In this document: piece by piece, positions 1-57,272 of the stretch
Numbering within the stretch: position 1 is the stretch's first letter
How the letters are laid out: every line of letters begins with the position of its first letter
Origin: a virus
Lineage: Duplodnaviria > Caudoviricetes
Reading direction: 5' to 3' (one strand)
DNA length: 57,272 nucleotides
IMG/VR virus record: IMGVR_UViG_3300030372_004705
Location: 1-57,272 of that record
The notes under the pieces: generated by a model
Told to the model about the DNA's origin: nothing
The model's database searches: none
What the model saw: the letters and a program-made list of their open reading frames with translations, nothing else
Translations under genes and position numbers: made by a program

Positions 1-189
1 TCAGTCGAAGGTGGGTCTTCACTATTACAGTCGATTATGGTATTAGACAAAGATCACCAAGGAGGTCAAATAGATTTGGTTTTTTGTAATGCTCCAGCAG
101 CAACTGCTAATCTTGGAGCTCTTGATGGTGCAGTTGATTTAACAGATGATGAAGCAGATGCTTTATTAGGATTTGAGGTTATAGGAACA
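1..189. repeat. Left copy of terminal direct repeat (circular permutation / assembly overlap)
   Basis: Matches 57084-57272 except at positions 78, 81, 118 and 128. Confidence 0.95.
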
Positions 190-357
190 TATATGGATGG
201 AATAGCATGGGAATTATCAAATAAAAAAAATATTGGATTAGTTTTACAAGCTGCTGAAGACAGTACAAGTATTTATGTTGGTGGAGTTATACGAGAAGCT
301 AGCAAAACCTATTCTGCTCCTGGTCTAACATTGAAATTTGGCATTATTAAAGACTAA
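1..357 (+). CDS. 3' part of a ~168-aa virion protein whose gene starts at 56934 and spans the junction; paralog of 1960..2490
   Basis: Frame is continuous across the terminal repeat; C-terminus NIGLVLQA..STSIYVGG..LTLKFGIIKD aligns with NVGIIGKA..SSSLYCYG..ITLRIGVVKN. Confidence 0.85.
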   Translation, partial: SVEGGSSLLQSIMVLDKDHQGGQIDLVFCNAPAATANLGALDGAVDLTDDEADALLGFEVIGTYMDGIAWELSNKKNIGLVLQAAEDSTSIYVGGVIREASKTYSAPGLTLKFGIIKD

Positions 358-1649
358 TGTTTCAAGCACGATCATCGTCGAAAAGAAGTAATATAGGTAC
401 ACTTACCGATAGATGTATTGTTTTAGATGGTGTTGATGATTATATTCAATTAAAAGATGCATTTAATCATGAAGATCATTCAGTAGTAATGTGGGTTAAA
501 TTTAATGGAACTAGCGGTGATCAAGTTCTTTTTGACAATAGAGATGGAAATGATGATGGCATGTGTATTAAAATTAACAGTGATGAAAAAGTAGTATATC
601 AATTAAATGATCAAGATGTTACATCTAGTGGTAATGCCGCTTATGTATCTAGTGGAGTTCTTCAAACTGGAGTATGGCATCACATTATATGTTCATTTTC
701 AGGAGCATTCATGTATATATGGTGCAATGCTTCAGTAATTGGAATGCTGTCTACAGGTACCGATGCAGATATATCTGTTGATTCAACTTCTTATGCTACT
801 TTAGGTAAAAATAGACTTGCAGATAATAGTTATTTTAACGGTTCTATTTCAGAGATAGCAGTATATAATGTTGGTGTACCACCTGGTGTTGTTCAAGATT
901 TATATAATAGTAGAGACCCAGTTAATCATAATGAACTTACAATATCTGATCGTTTACAAGGATGGTATACATTTGGAAATTCTGATGGAGATGATGCAGG
1001 AACTAGTAATGTACGTGGATTAATAAAAGATAATACTTGGGAATATCGTATTAATGGACCTGAGTTATATACATTATCTAATGCTGCTGCAATAGGATCT
1101 CAAGCAAATGCTACAACAGGTTGGGTGATTAGCAGTGGTCATACTGTTATAACAACCGATTCTGCGTCTAAAATTTCATATGGGACTCGTGCGTTAAAAA
1201 TAATATTTGGAGTCGGTGGCAGTGGAACTTGCAGTACTGCTTTTCCTGCAACTGTAGGTAAAATTTACAGAATACAATATTTAAACAGGGCAGCATCTTG
1301 GAATGATTATGGAGATTCTATTAGTGATGTTCATTTACAAGTAGGAAATGCAGCAGGTAATGGGGGATCTTTTAATGAAGGATTATTTACCGATATTGAT
1401 AGTGGTAAATTTTATACAATGGCTCAACTTGAATCATCTACTATATTGCCTATTGTATTTTATTGTAGAATAGTAGCAGTCGATGGATCTGGGGATGCTC
1501 ATTTTACAATTAATCATGTTGGATCTAATGGCTCTGGAACATTCTGGATAGGAGGATTTAGTGTTACCGAAATGACAGGCCGATCAGGAGAAATAATAAA
1601 TCGTACTACTAGTGGATTTGCAGTTGATCCACCAGATTCACCTAATTAA
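357..1649 (+). CDS. LamG/concanavalin A-like lectin-domain virion (receptor-binding) protein
   Basis: LDGVDDYI, SVVMWVK, WHHIICS, FNGSISEIAVYN motifs typical of LamG domains; carbohydrate-binding-module-like C-terminal part. Confidence 0.8.
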   Translation: MFQARSSSKRSNIGTLTDRCIVLDGVDDYIQLKDAFNHEDHSVVMWVKFNGTSGDQVLFDNRDGNDDGMCIKINSDEKVVYQLNDQDVTSSGNAAYVSSGVLQTGVWHHIICSFSGAFMYIWCNASVIGMLSTGTDADISVDSTSYATLGKNRLADNSYFNGSISEIAVYNVGVPPGVVQDLYNSRDPVNHNELTISDRLQGWYTFGNSDGDDAGTSNVRGLIKDNTWEYRINGPELYTLSNAAAIGSQANATTGWVISSGHTVITTDSASKISYGTRALKIIFGVGGSGTCSTAFPATVGKIYRIQYLNRAASWNDYGDSISDVHLQVGNAAGNGGSFNEGLFTDIDSGKFYTMAQLESSTILPIVFYCRIVAVDGSGDAHFTINHVGSNGSGTFWIGGFSVTEMTGRSGEIINRTTSGFAVDPPDSPN

Positions 1650-1657
1650 GGAATACT

Positions 1658-1945
1658 ATGTTTGAAGATGTAAAATATGCAATAATGAATGTATCAGATT
1701 TAACAGAAGATATAATAGCATGTTGTCATGAAAACTCAATAGACACATTGCGTAAAAATAAAGATGGGTCTAAAGCATTAATAAAATGGAGTGGAAATTT
1801 TCCAACATATGAAGATACTCCTAAAACTATAACTGTAGATGGTCAAAATTACGAAATAGAAGCTGTAAGCAACCCTTTAGAGGGTGTTACGCAATACACA
1901 TATAATGAAATATTGGAGGTATTAAAAGATGATGATTGGAATTAG
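1658..1945 (+). CDS. Small hypothetical protein associated with the LamG tail genes (possible fibre chaperone)
   Basis: 95-aa ORF with AAGGA SD; TLRKNKDGSKALIKW and YTYNEILEVL..DW motifs; position. Confidence 0.65.
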   Translation: MFEDVKYAIMNVSDLTEDIIACCHENSIDTLRKNKDGSKALIKWSGNFPTYEDTPKTITVDGQNYEIEAVSNPLEGVTQYTYNEILEVLKDDDWN

Positions 1946-1959
1946 AATGGAGGTTTATT

Positions 1960-2490
1960 ATGGCTAGAACACTTGCTCATAAATATACAGCAACTGAAAA
2001 AGTCAATAGAATGGAAGTAGATTTAATAGATATTGAAGCTACATTAACTGCTGATGGGACTGATGCTGCTTTAATGTTTGATACTACTGAAATACCTTAT
2101 GCTGTTGCTAGTAAAGGTGGAGCATGTATGATACATTCTGTAGTAGCAGTGTTAGGTGATCATGCTACTGATGGAAGTGGAGATGCTGCTAATTTAACAG
2201 AAGGATTTAGAATTGTGTTTACATCTGATTCAACTGCTATAGGCTCTACAGGTGATTTAATTGGAGCTGATGAATCTACAAGAGCGGTATTAAATGGTGT
2301 TTGTGGTTTTATAGATTTGGGAAATGTTATAGATCATGGAAAATTAGCAGTAACATCTGTAAGTAATGTTGGTATAATAGGAAAAGCAAAAGCTAATTCA
2401 AGTAGTTTATATTGCTATGGTATTACACAATCTTCTAATGATTATAATAGTGCAAAGATAACTTTAAGAATTGGAGTTGTAAAAAACTAA
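1960..2490 (+). CDS. Virion protein, paralog of the junction-spanning gene
   Basis: GGAGG SD before ATG 1960; HKYTATEKVNRMEVDLI vs HNYSVQEKLNKMDVDLI. Confidence 0.8.
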   Translation: MARTLAHKYTATEKVNRMEVDLIDIEATLTADGTDAALMFDTTEIPYAVASKGGACMIHSVVAVLGDHATDGSGDAANLTEGFRIVFTSDSTAIGSTGDLIGADESTRAVLNGVCGFIDLGNVIDHGKLAVTSVSNVGIIGKAKANSSSLYCYGITQSSNDYNSAKITLRIGVVKN

Positions 2491-3869
2491 TGTTTCCTCA
2501 TCAATATATTACTGGTATTTCTACTCCTAAAATTACGTATGAACAAGGTGATGATACTTTATATATGTCTGCTCATATGAATGGCATAAATGAATTTATA
2601 GATGTATATAACCCCGAGTTGGTTAAAATAGACAATGATGAAGGCTTTATGGTTGATGGTTATGATGTATCAGACGGTTGGTGGCAACATAATCATCCTA
2701 GTCTAGATACAGCATTTCATTGGCGATACTTTTGGTATAAACCCACAGCATTAAGCAATGCAAATGAGGATGATAAAGTTATATTTCATAATGGATTAAG
2801 TGGAAATGATGCTTTTAAAATATATATAGCAGATGGTGAGACTGATCTAAAAATTTTCCTGGGTGCTGGTGGTGCAACTAATAAAGAATGGGTTGTTACT
2901 GGAGCTGGTGAACTCAATGTTTGGCATTATATAGCATTGTGGGTACAGCCAATGACTACTTCTTATCCTGGGGAAGTATCTATGTCTATTTATCATCATA
3001 GGGATAGAGTGCATGGTCCCTTCACTAATGCTGATGGAACAAGTTCATTTGTCACTGATCATTATACTGCTAATAACACTGATGATCATATTACGATTGG
3101 GGCTTATAGAGTAGGTGTAAATGGAACACCAGGGAATTTTTTTGTAGGAGAAATTTCTGATTGTGTATGTGTAGCAAGACAATATTATATGAGATCTAAT
3201 GCGGATAAAGGACAATCATATGATTGGTCTACTGCAAGTAATGGACATTATTCAGATACAAGTGCAGGAGGGTCAGCGAGATTAATTTTATGTCTTCAAA
3301 TGGGAGATTTTACAGCAGGAGGAAGTAGGCGTCATGGAGCTCAAGATGGAGATGATAATTTAGTATTATTTGATGCATCTAAAAGAAAACATGATGATAG
3401 GACTGATAGAGCTGGTGGTAAGTTAGTCTTTGGTAATCACACATCAGGTGATTGGACTTTAAGTAATGGAACATGGGCTGTTTCTAGTTCAATATTACAA
3501 AGAACTGGTGGAACATCAACAAGTTCAGCTACTGCTCAATTTGATGGATTTACACCTGTAGTAGGTAGGTTATATAAAGTAGAATGGTCTTATACGGTAA
3601 GTACAGCATGTGGGGATGTAGCAGATACACTTACTTTTGCTGGTACGACTCTTTCATCTAGTACTACTGTAGCAATACATAAAGGAATTAAGTGGGTTAA
3701 AGCTTCTAATACAAATAAATTAGTATTAACAGCAGCATCAGACTCAGATAGTAGAACTACAATGAATTTAGGAACTATATATATATGGGAATATGATAGG
3801 TATGGTATAATGGTTAATATGACTAAAACAAGTAATCTTAAAAAAACAGGACCAAGAACTTTTAAATAA
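2490..3869 (+). CDS. Second LamG-like virion/receptor-binding protein
   Basis: MNGINEFI, WHYIALW, ITIGA, FVGEISD motifs; TAATG coupling to upstream gene. Confidence 0.7.
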   Translation: MFPHQYITGISTPKITYEQGDDTLYMSAHMNGINEFIDVYNPELVKIDNDEGFMVDGYDVSDGWWQHNHPSLDTAFHWRYFWYKPTALSNANEDDKVIFHNGLSGNDAFKIYIADGETDLKIFLGAGGATNKEWVVTGAGELNVWHYIALWVQPMTTSYPGEVSMSIYHHRDRVHGPFTNADGTSSFVTDHYTANNTDDHITIGAYRVGVNGTPGNFFVGEISDCVCVARQYYMRSNADKGQSYDWSTASNGHYSDTSAGGSARLILCLQMGDFTAGGSRRHGAQDGDDNLVLFDASKRKHDDRTDRAGGKLVFGNHTSGDWTLSNGTWAVSSSILQRTGGTSTSSATAQFDGFTPVVGRLYKVEWSYTVSTACGDVADTLTFAGTTLSSSTTVAIHKGIKWVKASNTNKLVLTAASDSDSRTTMNLGTIYIWEYDRYGIMVNMTKTSNLKKTGPRTFK

Positions 3870-3880
3870 AAGGGGAATAA

Positions 3881-4024
3881 ATGGGAAAGCAATTGACTTT
3901 AGATGAAAGAATATCTAATATTAAAAAGCAACAAAAGGATATTCAAACTCTTTTTACAAAACTTCAAGGAGCATTAGAAGTTCTTGAAGAAATGAAAGAG
4001 GAAGAAAATGAAAAAACAGATTAA
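3881..4024 (+). CDS. 47-aa coiled-coil protein (not in ORF track)
   Basis: AGGGG SD; MGKQLTLDERISNIKKQQKDIQTLFTKLQGALEVLEEMKEEENEKTD. Confidence 0.7.
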   Translation: MGKQLTLDERISNIKKQQKDIQTLFTKLQGALEVLEEMKEEENEKTD

Positions 4025-4454
4025 AGAAATCATTGAGTGGAGTCTAAAAGAAATGGATCTCTATTCAGAAGATGCAGTAGACCTGGTTTACAAAACAGGA
4101 AATGCCGAAACAGGATACAGGCATTTAAAACAGATGGGAGGCGGTCCAGCAATTGGGTTCTGGCAAGTAGAACCTGCAACGCTTATTGACATAATAGATA
4201 ATTACGTGAAATATCGTCCTAAGCTCGAAAAACGCCTCAAATCGCTAGGTTATGATAAAAGGGATATGGAAGTAAGGGTTATGAGTAATATCGCCTTACA
4301 AGCAGCATTTTGTCGCTTAAAGTACAGAAGAGATAAATATCCACTGCCAAAAGCTGGTGATTTAAAAGCCCAAGCTGAATGTTGGAAAAGAGTATATAAT
4401 ACTCATCTTGGGAAAGGAACTGTTAAACATTTTATGGAGGCAAACGATGAATAG
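4008..4454 (+). CDS. Putative lysozyme-superfamily endolysin / transglycosylase
   Basis: E-T-G, GPAIGFWQVEPAT and WKRVYNT.LGKG resemble lysozyme/SLT-fold motifs; near membrane-protein genes. Confidence 0.6.
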   Translation: MKKQIKEIIEWSLKEMDLYSEDAVDLVYKTGNAETGYRHLKQMGGGPAIGFWQVEPATLIDIIDNYVKYRPKLEKRLKSLGYDKRDMEVRVMSNIALQAAFCRLKYRRDKYPLPKAGDLKAQAECWKRVYNTHLGKGTVKHFMEANDE

Positions 4455-5214
4455 TATTGTAAAGACTGCAATAGTAACACCAGATAAGCATTTTCCAATA
4501 CATGATAAAAAAGCTATTAGTGTAGTATGTCAAGCAATCGAGATTGTTAAACCTACTACTTATATAGACTTAGGAGATACTGGAGAATGGGAGTATTTTA
4601 GTACACACTATTGGAAAGGTAGAAATGCTAAACCGATGGAAGATTTAATACCATTATTAGATAAGGATGTAAATGCAGTTAATAAAGGTATGGACATAAT
4701 TGATAAATCTTTAGATAAAGTTAAATGTAAAGAAAGGCATTTTGTTCAAGGAAATCATGAGGTTTGGTTAGATAAATTTGTTACTAGGTATCCTTATTTA
4801 GATCATTATATGACTTATAATGCTTTAAAATTAAAAGAAAGAGGATATGATTATCACCCATATAATAAAAAGGATAATTTAAAAATAGGTAAATTAAACT
4901 TTACGCATGGGAAATTTGTATCAAAATATCACTCATTCAAACATTTAGATGTGTATGGTGAAAGTATTATGTATGGACATACACATGATTTACAAAGGCA
5001 TACTAAAACTAATAGAGGTGGTACAATTAGTGCTTGGAGTTTAGGATGTCTGAAGGATATAGAAGCTGATGAAGATTGGCTTGGTGGTAGATTAACTAAT
5101 TGGAATCACGCATTTGCTATTGTTAATTTTTTTAAAAATGGTAACTTTAATGTTGAAGTGGTAGAAATTATTAACGGGAAAACAACTTTATGGGGGAATC
5201 TCATAAAGGGATAA
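4447..5214 (+). CDS. Calcineurin-like metallophosphoesterase
   Basis: D-x-H (PDKH), LGD, GNHE, HG and GHTH motifs in order; GGAGG SD before ATG 4447. Confidence 0.88.
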   Translation: MNSIVKTAIVTPDKHFPIHDKKAISVVCQAIEIVKPTTYIDLGDTGEWEYFSTHYWKGRNAKPMEDLIPLLDKDVNAVNKGMDIIDKSLDKVKCKERHFVQGNHEVWLDKFVTRYPYLDHYMTYNALKLKERGYDYHPYNKKDNLKIGKLNFTHGKFVSKYHSFKHLDVYGESIMYGHTHDLQRHTKTNRGGTISAWSLGCLKDIEADEDWLGGRLTNWNHAFAIVNFFKNGNFNVEVVEIINGKTTLWGNLIKG

Positions 5215-5226
5215 TTATGGAGAAAC

Positions 5227-5592
5227 ATGGAACAAGAAGTTATAGAGAATTTAATTGGTCAGTATGGCTGGATGGCTATTATAGGCTTCTTTTTCCTAAT
5301 AGGACGTAATACAATAGAGTCTGCAATAGAGGCTATTAAAGTATTTGCAGGAGATGATTTAAATACAGATGATGTAATTATTTTTGATAGTAGACCTGCA
5401 AGAGTAGTAAGAGTAGGACTGTGGAAAACTATCTTATTTGTTTACGAAGTAGGATGTGCTAATGGTAAAGCATATGTTAAAGGAGGAAATAAGGTGGCAA
5501 TACAAAATGATAAACTAAAAGACCATTTAATAGAAAAGCCATTACCAATGCTAGATCTTAAAAAATGGGATGATTGTGAGGATGATAAATGA
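5227..5592 (+). CDS. Membrane protein with MscS-like beta domain
   Basis: N-terminal hydrophobic helix, then LNTDDVIIFDSRPARVVRVGLWKT resembling the MscS middle domain. Confidence 0.5.
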   Translation: MEQEVIENLIGQYGWMAIIGFFFLIGRNTIESAIEAIKVFAGDDLNTDDVIIFDSRPARVVRVGLWKTILFVYEVGCANGKAYVKGGNKVAIQNDKLKDHLIEKPLPMLDLKKWDDCEDDK

Positions 5593-5768
5593 ATGACACG
5601 TTAAAAGTTTTAGGTCAATATCCCGAATTAGGTATTACTAGTAGTGTAGGTTCTGGAATAATACATTGGCTTGGAATATTAAACCCTATATTAAGTTTTA
5701 TATCACTTATTATAGGTATTAGTATAGGATTAATGACAATATATATGAAAATAAAAGGAGGTAAATAA
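5589..5768 (+). CDS. 59-aa holin-like membrane protein (not in ORF track)
   Basis: ATGA and TAATG overlaps with neighbours; hydrophobic ILNPILSFISLIIGISIGLMTIY followed by basic tail. Confidence 0.6.
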   Translation: MNDTLKVLGQYPELGITSSVGSGIIHWLGILNPILSFISLIIGISIGLMTIYMKIKGGK

Positions 5769-6244
5769 TGGCTGATTTAATAGTAACTCATACAGAAAGT
5801 TTAACTTTAAATGGGACTCAGCAAGGTGGAACAAATTCAGTAACTATAGGATCTATAGCAAATGTATTTAAGCGTATTATAACAGTTGCTGCAAGTAACG
5901 ATACCACTTTAGTTTCTTTTCATTCTGACCAACATGATGATGATGGAACTATTGATGTAAATGATGTTAAATACTTAAGAGTAACTAATCTTGCGACAGA
6001 TGCGGCTCATATTTGTAATTTAAATTTACAAATAGAAGCTGGTGAAGATGATAGTGCTGCAGATGAATCTTCAACTATATTATTAGGAGCAGGACATAGT
6101 TTTGTTATGGGAGCTACAGCTGATGCTTTATCAGTAGATGATGATGCAGCTACTCCAGATGTAACTTTACATCATTTAGAAAGTATAATTGCAGATACTG
6201 TGTCTACTGCTGTTCAGTTAGAAGTATTTATAGCAACTGTTTAA
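5768..6244 (+). CDS. Acidic beta-rich hypothetical protein, probably virion
   Basis: GGAGG SD; KYLRVTNL motif, loosely like VYLKNL in 55130..55513. Confidence 0.65.
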   Translation: MADLIVTHTESLTLNGTQQGGTNSVTIGSIANVFKRIITVAASNDTTLVSFHSDQHDDDGTIDVNDVKYLRVTNLATDAAHICNLNLQIEAGEDDSAADESSTILLGAGHSFVMGATADALSVDDDAATPDVTLHHLESIIADTVSTAVQLEVFIATV

Positions 6245-6263
6245 TTAATAAAAGGAGAATATT

Positions 6264-6395
6264 ATGCCTAAAGTTGGTGGAAAAAGTTTTGGCTATTCAA
6301 AAAAAGGTAAAGCCGCAGCTAAAGCTTATGCTAAAAGAACTGGTAAGAGAATAATCAAAGGTAAGAAAACTACGCGAAGGAAGAAAGTATATTAA
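6264..6395 (+). CDS. 43-aa highly basic protein (not in ORF track)
   Basis: AAGGAG SD; MPKVGGKSFGYSKKGKAAAKAYAKRTGKRIIKGKKTTRRKKVY. Confidence 0.75.
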   Translation: MPKVGGKSFGYSKKGKAAAKAYAKRTGKRIIKGKKTTRRKKVY

Positions 6396-6496
6396 TGACT
6401 TCTCAGTTTATAAGTGATATATTATGGTTCGTGTCAGGCTTTTTATTTGTGTTCTTACTGGGAATAAGATTAATTTATAAGGATTTGGAGGAATAA
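6395..6496 (+). CDS. 33-aa single-TM peptide (not in ORF track)
   Basis: TAATG coupling; MTSQFISDILWFVSGFLFVFLLGIRLIYKDLEE fills the gap exactly. Confidence 0.55.
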   Translation: MTSQFISDILWFVSGFLFVFLLGIRLIYKDLEE

Positions 6497-6700
6497 ATGA
6501 TACAAGGAATAGTAGCAAAGAAAATTATTGATTCAATTGTCAAGAAAGTAATGGATAATAGAGAACTTAAAAAAATTAAAAGTCTTGAAAAAAGAGTAAA
6601 GAATTTAGAAAAAGATTCACATCCTCCTCAAGAATATGTGTGTTGCAAGGATTGTGGATGTAAAATATCGAAAATCCAAAATAAAAAAAGGAGAAAATAA
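6497..6700 (+). CDS. Small basic protein with CCxxCxC cluster
   Basis: GGAGG SD; short coiled coil then CCKDCGC. Confidence 0.65.
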   Translation: MIQGIVAKKIIDSIVKKVMDNRELKKIKSLEKRVKNLEKDSHPPQEYVCCKDCGCKISKIQNKKRRK

Positions 6701-6701
6701 C

Positions 6702-6848
6702 ATGATTGAATTATTAACATCAAATTGGGAATATATACTATTAGCTTTATATGTTCTTGAAAAAGGCGTAAAATTAAGTCCTTCTAAAAAAGATGATGTA
6801 ATTTTTGATATGGTTATAAAGCCTATTATTGACAAGATCAAAAAATAA
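6702..6848 (+). CDS. 48-aa holin-like membrane protein
   Basis: AAGGAG SD before ATG 6702; NWEYILLALYVLEKGVKLSPSKKDD. Confidence 0.55.
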   Translation: MIELLTSNWEYILLALYVLEKGVKLSPSKKDDVIFDMVIKPIIDKIKK

Positions 6849-9800
6849 TGCCTAAAGAATCATTAAATATTAATGATTTTTCTGGCGGTTTAAATAAGAT
6901 CGTAGACAAAAGAGACCTTCAGGAAAATGAAATACCTAGAATGAACAATTTTATTGCTCATGATCCAGGTTCATTAAAAGTTGGAGGTTTCTTTACGTCT
7001 AGTTCAACTTACAATACAGGTTTTGGATTTAGTTTTAATGATAATCCAAATACTAATCAAATAACTGCTATAAAGCCTAATCAACCTTTTATCAAATTTG
7101 GGCGAGGAACAGCTACTATTAGTGGTAATTTCGTGACTTTAACATTGGGTGATACTAGTTTATCATTTCCAAGTGCTGTTTTCCCATTTAGAGCAGGGCA
7201 GCAAATTACATTGTATAATATTTATAATGCTACTAATGATGCTGCTGATGGTCATAATTTAGCTCAATATTTAGAAGGTAATACATACACAATTAGCGAT
7301 ATAAATCCAGGGATTATCAAATTCTATATAGAGAAAAATCCATCTGGGAATAATTGGACATGGTCAGGAACTCCAACTTGGAGATTTGTCATTGGGGCTA
7401 AGCTAGGTAGTACTAGTGCAGGATTAACACGAGATAGCATTATCCCTACTACAGGTATCCATAATTATGTTTTAACACATAATGGACATGGTATATTTGG
7501 ATATTATGATCTTAATAATCAAGCATTTGTTGGTGGGTTATCAAAAACTCTTGATCTTGATAATAAGGATCAAAGTTATTTTGATACAAGATATTTATGG
7601 AGATTGGATAATAGAAATAAACATTTAAATGGAGCTGAAACTAGTTTGAATGCTACTGATGGTCTAATATCTACTGGTGAAGTTTTTTATATGGATGGAG
7701 TTGCTAGAGTACAAGAAGATCCACCTACAGTATTTGAAAGAGGTGTTCATAGAAGACCAATGGGATTATATTATATAGAAGGTCATAGAAAATTTGGAAC
7801 TAATGGCCCATATTATCACTCAGGATGGTATCCTGAATTACAACATTGTTTATCTCCTATACAAACAGGATTTGAACAAGAGACTGTTGATAGCAATAGT
7901 ACAACTGCACAAGATGTCTTTCAAGATGCTGGAGGAGAATTACATAATACTGCATTAGTTGAAAGTGATGCAAACGATAAGCCATCTAATGCTCATAAAG
8001 TATTTGTATCTGTTTCTAAAAGTAATAGTCCTGGAGATTGGCAATTTGCTAGTGGGCAAAAACATGCAAGTTTAAGAATTGGTATTTCATTTATTTATGA
8101 TGAAATAACTCATAAAGATGTAGGAACTTTTGCTCAGGAAAGCTCTATTGCTTATGTTACAACTAGTGGCGCGACTAAATACCCTACTACTGGAACTGCA
8201 GGTACAGATTTAGTTGCTATATCTTCTGGAGCTAATGATAAAGCATTAGATTTAAAAATATCAGTAAATTATGGAGAAATGCAGGAAAGTGAATTGACTA
8301 CACAGTTTAGTAATTCACAAAAAGAAGCTATACCTGAAAATAGAGGATCTAACTTAAATAGCGGATATAATAACAACAGGGCTTGGAATCCTAGAATTGT
8401 AGGAGTTAATGTATATTTAGCAGGTGATTATGAAGAAACTTTTGAATCGCCATATTGGTTAGCTACTTTTAGTTTTAGTGATAATGAAACTGGTGGTCAT
8501 TTTGGTCATGATGGAAGTTTTGGACAAGGATGGACTGAAGCAGAGGATCAAACGTGGGCTGTAGCTACAATTAATAATATAGCTGCTGTTCCTGTAATGG
8601 ACTATAGAACTAAAAATGGATATAATCATAATGAACCTATAAATATGTGGTATAAAACTTCTGCAATTGTAAATAGAAAATTATATGCAGGAAATATTAG
8701 TTATTTCAAACATGCTGATCCTCATTACCTAGATACAGTAGTATCTTCTAATAATACTACTTTTAAAGATTATCCTATTACAAATGAACCTGATAAAATT
8801 ATTACCTCACCTGATGCAAATAAATTTGATGTTTTACCTCTAAGTTCAAGTTTACAAATAGCAAAAAATGATGGACAGGATATAGTTAAATTATTAAACT
8901 TTAATAACGAATTACTTGTATTTAAAACAAACGATTTAGTAGTTATTGATTGCTCTGGGGAAGATGAGATAATTAAAGATACATTTACAGGTAAAGGAGT
9001 TTCTACTCAAGGTGCAATTGTTGAATCTGGTTCAGCAATATATTTTATAAATAGAAGTGGCTTATATTCATATGATGGACAAACTATTACGGATTTATCA
9101 ATTAGCAAATTTAAATCGTCTGATTGGGAAAAATATGTTTATAGTTATAATACTAGATTGTTATATGATCCTCAATATAATTTAATTTTAATTGGAACTT
9201 CTTATAATGAAGCATACAACAATACAGGCAATAAAGCATTTAATGAATATACTGAAACATCTTCTCAAGTTTATATATATAATATTAATAATCAATCTTT
9301 TATGTATAAAGATAATATCCAAGGTGTGCATACTTCAGGTAATGGATTTTTAAGTAATGGATTAAATATTAATAGTACTTTATATGCAGGTATATCATAT
9401 AATGATATATACTATGGAGATTCTGCTATTATAGATGAAACTACTTTTGTAGCAGGACAAGCAGCGAAATATACTGCATTTTATTATACAGTGGACACTG
9501 GAGATGGTGATGCTGGAACTCAAATGAATTATAGTGGTGCGGGAACTGAAACAGGTTATCTAAGAGACAATATGGGTTATATTAAAGTATATCAACAAGG
9601 ATCCTCTAAGTGGGTATTATTAAATAAAAATGGAGCTTTATTGCCCTCTGAAGATCAAGTTGATGTTTCAGAGTATGGATCAGCTGGTAGTCCTGGCGCG
9701 GCAATGAATTATAATGCAGTATTAGACCATATTACTGAAAATTGTAATGCAGATCCAAATTCAGATTATGTAGTAGAAGCATTTAGAAGTATGTTTGATT

Positions 9801-10969
9801 TTTCACTAAGTGAAAATGATCATGACTGGAATGGCATGATAAGAGTGGCAGCAAGAAAAAAAGGAGCTTATTATAATATTGTGCCTCAAGATATTGATAG
9901 TACAATTGATGCAATATATGCTAACTCAAATGATGGTAGTTGGCCCACATATGGTAGTCCTGTTGATTCAGGTAAAATGGGATTAGTGTTTTCTTCTTCT
10001 GCAACTGAACATGCTTCTGCAGGAAGTATTAATGGTGTTCAAGGTAATATAAGTAAAATTAAAGATAGCAATGTATCAAGTTTTTATACTGCTGGGTCTG
10101 ATGCTAGTGGTGGTGTTTATAAGATTACTCCTAATAGATCTTCCCAAAGAGAGAAAAATGTCGACTATACATTTACATTATCATATGAACAAAATAATGA
10201 AATACATAATATGCAATTTATATATACTACTGGAGTAAATTATTGGGCAGGCGATAATAACACATCGTATACTTATTTAGATGATTGTGATAGTAGTACT
10301 AGTGACAACAATACTAACGATGCTGTAGTATCAAATTTTGCTCAAGCATTAACAGATCAAAAGATTTTAGGTAGTGATGGATTTAATACTAATGTAAGTT
10401 TAATAAATTATGCTGATATAACAACAGGTGGAAGTTCTGGTTCTAAATATATTCAAATTACTTTACGTACAGGAGATGATATAGTGTTAGAAAAAGATTC
10501 GTTTTCTGCATCTTTCTCGGTCAGAACATCTACATTACATGGTGATTTAATGATATGGAATAATGAAGCACGTGTTGATACTAATAATGATTTTGTCAAT
10601 GTTGGTATGAATGGAAATGTTTCACTAGAAACTAAAGATATTGATTTCGGTCAACCAAATATTAGAAAAAAAGTTTATAAAGCTTATATTACTTATACAG
10701 GAGGAAACGATAAAATAAAATGTTATTATCAAGCAAATCAATCGGGATCATGGACTGCAGCAGAAGTATTAGACGCAAATGGAAATGCATCATCTGTTGA
10801 CAATTGCTTACCTTCATCAACAACACAAACTAGAGCCGAATTAAAATTTGGTACAGGTGGAAATAATGTATATTCATTTGCATTATATTTTGAATCTACA
10901 TCTAAGATTACTTCAGAATTTGAAATTAATGATATTAGTCTTATTTATAGAATGAAAACTCCAAAATAA
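6848..10969 (+). CDS. Tail nozzle / tail tubular-like protein (P22 gp10 / T7 gp12 positional analogue)
   Basis: N-terminal DFSGGLN, propeller-like central region, C-terminal ETKDIDFGQPNIRKKVYK; 1373 aa in tail module. Confidence 0.7.
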   Translation: MPKESLNINDFSGGLNKIVDKRDLQENEIPRMNNFIAHDPGSLKVGGFFTSSSTYNTGFGFSFNDNPNTNQITAIKPNQPFIKFGRGTATISGNFVTLTLGDTSLSFPSAVFPFRAGQQITLYNIYNATNDAADGHNLAQYLEGNTYTISDINPGIIKFYIEKNPSGNNWTWSGTPTWRFVIGAKLGSTSAGLTRDSIIPTTGIHNYVLTHNGHGIFGYYDLNNQAFVGGLSKTLDLDNKDQSYFDTRYLWRLDNRNKHLNGAETSLNATDGLISTGEVFYMDGVARVQEDPPTVFERGVHRRPMGLYYIEGHRKFGTNGPYYHSGWYPELQHCLSPIQTGFEQETVDSNSTTAQDVFQDAGGELHNTALVESDANDKPSNAHKVFVSVSKSNSPGDWQFASGQKHASLRIGISFIYDEITHKDVGTFAQESSIAYVTTSGATKYPTTGTAGTDLVAISSGANDKALDLKISVNYGEMQESELTTQFSNSQKEAIPENRGSNLNSGYNNNRAWNPRIVGVNVYLAGDYEETFESPYWLATFSFSDNETGGHFGHDGSFGQGWTEAEDQTWAVATINNIAAVPVMDYRTKNGYNHNEPINMWYKTSAIVNRKLYAGNISYFKHADPHYLDTVVSSNNTTFKDYPITNEPDKIITSPDANKFDVLPLSSSLQIAKNDGQDIVKLLNFNNELLVFKTNDLVVIDCSGEDEIIKDTFTGKGVSTQGAIVESGSAIYFINRSGLYSYDGQTITDLSISKFKSSDWEKYVYSYNTRLLYDPQYNLILIGTSYNEAYNNTGNKAFNEYTETSSQVYIYNINNQSFMYKDNIQGVHTSGNGFLSNGLNINSTLYAGISYNDIYYGDSAIIDETTFVAGQAAKYTAFYYTVDTGDGDAGTQMNYSGAGTETGYLRDNMGYIKVYQQGSSKWVLLNKNGALLPSEDQVDVSEYGSAGSPGAAMNYNAVLDHITENCNADPNSDYVVEAFRSMFDFSLSENDHDWNGMIRVAARKKGAYYNIVPQDIDSTIDAIYANSNDGSWPTYGSPVDSGKMGLVFSSSATEHASAGSINGVQGNISKIKDSNVSSFYTAGSDASGGVYKITPNRSSQREKNVDYTFTLSYEQNNEIHNMQFIYTTGVNYWAGDNNTSYTYLDDCDSSTSDNNTNDAVVSNFAQALTDQKILGSDGFNTNVSLINYADITTGGSSGSKYIQITLRTGDDIVLEKDSFSASFSVRTSTLHGDLMIWNNEARVDTNNDFVNVGMNGNVSLETKDIDFGQPNIRKKVYKAYITYTGGNDKIKCYYQANQSGSWTAAEVLDANGNASSVDNCLPSSTTQTRAELKFGTGGNNVYSFALYFESTSKITSEFEINDISLIYRMKTPK

Positions 10970-12459
10970 TGGCTAGAAATCCACATAATCTAATTAGGAA
11001 AAAACCTAAAATAGGACTTCCAAGTCCAAGTGAAGGATTAGATGGAGATATATCGTTTAATATTAGTTCAACGGGTATTGGATTATATGGTAAAATAAAT
11101 AGTAGGTGGTATAAATTTGGACATGCACATGATGTGTCTAGTCGTGGCAAAGTAAATAAAAAAAGAAGCCTATTAAAAGAAAATTTAGCTGTAAATGAAT
11201 TAGACGTTGATAGAACTGTAAATATAGGTAAAACAGCTATAACTACCAATACTAATAGAGTTTTTTCTACATCTAGTTCTGATACTGACTATCTTTATAT
11301 TTCATCAAGAGTATTTGATGTTATATCAAGTTCTGATACCAGTAAAATATATATTGGAGATATTGATTTGCAACCTACTTGGGGAACAACTGGCGCTACA
11401 ATATCTGTAGCTAGTGCTGATAATTCATCATCTTTGCATTTAAAAATATTAGGAGCTGGAAGTACTGCTGGATCTCATGCTGGTTCGAATTTATATTTAG
11501 CTCCAGGAGGTTCAGCAGGAGGAAATAATGGCTCTCTATATTTAGGTCATAATGGTACGAGTGTTGTAAGTCCTTATACTACAAATATATATGGGAGTAC
11601 CATTACATTAGATTGTTCAGGAGATATTGAATTAAATGCTGATGGTGGTGATATAACTTTTAAAGATGATTCAGCAAGTTTAGCTTCTTTAAGTAGCAGT
11701 GGATTAACAATTAATAATATATCAGCAATAGGAAGTGATACAGATAAATTCTTAATGTCAGATAGTGGTGTTGTTAAATATGTTACAGGTGCTAACTTAA
11801 GAAGTTATATTGGAGCAGGGACTAGTAGCGTGACCTTATCTGGATCTACAGATAATACTATTGCTACAGTAACAGGTGCAAATGCACTAGCTGGAGAAGC
11901 AAATCTAACTTTTGATGGAACTGATTTATCTATTGCTTCCACAGGAAAAGTAATATTTGGTGGTGGAGATAGCTATATACTTGAATCATCTGCTGATGTT
12001 TTAGATTTATATGCTGGGGGATCTTTAATGTTGCGATTAACAGAAGAGACTGGCGTTGGTAATAAAATTGATTGCACTACTAATCCTGTTGGATTTACTC
12101 AATTTGAACCTACTTATAATGTGACTAATACTATAGTTTCTTTTCATACATATGGTAATAAAGGATTTGTAACTTTTGGTAGTGGTAATATTACAAATAT
12201 GAAATTATACTTTCCTAGTATGTCTGGTAATTTTGTATTATTAGTAAAACAAGACGGAAGTGGAAGCAGAACAGTAACTAATTGGTTAGCTTATGATAAT
12301 GGAGGTTCTGCAGCAGCAGGAAGTTCTACTGTCAAATTTCCTGGTGGTAGTAATCCAACGCTTACAACAGCTGCGAATCATGTTGATATAATTAGTATTT
12401 ACTGGGATGCAGATAATGAAATAGCTTATGGTGTAGCAAGTCTAGATTTCCAAGACTAA
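10969..12459 (+). CDS. Tail fibre protein
   Basis: Gly/Ser/Thr-rich beta repeats; C-terminal LLVKQDGSGSRTVT...PTLTTAANHVDIISIYWD fibre-tip-like domain. Confidence 0.7.
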   Translation: MARNPHNLIRKKPKIGLPSPSEGLDGDISFNISSTGIGLYGKINSRWYKFGHAHDVSSRGKVNKKRSLLKENLAVNELDVDRTVNIGKTAITTNTNRVFSTSSSDTDYLYISSRVFDVISSSDTSKIYIGDIDLQPTWGTTGATISVASADNSSSLHLKILGAGSTAGSHAGSNLYLAPGGSAGGNNGSLYLGHNGTSVVSPYTTNIYGSTITLDCSGDIELNADGGDITFKDDSASLASLSSSGLTINNISAIGSDTDKFLMSDSGVVKYVTGANLRSYIGAGTSSVTLSGSTDNTIATVTGANALAGEANLTFDGTDLSIASTGKVIFGGGDSYILESSADVLDLYAGGSLMLRLTEETGVGNKIDCTTNPVGFTQFEPTYNVTNTIVSFHTYGNKGFVTFGSGNITNMKLYFPSMSGNFVLLVKQDGSGSRTVTNWLAYDNGGSAAAGSSTVKFPGGSNPTLTTAANHVDIISIYWDADNEIAYGVASLDFQD

Positions 12460-14513
12460 TGAATAAGGCAATTAATAGAACAACAGTACAAGTAGAGAAT
12501 AATAAGTATAAAGTATATCCAAAAGCAGCGCCATTATTTTATAAAAAATCAGATGGCTCTTATGGGGATATAGACCATACATTTAATGACACCACATCAT
12601 CAATAGGCGATATATCTTTAATGGATAAAGGTGTTGTTAGTGTAGGCAAAAGAAAAGGTAACAATCCACACAAAGTAGTTGGTATAAGACCTGATAATAA
12701 TCAACACTTAGGAACACAGCAATTAGAGTTTAGTTTAGTTAATGTAGAACTTGATGGGGAATCTCAAGATTTTAATGTGGAAAATGATTTAGAAATAATG
12801 TTAAGAGCATCTAAAGTATATCAATTAGTTAAAATAAATAAAGATTTTAATAACTTTAAAATTGAATTTGATATACATTCTAAAGGACTAGAGTTGCAAA
12901 ATACAAAATATACTGAAGCCACTACCATTAGAGATTATGGCTTTAATTTGACTGATTTAGGCGAAAATACAGGAAATAGCATCATAGGTAACCATACAAA
13001 TTATAACGCCTTAAATAAAGACATTCCTTTTATAGATTGTTTAGTTGGAAAAATAACTGATGATTATATTACAGTTGGAGAGTATACAAACGAAGAAGAA
13101 TTCGGAGATTCTGATTTAAGTTCTTATATATTAAACGATAATTTTTATCCTAATGGTAGTTCGGTTTACTATAAGGATTCTATTGTGCTGTATTGCAAAT
13201 CATATAATATTGAAAACATTGAAGATGTTTTTGTGTCAAAAATGTGTAAAGAGTATGGTTTAGAAACTATATGGGAAGATAATAAAAATGGTAAATATTT
13301 TACTAAAAATGATAAGAAGGTAGCAGGTTACTATTCTGTTGGTAATGATTTCTTTATGTTTATCAATACTAAAGATATTGAAAGCGATATTAAAGATTTA
13401 TTCAAAAGAAAAACATTTGAAAGTACATCTTATTTAGACATTACATTAGATAGCTTTAAAAATACTTTAAACAACTTATTTGATGTTAATTTAAATATAC
13501 AATTAGATGAAGAATATTACGAGCCTATTGATAATAAATTTATTTTTAATATAAGTAAAGAAACTATGCATATAGGATTGCCTATATTGTTTGATAAGGA
13601 TTATAATGGGATAAATGTTAACACTACGCATAGTTTAAAAGATAATGAAGATGGTAGTTATAGGTATACTAAATATTTTTCTACAGAAGGTTATCTATCT
13701 AATTTCCAAAATATAAAATATATAGATGCTACTTTATATGTTAGTGATAGTAATGATAATGCTCCATTTTACAGAATTCCAGTTTCGGGAGGGTTATCAG
13801 TTCCTGCAAAGTCATCATTAAATCTTTCTATCACAAGAAATGCTTCAACAGGAACATCAATTTGGTCAGGTACAAGTGTAGGTAATGGTATGCCTGTTTG
13901 TGGAGATTCAGGCGATAAGAGTACAGGGCAAAGCACTACTTATTCTTGGGTAGCTTGTAGGCAACTTCATTATATATTTGACTCGTCAGGAGTTTCAGGA
14001 ACAGTTTCAGATTTAGATTGGGTATATCCAAAAGCAGCTTATGCAACCGTAGGTGGTTCTCATAATGATATAAGTGTTATAGTATTAAAATCAAATACAG
14101 AGGGTTCAAACCAAACAAGTAATTTTAATGATTTTGTAGGACATACTTCAAGTTGGGATTCAGATGATGTAACTGAATACTCAGCAGAGTATGTTGTAGA
14201 TGGATATGAAGAAACAGACAATTCTTCGTATAGTAATTTAGCTAGTTATGCGACAGAAACAATTCCCCTAAATTCAGGTGCTAAATCTGATATATCAAGT
14301 GATAGTACATTTAAAATTGCACTAATAGACTATGACCAATATTATAGCAATAGTGTAGATACAAGTTATGGGGCTGTTGCAGATGGTCGTAGAATGTTAT
14401 ATGGAGGACATGTTGATGCTTCTACTACTGCTTATAGACCTTATTTAGAATATACAACAGATGCAGAGGAAGCTGTTACTTATAATGCAAATTTCTTTGG
14501 TGCAAATTTTTAA
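12459..14513 (+). CDS. Putative virion/tail-associated protein
   Basis: 684 aa coupled to fibre gene; beta-sandwich-like C-terminus (FDSSG..., RPYLEYT). Confidence 0.55.
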   Translation: MNKAINRTTVQVENNKYKVYPKAAPLFYKKSDGSYGDIDHTFNDTTSSIGDISLMDKGVVSVGKRKGNNPHKVVGIRPDNNQHLGTQQLEFSLVNVELDGESQDFNVENDLEIMLRASKVYQLVKINKDFNNFKIEFDIHSKGLELQNTKYTEATTIRDYGFNLTDLGENTGNSIIGNHTNYNALNKDIPFIDCLVGKITDDYITVGEYTNEEEFGDSDLSSYILNDNFYPNGSSVYYKDSIVLYCKSYNIENIEDVFVSKMCKEYGLETIWEDNKNGKYFTKNDKKVAGYYSVGNDFFMFINTKDIESDIKDLFKRKTFESTSYLDITLDSFKNTLNNLFDVNLNIQLDEEYYEPIDNKFIFNISKETMHIGLPILFDKDYNGINVNTTHSLKDNEDGSYRYTKYFSTEGYLSNFQNIKYIDATLYVSDSNDNAPFYRIPVSGGLSVPAKSSLNLSITRNASTGTSIWSGTSVGNGMPVCGDSGDKSTGQSTTYSWVACRQLHYIFDSSGVSGTVSDLDWVYPKAAYATVGGSHNDISVIVLKSNTEGSNQTSNFNDFVGHTSSWDSDDVTEYSAEYVVDGYEETDNSSYSNLASYATETIPLNSGAKSDISSDSTFKIALIDYDQYYSNSVDTSYGAVADGRRMLYGGHVDASTTAYRPYLEYTTDAEEAVTYNANFFGANF

Positions 14514-14536
14514 TCTCAAAAATTAAGTAATAATAG

Positions 14537-14565
14537 TTGTTTTTATAAAGATGTGTTTTTATATT
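14537..14565 (+). promoter_or_regulatory. Sigma70-like promoter upstream of the ejection-protein module
   Basis: TTGTTT-N17-TATATT in an intergenic gap. Confidence 0.5.
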
Positions 14566-14589
14566 ACTAAGAGAAAAGGAGGATAAATA

Positions 14590-16596
14590 TTGTCTTTTGA
14601 AATTAACATACTGTCAGAGCTATTATTAAGTATGCCATTTTTTATTGGATATACAAGACCATCTTATAAGGATTCAACTGCTAAAAGACAAGCTGTATTA
14701 AGAGGTCATTTATATCAAGAACAGCTTAAAGAACAACGTGAATGGGAAAAATATCAAGAGCAAGCACGGGCCGAGGAAGAGAAAGGTCTGTTTGCATCTT
14801 TTGCTGGAGCATTAGTGGGTTCTGTTGTTGGATTTTTTACTGGAGGTCCTGGAGGCGCTAAAATAGGATGGAATGCAGGTAAAGGAATAGGGACTATTAT
14901 GAGAAAAAATGACCCTGAATACTTTGATGCTCCAGAGTGGTTATCTGAAAATAAAACATTAAAAGGTGGAAAATTTAATCGTGGCTTAGATAGAGCTAAC
15001 TGGAGAAAAGCTATTAATGAATCTGAAGATATGGAAGATATGGCACAATTAGGAACATTAATGAATTTCGGAAAAGCAGCTTTTGTAGGATTTACAACTG
15101 ATTGGTCTAAATTCGATAAAAATGCATGGAAGGAATTAACCTTTAGTGAAAAATGGAATGAATTAATGGAGTCTTTCAAAAGTGAGAAAATAGAAGATTT
15201 TAAAAAAGCTAGAGAGAATGCTCGTGCACAAAGAATGGAAAATAGAGTAAAAAAATTAAGAGAAATGGCAAGTGCAGAAACATTAGATACACTTGATGAT
15301 GCTACAAGATTAGCAGATATAGCTGCTGTAGATGAATCATTGGGATGGCCTGATATAACAGGAGGTGGAACATCTCCGCAAGATTTAAGTAGTATCGAGA
15401 TCGAGAAAAAAGTTGATGCAGAAGTTAAAAAAATTACAGAGGCAGTTCGTGAAGACCCTTCAATTGTTATCCCTCAATTAAATGATTATAATTATGATCC
15501 AAATACAGGTACTGCTACTAAAATAAATGTTCCAGAGCAAAAAATTACTAACCTTACTGCAAAAGGTAATAAATTAGAACCATTTAAAGATTATAAACCT
15601 TTTGATAAGGAATGGAGAAAGAAAAAAGGTAAATATGAATATAAGAAAATGTGGGAAAAAATAAAGGGTGCAGGAAAGCAAATGGGAAGTATATCTAAAG
15701 CAACTGGTCAAAAAATTGGAAGTATTTCTAAAGATGCTATAAATAAAATAAGAAGCTGGAAACCTTTTGAAGAAACACAGCCTATTAGAAGTGCAATAGG
15801 TGCGCTTAAGGAGGCAAAACCTTTTGAAAATTTAGTTGACAATTTAAGAGACTTAGATTGGCGTCCATTTGATTATGATTGGAGAGTGGAAAAAAATAAA
15901 ACTTTATTTAGAGATTTTTCACCTTTTGAAGATTATAGTCCATTTTCACAATCATGGAGAAGAGAAAATGATAAATTTATATTTGAAGATTGGTGGAAAA
16001 ATAGAAAAGTAAAACCTTTTCAGAAATTAGGAGCAAAAATCAGTAACTGGACTCCTGGCGAAGGTATGAAAGCAAGATTTAAAAAATACAATCGTCCTGG
16101 ATATATAAATAGTTATCCTGCTTCTGGTACACAAACACCAGAAGTTGATCAAAAATTAATAGAAAGTTTAGCTGGTATTCAAGGCGAAGTTGAAGAAGCT
16201 ACAACTCAACCAGGAACTGGATATAATCCAGAAGTTTATGCTGATAGAAATATTGAATTAACTGAAGATGCATTATCTGCGTTAGATAATTTGCAAGATG
16301 GTAATAATGTTTTTGAAGGCAATATTGAACCAATTTCATCTGCATCAGAATTAGGAGAGTCATTTGATATAAGTGAAAATGTAAACGCTGCAAGGGGAAA
16401 AATTGCGCAGATAGAAAAATATATCGATGAATATGGCATTGATTCAGAAAATGCTAGAAGATATGGTATTCCTGAGCAATTTCAAGATTTATTTATACAG
16501 GTGGGAGAAGGAGAAAATTACGAAAGTTTATGGGAATTTGTTATTAAGCATATAGAAAAGGGAACTTTATCAGATTTATTAGAAGGAGGTATGTAA
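14590..16596 (+). CDS. Putative internal virion (ejection) protein with glycine-zipper segment and aromatic-x-PF repeats
   Basis: TTG start after AGGAGG; GALVGSVVGFFTGGPGGAKIGWNAG; first gene of a large helical-protein cluster. Confidence 0.6.
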   Translation: MSFEINILSELLLSMPFFIGYTRPSYKDSTAKRQAVLRGHLYQEQLKEQREWEKYQEQARAEEEKGLFASFAGALVGSVVGFFTGGPGGAKIGWNAGKGIGTIMRKNDPEYFDAPEWLSENKTLKGGKFNRGLDRANWRKAINESEDMEDMAQLGTLMNFGKAAFVGFTTDWSKFDKNAWKELTFSEKWNELMESFKSEKIEDFKKARENARAQRMENRVKKLREMASAETLDTLDDATRLADIAAVDESLGWPDITGGGTSPQDLSSIEIEKKVDAEVKKITEAVREDPSIVIPQLNDYNYDPNTGTATKINVPEQKITNLTAKGNKLEPFKDYKPFDKEWRKKKGKYEYKKMWEKIKGAGKQMGSISKATGQKIGSISKDAINKIRSWKPFEETQPIRSAIGALKEAKPFENLVDNLRDLDWRPFDYDWRVEKNKTLFRDFSPFEDYSPFSQSWRRENDKFIFEDWWKNRKVKPFQKLGAKISNWTPGEGMKARFKKYNRPGYINSYPASGTQTPEVDQKLIESLAGIQGEVEEATTQPGTGYNPEVYADRNIELTEDALSALDNLQDGNNVFEGNIEPISSASELGESFDISENVNAARGKIAQIEKYIDEYGIDSENARRYGIPEQFQDLFIQVGEGENYESLWEFVIKHIEKGTLSDLLEGGM

Positions 16597-17414
16597 TGCC
16601 ATCATCATACGAAATAGGAGAAGGATTTCACGATATACAATTGCAATTTGATGAAAACTGGGGGCATGATAATTATAATTATAATGAAGCTCAAAATTTT
16701 ACATCAGCATATGATGCTATATCAGATTATTGGGGTAATATATTTGGTGAATATATTGGCACTGAAGCAGCAGCTGTGAATCCTTTAACATCTTACTTTG
16801 TTAACCCTGAGTTTTGGGGTCCTCAAGTAAATTTAGATGAAGGGGAAGTATATAGAGCTCAAGAAATGGGTAATATTTCTCAAGATTTATTAGCTGGGAG
16901 TTATTCATCTGCAGTTAGACCGCAAGCGTCAAAAAGAATTGGATCAACTGGTTTTGCATCTAGTGGTATAAATTTTGGAACACAAGATTTGTATTCTCAG
17001 TTTTTAGATGATTCAGCTGAAATAAAACAAGAATCTGATGCTGCATTAGGCGATGTTTATGAAGGATATGGAAATATGGTAGAAGGAGTTATGGGTGGAT
17101 TAGTTTCTGCTGGAGGTTTTTCTGAGGACTTTGCTGGAGGAGAAGAAGGTGATCCATATGGTGATTTTGACGATAGTTATGATTGGAGTCAATATGGTTT
17201 TAGAGAAGATTTTTCAGGTGGATTAGAAGATTGTGTTCAAGCTGCGTTATCTACTGGTGTAGATACTAGTAATGCTAGGTTACCTGGTTGGGGTGATTTT
17301 GCAGGTATTCCTGATTACGCCCCTGGAACATCATATTATGGTAAATATACAGATGTGTCACCTAATGCCATGATGGATGCAGTAGATTATTGTAAAAGTA
17401 TAGGAGGAGTATAG
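16596..17414 (+). CDS. Acidic putative internal virion protein (paralog of next gene)
   Basis: Very D/E/G/Y rich; central helical segment aligns with 17417..18295. Confidence 0.55.
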   Translation: MPSSYEIGEGFHDIQLQFDENWGHDNYNYNEAQNFTSAYDAISDYWGNIFGEYIGTEAAAVNPLTSYFVNPEFWGPQVNLDEGEVYRAQEMGNISQDLLAGSYSSAVRPQASKRIGSTGFASSGINFGTQDLYSQFLDDSAEIKQESDAALGDVYEGYGNMVEGVMGGLVSAGGFSEDFAGGEEGDPYGDFDDSYDWSQYGFREDFSGGLEDCVQAALSTGVDTSNARLPGWGDFAGIPDYAPGTSYYGKYTDVSPNAMMDAVDYCKSIGGV

Positions 17415-17416
17415 TT

Positions 17417-18295
17417 ATGCCAAATTATGAAGTAGGTTCTGAATATTGGTACTATGATTTATATAATCAATTTTTATCTGGAGGGGATATGCAACCAGCA
17501 TTCACAGGCGAAGGTCTTCCTATTGGTGCTCCAGGTCTTCCCAGTGTACACGATTGGGCATCTGCTTCTGGTGATGACCCAAATGCTCATGTTGTAGGTT
17601 ATCAAGATGTTTCTGGAACTTTTGATATGCCAAATTGGGATCATGACCTTGTACCAGGTACTAATGCATGGTCATATCAATTTAATGATCCTGCATCTGG
17701 ATATGCAGGTGTAAGTGCAGAAATTTTTTCAGACAATAATCAATGGACTTCTCAGGGGCAACATATGCCCATATTATTTAATTTAGATCAATGGTTAGCA
17801 GATTGGGCTCATTATATGCCTCAATTAAATACTCAAGATATATCTGATGCAAAAACAATAGGAGCTGCTGCAAGATCAAAATCTATTTATGATACTATGC
17901 AATCATGGTTAAAAGAAAGGTCTTCAATAGACAGCTATTTAACTGGCAGTAATGAAAAATTGGATGCATTGTATGAGGCTTCATTAGCATCAGGTAGATT
18001 GTCTGATTTTAAAACTTCAGCAAATTTATATGATTTAGAAACAGGGTTTTTAGCAGAAGCTTATGGCGCTGCTGGAGACATTGCTGGTATGGGAGCGTTT
18101 GACTGGGGAAATGTAAATGAATCTGATTATTTTATAACAACATCAGATCCAGGAGGTAGTTCAAGTGGTGATGAAACCTCTGCATATTGTGATAATGTAT
18201 GTTTTGATATGTGTCAAGATCCTGATAATATGGATGATTGTAATGAATGTTTTAATTATTGCTTAAGTAGTGGTGATGCAGGAACATTTGGATAA
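17417..18295 (+). CDS. Acidic putative internal virion protein with 6-Cys C-terminal tail
   Basis: MPNYEVG vs MPSSYEIG starts; CDNVCFDMC...CNECFNYC. Confidence 0.55.
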   Translation: MPNYEVGSEYWYYDLYNQFLSGGDMQPAFTGEGLPIGAPGLPSVHDWASASGDDPNAHVVGYQDVSGTFDMPNWDHDLVPGTNAWSYQFNDPASGYAGVSAEIFSDNNQWTSQGQHMPILFNLDQWLADWAHYMPQLNTQDISDAKTIGAAARSKSIYDTMQSWLKERSSIDSYLTGSNEKLDALYEASLASGRLSDFKTSANLYDLETGFLAEAYGAAGDIAGMGAFDWGNVNESDYFITTSDPGGSSSGDETSAYCDNVCFDMCQDPDNMDDCNECFNYCLSSGDAGTFG

Positions 18296-18315
18296 ATTTT
18301 AAATAGGAGAAATAT

Positions 18316-20082
18316 ATGAGTGTAAAAAATCAATTAGCGTTACAAGCTTTACAATCTTTTGAAAATTTAATACGAGATAGTTTAGTTACTAGAGCGACAG
18401 AAGAATCGCGAAATGAGTTAGGATTAGCTAATTTTTTATTTCAAAATGAATATGCATTACAACAGAAAAATATTGAGAGGTTAAATGAATTAGGTATTGC
18501 ATTACCAGCAGAGGTTCGAACTGATAATTTTAAAACCTTTGCAGATAATGCAGGTAATAAAAATACAATGACTGCATTAGGGGAATTATATGCTGAAGCT
18601 GAATTAAATAATCAAGCATTAAATGAAAGTATAAATAAATACAGTCAAGGAGTTCAATTAGCTCAAAGATTAAAAAATCAAGGAGTTGCTAAGGGTTCTG
18701 CTACTCCATTAGATGTGGATTATTATCAATTTGATGAAGCAGAGATTAAAGGCTTAGAAGAAAAACATCCAGAATTATTAAATGATGCATATAGAAAGGG
18801 TTTTGAAGCTGGAAATACATCTTTAGAGGATGCTTTAACTAATATTGCCAAAACTCAACAAATATATGCTACTAATCAAGCTATATTCCAAAGAGATTAT
18901 GAATTTGCTACTACTAATCAAAAGCAATTATCTTATGAAACTGGATTAGATATTATGGTTAATAGTAGTGCTATGCTTGGGCAACCTTTACAAGCATTAA
19001 GGGGTGTTTTTGCAGCTCAAGATGCAGATCAACTAGAGCAAGGCAATGCAATGTTTACAGAAATAACTAATGCAATCAGAGAAAATGATAGTATTATTAA
19101 TATTCAAGACGAATTAATTTCTGCATTAACAGCATATGCTAGTGCTGATGGAGATCCAAGTGAATTTACTCGAATGGCAGCTGAAGCATATCGCTTAGCA
19201 AACTATCAAGCTGTTCAAGAAAATGCTTATATGAGAGCTAATAACGTTACTAGAGAAATTGCTAAATCAGAATTAATTAATATTAATGATGAATATGCGC
19301 GAAATATAACACTCTTAAATGAATATGGTAAAGCAGGTATTGTTGGTAATACTGACTTAATGTTAGATGCGTTTCAAATTATTGACATGGATGAACAAAT
19401 TAAAAATGCTGCTATATCCGAAGGCAGGAGAACTATGGAGCAGTTTAATTTACCTGATTTACCTAGTTATGAAGAGTTAAATGATGAATATAGTGTTACT
19501 GATGGAGTTGATTTAAATTTAGATGAATATTATCGTGCTAATGAGATTGCAGATAGATTAGGACAAACCGGAGATCCAGATTTAACTATAAATAATGATT
19601 TAATTAATTTATCTAATGATCTTAAAACTAGTGAAAAAACACAAGCTGTAGCATTTAGAAGGCTTAGTACGGCAGCAGATAAGCTTGAGGGTCTTCTAGG
19701 AGGTGGTGGCATAGGAGGTCTTGGCTTAATGGGATTCCCTCCCTCCAAGGAGTTTAGTTGGTTAACTGGGAGGGAAAGTACCCTTTCTTTAGAAGCTCGA
19801 GGAAGAGATGTTAGACATGGATTTTTCCCATCTCAACATTATGCTTTACCATCAAAAGATGAACTGTTAGATTTAAAGCGGCAAGTTGAATCTGGACTTG
19901 CTGAATTACAAGGAAGGGAATATGGTACTTTTGGTAAAGTGACTGGAAGACCAAGGAGAAATCTTAACTTGCAAAAGAGAGCACGAAAGATATGGAATGA
20001 ATATGTAGAAGCATACCGCGCAGCCTCAGAAGCAAGAGGTGAATTTTTAGTTATTGAAGAATTATTATTTCCAGGAGAATAA
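18316..20082 (+). CDS. Alpha-helical putative ejection protein
   Basis: AGGAG SD; 588 aa, helical composition; between tail genes and the giant protein. Confidence 0.55.
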   Translation: MSVKNQLALQALQSFENLIRDSLVTRATEESRNELGLANFLFQNEYALQQKNIERLNELGIALPAEVRTDNFKTFADNAGNKNTMTALGELYAEAELNNQALNESINKYSQGVQLAQRLKNQGVAKGSATPLDVDYYQFDEAEIKGLEEKHPELLNDAYRKGFEAGNTSLEDALTNIAKTQQIYATNQAIFQRDYEFATTNQKQLSYETGLDIMVNSSAMLGQPLQALRGVFAAQDADQLEQGNAMFTEITNAIRENDSIINIQDELISALTAYASADGDPSEFTRMAAEAYRLANYQAVQENAYMRANNVTREIAKSELININDEYARNITLLNEYGKAGIVGNTDLMLDAFQIIDMDEQIKNAAISEGRRTMEQFNLPDLPSYEELNDEYSVTDGVDLNLDEYYRANEIADRLGQTGDPDLTINNDLINLSNDLKTSEKTQAVAFRRLSTAADKLEGLLGGGGIGGLGLMGFPPSKEFSWLTGRESTLSLEARGRDVRHGFFPSQHYALPSKDELLDLKRQVESGLAELQGREYGTFGKVTGRPRRNLNLQKRARKIWNEYVEAYRAASEARGEFLVIEELLFPGE

Positions 20083-20086
20083 ATAA

Positions 20087-23000
20087 ATGGCAGATACTCA
20101 GCTAGTTGAAAGAATGAGGCAAGAATTATTATCTCAAGGTGTTGATTGGGATACTAATAAAATACAAAATTATATAACTTTACGAAAATCAGCTGCAAGA
20201 TTATCTAATGCAATGAATAATCAAGTATCAGAAAGACAACAAAATCAGCCAATGACTGATATGTTCTCATCTTACAGACCTAGTACAGAGTTAAAAATTC
20301 CCCAAGAAGATAAAAATGCATTATGGGACTTTACTGGTAATTTATTATGGGAAGCAATGGACTCAGCAACATTCGGTGCTGCAGGTTGGGCTGAGACCGA
20401 TCTAGAAGAAGCATTAACTGGTGGAGGACCAGAAGGTTTTGCTGGTAGAGTTGGAGCAGGTCTTGGTAGTTTTGCAGGATTTTTAATTCCTATGGCTGGA
20501 ACAGGCAAAGCAATAGGAGCTGGGGTTTCAGCTATGAAAGGCGGTACTAAATATGCTGCTAAAAAATTAACTGAAGAAGGTTATAAGTATTTAGGTGAAA
20601 CTGCTGTTAAAGGGCAAGGATATAAAGCTTTTAATAAACTATCTAATGTTGAAAAAGCAGATATATTTAAGCCATTTACTGATGATATTCTAGAGTTTGG
20701 TAGCAAACTATCTAACAAGCAAGTAAGAGAAGCGTATACTGGTCGTTTTGGAGCTAATTTACAAAGAGAAATAGCAGAAAGATTACAAAATGTTGGAATA
20801 AGGCCTACTTCAGCAAATGTTAAAGCTATAGAAGATGTTATTAAAAATGCTTCAGGTGTATCTAAAAATTCTACTTTACCTGTAGCTTCTTTAGAAGAAA
20901 AAATTAAATTAATATTAGGAAATACATTTGGAGCAAGTACTACAGCAGCTGTTGCAGCTACTGCTTTAGCAGAGGGTATTACGTTTGCTGCAGTAGAAAC
21001 ACCTTTTGAATTATTTAATTCTATGGAAGAAGGAAGAAAAGCTGATTATACAGGTAGAGCAGCTCATGCATTTGCTCTTGGTAATGCTTTAGGATTAATT
21101 AAATATGTCCCAGGTGGTAAAGACTGGAAAGCTGGAGGTATTGCGAAAGAAGCTATTAAAGGTTGGAGAATTATTAATAAAAAGAAACCTATTGCATCGC
21201 TTGATTTATCTGACGCAAGTGCTAGAAAACAATTACAAACCTTTGCAGAAAGTGTTTACAATAGAACAGGTGGTCAAATCTTTAGAGATAAAATGGGTGA
21301 TTTAGGTATTTATCATAAGGGTGATATTGCTACTATAATGAATAAAAAAGGTGGTGCTAAGAAAATACAAGAAATTATGATGAGTATTGAAAGAGATTTT
21401 AGTAAACGTTGGTTACCTACATTTATTAAAGAAGCATCAGAAGATATTGTTGGAGCAACACCAAGAATGTTAGCTGGATCTATGGCATTTAATTATGAGA
21501 TGGTATTTGCTGAAGATATACCTTTAGAAGATAAGGTTTTTCATGCTTTACTTGGTGCTTATATGACTAAAAAAGGTAGGAAATTAGAGTATACAGGTCA
21601 AGGTGGTAGCGTAGAATCTTATACTATATCTGATAAAAATAGACCAAGTGATAATTTTAATACTATAGGCAACTATTTAGAAGTACTAGGAATGCATCCT
21701 AAGGATTATAATTTAAGTGCTGCAATAGCATCTGAAAGAATATTGCAAAAATTCCCTGCTAATATAAGAGAAACAGATGATATAAAGTCATTAGAAAAAA
21801 TATTAGAGCCTGTTATTGTTCAAGATAATGGAACAAATCCACCTAAACCTAAAAAGAATGCAGGTCAAGAGGGAACCAATCCTATTTATGAATATTTAAT
21901 GGTTATCTATGATAGGCAAATAGGGCAAAGAAAAGGCACTAGAATGCTTGGCCCTGATAGGGTAACTAGAGAACAGATTAAAGCTATTGAAAGTAAATTA
22001 AAAAAACATGATTTCTTAAGTATTACAGAAACAGGTGGTATTAATAAATTATCCCATATTGATGATATAATGTATAATGCTGCTGATGGGACTATGAAAA
22101 AAGTAATTGATTTACATGTTGATGCTATGATAGATATGTACAATCATCTTGCAGGGGCTGGTATCAACATTACTAGATCTGCTGATACTAATGTTCCTAC
22201 TATGTTATGGCAGATTAGTGGAAGAGGAAAGCAAGGTGAAAAACTTACTGCAGAAAATAAAGAATTATTAGCTACATATATGAGAATGCTTAACGCATTT
22301 GATGGTAGACAGGTGGTGATTAATAAAGATAAAGGTCAAAGAAAAAGAGTAACTAATGAAGACTTTAAAGGTTTAAAAGAAATAGTTGATAAATTTGAAA
22401 CAAAGATAGATGAAATAATATATGGCGATAGTAAATTAAGTATGACTAGAGCTCATAAATTAATGCAAGAAGGATCTTTATATGAACTAATAGTAGGACA
22501 ACAATTTTATAAGGGTATACGAGAAACTCATCAAAAATTAAATGATACAAATAATTCTAAAAAATCATGGAATATACAACCAGAAAATGAAGGTTCAGGC
22601 AAACATGATGGTATTATATTTGATGACTTAATTACACAATTGCTATATCATCCTGATGGATCTTTATATAAAAGTATAGAATTTGGGAAAGGTGTATCGG
22701 AATCTCAAAAAAGAATGATTAATACACTTCATAGATTACTCTCCTCAGATCCTAATGGCGACTCTATTTTATTTGAAGGTCAATCTCATAGCATTACTAT
22801 TACTGGTAATGATAAATTAGCATTAAACAATTTAAGAGAAGTGCTATATCGTAATCAGATGAAAAATTTATTATATGAAAGTGCTATAGATTCAAGTCAA
22901 TTTATACATTCTTACCAAGATTATGCATTTAGAACTTTTTTAAATTCAGCAGTAAAAAGAAATGGTAAACCATTAAATGCTAATGATAGAGCTGCAGTTA

Positions 23001-26000
23001 GCCAATTGTTAGATTTTAGATTACTAGGTCCTAATTTTCAATTAATTGATGTTATTGGAGTAATAGAGAATTTACAATCGGTTGCATTAAATCCTGGTAA
23101 ATTAACAGTAGAAGCTGGACGTCTTTTAGATGGAGGTAAACCTTTTCACTTTGAATCTAAATCATTTGCTGAATTAGATTTACCAAAAGGACTCAAGAGC
23201 TCTATGGAAGCATTGCAAGAACGTGGAATTAAAACTGCTGACCAAATAGAATTAATGATTAAAACATATAAAGATATTATTGAGCCTTTAATGACAGATG
23301 GCAAAGGCAATGGATTTATTAAACCTTCTACTACTATTACGCAAATTACTGAAGCTCAATTAGAAAATATAATATTTAAATTAGATGCTATATATAAAAT
23401 GAAGGATACTAGGTTTCATGATAATTTATTGCAGCAATTAAGTAATTTAAAAGATGGAGTTGATGGTATAGATGATGTTTCAAGAGAATCATTGAATTAT
23501 TTATATCATTTATATGGTAGTGGAAGAGCAAGTACATCTCAATTAATAAGAGGTATGGCTGAAAGAAAGCTTTATAGCTTTAAAGATCAGGAAATAATTA
23601 TTGATCCTGGGGATAAATTTCTAAAAGAAAAAATTAAAGAAGTTATAACAGACGTTGAATTTGATGTTGCGACTAGAAGTGATGCTGCATTATTAGAAGG
23701 AAAGATTAATAAATTTAAAACTTTTGAAAGTAGAGATAGCGAAGTAAATGTCTATCAAAATGTTACTAAACAAAGCTTGATAGCAGATTATAATTTACCT
23801 GAAAGTGTTAAATTTGAACGTAAGGATCTATCTGATGTAATAAATGAAGCACATAAAATCAATGGAGATGGTGAAAAGGTTTACTTTAAAGAACGTCCTA
23901 ATGAACTATCAATGACATATGAGCAACAGTTTAAGTTTTTAAGCGAGTTGCAAAAGGCTGTAGTTAGTGCAGGTGAAACTAGAGTATTAAGAAGGCTTAG
24001 CGGTACTGAAGGATATGGTATATGGACTGAATCAGATTATACAGTATTTGACAATCATTTATTTAAAGAATTAGACAATATTGTAGGTAAAGATGGTTGG
24101 GCAATAGTTGATATGGATTTTGCAAATAGACGAAATGGAGTAGATAATGCTCGTATTAATGAAAATGGATCTAAATTAAAGTTATACAACTTGATTTATA
24201 ATACTCGTAAGCATATTGATACAAAATTAAGAACAGATGATTATGGTACTTTAATGCACGAAAAACATCAAGGTGGTGTGGTAGTTGAAATACCTGGTGT
24301 TAAATGGGCTATATCTATAAACAAGAATAAATTAGATAAAGTTGTTAATATAGTTAGACATAAATTAGATGAATATAAAAAAACATATACTGATCCTAAA
24401 TTTAAAGGCATATTCAGAGAGTTAGAAAAGCATTTTCAAGTTATTACTGAAAAACAAAAAAAAGGTCCTAAAGGTAAAGAAAAAGAAGAAATAGTATACA
24501 GACCATCAGATGTATTAACTGAAGGTAGCTCTTTAGAAACATTGTTAACTGTAATTCAAAATGATGCGTGGATGAAAAAATATTGGTGGGACCATTTAGC
24601 AGAAGTACATAATAATAAAAATGATCAAACTGGTGTAAAATTAGCAAGAAGAATTAAAATGTATGCAAATACTAGTATGCGTATGCTTAGTGATACTCAA
24701 CTTTCAGAAACACTAAAACTATTCCAAGAGAATATTTCTAATAAAAAAGAATTACGTCAAAACAGTGCCTATAAAGGATTGAAAAAATTAAAGAAAAATG
24801 GTGGTATGAGAATAATCATTGCTCGTGATGAAAACTTTGAATTAGGTGGTAGGCAATTTTCAGTATTAAAGGAATTAGATGCTCAAATCAAAGGAGAGAA
24901 AGCAAAAAATCCATTACTTGACTTTGTTGAAATTAAAGAAGGACCAGAGGGACAATTAGAGTTTGCTGGGGGTAAAGATTTAAGTAAAGTAGATTCATAC
25001 ATGGTTATTGACAAAACTACTTTAGATGGGTTAATGGGATTAAATGGAGCTGGTTATGTCAGTGGTGCTGGTGGTATTAAACCAATGATTCATAAAATAG
25101 GAGATGGTGTAATATTAGGTAAAACAGCATTTATTACAGATCCTAATATGACTAAGTTTTTTAAGAAAAATAATTTAGATGGAGTATTATTTGAATCAGG
25201 AGCAAAGATTGTAAATGAAAATTCTAAAATTTATACTGAGTTTGATTCTATGGAAAGCCTAGCAAAGAAAACAAAGATTTCTAAAGATCATGTCGAGTTA
25301 TTAAAGTTAGAAGATATGTCGTTAGGCTTTGTTGTTAAACCTAATCATAACGCTACTTTACCATACCAGGTAACTAACCATTTAAATTTAGCAGAAAGTA
25401 GAGATTTATTTGATAATTATTTAAAATCAGAGTTAAATGAATTTGTAAAAGATTCTCAAAGATATTTTAGTATATCAGATCCTTTAGAAGGATTAGCTAT
25501 GGCAAAAATGATGTCAGAGGGAGCTAGTGGCACTAGTCCAAACTCATTATATGCTAGATGGATTAATAGTAATGGATTTATACATAGCCAAGTAATAATG
25601 CCTGATTTTATACGACATATTAAAAGTAATAGAATAGATAAAGGTGGAATTATGAGCATGCAAACTCCTCATGGAGGACAAGCTGTTAATTCGCCTGGAG
25701 AAAAGTTAAGATTTACTACGTTTACCAAAGGAGAAGGTCAAACTGGGGAAATATTTACATATGGAGAAGCATTATTGCCTCATGTGTCTGGAGATAAGCC
25801 TATAGATTTACAAAATCTTCATATAATAAAACATAAATCAAAAGGCAAGGATGAATTAGTACATATTTCAAAAATTAAAGGAGCTGATAAATTAATTAGC
25901 GATAGAATGTTATTAAAAGATGCTTTAAAAGCAATTAAATCAATTAATAAAAACTATCAAATTGCTGTTACTTACAGGCGTAATCCTAGTACTAGACCTG

Positions 26001-28702
26001 GTGATATGGTTATTGTAGGTATAAAGGATTTATTACATGCAGATTATGGAAATCAAACAAAACTTAATGCTTCTGACTTTGCTCTTAGATTAGAAGGTGA
26101 TTATGATGTAGATAAAACAGATTTTTTCTGGGATGCTCCTACAAGTGTATTAAATAAATGGAAAGCGTTATCTGGTGAAGTATTAAGAGCTAATCCAGAT
26201 ACTTATGAATCTGGAAATAAAACAAGTTTAAGAAAGAAATCAAGTGGTGGATTAGTAGAGAAGTTTGATTGGGTTAATCCTACTAGTGTAAAAGAGTGGG
26301 ATACTCATTTAGCTAATTCAGAAAAATTAAGAGGAACAATTGTTAAAACTCAAAGATTATTATCAGCTTTAGAACATTATGATTCATCCCCTAATTTAAT
26401 CCAAACTACTGAGGGTAAAGGCATTGGAGGTTTTGCATTAAATTTAAAAAATGTTGAAAATGGTGGTTATATCTATGTAGACCCTATTAAATTAAGAAAA
26501 GCTAGAAGATTATTGGCTGAAGATATACAAAATATCACTGATTCTTTAACAGGATATAATGATAGAGTATATAATCAAAATTGGTATCAAGACTTTTTAT
26601 TTGGAGGTATAAGCGGAAGGTATGAAGGTATATTTAGTAGAGCCGCATATGATAAAACTGTTAAAAAAGGCAAATGGGTTCCAAATCCTGATTCAGAATG
26701 GTCTGCTACTAATGTAGAAAGAGCTATTATTACTGAAGCTATTAAGCCTTACAATGCTATGTTGAGATTAGGTACATCTTTATTTTCTAATGGAAAGCAA
26801 GAAAACGTAAGATATGAGGACTTTTTAACTAATATGGCACAATATGATGCCTCTATGAATAATCTGTCTAATAGAGTGTATTGGAAGCTTAAAAATCAAG
26901 GCTCTGCAAAAACTAAGGTAGACTTAGCTGATTTAAATAAGTACTTTCTTAATAAGAATCAAAAAGTTGAAAATATATTTGGTGACTTTGGTCAAAACAT
27001 TAGACCAGGTTTATTCCAGAGAGGTATTCCAACTAAAGTAGGTGATCAATTTCCAAATATGTTAGCTTTTGAAAGAACAATGTCAGTCTTAGTGCATAAT
27101 GATTATATGAAATTAGAACTTCCTGGGAAGTTAGAGGGTGAAGCTTTAAATAATTATCACGATTTTTATAGTAAACATATGTATAGTGAAAACTATGATG
27201 CTGTAGGTAAAGAATTTATTAAGCAATTGCAAAAAAATGACAAAATGTTTGGTTATGCAAATTATTTAGCATTTAATATTAGTAAGCAGCAAGGAGCAAG
27301 AAGAAATGCTTTAGCTAAAGGTCAGAAAAATTTAGCAGAAGTAATACAAGAATCTATTGAAAGGTTGGAAGCTCAAAAAAATACAGTAGAAACTTCATTA
27401 ATTTTCGGTGAAGGCGCTCCAGGTGCAGGTATGGAATATGCTAAAAAAATAAGAGATGGAGTTATATCTTCTTATATTAATGATGTTTATAAGCATAATA
27501 GACTTCCTAAAGATTGGAATGAAAAAGCAAGGCCAGCAAAAGGTGATCTTAGACCTGATCAATTAAGTAAAAGTTTCCCAGAAGGGAAAGCTGGAGAACA
27601 TGAAATTACTAGTTTTGTAAAAAATAATTATAGTTTATTTAGAAATTATGCTCGTAATAAAGGTGTAATTAAATTTAAAGGTGTATCTACTCCAGAACAA
27701 ATAGAGCTTTTAATATGGAATAATATGTTAAGTAAATATGCTCAAATAGGAATACATGATATGTATAGTGGTAGAGATAAAGCTTTAGAGATGGATAAAG
27801 ATATAGCTGATTTTCAAAAGTTTTATAGAAATGAATGGAGACAAAACTTAAGTGGTAGTGATTGGACTGCTGATCAAACTAGAACTAGTAGTATAGTTAA
27901 CGACAGGTTAGAATTATTATTTCAAAAATGGAATATTCCAGGAAAAGGAACTGAAGAAGGTGGTCATGGTATGTTAATGCTATGGAAATTAATGAAACCT
28001 GCAGAAGATCCAAATGCCTTTACATATCTTCACAGAAGAATTACTCCAGCATTTAAATCAGAAAGCTTGTCTATGTTGAAACTTGGATTGAGATTTATAT
28101 CTAATGCTCCTGATAATTATATAACTAAAATAGTAAAAGATGGTATATTTGATCATACTGCTAGATGGTATAATAACAGCTTTAGAGCAATGTATGGTCA
28201 ACAAGGAGAAAGAGGCAATGCATTATTAAATAGATTAAGCAATGAAATGAATCATCAATCTGATGTTTTTGCTGGTGCACCTTTAGTTGATAATATTAAA
28301 GGATGGAAACCAGGATTTCAAGAAATAGAATTAAATGATAATCTTGCTTTGTTATTTGGTAATGATAGAAGAAGTATTACTAGCGTATTTGCAAATTCTA
28401 TAGTAGATCCATCTGTTGTAGGCAATATGTCCAGTCTGTCTAAATGGGCATTTAGTCCTGTAGCATATATACCAGAAAGCACTAGTCTTATGAATTACCC
28501 TTCAATTAATGGTTTCAAAAACTTTAAACAAGCAAATATGACTGATGCTAATATTATGTTAGGTAATTCTCATAATCTGAATTTGTTATTCAATAGAACA
28601 CCGAAAGTAATAGATCAACCATATAGTAATATGCATGAAAAATCATCTAGAGGTTACGAATCGCTAGAGCAAAGAATTAATGAAAAAGTAGGATGTAAAT
28701 AA
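20087..28702 (+). CDS. Giant internal virion protein, putative single-chain two-barrel (DPBB) virion RNA polymerase
   Basis: YRRNP...EGDYDVDK (DxDxD at 26099-26113) resembles the R-x-P...DFDID site of crAss-like phi14:2 gp66; upstream D and K..K motifs (VDSY, IKP, LGKT). Confidence 0.72.
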   Translation: MADTQLVERMRQELLSQGVDWDTNKIQNYITLRKSAARLSNAMNNQVSERQQNQPMTDMFSSYRPSTELKIPQEDKNALWDFTGNLLWEAMDSATFGAAGWAETDLEEALTGGGPEGFAGRVGAGLGSFAGFLIPMAGTGKAIGAGVSAMKGGTKYAAKKLTEEGYKYLGETAVKGQGYKAFNKLSNVEKADIFKPFTDDILEFGSKLSNKQVREAYTGRFGANLQREIAERLQNVGIRPTSANVKAIEDVIKNASGVSKNSTLPVASLEEKIKLILGNTFGASTTAAVAATALAEGITFAAVETPFELFNSMEEGRKADYTGRAAHAFALGNALGLIKYVPGGKDWKAGGIAKEAIKGWRIINKKKPIASLDLSDASARKQLQTFAESVYNRTGGQIFRDKMGDLGIYHKGDIATIMNKKGGAKKIQEIMMSIERDFSKRWLPTFIKEASEDIVGATPRMLAGSMAFNYEMVFAEDIPLEDKVFHALLGAYMTKKGRKLEYTGQGGSVESYTISDKNRPSDNFNTIGNYLEVLGMHPKDYNLSAAIASERILQKFPANIRETDDIKSLEKILEPVIVQDNGTNPPKPKKNAGQEGTNPIYEYLMVIYDRQIGQRKGTRMLGPDRVTREQIKAIESKLKKHDFLSITETGGINKLSHIDDIMYNAADGTMKKVIDLHVDAMIDMYNHLAGAGINITRSADTNVPTMLWQISGRGKQGEKLTAENKELLATYMRMLNAFDGRQVVINKDKGQRKRVTNEDFKGLKEIVDKFETKIDEIIYGDSKLSMTRAHKLMQEGSLYELIVGQQFYKGIRETHQKLNDTNNSKKSWNIQPENEGSGKHDGIIFDDLITQLLYHPDGSLYKSIEFGKGVSESQKRMINTLHRLLSSDPNGDSILFEGQSHSITITGNDKLALNNLREVLYRNQMKNLLYESAIDSSQFIHSYQDYAFRTFLNSAVKRNGKPLNANDRAAVSQLLDFRLLGPNFQLIDVIGVIENLQSVALNPGKLTVEAGRLLDGGKPFHFESKSFAELDLPKGLKSSMEALQERGIKTADQIELMIKTYKDIIEPLMTDGKGNGFIKPSTTITQITEAQLENIIFKLDAIYKMKDTRFHDNLLQQLSNLKDGVDGIDDVSRESLNYLYHLYGSGRASTSQLIRGMAERKLYSFKDQEIIIDPGDKFLKEKIKEVITDVEFDVATRSDAALLEGKINKFKTFESRDSEVNVYQNVTKQSLIADYNLPESVKFERKDLSDVINEAHKINGDGEKVYFKERPNELSMTYEQQFKFLSELQKAVVSAGETRVLRRLSGTEGYGIWTESDYTVFDNHLFKELDNIVGKDGWAIVDMDFANRRNGVDNARINENGSKLKLYNLIYNTRKHIDTKLRTDDYGTLMHEKHQGGVVVEIPGVKWAISINKNKLDKVVNIVRHKLDEYKKTYTDPKFKGIFRELEKHFQVITEKQKKGPKGKEKEEIVYRPSDVLTEGSSLETLLTVIQNDAWMKKYWWDHLAEVHNNKNDQTGVKLARRIKMYANTSMRMLSDTQLSETLKLFQENISNKKELRQNSAYKGLKKLKKNGGMRIIIARDENFELGGRQFSVLKELDAQIKGEKAKNPLLDFVEIKEGPEGQLEFAGGKDLSKVDSYMVIDKTTLDGLMGLNGAGYVSGAGGIKPMIHKIGDGVILGKTAFITDPNMTKFFKKNNLDGVLFESGAKIVNENSKIYTEFDSMESLAKKTKISKDHVELLKLEDMSLGFVVKPNHNATLPYQVTNHLNLAESRDLFDNYLKSELNEFVKDSQRYFSISDPLEGLAMAKMMSEGASGTSPNSLYARWINSNGFIHSQVIMPDFIRHIKSNRIDKGGIMSMQTPHGGQAVNSPGEKLRFTTFTKGEGQTGEIFTYGEALLPHVSGDKPIDLQNLHIIKHKSKGKDELVHISKIKGADKLISDRMLLKDALKAIKSINKNYQIAVTYRRNPSTRPGDMVIVGIKDLLHADYGNQTKLNASDFALRLEGDYDVDKTDFFWDAPTSVLNKWKALSGEVLRANPDTYESGNKTSLRKKSSGGLVEKFDWVNPTSVKEWDTHLANSEKLRGTIVKTQRLLSALEHYDSSPNLIQTTEGKGIGGFALNLKNVENGGYIYVDPIKLRKARRLLAEDIQNITDSLTGYNDRVYNQNWYQDFLFGGISGRYEGIFSRAAYDKTVKKGKWVPNPDSEWSATNVERAIITEAIKPYNAMLRLGTSLFSNGKQENVRYEDFLTNMAQYDASMNNLSNRVYWKLKNQGSAKTKVDLADLNKYFLNKNQKVENIFGDFGQNIRPGLFQRGIPTKVGDQFPNMLAFERTMSVLVHNDYMKLELPGKLEGEALNNYHDFYSKHMYSENYDAVGKEFIKQLQKNDKMFGYANYLAFNISKQQGARRNALAKGQKNLAEVIQESIERLEAQKNTVETSLIFGEGAPGAGMEYAKKIRDGVISSYINDVYKHNRLPKDWNEKARPAKGDLRPDQLSKSFPEGKAGEHEITSFVKNNYSLFRNYARNKGVIKFKGVSTPEQIELLIWNNMLSKYAQIGIHDMYSGRDKALEMDKDIADFQKFYRNEWRQNLSGSDWTADQTRTSSIVNDRLELLFQKWNIPGKGTEEGGHGMLMLWKLMKPAEDPNAFTYLHRRITPAFKSESLSMLKLGLRFISNAPDNYITKIVKDGIFDHTARWYNNSFRAMYGQQGERGNALLNRLSNEMNHQSDVFAGAPLVDNIKGWKPGFQEIELNDNLALLFGNDRRSITSVFANSIVDPSVVGNMSSLSKWAFSPVAYIPESTSLMNYPSINGFKNFKQANMTDANIMLGNSHNLNLLFNRTPKVIDQPYSNMHEKSSRGYESLEQRINEKVGCK

Positions 28703-28714
28703 TAAAGGAGATGT

Positions 28715-31426
28715 ATGTCTAAAGCAGATTGTATACCAGATTTATTTGAATCAGAAGATATAGCTAATGCTGAAAATTTAAAACGTATTAGTAAAAAATG
28801 GTTTGATAATGGAGCTATTCAAGCTTATACAAAAGGACGACATAGGGATTTTGAAACTTTTTATCATCAAACATTACCACATTTAGATTTTCAATTAAGT
28901 AGAATTCCAAATGCTAAAGAATTGAAAACTTTAGAACGTAAAATGAATAGTTATTTAAAGCAATTAAACAAAGGAACTCCTTCTGCGCTAGGCAAATTAT
29001 TTAAATTACCTGAAAATATATTAAGTAAAACTCCAGTAAGTAAGAAGTATTTCGGAGATATGGTACGTATAAGCAATTATTATAGAGGTGAACTTCAAGA
29101 TATTACATCAGATTTAAAGTTGATTGAAACTGCTTTAAATAAAGCTTCTGCTGAAAGTACTATAATGAACAAATTTAGTTTAACAAGAAAAAATGCTCAA
29201 AAGAAATTACAAGATTTGTATACTGATTATAAAAGATATAAAAAAGAAGGTAAAAATGAAGCTGCTGAGGCATTCTACCAAGAACATTTATCTGACAAAG
29301 CATTGCGTAATGCAGATCATCAATTACAAACAATGCAAAGATTATGGGAATTAATGACTAATCCTGATCTTATTGCAAAACAAGATCCAACTAAAGTTAA
29401 GCTTGATTATGGTGCAGATCTATATGATGCGGCTTCTGCTTGGCATTTTGGTAGTGGTAATAAGCCAGCAGTAAAAGATAGATTATGGAAAATATTAGGT
29501 AACGGATTAAAAGCTAATATTGATATGTTAAAATTGGCACAAAGTGATTATAATACTGTTAATTTTCAAGTTAAAAAACTAGAACAGCTATATAATGATT
29601 ACTTTTCTAAAAATGCACCTAATAAGCCAAAAGATTATTTTCCTAGACAAGTATTGGACATAGCTCCTACTTTTACAAGATTAAGTGATGATATGCATTC
29701 TGGGTATTTAGATAAACATCCTGGACATGTTACTAAATATATTGATAGAATGGTGACAGAAGTAAGAGAAAATTTAAAGGTTCCTGGGCATACATTTGAA
29801 AGAGCTTTAGATGCGCCAGTTAAAACCTCTAAAGATGTATTGGATATATTAAATACATATGCTCACAATACAGTTAGATTTAATTATAATGCAAATGTTT
29901 CTAAAAGTACAATTAAAGCTTTAAGAGATTTACATGAATTATCAGGTACTGACTTTGATAGTCACCTACAATTTATGAGTGAATATATTAAAGATACCCA
30001 TGATGCTGCTTTAGGATTAAAATTTAGAAACAATAAGCTTACTAATATATCTAGAGCTATTACTTCATGGGAGTTTATATCTAAATTAGGTTTTAATGCA
30101 CGTACAGTAGCTAGAAATGCTACTCAATCATTACAAAACTGGGTATATTTTGGAAATAAAGCTATTAAAGAATCAATGCGAGATATGCATTCCGATAAAT
30201 ATAAAACTATGCTTGCTGAAGAAATGGCTAGGCATGGATATGAATTTGTAAATATTCAGGAATTTGCTATGCCAAGAGAGTTAATGAGTAATTTAAATTT
30301 AGATTCTAGCGGTAAAGTAGTTCAATCTGAGGCAAGTACTGCTAGTAAATGGAATAATTATTTAGAGAAAGTTGCAACATTTGCTGGTAAACCTATGCAA
30401 TGGGTTGAAAATCATGTTAATCGTGGTCTTACATTTAAAATAGCATTTACAGAGCGATATAATGCACTTAAAAATGATACTATTTTAAGACAACAATTAA
30501 AGAAAGCTGAAGGAAAAGGCTTAGATGGGGCTGAATTTAATGCTTTGGTTGAAAAAACACGTAGAAATCAAGCTTCGAGATATGCTGCTAATATGGTAAA
30601 GGAATTACACTACTTATATGATCCATGGGCTAAACCAGCGATAACAAGGAATCCTGTTGGTTCAGTATTAGGTCAGTTTACTACATATAGTATTAATTTT
30701 TTTGAATATCAACGTAAAATTGCTGCTAAAGGTGGAAGTGATATATTAGCCAGAGAATGGAATTCACCTGAAGCTTGGAGATTATATAGATTAGGAATGT
30801 TATATACCGCTGTTACAGGATTAGGTGCTATTACAAATACTAAATGGAGTAATTTAGTCCAAAATGATACATGGGAAAGAATAACAAGATTAGATCAATA
30901 TTTAAGAGGTGATGAGAAAGCAAAAGAAAAAGCATTTTTTGGCAAGGATCCTATTACAGCTACATTTGGTGGACCATTTGTATCTGATGTTATGAAAATT
31001 GGATCATTGATTAATTTCCAAAGAATGAATAGTAGTGATTTTAATTCTTATCATCAATATTATCATGATGCTGCAAAAAGAACTAAAGACAAAAAGATAG
31101 AGGAATTCGTGAGAACTTTAAATACTCAAATAGGAAGATTGATTTATACTACTGGGCCTCGAATGATAAACGGAGCTGGATTTCCAACTTTATTAGGTCA
31201 AGAGCTTGGATTATACAATACTCCTGAATTAAGTAATATTAAAGATAAGATGTTATATCCTCTGCAGGAATTTTTACCTAAACCTGCATCAACATATTTT
31301 ACACCTGAAAAACCTAAGAAAAAACGTTCAAAACCGAAGCCCAATAGTCAATATAGTGATCAAGAAATACAAAATATCATGATGATATTAGATTCTATGC
31401 AAAAATCTCAATTATCACAACCTTAA
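28715..31426 (+). CDS. Large putative ejection protein
   Basis: AAGGAG SD; ARNATQ and LGQFTTY motifs of the kind seen in podovirus internal virion proteins; 903 aa. Confidence 0.6.
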   Translation: MSKADCIPDLFESEDIANAENLKRISKKWFDNGAIQAYTKGRHRDFETFYHQTLPHLDFQLSRIPNAKELKTLERKMNSYLKQLNKGTPSALGKLFKLPENILSKTPVSKKYFGDMVRISNYYRGELQDITSDLKLIETALNKASAESTIMNKFSLTRKNAQKKLQDLYTDYKRYKKEGKNEAAEAFYQEHLSDKALRNADHQLQTMQRLWELMTNPDLIAKQDPTKVKLDYGADLYDAASAWHFGSGNKPAVKDRLWKILGNGLKANIDMLKLAQSDYNTVNFQVKKLEQLYNDYFSKNAPNKPKDYFPRQVLDIAPTFTRLSDDMHSGYLDKHPGHVTKYIDRMVTEVRENLKVPGHTFERALDAPVKTSKDVLDILNTYAHNTVRFNYNANVSKSTIKALRDLHELSGTDFDSHLQFMSEYIKDTHDAALGLKFRNNKLTNISRAITSWEFISKLGFNARTVARNATQSLQNWVYFGNKAIKESMRDMHSDKYKTMLAEEMARHGYEFVNIQEFAMPRELMSNLNLDSSGKVVQSEASTASKWNNYLEKVATFAGKPMQWVENHVNRGLTFKIAFTERYNALKNDTILRQQLKKAEGKGLDGAEFNALVEKTRRNQASRYAANMVKELHYLYDPWAKPAITRNPVGSVLGQFTTYSINFFEYQRKIAAKGGSDILAREWNSPEAWRLYRLGMLYTAVTGLGAITNTKWSNLVQNDTWERITRLDQYLRGDEKAKEKAFFGKDPITATFGGPFVSDVMKIGSLINFQRMNSSDFNSYHQYYHDAAKRTKDKKIEEFVRTLNTQIGRLIYTTGPRMINGAGFPTLLGQELGLYNTPELSNIKDKMLYPLQEFLPKPASTYFTPEKPKKKRSKPKPNSQYSDQEIQNIMMILDSMQKSQLSQP

Positions 31427-31579
31427 ATCTTGATTTCTCATTTCTATTAAACTTTTTAAATATCCATATAGTGCAAATTGTTCTTCTATCATATCTATTG
31501 CTTTTTGACTAATTGGTTGATTACTTTGTAATTTGCTTTCTATATATTTCAATGATTCTTTATCATTTTTACTAAGCAT
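31415..31579 (-). CDS. 54-aa hypothetical protein (not in ORF track); last gene of the minus-strand arm
   Basis: AGGAG SD; MLSKNDKESLKYIESKLQ...; overlaps the convergent gene by 12 nt. Confidence 0.6.
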   Translation of the reverse strand: MLSKNDKESLKYIESKLQSNQPISQKAIDMIEEQFALYGYLKSLIEMRNQDLRL

Positions 31580-31580
31580 G

Positions 31581-31937
31581 TTACTCTCCTATTATTTTTG
31601 TGAAATTATCAAATTCTATTACTGCATATACTTTAGATCTATTCCTTTTAATGATTAAAACTGGCATCCTATCTTCACAATTAGACTCACATTGTTCTAA
31701 TGATTTCCAAAGATTTAATCTTTCTGTATTCTTACATTCAAAACTATATGGTATTAATTTTTTAGCTGCAGGAGATAGTATTATATCTTCACCTCCCATT
31801 CCCATAGTTTGTGATTTTATATCATCATATTCTAATGTAGGTATCTTAGTCCATAGATCAATAAATATTTTTCTTAATTTATCTCTTACTAGATTCTGCA
31901 AGTTCCTTCCTTTTGCTTTTGCGCTTTTTATTTTCAT
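31581..31937 (-). CDS. PD-(D/E)XK nuclease, putative Holliday junction resolvase
   Basis: SAKAKGR..Q, GEDI, SFECKN motifs. Confidence 0.8.
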   Translation of the reverse strand: MKIKSAKAKGRNLQNLVRDKLRKIFIDLWTKIPTLEYDDIKSQTMGMGGEDIILSPAAKKLIPYSFECKNTERLNLWKSLEQCESNCEDRMPVLIIKRNRSKVYAVIEFDNFTKIIGE

Positions 31938-32130
31938 ATTGTTCCCTTATCCTTAGTTTAGTTAATGCATCCCATCTGTTTTCATGAGATGTTGGACTAT
32001 AAGCCCATTCAATACTACCTTTTATTTCTCCTGGTGGTATTATTTCTTCCATATGATCATCATAAGAAGTACCACATTTATCACATACAAACCATATATT
32101 ATCTGGATTTAACGATTTTTTTCCTTGCAT
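31879..32130 (-). CDS. Hypothetical protein with CxxC
   Basis: 83-aa ORF with GGAG SD; CDKCG. Confidence 0.55.
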   Translation of the reverse strand: MQGKKSLNPDNIWFVCDKCGTSYDDHMEEIIPPGEIKGSIEWAYSPTSHENRWDALTKLRIREQYENKKRKSKRKELAESSKR

Positions 32131-32302
32131 CTAAAATCTCCTTCTGATATTGTTGAAAATCTTTAACATCATCTTTAAATTCTATATATTGTTTTAAAGA
32201 GTTAGTTAAATTATCCATCATTTCACATAAAGTATTATTAACATGTGTTAACATTTCTACTTTTGCAACAATTTCTTTATTTGTTGGCTTCTTCTTTTCC
32301 AT
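32099..32302 (-). CDS. Hypothetical helical protein
   Basis: 67-aa ORF, ATGA-type overlap in operon. Confidence 0.6.
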   Translation of the reverse strand: MEKKKPTNKEIVAKVEMLTHVNNTLCEMMDNLTNSLKQYIEFKDDVKDFQQYQKEILDARKKIVKSR

Positions 32303-32463
32303 GATTTTTTACCTACTTCCCTTTCTGCACATTTAGCGCATATTCTTAATTTATCTTTAGTGATAAAGCCAATCCATAAATATCTATCAGTATATTTTAT
32401 ATCATGGCACATACCACATTCTTCATTTACCTTACCTAAATATTTAATTACTCCAAATATCAA
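32257..32463 (-). CDS. Small Zn-finger protein
   Basis: CGMC and CAKC pairs. Confidence 0.55.
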   Translation of the reverse strand: MIFGVIKYLGKVNEECGMCHDIKYTDRYLWIGFITKDKLRICAKCAEREVGKKSWKRRSQQIKKLLQK

Positions 32464-32630
32464 AGACCAAGACCTTCTAATCTTTTATGTAATTTCTTTT
32501 TATCTTCATCAGGTAAGTTGTCAAAATATTCCATAAATATATCATAAGCATGTCTATAAGGTATTAATGATAATACAGTATTTTCATCATCTTGATTATA
32601 TCTTTCGAATAATTGTTTTGAATAGCTCAT
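32460..32630 (-). CDS. Hypothetical protein
   Basis: AAGGAG SD before ATG 32630 (MSYSKQ...). Confidence 0.6.
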   Translation of the reverse strand: MSYSKQLFERYNQDDENTVLSLIPYRHAYDIFMEYFDNLPDEDKKKLHKRLEGLGL

Positions 32631-32788
32631 TTTACTGGCTCCTTTCCTTGTAATTTGCATTGATATAAATATCTTTGACGTTTATGTACATTCCAAGGTG
32701 TGAAATGAGTATAATCATCATTTTTAGGATTTCTCCCTAATTTTAAATCAGTTCTTGTTATAAAATCTATATATTCAGTTAATCTCAT
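32627..32788 (-). CDS. 53-aa hypothetical protein (not in ORF track)
   Basis: MRLTEYIDFITRTDLKLGRNPK...; ATGA overlaps at both ends. Confidence 0.6.
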   Translation of the reverse strand: MRLTEYIDFITRTDLKLGRNPKNDDYTHFTPWNVHKRQRYLYQCKLQGKEPVK

Positions 32789-32904
32789 TTTCTATCCTTA
32801 TATTTAAACATTACAGTTCCATGATAGTCTGTCATAAATTTCTTATAACGTTTTTTGAGTTTTTCTTTCTTTTTTTGTCTTTCATTCCATATACGCCAAT
32901 CCAT
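32785..32904 (-). CDS. 39-aa basic protein (not in ORF track)
   Basis: AAGGAG SD; MDWRIWNERQKKKEKLKKRYKKF... Confidence 0.55.
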   Translation of the reverse strand: MDWRIWNERQKKKEKLKKRYKKFMTDYHGTVMFKYKDRK

Positions 32905-32916
32905 AATTCTCCTTTC

Positions 32917-32997
32917 AATAAAAGAGAGCATCCCCAAACCAACCGTTGGCCTAGACCGCAGTTTTTCGCGATGTGATGATACTGGCTCTCTTTTATT
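32917..32997 (-). ncRNA. Intergenic three-way-junction RNA structure
   Basis: Perfect 13-bp closing stem; two inner hairpins that need G-U pairs available only on the minus strand. Confidence 0.55.
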
Positions 32998-33023
32998 AGC
33001 ACTATTTCTAAACTACTCTACGA

Positions 33024-33302
33024 CTAAGCAAAAGTGACTGGTGTCACAAGTCTACCAGTTATCCGACACTTTCTCTTAGTACATTCTTCGATACTACCAT
33101 CTTTTTTAAGATCATTAACTCTACCAGATACAGCATTTATTTCAAATCCTGTCTGCCTAACAATCTCTTTTAATGACATACCAAAGTCTTTATCTGAATT
33201 AGGTATCATACTAATAACAAATAGTATAGTATCTTTTTGTGATCGTACTTTACCTTCTTCATTTAACTCTTTATATGCTTTTCTTGATGTTACTCTGCTC
33301 AT
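33024..33302 (-). CDS. Winged-helix DNA-binding protein
   Basis: MSLKEIVRQTGFEINAVSGRVNDLKKDGSIEE HTH-plus-wing pattern. Confidence 0.75.
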   Translation of the reverse strand: MSRVTSRKAYKELNEEGKVRSQKDTILFVISMIPNSDKDFGMSLKEIVRQTGFEINAVSGRVNDLKKDGSIEECTKRKCRITGRLVTPVTFA

Positions 33303-33603
33303 TTTTCTCCTCTATCATTCCCCATAATATACATAAATATACTATGGCATCAGTTAATCTACCTGTTACATTTTCTCTTTGAGATTTATGTCCCTTAAGA
33401 TAAGATGCTATTCCATCTATATGCTTCATAAGATATATCCACAGGACCATCTCCCTATCAAATCCTGTTTGGTTTGCTATTCTTTCAAAATTTGCAAACA
33501 CATTATCTTCAGTCATAGCATATTCTTTTTGACCTTCAGTATGCATTTGTTCAACTTTAGTAAAGATACTGTCAATCATTACTAACATTTCATTATGCTT
33601 CAT
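33271..33603 (-). CDS. All-alpha nucleotide pyrophosphohydrolase-like protein (MazG / dATP-dGTP diphosphohydrolase-like)
   Basis: KEYA..DNVFANF, KH.D, E....RLTDAIVY motifs. Confidence 0.6.
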   Translation of the reverse strand: MKHNEMLVMIDSIFTKVEQMHTEGQKEYAMTEDNVFANFERIANQTGFDREMVLWIYLMKHIDGIASYLKGHKSQRENVTGRLTDAIVYLCILWGMIEEKNEQSNIKKSI

Positions 33604-35351
33604 TATTCTATCCTCACATTATTTACATTTAACCTAACATTAAGAAACTCTTTCTCTCTATTTTTATCACTTTTGACATCTATCATTTCAATTAGATTAG
33701 TTTCTTTATTTCGATAAGGAGTTAATGATAATAATTTGTTAGCATTATAAGCTACTCTAAATGATCCTCTAGAAGATGATATATCCATACCTTCTTTAAA
33801 GGCTGATTTACTTATTTCACTTACAGCAAATACAACTACGTTATATTTAACTGCTAATTCCATAAGGGCTTGAGAAGCTTCTTCGACTTTCATATTATTA
33901 TCTTGTCTTTTACTCTTAAATAAACCCATATGATCAACTACTACAAGTTCAGGTTTGTTTTCCATCATAGATATTTTCTTTTCTATATCATTAGGATAAG
34001 GAGAAGAATAATCTACAGTAAGATACTTAAACTTATTTTCTTGACCATTTTGTAATTGACTATAATGTTGCTCTAATTCTTCATGAGTCCATTTGTTTTC
34101 TATCATTACAAATCTAGACCATATTTGTCTTGGAGACATTTCCATCTCAATAAAATATGTTGGTTTCTTTAATGCAACTATCCAATTTTGTAATAACATT
34201 GTCTTCATACTAGCAGGTGGAGCTTGTATAATAACTACTTCACCTGGATAGATTGGAAAGTCTTGTCCATATAAATGTCCTATATTAATAGGGTCATGAT
34301 CTTTAGCATAGAATTCAATAAGTTCTTTTTCCATAGCAGAAGCGCTCATAACAGTTTCTGTTCTTAAACTTTTTCTACCTCTATGTAATTTACATGTACT
34401 ATCACAATAGAATTTTATTATAGGGTCGTCCCATCCATAAGTATATCCTTGTCCACCATGTCCTGTATAACATCCTTTAATAATATTAATCATTTCTTCT
34501 TCTTTAAATGGATGCTCTACACTTACTTTCTGTCTCCAGTTTTCCATGATCATATATACAATATCTTCAGGAAATCTCCACCTTAGATATGACGCTATTC
34601 TTAATGCAACCATATGTCTTTTACCTCTTGGAGCTCCTTCCATCATTTTTTGTATGCAAGTATGATGCGTATTATCTGTAATTACTTGTGCTTTGATAGG
34701 TTTATTGTTTTCTTCTTCAACCATAACATTAAACACAGATTTACATTTTCTATCTAAAGGATCTACACTTTGTGGTTCTTTTGCAAATTCATTGATAAAA
34801 GATTCAAAATTTTCTTTACTACAATTTATCATTTTATCAATATATTCATCTGGAATTTGTACTTTATATAGTCCCGATTTACTATTTCTAGTATTATTTA
34901 CTCTTATAATTCTAGTTTTATCAGTAACAGAAGGATCAGCATAGTTAAATATACCTTTATTGTTCAGTTCTTTCTTTACTGATATATGTAAATCTTTATG
35001 TGGCTTCCATTGAAAAGCATTATCAGGTATTCCAACATGAAATCCAGTACCACTAAAGAAAATTCTACTGGGAACATTTAGTTGTTTAAGTAGTATAAGT
35101 AATCCTGATAATTTATCTCTAGCTTCCAAACTATTTTCTCCATCTACATCTAATAAAAACTCTTCAGGTATATATATCTTACCATCAAAACCTGACAAGG
35201 ATTTATTATCACTATAATAACCTTTTACATAATCATCATAATTATATAGAGAACAGAATGTATCATTCTCTATTCCTTCCCACTGCTCTATATCTTCAGC
35301 ATCTTGAAAATGATGTCTATTAGATATTCCGAACGCGAATTCTTTAATCAT
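33603..35351 (-). CDS. AEP primase(-polymerase) fused to SF4/DnaB-like helicase
   Basis: LLDVD, FSGTGFH, D..RIIRV.NT.N.KSGLYK (AEP); helical PriCT-like region; APPASMKT Walker A-like, EME, VVVDH Walker B. Confidence 0.82.
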   Translation of the reverse strand: MIKEFAFGISNRHHFQDAEDIEQWEGIENDTFCSLYNYDDYVKGYYSDNKSLSGFDGKIYIPEEFLLDVDGENSLEARDKLSGLLILLKQLNVPSRIFFSGTGFHVGIPDNAFQWKPHKDLHISVKKELNNKGIFNYADPSVTDKTRIIRVNNTRNSKSGLYKVQIPDEYIDKMINCSKENFESFINEFAKEPQSVDPLDRKCKSVFNVMVEEENNKPIKAQVITDNTHHTCIQKMMEGAPRGKRHMVALRIASYLRWRFPEDIVYMIMENWRQKVSVEHPFKEEEMINIIKGCYTGHGGQGYTYGWDDPIIKFYCDSTCKLHRGRKSLRTETVMSASAMEKELIEFYAKDHDPINIGHLYGQDFPIYPGEVVIIQAPPASMKTMLLQNWIVALKKPTYFIEMEMSPRQIWSRFVMIENKWTHEELEQHYSQLQNGQENKFKYLTVDYSSPYPNDIEKKISMMENKPELVVVDHMGLFKSKRQDNNMKVEEASQALMELAVKYNVVVFAVSEISKSAFKEGMDISSSRGSFRVAYNANKLLSLTPYRNKETNLIEMIDVKSDKNREKEFLNVRLNVNNVRIE

Positions 35352-35369
35352 ATCATCTCCTTATATTAT

Positions 35370-35437
35370 ATAGGGGGCACTCACATATTCCTTTGCCTAG
35401 CTCCAGGACTTATAGGACCAGTTGTTGCACCCCCTAT
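35370..35437 (-). ncRNA. Intergenic structured RNA upstream of primase-helicase
   Basis: 11-bp closing stem with 2 G-U pairs; inner UCCU/AGGA and CCUG/UAGG stems. Confidence 0.5.
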
Positions 35438-35449
35438 TACTTTAACTAA

Positions 35450-36007
35450 TTAAAACGGTATTTCATCAGTTGATGATGTACTTGTTTCATTAGTTTCAGA
35501 GGATACAATTTGAGTATCGTTCCCTGTGTCTTGTGTTAACTTTGGTAAAACATAATCATTATAATATTTCTCTGCTTTACCTTTCCAATATACTACATCT
35601 TCACTTCTAAATGATTCAGCAGCATTTTCAAACGTAGTTGGTGCAAATTGCTTAAGTATTCTACTATATTTACCATCTTTATAGAAATAAGCATTAACTG
35701 TTTTTCCAGCTAAATGTACTGGATTATCGTCCATTTTTATCACCATTTTACCATTTGTTCCATCTAATGCACCAGTTATGCCAGCATTAGCGAATCTAAA
35801 TACTTGACCAATTGCAAATTCTTCACCATTACTTCCTTTTTTAGCATAGATTCTTGCATTAAGATTTTCTGGATAACCTTCAAACCACACATCAAGATAT
35901 TGATCTTCTTGAAATACTCCGTATGCAGCTCTAGATATTGTTACTGTTTTCCATCCTGGATCATAATCAGTACCACCACCTTTATTTATTGTCATTGTTC
36001 TAGCCAT
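35450..36007 (-). CDS. Putative single-stranded DNA-binding protein
   Basis: Acidic tail ending DEIPF; between ERF and primase. Confidence 0.7.
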   Translation of the reverse strand: MARTMTINKGGGTDYDPGWKTVTISRAAYGVFQEDQYLDVWFEGYPENLNARIYAKKGSNGEEFAIGQVFRFANAGITGALDGTNGKMVIKMDDNPVHLAGKTVNAYFYKDGKYSRILKQFAPTTFENAAESFRSEDVVYWKGKAEKYYNDYVLPKLTQDTGNDTQIVSSETNETSTSSTDEIPF

Positions 36008-36491
36008 TAGTTACTCCTTTATTTATAACTTTAGTTGAAATTGAATTACCATCATCATCTGTTTGAGCTATGCCTACCATAGCAGATAAAGCAAATCTTC
36101 TTGCATAAGTACACGTTGCTCCTACTCCTTGTGCATCTTTTTTTGTAATAGGCATTTTTAGTTTAGATTTAATCCATTGTCCTGATTCGTGTAATAACAT
36201 AGTAGTTACATAAAAACTACCTTTATCACAAGTATCATTTCCCTGTATTATTGATAAACCATTTTTAGTCAATTGCGGAAAGCATGATTTAATTACAGTA
36301 TCTAAATCAGCATAATTTGATTTAAAGAATGGATTAACACTGCTTGCTACAGCACCTCTTATTTCAGATTGTGCTTTAGACAAAGCTGCTGCTAATTTAT
36401 CTATTTTATTAGATTTCCATTCTTCTTTTCTACGATCATCAAATACCGTAGAGGGGACAGAAATCCCCACAGGTTCTTTAAGTTCTTCCAT
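36000..36491 (-). CDS. erf: ERF-family single-strand annealing recombinase
   Basis: ALSKAQ, NPFFKSNYADL, LLHESGQW, QGVGATCTYARRFAL...DDDGN. Confidence 0.92.
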   Translation of the reverse strand: MEELKEPVGISVPSTVFDDRRKEEWKSNKIDKLAAALSKAQSEIRGAVASSVNPFFKSNYADLDTVIKSCFPQLTKNGLSIIQGNDTCDKGSFYVTTMLLHESGQWIKSKLKMPITKKDAQGVGATCTYARRFALSAMVGIAQTDDDGNSISTKVINKGVTNG

Positions 36492-36538
36492 GAATCCTCC
36501 GTGTTTATTTATTTATTTTACGCCCTAGATGGGGTTAT

Positions 36539-36567
36539 AATATACTGATATTATATCTATTTTGCAA
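36539..36567 (-). promoter_or_regulatory. Sigma70-like promoter for replication genes
   Basis: TTGCAA-N17-TATATT upstream of erf. Confidence 0.55.
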
Positions 36568-37219
36568 GTATCATTGTAGGGAAATTGAATGAGAATTTTC
36601 TTTCATAAGGCTGGTTAGTAATGATTTTTCTAACAGCATTACATATAAAACTTCCACTCATATTACTACAATAGCTTGTTGCTTTCATCGTACAGGGTTC
36701 AGGATCAGAATCACTATCTGGGTACCAACTTTTAAGATATTCTTTTAATGTTGGTTTAGGCAATATATATTGCTGGTAGTGTTCTGCACCCATTCTTCCG
36801 TCAATTACAGCAAATGGTTTAAATTTATGATTAGTTATATTAGTTATAGCTGCAAGTCTTGATGCCATATTATCAAAACCTAATATTACTATATCATTAT
36901 GCTGACTCATAGGTTGATAGTCATTATCTTCTGGAAAATTACCGAAATATATATCAACGGTTTTCTTGTTTCCTGTGATATTTATAATATGATGATACAA
37001 ACAATCAACTTTATTTTTTCCGACATCTTTTATATTATATTGACTTACACCTATATTTGGTTGCTCTACTTTATCACCATCATATAAAGCAAAGTTTTCT
37101 GCTCCCATTCTAGCCAACTGTATGGCTGCAGAGCTACCAATAGCCCCGCAACCAAGTATGTGGTAGAAATAGTCATTCATATTATTTACTATGTCACTAT
37201 ATCTACTAGTTCTTTCCAT
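36557..37219 (-). CDS. ThiF/MoeB/E1-like ubiquitin-like-protein activating enzyme
   Basis: ILGCGAIGS, D.D.VE..N...Q, G..KV, GFDN...R, IDGRMG, candidate catalytic Cys in EPCT; GGAGG SD before ATG 37219. Confidence 0.9.
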   Translation of the reverse strand: MERTSRYSDIVNNMNDYFYHILGCGAIGSSAAIQLARMGAENFALYDGDKVEQPNIGVSQYNIKDVGKNKVDCLYHHIINITGNKKTVDIYFGNFPEDNDYQPMSQHNDIVILGFDNMASRLAAITNITNHKFKPFAVIDGRMGAEHYQQYILPKPTLKEYLKSWYPDSDSDPEPCTMKATSYCSNMSGSFICNAVRKIITNQPYERKFSFNFPTMILAK

Positions 37220-38144
37220 TGTTACCTCCCCATACATCGTTATGTATATAAGATCTATTATATTGTTCTAGATCCATATATGCTTCACTAGGATCAAGAT
37301 CTTCATACCCAACATCACATATAACTAATTCCCATGCATGTACATGTAATAAATCTTCAAATGTACCTTGAGGTATTAATTCTACTTCTAGAGGTAATTT
37401 AGCTTTCTTGATTCTTCTATTAAGATCATTTATTTGATTAGCATATTTTGCATATCCATATTCACCAGCTATAAATGCTGTGTTTAATGAATCAACTTTT
37501 TCAATTATTTGACTCCATGCTTGAGAAATAAATGAACGTTCTCTATCTTTTTCACTTAATTCACCTTTTAGTAAGCTAGTTTGAGTAACTGTTCCATTTT
37601 TATTCCATCTAGTTCCAGAGTTATACCATGTACTTTTAGGTTGAGTACACATTTCAGCACACTCTCTTTGAATAGATTTAGGCACTTTATATTTAGTATC
37701 ATTATCTAAGATATTTAATTCTATATCAGTATGCATGACAAATGGTTTCCATACAGATACTCTGCATTTATATTCTTCTTTAACATTTACTACTAATGCA
37801 AAACTAAGATCACCATCTTCATACTCATCTATAGTATTTATATCAGTACCACTCCAGAATGCTCCCATTTCAGCATGTGAATGCCACCAGCAGAATCTCA
37901 TATTATTTTGCTTATATTTAATAGCCATTTTACTATAATATGCTGCTAACTCTGTTTTATCTAATTCACATAATGCTGCTGATACTTCCTGCTTCATAAT
38001 AACTGGATCCTTAATAGTCCAGTCACCATCTTCATCTTGTATTGTTACTGCCATACCACCTATTTCAGTACTCCATGTATCTGAAGCACATCTTGCATAG
38101 TTGATAATTTTATTCCAATCCTTATTACTAATACATACTTCCAT
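37206..38144 (-). CDS. JAB/MPN+ metallo-isopeptidase
   Basis: N-terminal E (TEIGG) and HSHAEMGAFWSGTD (HxH-x7-S-x2-D). Confidence 0.9.
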   Translation of the reverse strand: MEVCISNKDWNKIINYARCASDTWSTEIGGMAVTIQDEDGDWTIKDPVIMKQEVSAALCELDKTELAAYYSKMAIKYKQNNMRFCWWHSHAEMGAFWSGTDINTIDEYEDGDLSFALVVNVKEEYKCRVSVWKPFVMHTDIELNILDNDTKYKVPKSIQRECAEMCTQPKSTWYNSGTRWNKNGTVTQTSLLKGELSEKDRERSFISQAWSQIIEKVDSLNTAFIAGEYGYAKYANQINDLNRRIKKAKLPLEVELIPQGTFEDLLHVHAWELVICDVGYEDLDPSEAYMDLEQYNRSYIHNDVWGGNNGKN

Positions 38145-39406
38145 TATTGTGTCCTCCTTGCTGCGTTAATAGTTGCTTGTTCTAATGCTCTACGTTCTAC
38201 ATCTTCTTTACTTAGTGTTTTACTTATTGCTTTATATCCTGTGCATGTATCTTTTAATGTACAAAATCTAGCACAATAAGACATTTCTTTGATATATTCT
38301 TCTTCATCATTTTCTAGATTTTCCCAATATCCACAATTTTCAGATGATTTACGAGGTACTATATCATGATATTCATCAGCTTCTTTTAAGAAAGAGGGTT
38401 GTCCATGATAAGTATATTCAATTCTGTTTAATGGTCCTGTTCTAGTATCATAATGTGTCATTATTCTATCAAAGAATACTCCCAATGATATAAAATCCAT
38501 AGATTGAATACATCCTTTTACTTCATCTTCTAAATTACCTACACATATATATTTAAAATCAGGGGTATAATGTCCGTGATTATAACTAGATTGAGTTCTA
38601 GATATATATGGGTGATGTAAACCTTCATGTGTTTCATAATTTCCACCAATATCATAAAACCATTTCCTACTATTATATCTTCTATTAACTATATTAGCAG
38701 GAGAGAAATGATTAATATTCATACGTGCTCTTATTAATTCATTAATAATCTTACTAAGTGACATTTGAACTGTTATATGTCCTTCACCTGGTAATAATAT
38801 TGAAGCCATAGATTCTGGGTTCTGAAAATGTCTATAATTAATAGTAATATCATCGTATCGATATAATACATTAATATAATAATCAAGTAATACTTGAGTA
38901 TCATCATGTATAGATTCTTCAACATATACTATAAATTTTCCATTACATGCTTGAAATTGTGATATGAGATGATTTTTAATTATTTCCCAAGCTTCTACTG
39001 CATCATCAGTATTATCTTGTTGTACTAATCCTCTTTGTCTGAAATCCACTAATATCTCTTCTATAGTTTCTATATTATTTAATATAGTTCTATATCTCCA
39101 ATTACCACCATCTTTAGCTCTTGATATAACCTTAGTTAATGAATTAGCTTTCTTATGCATTTCAGATTGATGCCACATTATATCTTTTATAGTATCATAA
39201 GCTCCTGGCTTCCAATAAAACTTTTTAGTAATACCAAGAGGCTTTGTTGGAGCTTGTAGATTATAATATCTATTTGTATGGTTAGGTCCTTGTACATAAG
39301 TATGATTAAACTCTTCTATTAACTCTATTACGTTTGCTTGCGGCCCAATATTAATATTTTCTACTAATTGTCTAATATCGGGTGTATAATTCACTATATT
39401 TTCCAT
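38144..39406 (-). CDS. Putative prokaryotic E2-like conjugating protein
   Basis: HPYIS...ICVGN motif (HP..C of UBC/E2 fold); C-terminal Cys cluster; lies between Ubl and JAB genes. Confidence 0.65.
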   Translation of the reverse strand: MENIVNYTPDIRQLVENINIGPQANVIELIEEFNHTYVQGPNHTNRYYNLQAPTKPLGITKKFYWKPGAYDTIKDIMWHQSEMHKKANSLTKVISRAKDGGNWRYRTILNNIETIEEILVDFRQRGLVQQDNTDDAVEAWEIIKNHLISQFQACNGKFIVYVEESIHDDTQVLLDYYINVLYRYDDITINYRHFQNPESMASILLPGEGHITVQMSLSKIINELIRARMNINHFSPANIVNRRYNSRKWFYDIGGNYETHEGLHHPYISRTQSSYNHGHYTPDFKYICVGNLEDEVKGCIQSMDFISLGVFFDRIMTHYDTRTGPLNRIEYTYHGQPSFLKEADEYHDIVPRKSSENCGYWENLENDEEEYIKEMSYCARFCTLKDTCTGYKAISKTLSKEDVERRALEQATINAARRTQ

Positions 39407-39425
39407 TGTATCTCCTTAAATTAAA

Positions 39426-39473
39426 GATAGGAGAGACAGTGTTACCTATAATTGCATCTCTATCTCCCCCATC
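39426..39473 (-). other. 14-bp RNA hairpin between Ubl and E2-like genes
   Basis: GAUGGGGGAGAUAG / CUGUCUCUCCUAUC with 3 G-U pairs. Confidence 0.65.
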
Positions 39474-39490
39474 CCTGTGTTTACACTAAA

Positions 39491-39703
39491 CTAGCAGCCA
39501 CCAGATTTATTATTCTGTACAGCTGCCACTACGGAACCATCGGTTAATTCATGAGTATCCGCTACATTAGTACCATCAACCGCAATATCTGCAGTCGAGC
39601 TAATATCTAGTTCGTTTCTTAATTGCCCAACAGTTCCTGAAGTTACTTCTTTATCAACAAAACCACCACCTGCCAACCATCTTATTGTTCTTGTAGTTGC
39701 CAT
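39491..39703 (-). CDS. Ubiquitin-like (ThiS/MoaD beta-grasp) protein ending GG-C
   Basis: 70 aa; TVGQLR..L, IAVDG, LTDGSVV, NKSGGC; AAGGAGG SD. Confidence 0.85.
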   Translation of the reverse strand: MATTRTIRWLAGGGFVDKEVTSGTVGQLRNELDISSTADIAVDGTNVADTHELTDGSVVAAVQNNKSGGC

Positions 39704-39731
39704 TTTGGCCTCCTTTTCATATTATAGTTAA

Positions 39732-39887
39732 CTATTTCCAACTATTTAGCTTATCCACATAGCAATCTTCTGCTATATCAGCTAATTTTTCAATTTCAAG
39801 ATTATTATGCTTGGTATCTTTAAATTTCATTGTATATTTCTTTATAGTACCATGTTTATCTAATCTAATTACTTTTACTTTTAGCAT
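39732..39887 (-). CDS. 51-aa hypothetical protein (not in ORF track)
   Basis: GGAGG SD; MLKVKVIRLDKHGTIKKY... Confidence 0.55.
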   Translation of the reverse strand: MLKVKVIRLDKHGTIKKYTMKFKDTKHNNLEIEKLADIAEDCYVDKLNSWK

Positions 39888-40408
39888 ATTTTAAAACCTC
39901 CTGATTCTTTACAAAATAATGCAAAATGCTTAACATTATCCTTATCAAAGGGATAGTTAGCATAAAATCGTTCATCATCATTTTTACTTTCTTTCAATTT
40001 TAGCATTTGTTTGTCATGATCTTGTTTATATTTATCAACAATACCATTATCAAGTAGTTCATTTAATCTTTTAGATATTTTTAATGCTTTAGTTTTATTT
40101 ATTTTACGACCATCATTATATGATCCAGCTGATATATCTTCTAGGCTTAATATATCATCACAATGTTCACAAACAAAGTCCCACAATGGGCGCCACCACC
40201 ATACATTGTTACGAAAATATAACCCAGGATTATCATTATGATATTGTTCATATTCTTTCCAATATTTTGATTGATCATCTTCATTAAGATTATCTTGTAT
40301 TTCCCAACGTTCCTTCCAATCCTCAATAGAATTAATCATACCATAAATACTAGTATCTTTTAATTCTTTATTAATTTGAGGTTTTACACCATGTAAATCA
40401 AATCCCAT
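39881..40408 (-). CDS. Phage hypothetical protein
   Basis: AAGGAG SD; MGFDL...YFRNNVWWWRPLW...FCKESGGF. Confidence 0.75.
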   Translation of the reverse strand: MGFDLHGVKPQINKELKDTSIYGMINSIEDWKERWEIQDNLNEDDQSKYWKEYEQYHNDNPGLYFRNNVWWWRPLWDFVCEHCDDILSLEDISAGSYNDGRKINKTKALKISKRLNELLDNGIVDKYKQDHDKQMLKLKESKNDDERFYANYPFDKDNVKHFALFCKESGGFKIC

Positions 40409-40418
40409 AATTACTCCT

Positions 40419-40544
40419 TTATTTTAACCGTGATTGTCTTTTTCTACGATCATTAAATTCATTTAATAAATAAATAGGTATTTCTAATCTATTCATATCA
40501 TTTAATGCACAACATTTAACTTTATAGTTTTCCTTCTTGTTCAT
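40419..40544 (-). CDS. 41-aa hypothetical protein (not in ORF track)
   Basis: GGGAG SD; MNKKENYKVKCCALND... fills gap. Confidence 0.45.
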   Translation of the reverse strand: MNKKENYKVKCCALNDMNRLEIPIYLLNEFNDRRKRQSRLK

Positions 40545-40704
40545 TAGTGTCTCCCGCAGTTTGTTCATTATCATCTAAAATAACATTTATTCTAGACATT
40601 ATTCTATTACCTAACTCATCATTCTTTTGAGTAATAGCTATATAAGTATAAACATCTCTTAATATGGCTAATACATCATTTACATTCCTAAAGTGTACTC
40701 CCAT
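40522..40704 (-). CDS. Hypothetical early protein
   Basis: AAGGAGG SD before ATG 40704. Confidence 0.6.
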   Translation of the reverse strand: MGVHFRNVNDVLAILRDVYTYIAITQKNDELGNRIMSRINVILDDNEQTAGDTNEQEGKL

Positions 40705-40773
40705 AATACCTCCTTTAATTTTGCCTACCTGCCACCGATTTTTTGTTTCCATTGCAAATCTCACAATCTTACA

Positions 40774-41178
40774 CTAATATTTCTTATTAGTCTGTACAGT
40801 ACTCCAAGTATCTAACTCTGACTCACATTCAATACATTTATCTTTCTTGTAAATCTTAGTACCAGATCTTCTATGTATTGCTGTAGTATGTTTCTTTAAG
40901 ATATACTCAAAGTCTTCAGCTACTTCTTTAATTCTTCTTTTTAATGGTGGATCATCTAAAGAATCTACTATTAAAGTGTGAAATCCATGTATATCATTTG
41001 AGCTATCAGCTAATAATGTATCTAGATACTTCCTATGTATTACTACATTCTTTTCATGTAGCTCAATTATTGCTAGTAACTCTACTAATAAATCACGCTG
41101 CGTCAACATAAATGCTATTAAATGCATAGCACTATTACTTTGCAACATTGTTGTATCCAACTTTAATTTATTGTTCAT
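40774..41178 (-). CDS. Hypothetical early protein
   Basis: AAGGAG SD before ATG 41178 (MNNKL...); CxxC near C-terminus. Confidence 0.65.
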   Translation of the reverse strand: MNNKLKLDTTMLQSNSAMHLIAFMLTQRDLLVELLAIIELHEKNVVIHRKYLDTLLADSSNDIHGFHTLIVDSLDDPPLKRRIKEVAEDFEYILKKHTTAIHRRSGTKIYKKDKCIECESELDTWSTVQTNKKY

Positions 41179-41221
41179 CTTAACTCCTTTATTTAGTTTA
41201 GTGTAATTAATAAATCTTTTA

Positions 41222-41979
41222 AATAATATGACTGGTGAAGGATTTGTTATTACCTTCAAGGTATTTTGTTTCTAGTGGGCTTTTGGCCTCACGACACGAA
41301 TAACAATAGTTGTCACTACCTTGATCATAGTTGGTTGACGCCAATTACATCACAAGATCCATCACAGAATGTTATCCTCTATACATACCGAAACTACGGG
41401 TTGATATATTAGTATAGATTAGTGCCGACAATAAATAACATGGATTTCTCCTTTTATTTATTTGTCCCGTCACACCTGCACATACTTGCATAATTACATG
41501 CATATCATTATCATTTGATAACAATACTAGGCATTCCCATAAGTATGTCACCTGCGTCCCTTTACTGCAAAGAACACCACAGGTTTACCCAAACGTATAG
41601 TATTTCAATATTAAATGATCAGTTTAATATCTATCACTATACTGCCATATTATTAATTTAATTCTTTTGTCATTATAAGCACAAGCCTGATAGTTTCTAT
41701 AGGTAAACCTACATTATACTCTAGAAATATAACGCAACTATATTTTATACAATCAGTGTAATTAATTAATTGCTTTACTTATGCTACAAATGATATTGAC
41801 TTGGATAATAAGGCACAATAAGACCCCAGAGCTATTTCTAGGTGAATTAACCCTGTTATCTTATTACTTATTATTTATCAATGTTATTAGAGAGGAGTGG
41901 CAACCTAAATAGGGATAAGCTATCTATTATTATATCCGCAGTGCTTAAAAGAGACTAGATTCCGTCTCTTCCTCTCTAA
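41222..41979 (-). ncRNA. Candidate large structured non-coding RNA (or a cluster of structured RNAs)
   Basis: ~760 nt without a credible long ORF, filled with nested helices; G-U pairs favour the minus strand. Confidence 0.6.
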
Positions 41980-41988
41980 ATGTTTATT

Positions 41989-42183
41989 TTAGCCAATTAT
42001 TGGCTTTAATTTGCCATATTTTTCTTCATGACAAGGAATACAATTTCTTTCTTGTATACCTCCAAAGACATCTTCAATAACTACAAGTTTACTCCAATTA
42101 TAGTAAACATCATTGTCCATTGTAGAACAACCTTTACATTTTGATTTAAACATCCCAACATTATGTATATAACATCTTTCCAT
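41989..42183 (-). CDS. Small Cys-rich early protein
   Basis: AAGGAGG SD; CxxH, CxxC, CxxC. Confidence 0.6.
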   Translation of the reverse strand: MERCYIHNVGMFKSKCKGCSTMDNDVYYNWSKLVVIEDVFGGIQERNCIPCHEEKYGKLKPIIG

Positions 42184-42198
42184 TGTATCCCTCCTTAT

Positions 42199-42474
42199 CT
42201 AAAATAACTCTTGTAATTTATCGATTTCAAGCTTTTCATCAATATCAGCATCTCGATAAGCACTACGTCTTTCAAAACTTTCATCTATGCTAATACCATC
42301 AATAGGATCATCAGGATGTGTCATAGTATCCCAATCAAATTCAGGAGACATTCTTTGTTCCATTCTTTTCTCCCAAATTTCATGAAACTTTTTTTCTATT
42401 GCTTTATCAGCTTTATAATTACCTGATAATACATACAATAGATTATTTACAACATTGCTAATAACTTTTAACAT
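42199..42474 (-). CDS. Hypothetical early protein
   Basis: AAGGAG SD; 91 aa. Confidence 0.65.
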   Translation of the reverse strand: MLKVISNVVNNLLYVLSGNYKADKAIEKKFHEIWEKRMEQRMSPEFDWDTMTHPDDPIDGISIDESFERRSAYRDADIDEKLEIDKLQELF

Positions 42475-42516
42475 GACTTTTCTCCTTTCAAGAGTGTTTA
42501 GTGTAAGTTTATACTA

Positions 42517-42608
42517 TAAACAAGCATAAGCACGTGTATGATACCCAATAGTGCGGATACTATTAAGTTTTATAAGTGTGAGTTATACAGCATACTTACG
42601 CCTGTTTA
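42517..42608 (-). ncRNA. Long intergenic RNA stem-loop
   Basis: 18-bp closing helix with 4 G-U pairs plus inner hairpin. Confidence 0.6.
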
Positions 42609-42658
42609 ATCCTGTATTCACCTGTTTTATATATAAATAAATAATATAATTAATAAAT

Positions 42659-42692
42659 AAGAATGAGAAAGGGTAGACTATAACGCCTACCC
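42659..42692 (-). terminator. Possible intrinsic terminator after first minus-strand gene
   Basis: GGGUAGGC-GUUAUA-GUCUACCC followed by UUUCUCAUUCUU. Confidence 0.55.
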
Positions 42693-42712
42693 AAACCCCC
42701 AACGATATGTGA

Positions 42713-42979
42713 TTACAGCTTAGCAGCCTTAATGCCATCAGCAACAGCTTTACTAATTACCTTAGATAAGTCTACTGACTGATTAACCTTAGTATCAGCC
42801 TTCATCTCATCTTGGATTTTAGTAAGCATTGAATTGTATGTTGCTTCATCCATACTAGCATCACGCTCATAGTCCTTGATCCTTGACAGGCCTACGATAG
42901 CTCTAGATACATTGAAATATCTTTGCTTAGCTTGATCGTTCCAGAATAAAGATTTTAACATTTTAACATCACTATTCAT
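42713..42979 (-). CDS. First gene of the minus-strand (early) arm, hypothetical
   Basis: AAGGAG SD; 88 aa. Confidence 0.75.
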   Translation of the reverse strand: MNSDVKMLKSLFWNDQAKQRYFNVSRAIVGLSRIKDYERDASMDEATYNSMLTKIQDEMKADTKVNQSVDLSKVISKAVADGIKAAKL

Positions 42980-43268
42980 AGATTCTCCTTATTAATATTA
43001 ATATTACTTAAAAAAAACCAAACCAAAAACAACGAAAAACGAAGTTTGAAAAACCTTGTGAAAGGCCCACACATGGTTAAAAGGCCACACGATAAAATGC
43101 TATAATTTTGAAACCTTTTTAGGATTGCTTACCCAAATTAAACCGACTGGTCGGTCTGTTTTATAAGTCCTTGTTTTACAGGCACTTACGCATGAAAAAA
43201 AACTATTGATTATTAAATTAATTTATATTAATATATATTATATAATTATATGAAAGGAGGTTGTTAAT
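42980..43268. promoter_or_regulatory. Divergent control region (promoters; possible origin or packaging site)
   Basis: Strand switch; A/C tracts, short direct and inverted repeats; TTGATT-N17-TAATAT at 43206-43234. Confidence 0.55.
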
Positions 43269-43469
43269 ATGGCAAAGAAAGATAAGGTATGCAAGTATGT
43301 ACTAACTATAGCTTATAAAGATGGGGAGGATCAATGTGAGTATATACAAGAAGAGATTGTATCTGATGATGATGACAACACTTGGAGTATAGGTAGTATA
43401 GACTTAAAGAATTATTTTGAAGATCTAGATATAGCAGGAATGACCTGTTGTATCGTAGGTAAAGCATAA
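43269..43469 (+). CDS. Small acidic hypothetical protein
   Basis: AAGGAGG SD; 66 aa. Confidence 0.7.
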   Translation: MAKKDKVCKYVLTIAYKDGEDQCEYIQEEIVSDDDDNTWSIGSIDLKNYFEDLDIAGMTCCIVGKA

Positions 43470-43518
43470 TACAACCGGCCAGCTGGCGCTGGCCTTTGCT
43501 AGTAAGCAGGGAGAATGT

Positions 43519-43716
43519 ATGGACACATGGACATTAGGTGAGAAGTTTAAAGCTCAAGCTATACAAATTAAGCAGCTTGAAACTAGAATAAAACACATAG
43601 AAGGTTATCTACTTAAATTGACTATTAATAACAAGGTGGAAGATGAGAAAGTACAAGATAAGGAATCTAAATCATCTGGTGTACGAGCCAGAAGACAAGT
43701 TACCAAAAAATCTTAA
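43519..43716 (+). CDS. Small coiled-coil hypothetical protein
   Basis: GGGAG SD; 65 aa. Confidence 0.55.
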   Translation: MDTWTLGEKFKAQAIQIKQLETRIKHIEGYLLKLTINNKVEDEKVQDKESKSSGVRARRQVTKKS

Positions 43717-44377
43717 GATAGTCGCGGATTGGAGGGATGGTCACATAGGTGATTGGGTTAAGACTGATGACGAGTGTGTTATTCAAGTTTTAAGGCGAGG
43801 ACAAATGCTCCGATCTAAAGGTAAAAAGAAGATCAGAGAATACATTGGAACCTGTACAGGAACATTTCCTATAGGTCCTAATGTCAAAATGGATACTTCC
43901 AGAAGGAATAATATTTATTCTTTTGGAGGAAATAAAAATCCTAATGAAGTTCTCTTGGATCGGACTAATCTGAGTAAGGCTGAGCAGGTCTTCGTCTTAT
44001 ATATGTCTCAAGGAATGCCTCCTGAGCAAGCATATTTAAAGTCATTTCCTACAAATAACATTAGATATGCAAAAGAAAAATCAGGAGACTTAATAAAGAC
44101 CGAAAGGGTAAGAACAGCTATGAAAGAAGAATTGAAACCAGTATTAAAAGACTTGGGTGTAGATGAAACCTATATACTTAAAGGTATTAAATCTGAAGCA
44201 GAGACAGCAGATAAATCTGATACTAGATTAAAAGCTTTATTTAAATTATCTGATATAATGGACTTAGAAGATAAAAACCAAACTAAAGTTACGCAAATAT
44301 CAGGCGCGGTATTTAAGGGATTTGAAGAGAACGTATTAGAAGAAGTTAAAAGACCAGAAGAAATAGAGGGTAAATAG
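43643..44377 (+). CDS. Putative terminase small subunit
   Basis: HTH-like FVLY...PEQAYLKSF then helical RLKALFKL segment; upstream of TerL. Confidence 0.6.
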   Translation: MRKYKIRNLNHLVYEPEDKLPKNLKIVADWRDGHIGDWVKTDDECVIQVLRRGQMLRSKGKKKIREYIGTCTGTFPIGPNVKMDTSRRNNIYSFGGNKNPNEVLLDRTNLSKAEQVFVLYMSQGMPPEQAYLKSFPTNNIRYAKEKSGDLIKTERVRTAMKEELKPVLKDLGVDETYILKGIKSEAETADKSDTRLKALFKLSDIMDLEDKNQTKVTQISGAVFKGFEENVLEEVKRPEEIEGK

Positions 44378-44382
44378 GGATT

Positions 44383-45009
44383 ATGGATCCAAAATTAGGC
44401 AATTTACCTAATATGAATATTGTAGACGATATTAGTAAAGATATTTATGATACTTGGGGTACTGGCAAATATGATATTAGATCGTTAGACTGGCTTGGTG
44501 ACAGCGATCACCATAGTGGGATTCAAGGTGTTGCAAATGAAGTTACAGCAATTGCTGATGCAATTATTACAATGGAAGGCAGTATGAGCCCAGGGGATAG
44601 AGGTGAAAGACATAATAATCCAGGAGCTTTAGCAACAAGATCTGATGCTTTGAGCGGAGGTTATTCTCCTTTGCTAAATCAATTATGGGAAAATCATCAT
44701 ATGTTTCCATCTATAGGTGATAAATTTCCTAATGATCCAAATTATGCAACTCTTGAGTTTGAACATATGCATGACGGAATAATTGCTTTGAGGCAAGTTA
44801 TTGGCAATATACTTTTTAGAACAATATACAATGAGGATGAACCTAAGGATTTAAAAGATTTTGTTTCTGAATATACTGGTTTACCTAGAACAAGTAAAAA
44901 AGTTCATAATTATGCTAATCATATATTATTAAATTTATCTCATTTAAATGATCCAGATATTAATAGTTATTATGATCCATTTAATAAAGTAACGCAAGAA
45001 GGTCAATAA
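44383..45009 (+). CDS. Putative lysozyme-like (virion peptidoglycan hydrolase-like) protein
   Basis: AIITMEG...RHNNPGAL...F....DGIIAL...YA pattern. Confidence 0.5.
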   Translation: MDPKLGNLPNMNIVDDISKDIYDTWGTGKYDIRSLDWLGDSDHHSGIQGVANEVTAIADAIITMEGSMSPGDRGERHNNPGALATRSDALSGGYSPLLNQLWENHHMFPSIGDKFPNDPNYATLEFEHMHDGIIALRQVIGNILFRTIYNEDEPKDLKDFVSEYTGLPRTSKKVHNYANHILLNLSHLNDPDINSYYDPFNKVTQEGQ

Positions 45010-45191
45010 TGGATTTTTTTAATGAGTTCAAAGATTATATGTTGGCAGACAAGGATATTATAAACCATAGAATTTCTTTATGTAAAAAATGCCCTTATTT
45101 AATGAAGCATACAAGATGTGAAAAATGTGGATGCTTTATGAATGTAAAAGCAAGATTAGGGTTTAGTAAATGCCCAGAAGGGAAATGGTAG
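45009..45191 (+). CDS. Small Cys-rich metal-binding protein
   Basis: R..LCKKC...RCEKCGC...K......CPEGKW. Confidence 0.7.
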   Translation: MDFFNEFKDYMLADKDIINHRISLCKKCPYLMKHTRCEKCGCFMNVKARLGFSKCPEGKW

Positions 45192-45997
45192 TGGCAGATT
45201 TTGTAGAATTTTTTAACGAAAAAACTAATATGATGGAAAAGTTCCCAGTTTATGGAAGTGAATATATAACTTCTAGCGGGGCTAAGTTTGATAATCCATT
45301 TTCTTCTCATCCTTATATGGGAGAAGTATTTTATGATATTGTTAGCAATAATGAAAATATTCAAAATTCCATGATTGAACTATTGAGATTAGAAGGCCCA
45401 TTATTGCATGGTGCTGAACAAATTGAAGATATACCTGGATTTTTACCTTTAATGTATGACAGATGGTTTGGAGAAGATTTAAGAACTGATGATGAATTAA
45501 GGGAAATTGCCTTAAATTCTATCGAAGGATTAAAAGATTTAGAATATGTCATTGGTAATCCTATGCTGGAAAGATCATCTATGTCTGCAGGATTTGTCCT
45601 TGGAGAATACCTGCCTGGCAACCCAGATGAAACATGGGCGCCTAGATCCTTTGAAGAAACTCCAGATTCTGTAATAGTTAGTTCTCCAACTAAATGGCAA
45701 TATACTTTGGATGGAGCAGATATGCATGAACGTGAATATACAGAGGAAGATAATTTAAAAACTTTAATTCATGAAGGATTATTACATGGTATGGGTATTT
45801 ATCATCCTAATGCACCTATATATTATATGTTGTCTGGAATGTTACCAGAGTCAGCAGGATTAGGATATAATTATGATGTTATTACTGGCCAAATATATGA
45901 TGAATTAACAGAAGTCGAAAAAGAAAGATTATTATATCATTTATATCCCGATGAAATGAGACAGACAAAACATTATAGCAATATGCCCGTATATTAA
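45191..45997 (+). CDS. Acidic protein with zincin-like motif (start uncertain, GTG 45191 assumed)
   Basis: TLIHEGLLHGMGIYH (HExxxH..G..H). Confidence 0.5.
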   Translation: MADFVEFFNEKTNMMEKFPVYGSEYITSSGAKFDNPFSSHPYMGEVFYDIVSNNENIQNSMIELLRLEGPLLHGAEQIEDIPGFLPLMYDRWFGEDLRTDDELREIALNSIEGLKDLEYVIGNPMLERSSMSAGFVLGEYLPGNPDETWAPRSFEETPDSVIVSSPTKWQYTLDGADMHEREYTEEDNLKTLIHEGLLHGMGIYHPNAPIYYMLSGMLPESAGLGYNYDVITGQIYDELTEVEKERLLYHLYPDEMRQTKHYSNMPVY

Positions 45998-47553
45998 TGG
46001 CTAATTATAATAAACATAATGTATCCAAGGAAGAAGAAACATTAGAATTAGCAAAAAATGATATGATTGCATTTGGTAAGTTATTTTTAGCGGATGACTT
46101 TATGAGATCAGAAACTCCTTTTTTTCACTATCAAGTAGCAGATATAATTTCAGACAAAGAAATAAAACAAGCAGCGATTATTTTACCAAGAGGCCATGGA
46201 AAAACCGTACTTACAAAATGCAATATATTACATGATTTTGCTTTCACTAAAGATCCATTATTTTATGGTTGGGTTGCAGCCTCTTCTAAAATCTCGGTAC
46301 CCAATCTTGATTATATTAAATACCATTTGGAATATAATGAAAAGTTTTTGTATTATTTCGGTAATTTAAAAGGAAGAAAATGGACAGAAGATGATATTGA
46401 ACTTAAAAATGGTTGCAAACTTATTAGTAAATCCAACCTTTCAGGAATTAGGGGAGGTGCTAAACTCCATAAGAGATATGATCTTATCGTACTTGACGAC
46501 TTTGAAGATGAGAATAATACCGTTACGCCTGAGTCTCGTGCTAAAATCTCTAACCTTGTTACAGCTGTTGTGTTTCCTGCTCTTGAGCCTGGTACTGGTA
46601 GGCTTAGGATTAATGGTACTCCTGTTCACTTTGACTCCTTTATACAGAATATCCTTGTGGGTAATGAACAAGCTAAAAAGAAAAATGAAGATTTTAGTTG
46701 GCAAGTAGTTACTTATAAAGCAGTAATGTCAGATGGCACACCTTTATGGCCTTCATGGTTTGGTGAAAAGGAGATGGCGAGGAAGAAGAAATTTTATGCT
46801 GATTCTGGTCAGCCTCAGAAATTCTATCAAGAATATATGATGGAAGTTCAGAGTAAAGATGATTCAATATTTACCAGAGAGCATATAAAATATTGGGACG
46901 GGAGCTTTTTATATGATGAAGATACAGAAATATCTTATGTTATTACCGAGCAGGGGGATCAAATACCTGTTAACGTTTTCGCAGGGGTTGATCCAGCTAC
47001 TGATAGCACTAGGCGTGACACTGACTTCAGTGTTATTATTTTTGTCGCAGTTGATGGTAATAATAATGTATATGTTCTTGATTATTTGCGTAAGCGTTCG
47101 ATTCCTGTTCTTGGAATTCCTGGTGAAAGTAAGAAAGGGATTGTGGATTATATATTTGATTACAACAAAATATATCACCCTTCCTTATATACGATTGAGG
47201 ATACAACTATGTCCAAACCAGTTTTCCAAGCACTGGTATCAGAAATGCGTAGACGAAACGACTTTAGCGTTAAATATAGCGCAGAAAAACCTGGTACAAG
47301 AATGTCGAAACGCGATAGAATTCAAGAAATATTGGCGCAAAGATTTTCAATAGGAAGTGTTCATCTTAAAAAAGATCAACATGAATTAGAACACGAAGTT
47401 TTAATTTTTGGTCCAAGAATGGGACATGATGATACTATTGATGCTTTAGCCTATGCATGTAAATACGCTCATCCACCTAAGTCTATGAAACAAGATAAAC
47501 GTGGTGAGTGGAGAAAACATAAACCTTCAGCAAAAAGCTGGATAATAGCGTAA
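45997..47553 (+). CDS. terL: Terminase large subunit
   Basis: PRGHGKT Walker A, LIVLDDFE Walker B, GTP, FYQEY, GVDPA, HDDTIDAL nuclease motifs. Confidence 0.95.
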   Translation: MANYNKHNVSKEEETLELAKNDMIAFGKLFLADDFMRSETPFFHYQVADIISDKEIKQAAIILPRGHGKTVLTKCNILHDFAFTKDPLFYGWVAASSKISVPNLDYIKYHLEYNEKFLYYFGNLKGRKWTEDDIELKNGCKLISKSNLSGIRGGAKLHKRYDLIVLDDFEDENNTVTPESRAKISNLVTAVVFPALEPGTGRLRINGTPVHFDSFIQNILVGNEQAKKKNEDFSWQVVTYKAVMSDGTPLWPSWFGEKEMARKKKFYADSGQPQKFYQEYMMEVQSKDDSIFTREHIKYWDGSFLYDEDTEISYVITEQGDQIPVNVFAGVDPATDSTRRDTDFSVIIFVAVDGNNNVYVLDYLRKRSIPVLGIPGESKKGIVDYIFDYNKIYHPSLYTIEDTTMSKPVFQALVSEMRRRNDFSVKYSAEKPGTRMSKRDRIQEILAQRFSIGSVHLKKDQHELEHEVLIFGPRMGHDDTIDALAYACKYAHPPKSMKQDKRGEWRKHKPSAKSWIIA

Positions 47554-47562
47554 GGAGAAATT

Positions 47563-47889
47563 ATGCCAAATGTAAAAGGAAAACAATATCCATATACTCC
47601 ATCAGGAATGTTAGCAGCTAAAAGAGCTCAAAGACAATCTGGAGAATCATTAGGTCAACGAAATATAAATAGACCAATGCAAAGACCAATGCAAAGACCA
47701 GTGGGGAGACCTATGGCTAGACCAATGGGGAGACCTATGGCTAGGCCAATGGGAAGACCTATGCAAAGACCTATGGGCAGACCTATGGGACCAAAGCCAT
47801 TAAGAAAAGTTGGAAGTGGCGGATCAAGAAGAATGGGAACACCTAGTCCTAGTCGAGTAATGGGCGGTAAAAATAAAAGAGGTTATTAA
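47563..47889 (+). CDS. Basic low-complexity protein with RPM-x tandem repeats
   Basis: AAGGAG SD; ten RP(M/V)(Q/G/A) units. Confidence 0.75.
   Translation: MPNVKGKQYPYTPSGMLAAKRAQRQSGESLGQRNINRPMQRPMQRPVGRPMARPMGRPMARPMGRPMQRPMGRPMGPKPLRKVGSGGSRRMGTPSPSRVMGGKNKRGY
47671..47790 (+). repeat. Coding 12-bp tandem repeat x10
   Basis: AG(A/G)CC(A/T)(A/G)TGnnn units. Confidence 0.9.
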
Positions 47890-48029
47890 TGAAGAAAATG
47901 CATATTTGACCATTTAAAGGTACACCTCATCCGGTGGGTGAGAAACATAAAAAGGTAACTAAAGGTGCTACTCATTGGGGTAGTAGTGAATTCATGGTAG
48001 CAAATAATACATATAAGGAAGGCAAATAA
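47889..48029 (+). CDS. 46-codon gene with in-frame TGA at codon 7 (selenoprotein/readthrough candidate or pseudogene)
   Basis: TAATG coupling at both ends; GAGG SD; MKKMHI*PFKGTPHPVGEKH...KEGK. Confidence 0.55.
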
Positions 48030-50323
48030 TGGCTAAAAGAGTAGATAAAAATGCACAAAGAATTAGAAGAATTTTTGATTTAGCTGATTGTGAGCAACGA
48101 GCTCAATGGGAATATATAAATCAAAAAGGTGTAGATTTTTCAAATGATAATCAAATAACTGATGAAGAGAGGATTGCATTAGAAGAGCAAGGAATGCCAA
48201 CATTCACCATAAATCGAATACTACCCGTCGTTGAAATGCTCAACTTTTATGCAACCGCAAACAAACCTAGATGGCAAGCCGTAGGAGCAGAAGGTAGCGA
48301 TGTGGATGTCGCTGCAGTTTTTTCTGATATGGCAGATTATATATGGGATCTATCTAATGGATCCTCTCTTTATGCTAATTGTATAAATGATTGTATTACT
48401 AAATCACTAGGGTTTTTAATGGTTAGTGTAGACCCTGATGCTGATAATGGTATGGGAGATGTAGTATTAAAAAATGTAGAACCATTTGATGTATTTGTAG
48501 ACCCTAAGTCTAGAGATCTATTATTTAGAGATGCAGCTTTTATTATGATTAGAAAGATTTTACCTAAAGAGCATTTAATATCTATATATCCTGATCATAA
48601 AACAAAAATTAAAAATGCTAGTGGATTTGGTCAAGATGAAAATAATTACAGTGAAAAATCTATGAGTAATTATAGAAAAGATTTTGGATATAAAGAAATA
48701 GATGATGCTGTTACTTTAGATGGTGAAAATGATGAATTAGTAGAATTCTATGAAATGTATGAAAAAATAAAAGTATCTTATGTAAATGTATTTTATAGAA
48801 AAGAATTTAGCCCTGAACAATTACAACAAATACAGCAACAAGTTCAAGTGCGTATCCAGGAAATGCAAGCTGAAATGGAAGTAGAATTAATGGAGCAACA
48901 AAAAGCTATGACAGCTGCAGTAGAATCTGGAGAAATGTTGCCAGAGAGAATGCAGCTTGAAATGGAAAAAACTCAAAAAATGCAAGAACAACAATTGCAA
49001 GTTGCATCTCAACAAATGTTAGCAGAGGCTCAACAACAAGCAGAAGTAATAGAAAATTTAGTTATATCAGAAAAAGAATTTAAATTATTAGAAGATGATC
49101 CTAATTTTAAAGAGTCTGTTGTAGATGTTGTTCAATTTTATGGTACTCGAATAAAACAATCTATTATTGTAGGAGATAAGACTATCACTACAAATATATT
49201 GCCAGAAGGTATTGATGAATATCCAATTATTCCATTTCATTTTAAATGGACAGGTACTCCATATCCAATGAGTGCTGTATCACCATTAATTGGAAAACAA
49301 AGAGAAATTAACAAAGCTCATCAAATACTTGTGCATAATGCATCACTAGGTAGTTCATTGAGATGGATGCATGAAGAAGGAAGTATTGATACTGATCATT
49401 GGGAAAGATATTCATCTGCTCCAGGAGCATTATTACCTATTAGACCAGGAGCTCAGCCTCCAACTCCTGTACAACCAGCTCCTCTTAATAGTGCTTTTTT
49501 CCAAATAGTACAAGAAGCCAAGGGAGATATGGAATATTTAGCAGGTATATATTCTTCTATGATGGGAGACTCAGGAGGTGCTAGTGAAACTTATAGAGGT
49601 ATGTTAGCTTTAGATGAATATGGTACAAGAAGAATCAAACAATGGATGCAAAATTCATTAGACGTATCTTTGAAACAATTAGGAGTAATGGTTAAGCAAT
49701 TTACTCAAGCTGTTTATACTGCTCATAAAGTATTTAGAATTGTACAGCCTAGCGCTATACAAGAACAGAGAGAGATAGAGATTAACATTCCTTTGTATAA
49801 TGATTTAGGAGAATCTGTTGGAAAAATTAAAGATTATAATAGTGCTAAATTTGATGTAAGAATTATTGCAGGATCTACATTACCTATTAATAGATGGGCA
49901 TATTTAGCAGAATTAAAAGAATTAATGCAAATGGGCGTTGTTGATGATATAGCAGTATTAGCTGAAACAGATATAAGAAATAAAGAAAATATTGCCAAAA
50001 GAAAAAGTATGTATGCTCAAATGCAAGGACAACTTGGACAGCAAGAAGAGCAAATTAAAGATCTCAGTGGTACTATTGAGACACTTGAAAGGCAACTTGT
50101 TCAAGCTGGTATTAAAGGTAAAGTTATGCAAGCTGAAATGGAAATCAGTAAAAAGAAAGAAGAAGTTAAGACTGGATTACAAAAAGAATATCTTGATACT
50201 GAAGCAAAACAAAAGAATTTACAGTCTGCTTTAGCAAATAAAGTTGAGGCTACAAAAGCTAAAATTGATGCTAATGCAGATAAAATAATAAATAACTTGC
50301 AAAATAATGTTAAGAATGATTAA
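48029..50323 (+). CDS. Portal protein (P22-like)
   Basis: PTFTINRI, VFVDP.SRD, YPIIPF, QREINK motifs, C-terminal coiled coil; between TerL and scaffold. Confidence 0.9.
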   Translation: MAKRVDKNAQRIRRIFDLADCEQRAQWEYINQKGVDFSNDNQITDEERIALEEQGMPTFTINRILPVVEMLNFYATANKPRWQAVGAEGSDVDVAAVFSDMADYIWDLSNGSSLYANCINDCITKSLGFLMVSVDPDADNGMGDVVLKNVEPFDVFVDPKSRDLLFRDAAFIMIRKILPKEHLISIYPDHKTKIKNASGFGQDENNYSEKSMSNYRKDFGYKEIDDAVTLDGENDELVEFYEMYEKIKVSYVNVFYRKEFSPEQLQQIQQQVQVRIQEMQAEMEVELMEQQKAMTAAVESGEMLPERMQLEMEKTQKMQEQQLQVASQQMLAEAQQQAEVIENLVISEKEFKLLEDDPNFKESVVDVVQFYGTRIKQSIIVGDKTITTNILPEGIDEYPIIPFHFKWTGTPYPMSAVSPLIGKQREINKAHQILVHNASLGSSLRWMHEEGSIDTDHWERYSSAPGALLPIRPGAQPPTPVQPAPLNSAFFQIVQEAKGDMEYLAGIYSSMMGDSGGASETYRGMLALDEYGTRRIKQWMQNSLDVSLKQLGVMVKQFTQAVYTAHKVFRIVQPSAIQEQREIEINIPLYNDLGESVGKIKDYNSAKFDVRIIAGSTLPINRWAYLAELKELMQMGVVDDIAVLAETDIRNKENIAKRKSMYAQMQGQLGQQEEQIKDLSGTIETLERQLVQAGIKGKVMQAEMEISKKKEEVKTGLQKEYLDTEAKQKNLQSALANKVEATKAKIDANADKIINNLQNNVKND

Positions 50324-50373
50324 TATATATTTTAATATTTCAAAGTTTTTTTTAAAACATAAAAGGAGATAAT

Positions 50374-51255
50374 ATGTCAGAAGAAGTAAAAGGTAACTCA
50401 GAGCCAACAGATCAGCAATCAGCTGAACAAGCGGTATTTGACTCCTCTCAAGGTTTCTTTGACAATCTGGAAAATTCCGTTAATGGAATGGTTTCAGAGG
50501 GGGAAGCAACACAAACTACAGAGGTAACCCAAAGTGAAAGTGGCACCGAACAGGTAACCCACGAAGAATCACAAGTGGCTCCATCAGTAGACTGGGAAAA
50601 AAGGTATAAAGATTCGAGCAGAGAGGCGATCAAAGTATCGCAACAGTTGAAAGAATTAGAACCCTTTGTTCCTGTATTGAACGCTATGAAGCGTGATAGT
50701 GGACTTGTTGATCATGTTCGTGATTATTTAAAAGGCGGTGGACAACCTAGTAAAAACATAAAAGAAAAACTAGGTTTAGATGAAGATTTTATATTCGACC
50801 AACAGGAAGCAATAGAAAATCCAGATTCCGACTCTGCTAAATTGATGAATTCGCATATTGACGGGCTTGTACAATCTAGAGTTAATCAAGTATTAACTAG
50901 AGAAAAGCAAAATGCTAGTCAAATGCAGCAAAGATTTATGCAGAAGAAAAAAGAAGCCGACTTTATTAAAAAGCATGGAATGACTGAGGATGAATTTGCA
51001 CAATTTAAAGATCAAGCCAAATCTAGACGTTTAGAATTAGATGATATACATTATCTAATTAATAAAGATAAGGCTAATACTAATGTTGCAAATAATACTA
51101 AGAAAGAAATGCTTGATCAAATGAAAAATGTCAGAAACATACCAACAAGTGCTAGTGATTCAAACAATCAGGGTGATGTTAAAAAATCAGCAGATGATTC
51201 CATCTTTGATAGTTTAGCAAGTTCTGATCGTGGTTTAGATAACTTGTTCGGTTAA
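50374..51255 (+). CDS. Capsid scaffolding protein
   Basis: Acidic N-terminus, WEKRYKDSSREA coiled coil; between portal and MCP. Confidence 0.75.
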   Translation: MSEEVKGNSEPTDQQSAEQAVFDSSQGFFDNLENSVNGMVSEGEATQTTEVTQSESGTEQVTHEESQVAPSVDWEKRYKDSSREAIKVSQQLKELEPFVPVLNAMKRDSGLVDHVRDYLKGGGQPSKNIKEKLGLDEDFIFDQQEAIENPDSDSAKLMNSHIDGLVQSRVNQVLTREKQNASQMQQRFMQKKKEADFIKKHGMTEDEFAQFKDQAKSRRLELDDIHYLINKDKANTNVANNTKKEMLDQMKNVRNIPTSASDSNNQGDVKKSADDSIFDSLASSDRGLDNLFG

Positions 51256-51296
51256 AAAAATTCTTTATATAGGATTGTTTACCGAGCTTTAATTAA

Positions 51297-51337
51297 AGTT
51301 CTACTTGAAGATACGAAAGTATAGCTGATAGAGAACT
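51297..51337 (+). promoter_or_regulatory. Kink-turn-containing hairpin in the major capsid gene leader
   Basis: CUA-CUU-GAAG...CUGA-UAG with AUAC-GAAA-GUAU cap. Confidence 0.6.
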
Positions 51338-51357
51338 AAATGGAAGGAGACAGTCCA

Positions 51358-52947
51358 ATGTCTGATTTATTTCAAGTTGGCGTACGAGGTGGTTCGCAAA
51401 CTGACTTAACAGTTGCTGATGTTGATGGCGTAGGTCCGGGTGCCGGGTCTAATCTTGATACTGGCGACCTTCGTAGAAAGTATAACTTTGGCGACAGAGT
51501 TTCAGAACTTTCTTTAGCGCAAGATCCATTTTTTAGATTCTTAAGTAAAGTTTCTAAAAAACCGACTGATGATCCTGCTTTCAAATGGGCCGAAAAAAGA
51601 CCTTCATGGAATAAGCGTTATGCTTATGTTATGGGTTATGTTCAAAATGATGGTGCAGATGAATTTGCAGATTCTACTATCGAGGCTTATAATGATGGTG
51701 GTACAGGTAGTTCTGTAGCAGTTGGTGATTCATTAAAACTATATATGGCTGGTGATTATCTTTCACAAGGTAACAAACAAAACATACATGGTAATACTAC
51801 ACAAGAGGTAGCGGCAGTAGGTGCATCGGGCACTACACCTCAATTTTTTCTGCCAAATCAATTAATCAAAGTACCTACTATGACAGATGGAGCATCATCT
51901 CCAGATTCTTGGGGACAAAGTTATATCCTTGCAAGAATTACATCGGTAGACTCAACTTCTCATGCTTCAAGTGCTAAGGATTCAAAATATCCTACAGTAG
52001 TTGAATGTCTAGTTGTTAGAGCCCCATCTTCATCATATGTTGGTTTTGCTGGATTCTATAATAATGGTTTCGGACCATCTGGTGATTCTGCTACAGATGA
52101 AAGTGTAGCTGACAAATCAATTGGTGAGAGATTAGAAAAAGCAAGAACATATGTTGTAGGTTCAGCATTTGCTGAAGGTTCTGGTTATCCTGAAACATGG
52201 AAAGATCAACCTTACTCTACAAACTATGGTTTAACTCAAATATGGAAAACTTCAATGGCTATGACAAATACTGCCAGAGCAACTACATTGAAATTTGAAC
52301 CTAATGAGTGGGCTAGAGTTTGGAAAGAAAAGCTAGTTGAACACAAATGGGATATTGAAACATCATTATTATTTGGATCTCAGTACGAAGATTCAACAAA
52401 TGGTATTCAATACACTCAAGGTGCTGTAGATTATATCACAAATTATGGTAATCAATTTAGTTTAGACGTAAACACTAAGACAGCTGATGATTTCTTAGAT
52501 GATATGTCTAACTTATTAGATCCTAGATATAATGATAGTCAAGCTACAGTATTCTTTGTTAATACTTCAGTATATAACTGGATGCACAAGCTAGGTGGAT
52601 ACTTTAAAAATAATCTAGAAATATCTGCAAACTATAGAGCTGATTTTGCTATGACTGGCAAGAAAAAAGTTCTTGGTATAGATATTACTACATTCTCAAC
52701 ACCTTATGGTGATATGAATGTTGCTAGAAATATTCACTTAGATGGTACAGGTGTTAAAATGCTTGGTATTGATCTTAAGAACGTAGCTTATAGACCATTA
52801 GTTGGTAATGGTTTAAATAGAGACACTTCAGTCTATGTAGGAGTTCAAACTTTAGAGAACTCTGGGGTCGATCGTAGAGTAGACTTAATCTTAACAGAAG
52901 CTGGTATGGAATTCAGTATGCCTGAATCTCATGCTATCTGGACATAA
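51358..52947 (+). CDS. Major capsid protein
   Basis: AAGGAG SD before ATG 51358; PFFRFLSKV, GSAFAEGS, TQIWKT, EHKWDIETSLLFG, TPYG, LTEAGME; follows scaffold. Confidence 0.88.
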   Translation: MSDLFQVGVRGGSQTDLTVADVDGVGPGAGSNLDTGDLRRKYNFGDRVSELSLAQDPFFRFLSKVSKKPTDDPAFKWAEKRPSWNKRYAYVMGYVQNDGADEFADSTIEAYNDGGTGSSVAVGDSLKLYMAGDYLSQGNKQNIHGNTTQEVAAVGASGTTPQFFLPNQLIKVPTMTDGASSPDSWGQSYILARITSVDSTSHASSAKDSKYPTVVECLVVRAPSSSYVGFAGFYNNGFGPSGDSATDESVADKSIGERLEKARTYVVGSAFAEGSGYPETWKDQPYSTNYGLTQIWKTSMAMTNTARATTLKFEPNEWARVWKEKLVEHKWDIETSLLFGSQYEDSTNGIQYTQGAVDYITNYGNQFSLDVNTKTADDFLDDMSNLLDPRYNDSQATVFFVNTSVYNWMHKLGGYFKNNLEISANYRADFAMTGKKKVLGIDITTFSTPYGDMNVARNIHLDGTGVKMLGIDLKNVAYRPLVGNGLNRDTSVYVGVQTLENSGVDRRVDLILTEAGMEFSMPESHAIWT

Positions 52948-52958
52948 GGAGGTATATT

Positions 52959-53498
52959 ATGGCAAATCCTTTATACGGACAAAATAAAGCTGATGGACTT
53001 CTTGATGGTGTTAAAAGTAATCAAGCGATTATTGAAAAAACTGTAGTTAAGTCTTCAAAGGCTATTACGATTACTGCTGCGGCTAATTCAGATGGTACTG
53101 TTGCTCAACCTGCAGGAACTACTTTGATGAGTGTTATACTTTCTCCTCAAAGTGTAATAACTACTGCTGGTGCTAGTGGTGATGACCTGGATTTTAGTAT
53201 GGGTACTTCTGCTGGTGGTGCTCAAATCCTTGCTGCTAAAGCAATACTTGATGATGGTGGTGCTGCGGTATCGCTTGCTGCTGGAGCTTCTTATGAAGTT
53301 ATTTCAGGTGGTGTAGGTCAAGCTGCTAATGCCTTTGCAGGCCTTGGTACAGCAACTTCTGAAGCAAGTCCTGTAGTGGGAGCATTATATAGTGCTGCTG
53401 CAAGAGACGTACACTTCAGGTTTACACCTTTAGCTAATGATTTAGCAGCTACTAGTACAGTTGATGTAGTATGCACTTTTGTTAAGATAAACTCTTAA
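52959..53498 (+). CDS. Putative capsid decoration / minor structural protein
   Basis: AAGGAGG SD; Ala/Gly-rich; directly after MCP. Confidence 0.6.
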   Translation: MANPLYGQNKADGLLDGVKSNQAIIEKTVVKSSKAITITAAANSDGTVAQPAGTTLMSVILSPQSVITTAGASGDDLDFSMGTSAGGAQILAAKAILDDGGAAVSLAAGASYEVISGGVGQAANAFAGLGTATSEASPVVGALYSAAARDVHFRFTPLANDLAATSTVDVVCTFVKINS

Positions 53499-53509
53499 GG
53501 AGGTAGATA

Positions 53510-53932
53510 ATGGCTGATGGAAATGGAACTAAGATAGCAGGAAGAGCTAATTTTCAAACTGGAGAATATATCTTCAAAATGGATGATTCTTCTGCATCTA
53601 CGCATAACCTAGAACCTGGCGATAGTGGAAAAACATATCTTGTTCATTGCACTGTTGCTAGAACTGTTAATCTACCTGCACCAACAGCTGGTGTTAGTTA
53701 CAGGTTTGTTGTAACTGATTCCACTGCTGCAAGTACTATTAATGCTGAAAGTACTCAGTTGTATGGAGTATTTACAGATGATAATGATTCTACTAATATG
53801 GCTGGAAGTACTACTATTACTATTGGTACTAGTGCTGCTTTAGGTGATTGGTTAGAATTGATTAGTGATGGTACTAATTGGTATGTTAAAGGTCAATGTC
53901 AGCATGCAAGTGCAGGCTTTACTGTATCTTAG
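53510..53932 (+). CDS. Putative head-fibre / minor structural protein
   Basis: DSGKTY, VNLPA..AG..Y.F, ELISDGTNWYV motifs. Confidence 0.6.
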   Translation: MADGNGTKIAGRANFQTGEYIFKMDDSSASTHNLEPGDSGKTYLVHCTVARTVNLPAPTAGVSYRFVVTDSTAASTINAESTQLYGVFTDDNDSTNMAGSTTITIGTSAALGDWLELISDGTNWYVKGQCQHASAGFTVS

Positions 53933-53942
53933 TAACTAAAAC

Positions 53943-53999
53943 ATTTGGGGCTGTAGGCTGCGGAGAGCTTCCCCTCCCTGTAGTCTGCAGTTCCCAAAT
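53943..53999 (+). other. Long G-U-rich RNA hairpin (terminator or processing site)
   Basis: AUUUGGGG-CUGUAGGCUGCGG pairs with CUGUAGUCUGCAG-U-UCCCAAAU; deviations are G-U wobbles. Confidence 0.7.
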
Positions 54000-54007
54000 T
54001 TAACAAT

Positions 54008-54050
54008 AACGATCTCATTCACGGGATGTCAAACCCTTAGAGAGGAAGGA
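54008..54050 (+). promoter_or_regulatory. Leader RNA motif copy 1 abutting the SD
   Basis: AACGA-UCUC-AUUCAC-GGG-AUGUCAAA-CCC-UUA-GAGA-GGAAGGA. Confidence 0.6.
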
Positions 54051-54055
54051 AATAA

Positions 54056-55129
54056 TTGGCAACATTTAAAGAACAAGTCGAAGCGTTAACGGGGCTGACT
54101 GTAACAAGCTCTAGTAATCCTACAGATAATCAATTAACTCAATTTTTAAGAGATGGCGTAGTTAATGTTATTAATCGAATTTCATCTATTAAACCAGAGG
54201 AATTAGTAAAATTTACATCAACTACTCACGATGGTAATAATGATGGTATTACTTTAACTGGTAAAATATTATCTATTGTTAGAGAAATGAATAGTACTAC
54301 AATAGTAAGACCATGTTCAATAATCTCTGCAAATGATCGCTATGAAGCAACTACAGTAGATAGTTTAAAATATAGATCTTCATATAATCCTGGTTATTAT
54401 ATATTAGATAATAAAATACATTCTATACCAGTATCAGCTTCAGGTAATAATGATTTAATAGTTACTCAAGTACATTATGATCAAACAATTGTATCTAGTT
54501 CTTCTGAAATTCAAAATTATCCAGCTGAATTTACTTATTTAGTTCCTTTATATGCTTCGTGTCAATCATTATTAACTGCAATGAATTCAAAAGCAAATAG
54601 TTTACCTAATGTTAATATGGATATAATTTCTACTCCTGCAATACCTACTTTGCCTGATAACTCGATTATATTTAACGAACAAGCACCAGAATATAAAGGT
54701 CCAAGTACTATATTGGATTATGCAGATGCAAACAAATGGATTAATATTGAGGAAGATTCCGAAATGTCTGGGGCAAGATTACAAGTTATTTCTACTCAAT
54801 TACAAGAATTTTCACAAAATATGCAAAATGAATTAAATAAATTCAATGAAGAAAATAATGCATATCAAGTTAAACTACAGACAGCGATTCAAGATGCTCA
54901 ATTATCATCACAAGATGACTCATTGACATTGCAACAATATCAAGCTGAATTAGGAGAGTATCAAGCTAAAATTGCAAAGGAAGCTCAAAAAATACAATTA
55001 GAATTAACTAATCTGACAACAGATTATCAATGGTTACAAGGGACTTATGCTATGCTACAAAAGCAATATGATGATTCTTTTATATTACTTAGTCCACCAA
55101 AACCACAACAAGAACAAAGGAGACAATAA
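54056..55129 (+). CDS. Putative head-tail adaptor protein with coiled-coil extension
   Basis: TTG start; position after head genes; Q/E-rich heptads at C-terminus. Confidence 0.6.
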   Translation: MATFKEQVEALTGLTVTSSSNPTDNQLTQFLRDGVVNVINRISSIKPEELVKFTSTTHDGNNDGITLTGKILSIVREMNSTTIVRPCSIISANDRYEATTVDSLKYRSSYNPGYYILDNKIHSIPVSASGNNDLIVTQVHYDQTIVSSSSEIQNYPAEFTYLVPLYASCQSLLTAMNSKANSLPNVNMDIISTPAIPTLPDNSIIFNEQAPEYKGPSTILDYADANKWINIEEDSEMSGARLQVISTQLQEFSQNMQNELNKFNEENNAYQVKLQTAIQDAQLSSQDDSLTLQQYQAELGEYQAKIAKEAQKIQLELTNLTTDYQWLQGTYAMLQKQYDDSFILLSPPKPQQEQRRQ

Positions 55130-55513
55130 ATGGCAAATGAGATAAAAATAAACTTATCTATTACTGCTGAGAAAAATGGAGCCAAATTCACAAGACAGGA
55201 ATCATTTTTAGATGATATGTCTGGAGACGCCTGGGTGACTGGTGTTCAACAAGTTGGAGCTGCTTCTGAAGCTTTAGTAACACATGCGGACATAGGCACA
55301 TATGGGTGGGTGTATCTTAAAAACTTAGGAACAGATAAAACTTTATATGTAGATTTTGGTCATGATGATCCTAGTGCTAGTTCAGGTGATGATGCTGCAT
55401 TTCGATTATATGGTGGCGAAGCATGTATAGTGAAACTTGCTGCTATTACTGAATTAGAAGCTATATCTAGTTCAGGTACTCAAGCTGTTGAATATGCAAT
55501 AATCGAACTATAG
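55130..55513 (+). CDS. Hypothetical virion protein
   Basis: AAGGAG SD; beta-rich, 127 aa. Confidence 0.6.
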   Translation: MANEIKINLSITAEKNGAKFTRQESFLDDMSGDAWVTGVQQVGAASEALVTHADIGTYGWVYLKNLGTDKTLYVDFGHDDPSASSGDDAAFRLYGGEACIVKLAAITELEAISSSGTQAVEYAIIEL

Positions 55514-55521
55514 GAGTTATT

Positions 55522-55821
55522 ATGAGTTTAGACAATAAAATGAAAGTCAAGGAAATCATGGAAAGAGTCGGTATTACTGAGACTGGTAGGGCTACTGCGT
55601 ATATAAAGGATGCTTTAGAAGAGATTAATAGTATATGTGAAACACATCTTAATACACAGCAAATTAATATAGAAACAAATAAACGTTTTTATGATTTACC
55701 TTTTGATGCATTACAAATTAAAGAAATAAGATGTAAAAATCATTTAAACAGTAAGGGTGAATATAGATCTATACCAAGATTAATATATAAACCTATAATT
55801 AAAGATTCGGATGGTAAATAA
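55522..55821 (+). CDS. Putative adaptor-like structural protein
   Basis: AYIKDALEEI...FYDLP.D pattern of neck/adaptor N-termini. Confidence 0.55.
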   Translation: MSLDNKMKVKEIMERVGITETGRATAYIKDALEEINSICETHLNTQQINIETNKRFYDLPFDALQIKEIRCKNHLNSKGEYRSIPRLIYKPIIKDSDGK

Positions 55822-56879
55822 TGGCTAGCGTAAAAGAATATGCATATTATATGGAAGGTAGTAAAATTGCTTTAGTAGAAAAAGAAGCAGCGTTTGACAA
55901 TGATGCTAACTCAAGAGATTATGGACCAGGAACAGATAGATTTAGATGGAAATCTCCATTAGCTGATGTTACTGGGGGGCTAGAGTTATTATATACATAT
56001 TCTCCTATATATAGAATATTTCAAGCCCAAGATTGGGATTTAAATAAATTTGCTGTTAATGGATGGACTGTTATTGATGGCTATTTAGCTTTTGTTAGAA
56101 GTGATGGAAATACTACTGAAACAGATTGGAGTAGCACTAGCGTAGTAACTGGAAGTTCTGGAGAATATGCAGGAGCTTCTAGTGCTAGAGATTATATAGT
56201 AGTATCAGGAAGTTCAAGATGGAATGGATTGCATAGAGTTAAAAATGCAGGGACAAATGGTATTTTAACAACATATACTCGAACTAAGGGTATATATCCA
56301 TACTGGGAAAATCAAGGTGTTGACTTTGCTGCTGATGAATCCTTTTATGATAGAGCAGGAGGAGATGCTGTTTTTTACGGATCTTATTTTAACGCAGGTG
56401 ATTATGTACATATTACTGGTAGTCATGTTAAAAATTGTGGAATTTTTCGAGTATCTAGTGTAGATCCAGAAGAGGCAACTGCTAATAGCAAGGTTTATGT
56501 AGACAATAAATACCATATATTAAAAGCTAATTCAACTCTTGCTGAAGAAAATGGCATTGGATCGGAATATGAATTAGCCGCTACATTTATAGCTGAGACT
56601 GATCAAACTGATATAGGAATATATAAAATATGCAAAGAGTATTGTACTATTTCTTCCAATATAAGTGTATTAGATGACGAAACTGATGAAATTGATATAC
56701 CTGAATATTTAAGTAAAGCAGTTATTGATCATGTAAAAGCTCAATATTTAGAAGATGCAGGGCAATTTAAAGAAGCTGAATATTTTATGGTAAAATTTAG
56801 AGAGCGTATTGAAAAATATAGAAATAGATTAATGCCTGGACCAAGAATAGTTGCACCAGGATCATATGGAATTAGATAA
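55821..56879 (+). CDS. Putative neck/adaptor structural protein
   Basis: C-terminal IDIPEYLSKAVIDHVKA...AEYF adaptor-like helix pair. Confidence 0.55.
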   Translation: MASVKEYAYYMEGSKIALVEKEAAFDNDANSRDYGPGTDRFRWKSPLADVTGGLELLYTYSPIYRIFQAQDWDLNKFAVNGWTVIDGYLAFVRSDGNTTETDWSSTSVVTGSSGEYAGASSARDYIVVSGSSRWNGLHRVKNAGTNGILTTYTRTKGIYPYWENQGVDFAADESFYDRAGGDAVFYGSYFNAGDYVHITGSHVKNCGIFRVSSVDPEEATANSKVYVDNKYHILKANSTLAEENGIGSEYELAATFIAETDQTDIGIYKICKEYCTISSNISVLDDETDEIDIPEYLSKAVIDHVKAQYLEDAGQFKEAEYFMVKFRERIEKYRNRLMPGPRIVAPGSYGIR

Positions 56880-56887
56880 CAATAAAC

Positions 56888-56928
56888 AACGAACCCGTTC
56901 ATGCACTGCCAGTGCTTAGGGTAGGAGG
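56888..56928 (+). promoter_or_regulatory. Leader RNA motif copy 2 abutting the SD
   Basis: AACGA-ACCC-GUUCAU-GCAC-UGCCA-GUGC-UUA-GGGU-AGGAGG. Confidence 0.6.
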
Positions 56929-56933
56929 TAAAA

Positions 56934-57272
56934 ATGGCAAAAACAAAGCTACACAATTATAGTGTACAAGAAAAATTAAACAAGATGGATGTTGATTTAA
57001 TAACTGTTGTTCCAACATGCGAGGCTAGTGCTATTGATCAACATGATGTTTTATTTGATTTTACAGAAATTCCTAACGCAGTTTCAGTCGAAGGTGGGTC
57101 TTCACTATTACAGTCGATTATGGTATTAGACAAAGATCACCAAGGAGGTCAAATAGATTTAGTCTTTTGTAATGCTCCAGCAGCAACTGCTAATCTTGGA
57201 TCTCTTGATGCTGCAGTTGATTTAACAGATGATGAAGCAGATGCTTTATTAGGATTTGAGGTTATAGGAACA
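56934..57272 (+). CDS. 5' part of the junction-spanning virion protein (continues at window start to 357)
   Basis: AGGAGG SD; MAKTKLHNYSVQEKLNKMDVDLI... open to window end. Confidence 0.85.
   Translation, partial: MAKTKLHNYSVQEKLNKMDVDLITVVPTCEASAIDQHDVLFDFTEIPNAVSVEGGSSLLQSIMVLDKDHQGGQIDLVFCNAPAATANLGSLDAAVDLTDDEADALLGFEVIGT
57084..57272. repeat. Right copy of terminal direct repeat
   Basis: 189 bp, 185 identical to 1-189. Confidence 0.95.

Follow-up and report, generated by a model that had tools for sequence, protein, structure and literature searches.

GOLLD and ROOL are, to our knowledge, among the largest bacterial and phage RNAs without a known function. Both build RNA-only nanocages, as was shown in 2025 (PMC12286853), the GOLLD cage being a homo-oligomer (14-mer, D7). 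The terminal loop of GOLLD (L27) makes long-range base pairs, and a Met-tRNA precedes GOLLD env-38 (PMC12286853). ROOL, a large RNA of phages or prophages that is encoded close to tRNA genes, assembles from RNA only (PMC12286853), and thereby resembles the RNA described here (RNA B); it differs in being longer (574 model positions) and in occurring in rumen and Lactobacillales phages. The candidate structured RNAs derived from IMG/VR by Fremin et al. (2023, PMC10690425) share their data source and their kind of evidence (covariation) with the present analysis. The main text of that paper presents mostly short motifs, none of which is named like RNA B, while its list of 10,006 candidates may include RNA B or parts of it; full-text literature searches found no description of RNA B. 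A first-pass annotation, made from the sequence alone, had named GOLLD and ROOL when describing this region and had been able to match it to no known class. The comparison was apt, as sister phages carry GOLLD at the same position, and no Rfam family has been found for RNA B.

The window (i.e. the whole stretch of DNA that was analysed) is a complete virus record of 57,272 bp with about 30% G+C, in which a PHROGs scan recognised a large terminase, a portal, a major head protein, a primase-helicase and an Erf-like annealing protein. The terminases of cultured phages nearest to that of the window are ~25% identical to it. The structural module includes an ORF of 2871 aa (20087-28702, plus strand), and the large ORFs next to it that were scanned gave no PHROG match. 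From about 31.5 to 43 kb the genes are on the minus strand, replication genes among them. The largest ORF-free stretch of the window (41260-41988, 729 nt, counting ORFs of 60 aa or more on both strands) is far longer than the next (289 nt), as the first-pass annotation had noticed, and extends to 41179-41988 if an ATG at 41178 that is preceded by a ribosome-binding site is counted. No tRNA or tmRNA gene was found in the window by ARAGORN or Rfam, nor any Rfam family at gathering score; the weak Rfam matches on 40900-42300 (SNORA66, RAGATH-12, Thermales-rpoB, SNORD10, UCA1 and manA) are all far below cut-off and were rejected. A nearby gene for a 175-aa protein was used as a marker of the locus. 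Its only cultured-phage matches are gp23 of Pelagibacter phage HTVC023P (31.8% identity) and a protein of Actinomycetia phage DSL-LC01, which, together with the 30% G+C, hints at a SAR11-type host. The features of the locus, and that of the sister phage L007 with which it is compared, are as follows.

39881-40408, minus strand: gene for the 175-aa marker protein (576 relatives in IMG/VR)
40774..41178, minus strand: downstream gene, 134 aa, starting with ATG; its ribosome-binding site (AAGGAG) lies 44 nt past the end of RNA B
41222..41654, minus strand: RNA B, the core structured RNA of about 433 nt, with ends set by the closing helix P1
41644..41650, minus strand: 5' strand of P1 (helix 1), pairing with 41226-41232
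41596..41641, minus strand: P2, a long hairpin with helix 2 (41634-41641/41596-41603)
41587-41590, minus strand: 5' strand of P3 (helix 3), pairing with 41233-41236
41578-41584 with 41550-41556, minus strand: P4 (helix 4), covarying, its loop being an optional insert site
41480..41548, minus strand: three-hairpin domain, closed by helix 5 (41541-41548/41480-41487)
41428..41463, minus strand: A-rich hairpin (helices 11 and 12) with a GNRA tetraloop, GAAA, at 41445-41448
41292..41427, minus strand: most conserved core, in which helix 13 (41422-41427/41292-41297) encloses helices 14-20
41390..41394 with 41268-41272, minus strand: pseudoknot 1, loop GUUUC with GAAAC
41237..41257, minus strand: 3'-terminal hairpin, loop at 41242-41252
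41246-41249 (UAAC) with 41436-41439 (GUUA), minus strand: pseudoknot 2, joining the centre of the terminal loop to the 3' side of the A-rich hairpin
41670..41880, minus strand: domain A, an upstream conserved non-coding module, 87% identical to 4880-5095 of locus L003
41887..41979, minus strand: stem-loop block (weak), just past the stop of the upstream gene
41989..42183, minus strand: upstream gene, 64 aa, Cys-rich; its homologue in L003 sits between domain A and RNA B
L007 1323-1731, plus strand: GOLLD RNA (Rfam model match, 166.9 bits)

The minus strand of 41222-41654 encodes a non-coding RNA of ~433 nt that is under strong structural selection. The fold of 41180-41990 reaches -207.3 kcal/mol on the minus strand (z -5.73, 20 shuffles) versus -166.6 kcal/mol on the plus strand (z -2.99), and 41222-41655 by itself has a folding z of -4.76, with none of 100 shuffles as good. 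The minus strand also follows from the invariant G-U pair of helix 13 and from many G-U/A-U alternations; it is also the strand favoured in the first-pass annotation. Its claim of one large ornate RNA over 41222-41979 was too wide: it stands for 41222-41654, while the rest is separate and weakly supported.

Nine loci in IMG/VR encode relatives (47-57% identity) of a 420-aa protein that neighbours the gap in the window, and in three of these a non-coding stretch is 68-79% identical at the nucleotide level over 330-440 nt, i.e. RNA B is conserved better than the neighbouring protein. Further IMG/VR copies were found with patterns taken from the RNA B alignment, and scans with such patterns likewise yielded 28 marine metagenome loci, all 28 of them true by nhmmer; the pattern matches L011, L012 and L024-L026 were recognised by nhmmer as chance. 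After removal of duplicates the family comprises 30 distinct homologues of 424-512 nt, from contigs of marine viruses and metagenomes. When 185,579 species genomes were scanned with patterns, one round gave no match and the next a single chance match (6.9 bits, nhmmer), so that no host or prophage copy was found among them, and a BLASTN search with the gap found nothing in 50,697 cultured-phage records either. As far as searched, the family is confined to uncultured marine tailed phages.

Comparison of the 30 homologues, which the first-pass annotation had recommended, revealed covariation well above that of the controls. RNAalifold, applied to a MAFFT alignment without tuning, predicted 97 pairs, of which 57 show compensatory changes, and on the trimmed alignment (A5) the consensus amounts to 132 pairs in 22 helices, including one pseudoknot. 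In total, 94.8% of the cells are paired, compared to 35.8-47.0% when the partners are slid by 1-3 columns; 80 pairs are changed on both sides (24-32 when slid) and the covariation score is 0.437 (0.078-0.111 when slid). None of 500 shuffles reaches the observed value for pairing, both-side change or covariation. These substitutions bear on the possibility that the region is a small protein gene, or a gene in an alternative code, for which a 59-codon ORF starting with GTG (41372-41551, minus strand) could be put forward. The longest ORFs across the 30 homologues span 26-61 codons and differ in position and strand, so that there is no conserved ORF among them, while the substitutions are compensatory in helices and the indels do not come in threes; the probability of a protein gene is consequently taken to be close to nil.

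P1 joins the two ends of the RNA. In the window it reaches 41654/41222, forming the 11-bp helix with one G-U that had been seen at the outset, of which the inner 7 bp (41650-41644/41232-41226) correspond to helix 1. Both-side changes affect four of these seven pairs. The share of paired cells in helix 1 is only 76%, because MAFFT shifts some of the 5' ends, and the pairing is visible by eye. The helix first proposed at 41595-41601/41636-41642 is helix 2 at the base of P2, where seven of the eight pairs change on both sides. The apical loop of P2 holds, in the window, the 6-nt palindrome UGAUCA (about 41616-41621), which is present in 11 of the 30 homologues; the palindrome is kept as UAAUUA in two more, and 14 have GACG. 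The P4 loop carries an extra hairpin of ~58 nt in 12/30 homologues, absent from the window, and a peripheral insert of ~24 nt occurs in two. Helix 5 coincides exactly with a helix of the first-pass annotation (41480-41487/41541-41548) and has both-side changes in five of its eight pairs; helices 5-9 are 98-99% paired, with 21 of their 26 pairs changed on both sides. The tetraloop of the A-rich hairpin is GAAA or GAGA across the homologues. In the core, helix 13 is invariant, with its G-U pair kept in 30/30, and helices 14 and 17-20 are 95-100% paired. Two pairings of the first-pass annotation did not survive the alignment: 41256-41263/41317-41324 clashes with the covarying helices 10, 19, 20 and 22, and the bases of the 9-bp match 41581-41589/41702-41710, offered as a pseudoknot or alternative fold, belong to the covarying helices 3 and 4, while its partner region exists in only 3/30 homologues.

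All five pairs of pseudoknot 1 change on both sides, and 100% of its cells are paired in the 30 sequences. Pseudoknot 2 had to be sought for each sequence separately, since a fixed-column search gave none owing to alignment shifts. A perfect 4-bp Watson-Crick match was found in 26/30, with six different covarying pair sets, the exceptions being L009, L018, L033 and L038; cross-pairings between sequences with different loops gave 0 matches in 710. The terminal loop that provides one strand of this pseudoknot reads UAAUCUCAAAU (or, in two sequences, UAACUCUCAAAU) in 12 of the 30 RNAs, and one further sequence has UAAUCUCUAAU.

RNA B always has the orientation of the early genes around it, and a tRNA-Met (ARAGORN) or tRNA (Rfam) precedes it on the same strand in 8/30 loci; in L018 and L033 the 3' end of the tRNA-Met abuts P1. 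In 17 of the 24 loci with a downstream ORF, a ribosome-binding site and start codon follow 14-44 nt past the RNA, with no terminator between RNA B and the start codon, as would suit a cis-acting leader of the downstream gene (riboswitch-like or a translational regulator). In the remaining seven, however, the next ORF is 128-518 nt away, and the proteins directly downstream fall into 14 unrelated families in the 24 loci, which argues against such a role. A leader is also difficult to reconcile with P1, which seals RNA B off from the downstream ribosome-binding site, and with the cassette-like behaviour of RNA B, which may be there or missing while the flanks are conserved, and it is considered very unlikely. 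Promoter and terminator signals in general were not above chance (14 found versus 12.4 expected).

The cassette nature of RNA B, with P1 as its boundary, follows from L005, in which the flanks homologous to L002 end at 4775 and start again at 5275, on either side of the RNA (4776-5268). Such presence and absence, with boundaries at P1, would also be expected of a mobile or catalytic RNA (such as a self-splicing intron without an ORF, or a self-cleaving cassette element), and so would GNRA loops and a pseudoknotted core in which unpaired bases are invariant. Phage group I introns in particular are of comparable size, AU-rich, have a pseudoknotted core and GNRA loops, and are occasionally distributed like cassettes. 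They differ, however, in that RNA B interrupts no gene, has no Rfam match and has a closing helix that joins its ends instead of a splice-site helix. No group I, group II or small-ribozyme family was found at E<=10 in 40900-42300 or in 10 homologue loci, and the group II domain model RF01998 gave no match; moreover, the gene on either side is complete and has a start of its own, which leaves no exons to join. A catalytic or mobile element is thus as improbable as a leader. At L022 (6888-7317, minus strand) the 3' two-thirds of RNA B are identical to L029, while the 5' part is different and has no P2 hairpin; this copy may be a recombinant or truncated variant. Directly after RNA B, L050 (970-1045, plus strand; identical to the L017 region) contains a tRNA-like element that scores 38.2 bits with the Rfam tRNA-Sec model (cut-off 47) and is not called by ARAGORN.

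In the syntenic sister phage L007, the equivalent ORF-free gap is matched by the GOLLD model (RF02032) at 166.9 bits, i.e. RNA B occupies the slot that GOLLD holds in sister phages. With the 175-aa protein as marker, the best 80 of its 576 IMG/VR relatives were fetched, of which 79 records were searchable. GOLLD is present in 17 of these 79 (loci L145-L161), 10 of them above the cut-off, with scores from 216 to 85 bits, which suggests a wide GOLLD diversity in the phage lineage of the window. Its strand is that of the 175-aa gene in 17/17, and its position is 362-2773 nt upstream of that gene in 16/17; RNA B in the window lies 813 nt upstream of the same gene. Among the 80 marker loci (the best 80 of 576), two contain RNA B. 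Both RNAs are missing from about 60 of the 79 searched records, so that the slot can evidently stay empty. GOLLD is also absent from Pelagibacter phage HTVC023P.

No record was found to contain both. GOLLD is absent from all eight RNA B records (the window, G002, G006 and G080-G084), six of which are at least 98% complete, and RNA B from all 17 GOLLD records, four of which are at least 91% complete, in a search that found both positive controls. The two RNAs thus exclude each other, as judged mainly from six plus four near-complete genomes, the exclusion being weak in fragmentary records. ROOL (RF03087) gave no match in the window at E<=10, its threshold of 99.1 bits not being reached, and was not found in the 79 relatives, the ROOL searches having given no positive-control match.

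The sharing of a slot and strand by sister phages raises the question whether RNA B is a very divergent homologue of the GOLLD 3' domain, beyond recognition by the Rfam model. The sizes are similar (433 nt versus 416 GOLLD model positions, RNA B being about as large as the conserved GOLLD 3' domain), the GOLLD scores in the relatives fall gradually from 216 to 85 bits, and tRNA-Met neighbours are common to both. Furthermore, the loop of the 3'-terminal hairpin holds UAAUCUCA in 12/30 RNA B, to be compared with UA(A/G/U)UCUCA in 17/17 GOLLDs, and the terminal loops of both pair over a long range (for GOLLD, PMC12286853). Against this, the GOLLD model (13 candidates scored) has no match in the window at E<=10, none among the matches listed at E<=10 for 10 homologue loci and none at E<=1 in five RNA B records; the threshold tested for membership, at least 150 bits with the Rfam covariance model, is not reached by RNA B. 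Profile searches (nhmmer, filters off) link the families in neither direction, with E>9 for RNA B against the 17 GOLLD loci and a best E of 2.7 for GOLLD against the 30 RNA B sequences. The layouts also differ: RNA B has its ends joined by P1 and contains other pseudoknots, whereas GOLLD consists of a 10-bp pseudoknot enclosing three hairpin groups. The centre of the terminal loop varies and covaries in RNA B, whereas UCUCA is fixed in the 17 GOLLDs. A conserved second (5') domain is lacking in RNA B, given that the tRNA of L018 and L033 is immediately followed by the RNA. The conserved architecture of the GOLLD 3' domain consists of a long pseudoknot around three hairpin groups and a terminal P27/L27; RNA B has a terminal hairpin with a UAAUCUCA-type loop and long-range pairing, and the remaining layout differs; the 7-8-mers that the two share elsewhere are expected by chance. 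Common descent from the GOLLD 3' domain is accordingly regarded as unlikely, though clearly less so than a leader or a catalytic element.

The reading that we prefer, and hold to be probable, is that RNA B represents a new, uncatalogued family: a stand-alone, trans-acting large phage RNA that replaces GOLLD in its slot and its job. With GOLLD it has in common that it is phage-encoded, large and ornate, that it lies in the early-operon slot on the same strand with tRNA-Met neighbours, and that it has GNRA loops and pseudoknots. It is filed as a new family within the known kind of large ornate phage RNAs near tRNA genes. RNA B would be transcribed as part of an early or replication operon on the same strand and probably be released from the polycistronic transcript by cleavage. 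At loci with an abutting tRNA, the 5' end could be made by tRNA 3' processing, as suggested by the two relatives in which the tRNA-Met ends where RNA B starts. P1 would then protect both ends and make the RNA stable. By analogy with GOLLD, we infer its function and oligomerisation: RNA B might act during infection as a self-contained folded RNA particle, possibly a homo-oligomer, for which the palindromic P2 loop, missing in 14/30, could speculatively serve as a self-kissing contact. That RNA B constitutes, beside GOLLD and ROOL, a third class of giant phage RNA that self-assembles and is independent of them in structure, swappable for GOLLD in a collinear genome, is a bolder proposal, and it is put forward tentatively, as something we would rather doubt than expect.

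Expression was sought in marine metatranscriptomes, transcription having been one of the checks proposed in the first-pass annotation. One library contains a single contig on the 2-kb stretch around RNA B, a 380-nt contig that covers 41234-41610 at a depth of 16.1 with 6 differences from the window, while the DNA run of the same sample, 3.4 times larger, gave a 228-nt contig at a depth of 3. This is a hint that a discrete, abundant RNA is made from the locus, to be read with the reservation that the contig is unstranded and stems from one RNA library of one study, in which DNA may be present. With matching at 85% likeness, a relative might be represented by its conserved RNA alone, so that the uncovered flanks prove little, and the DNA runs X5, X6, X2 and X3 represent small shares, which makes the parts of the stretch that they leave uncovered uninformative.

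Upstream of RNA B, the further domains that had been proposed at first met with mixed results. The region 41668-41886 folds well (z -4.76, 200 shuffles), yet of the 23 predicted pairs of domain A that are changed in L003, pairing is kept in 12 and lost in 11. The L003 homologue of 41670-41885 is followed by homologues of the two genes flanking the RNA in the window and then by RNA B, and since two protein genes part them there, the upstream module is separate from RNA B. A homologue of domain A accompanies 3/30 RNA B sequences (the window, L053 and L003); pattern scans of IMG/VR returned only the known L003 contig, the other eight pattern loci being chance matches. A 32-nt block that is identical in the window and L003 holds a sigma-70-like TAGAAA-16-TATAAT (41699-41672), in a promoter scan that overall was not above chance, and domain A also has a weak RAGATH-12 match (18.6 bits, E 0.75). 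Domain A may thus be an RNA or a promoter region. The stem-loop block 41887-41979 gave a z of -2.19, with 7 of 200 shuffles as good, and has no counterpart in L003.

If RNA B is indeed a new family, from abundant uncultured marine phages, that takes the place of GOLLD, comparison of the two reveals what the shared job requires, i.e. the terminal loop, the linkage to tRNA-Met and early expression. At ~430 nt, RNA B is a small new target for structure work, and its slot is a hot spot at which a widespread phage lineage carries large RNAs (576 relatives of the 175-aa marker in IMG/VR). Should the more doubtful reading as a third class be true, an unrelated fold can do what GOLLD cages do, and nature would have provided, in the pairs of sister phages, a swap experiment from which that function could be found.

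Other loci contain material of a related kind. The gene after RNA B in L002 (5298-5924, plus strand) encodes a 208-aa protein starting with a DLDGT motif, which we take to be typical of HAD or polynucleotide-kinase-type phosphatases. In L096, an 82-nt Rfam tmRNA match (1126-1207, plus strand; 56.4 bits, cut-off 47) lies within a 914-nt ORF-free stretch (955-1868). The gaps of L096, L088 and L090, at the same hot spot and with neither GOLLD nor RNA B, have conserved blocks of 150 nt or more in common and may hold yet another RNA. Finally, L005 has a 1-kb ORF-free gap (4711-5770) with a tRNA (4921-4993), likewise with neither GOLLD nor RNA B, which is a mosaic of short modules common to L002, L003, L030 and L017.
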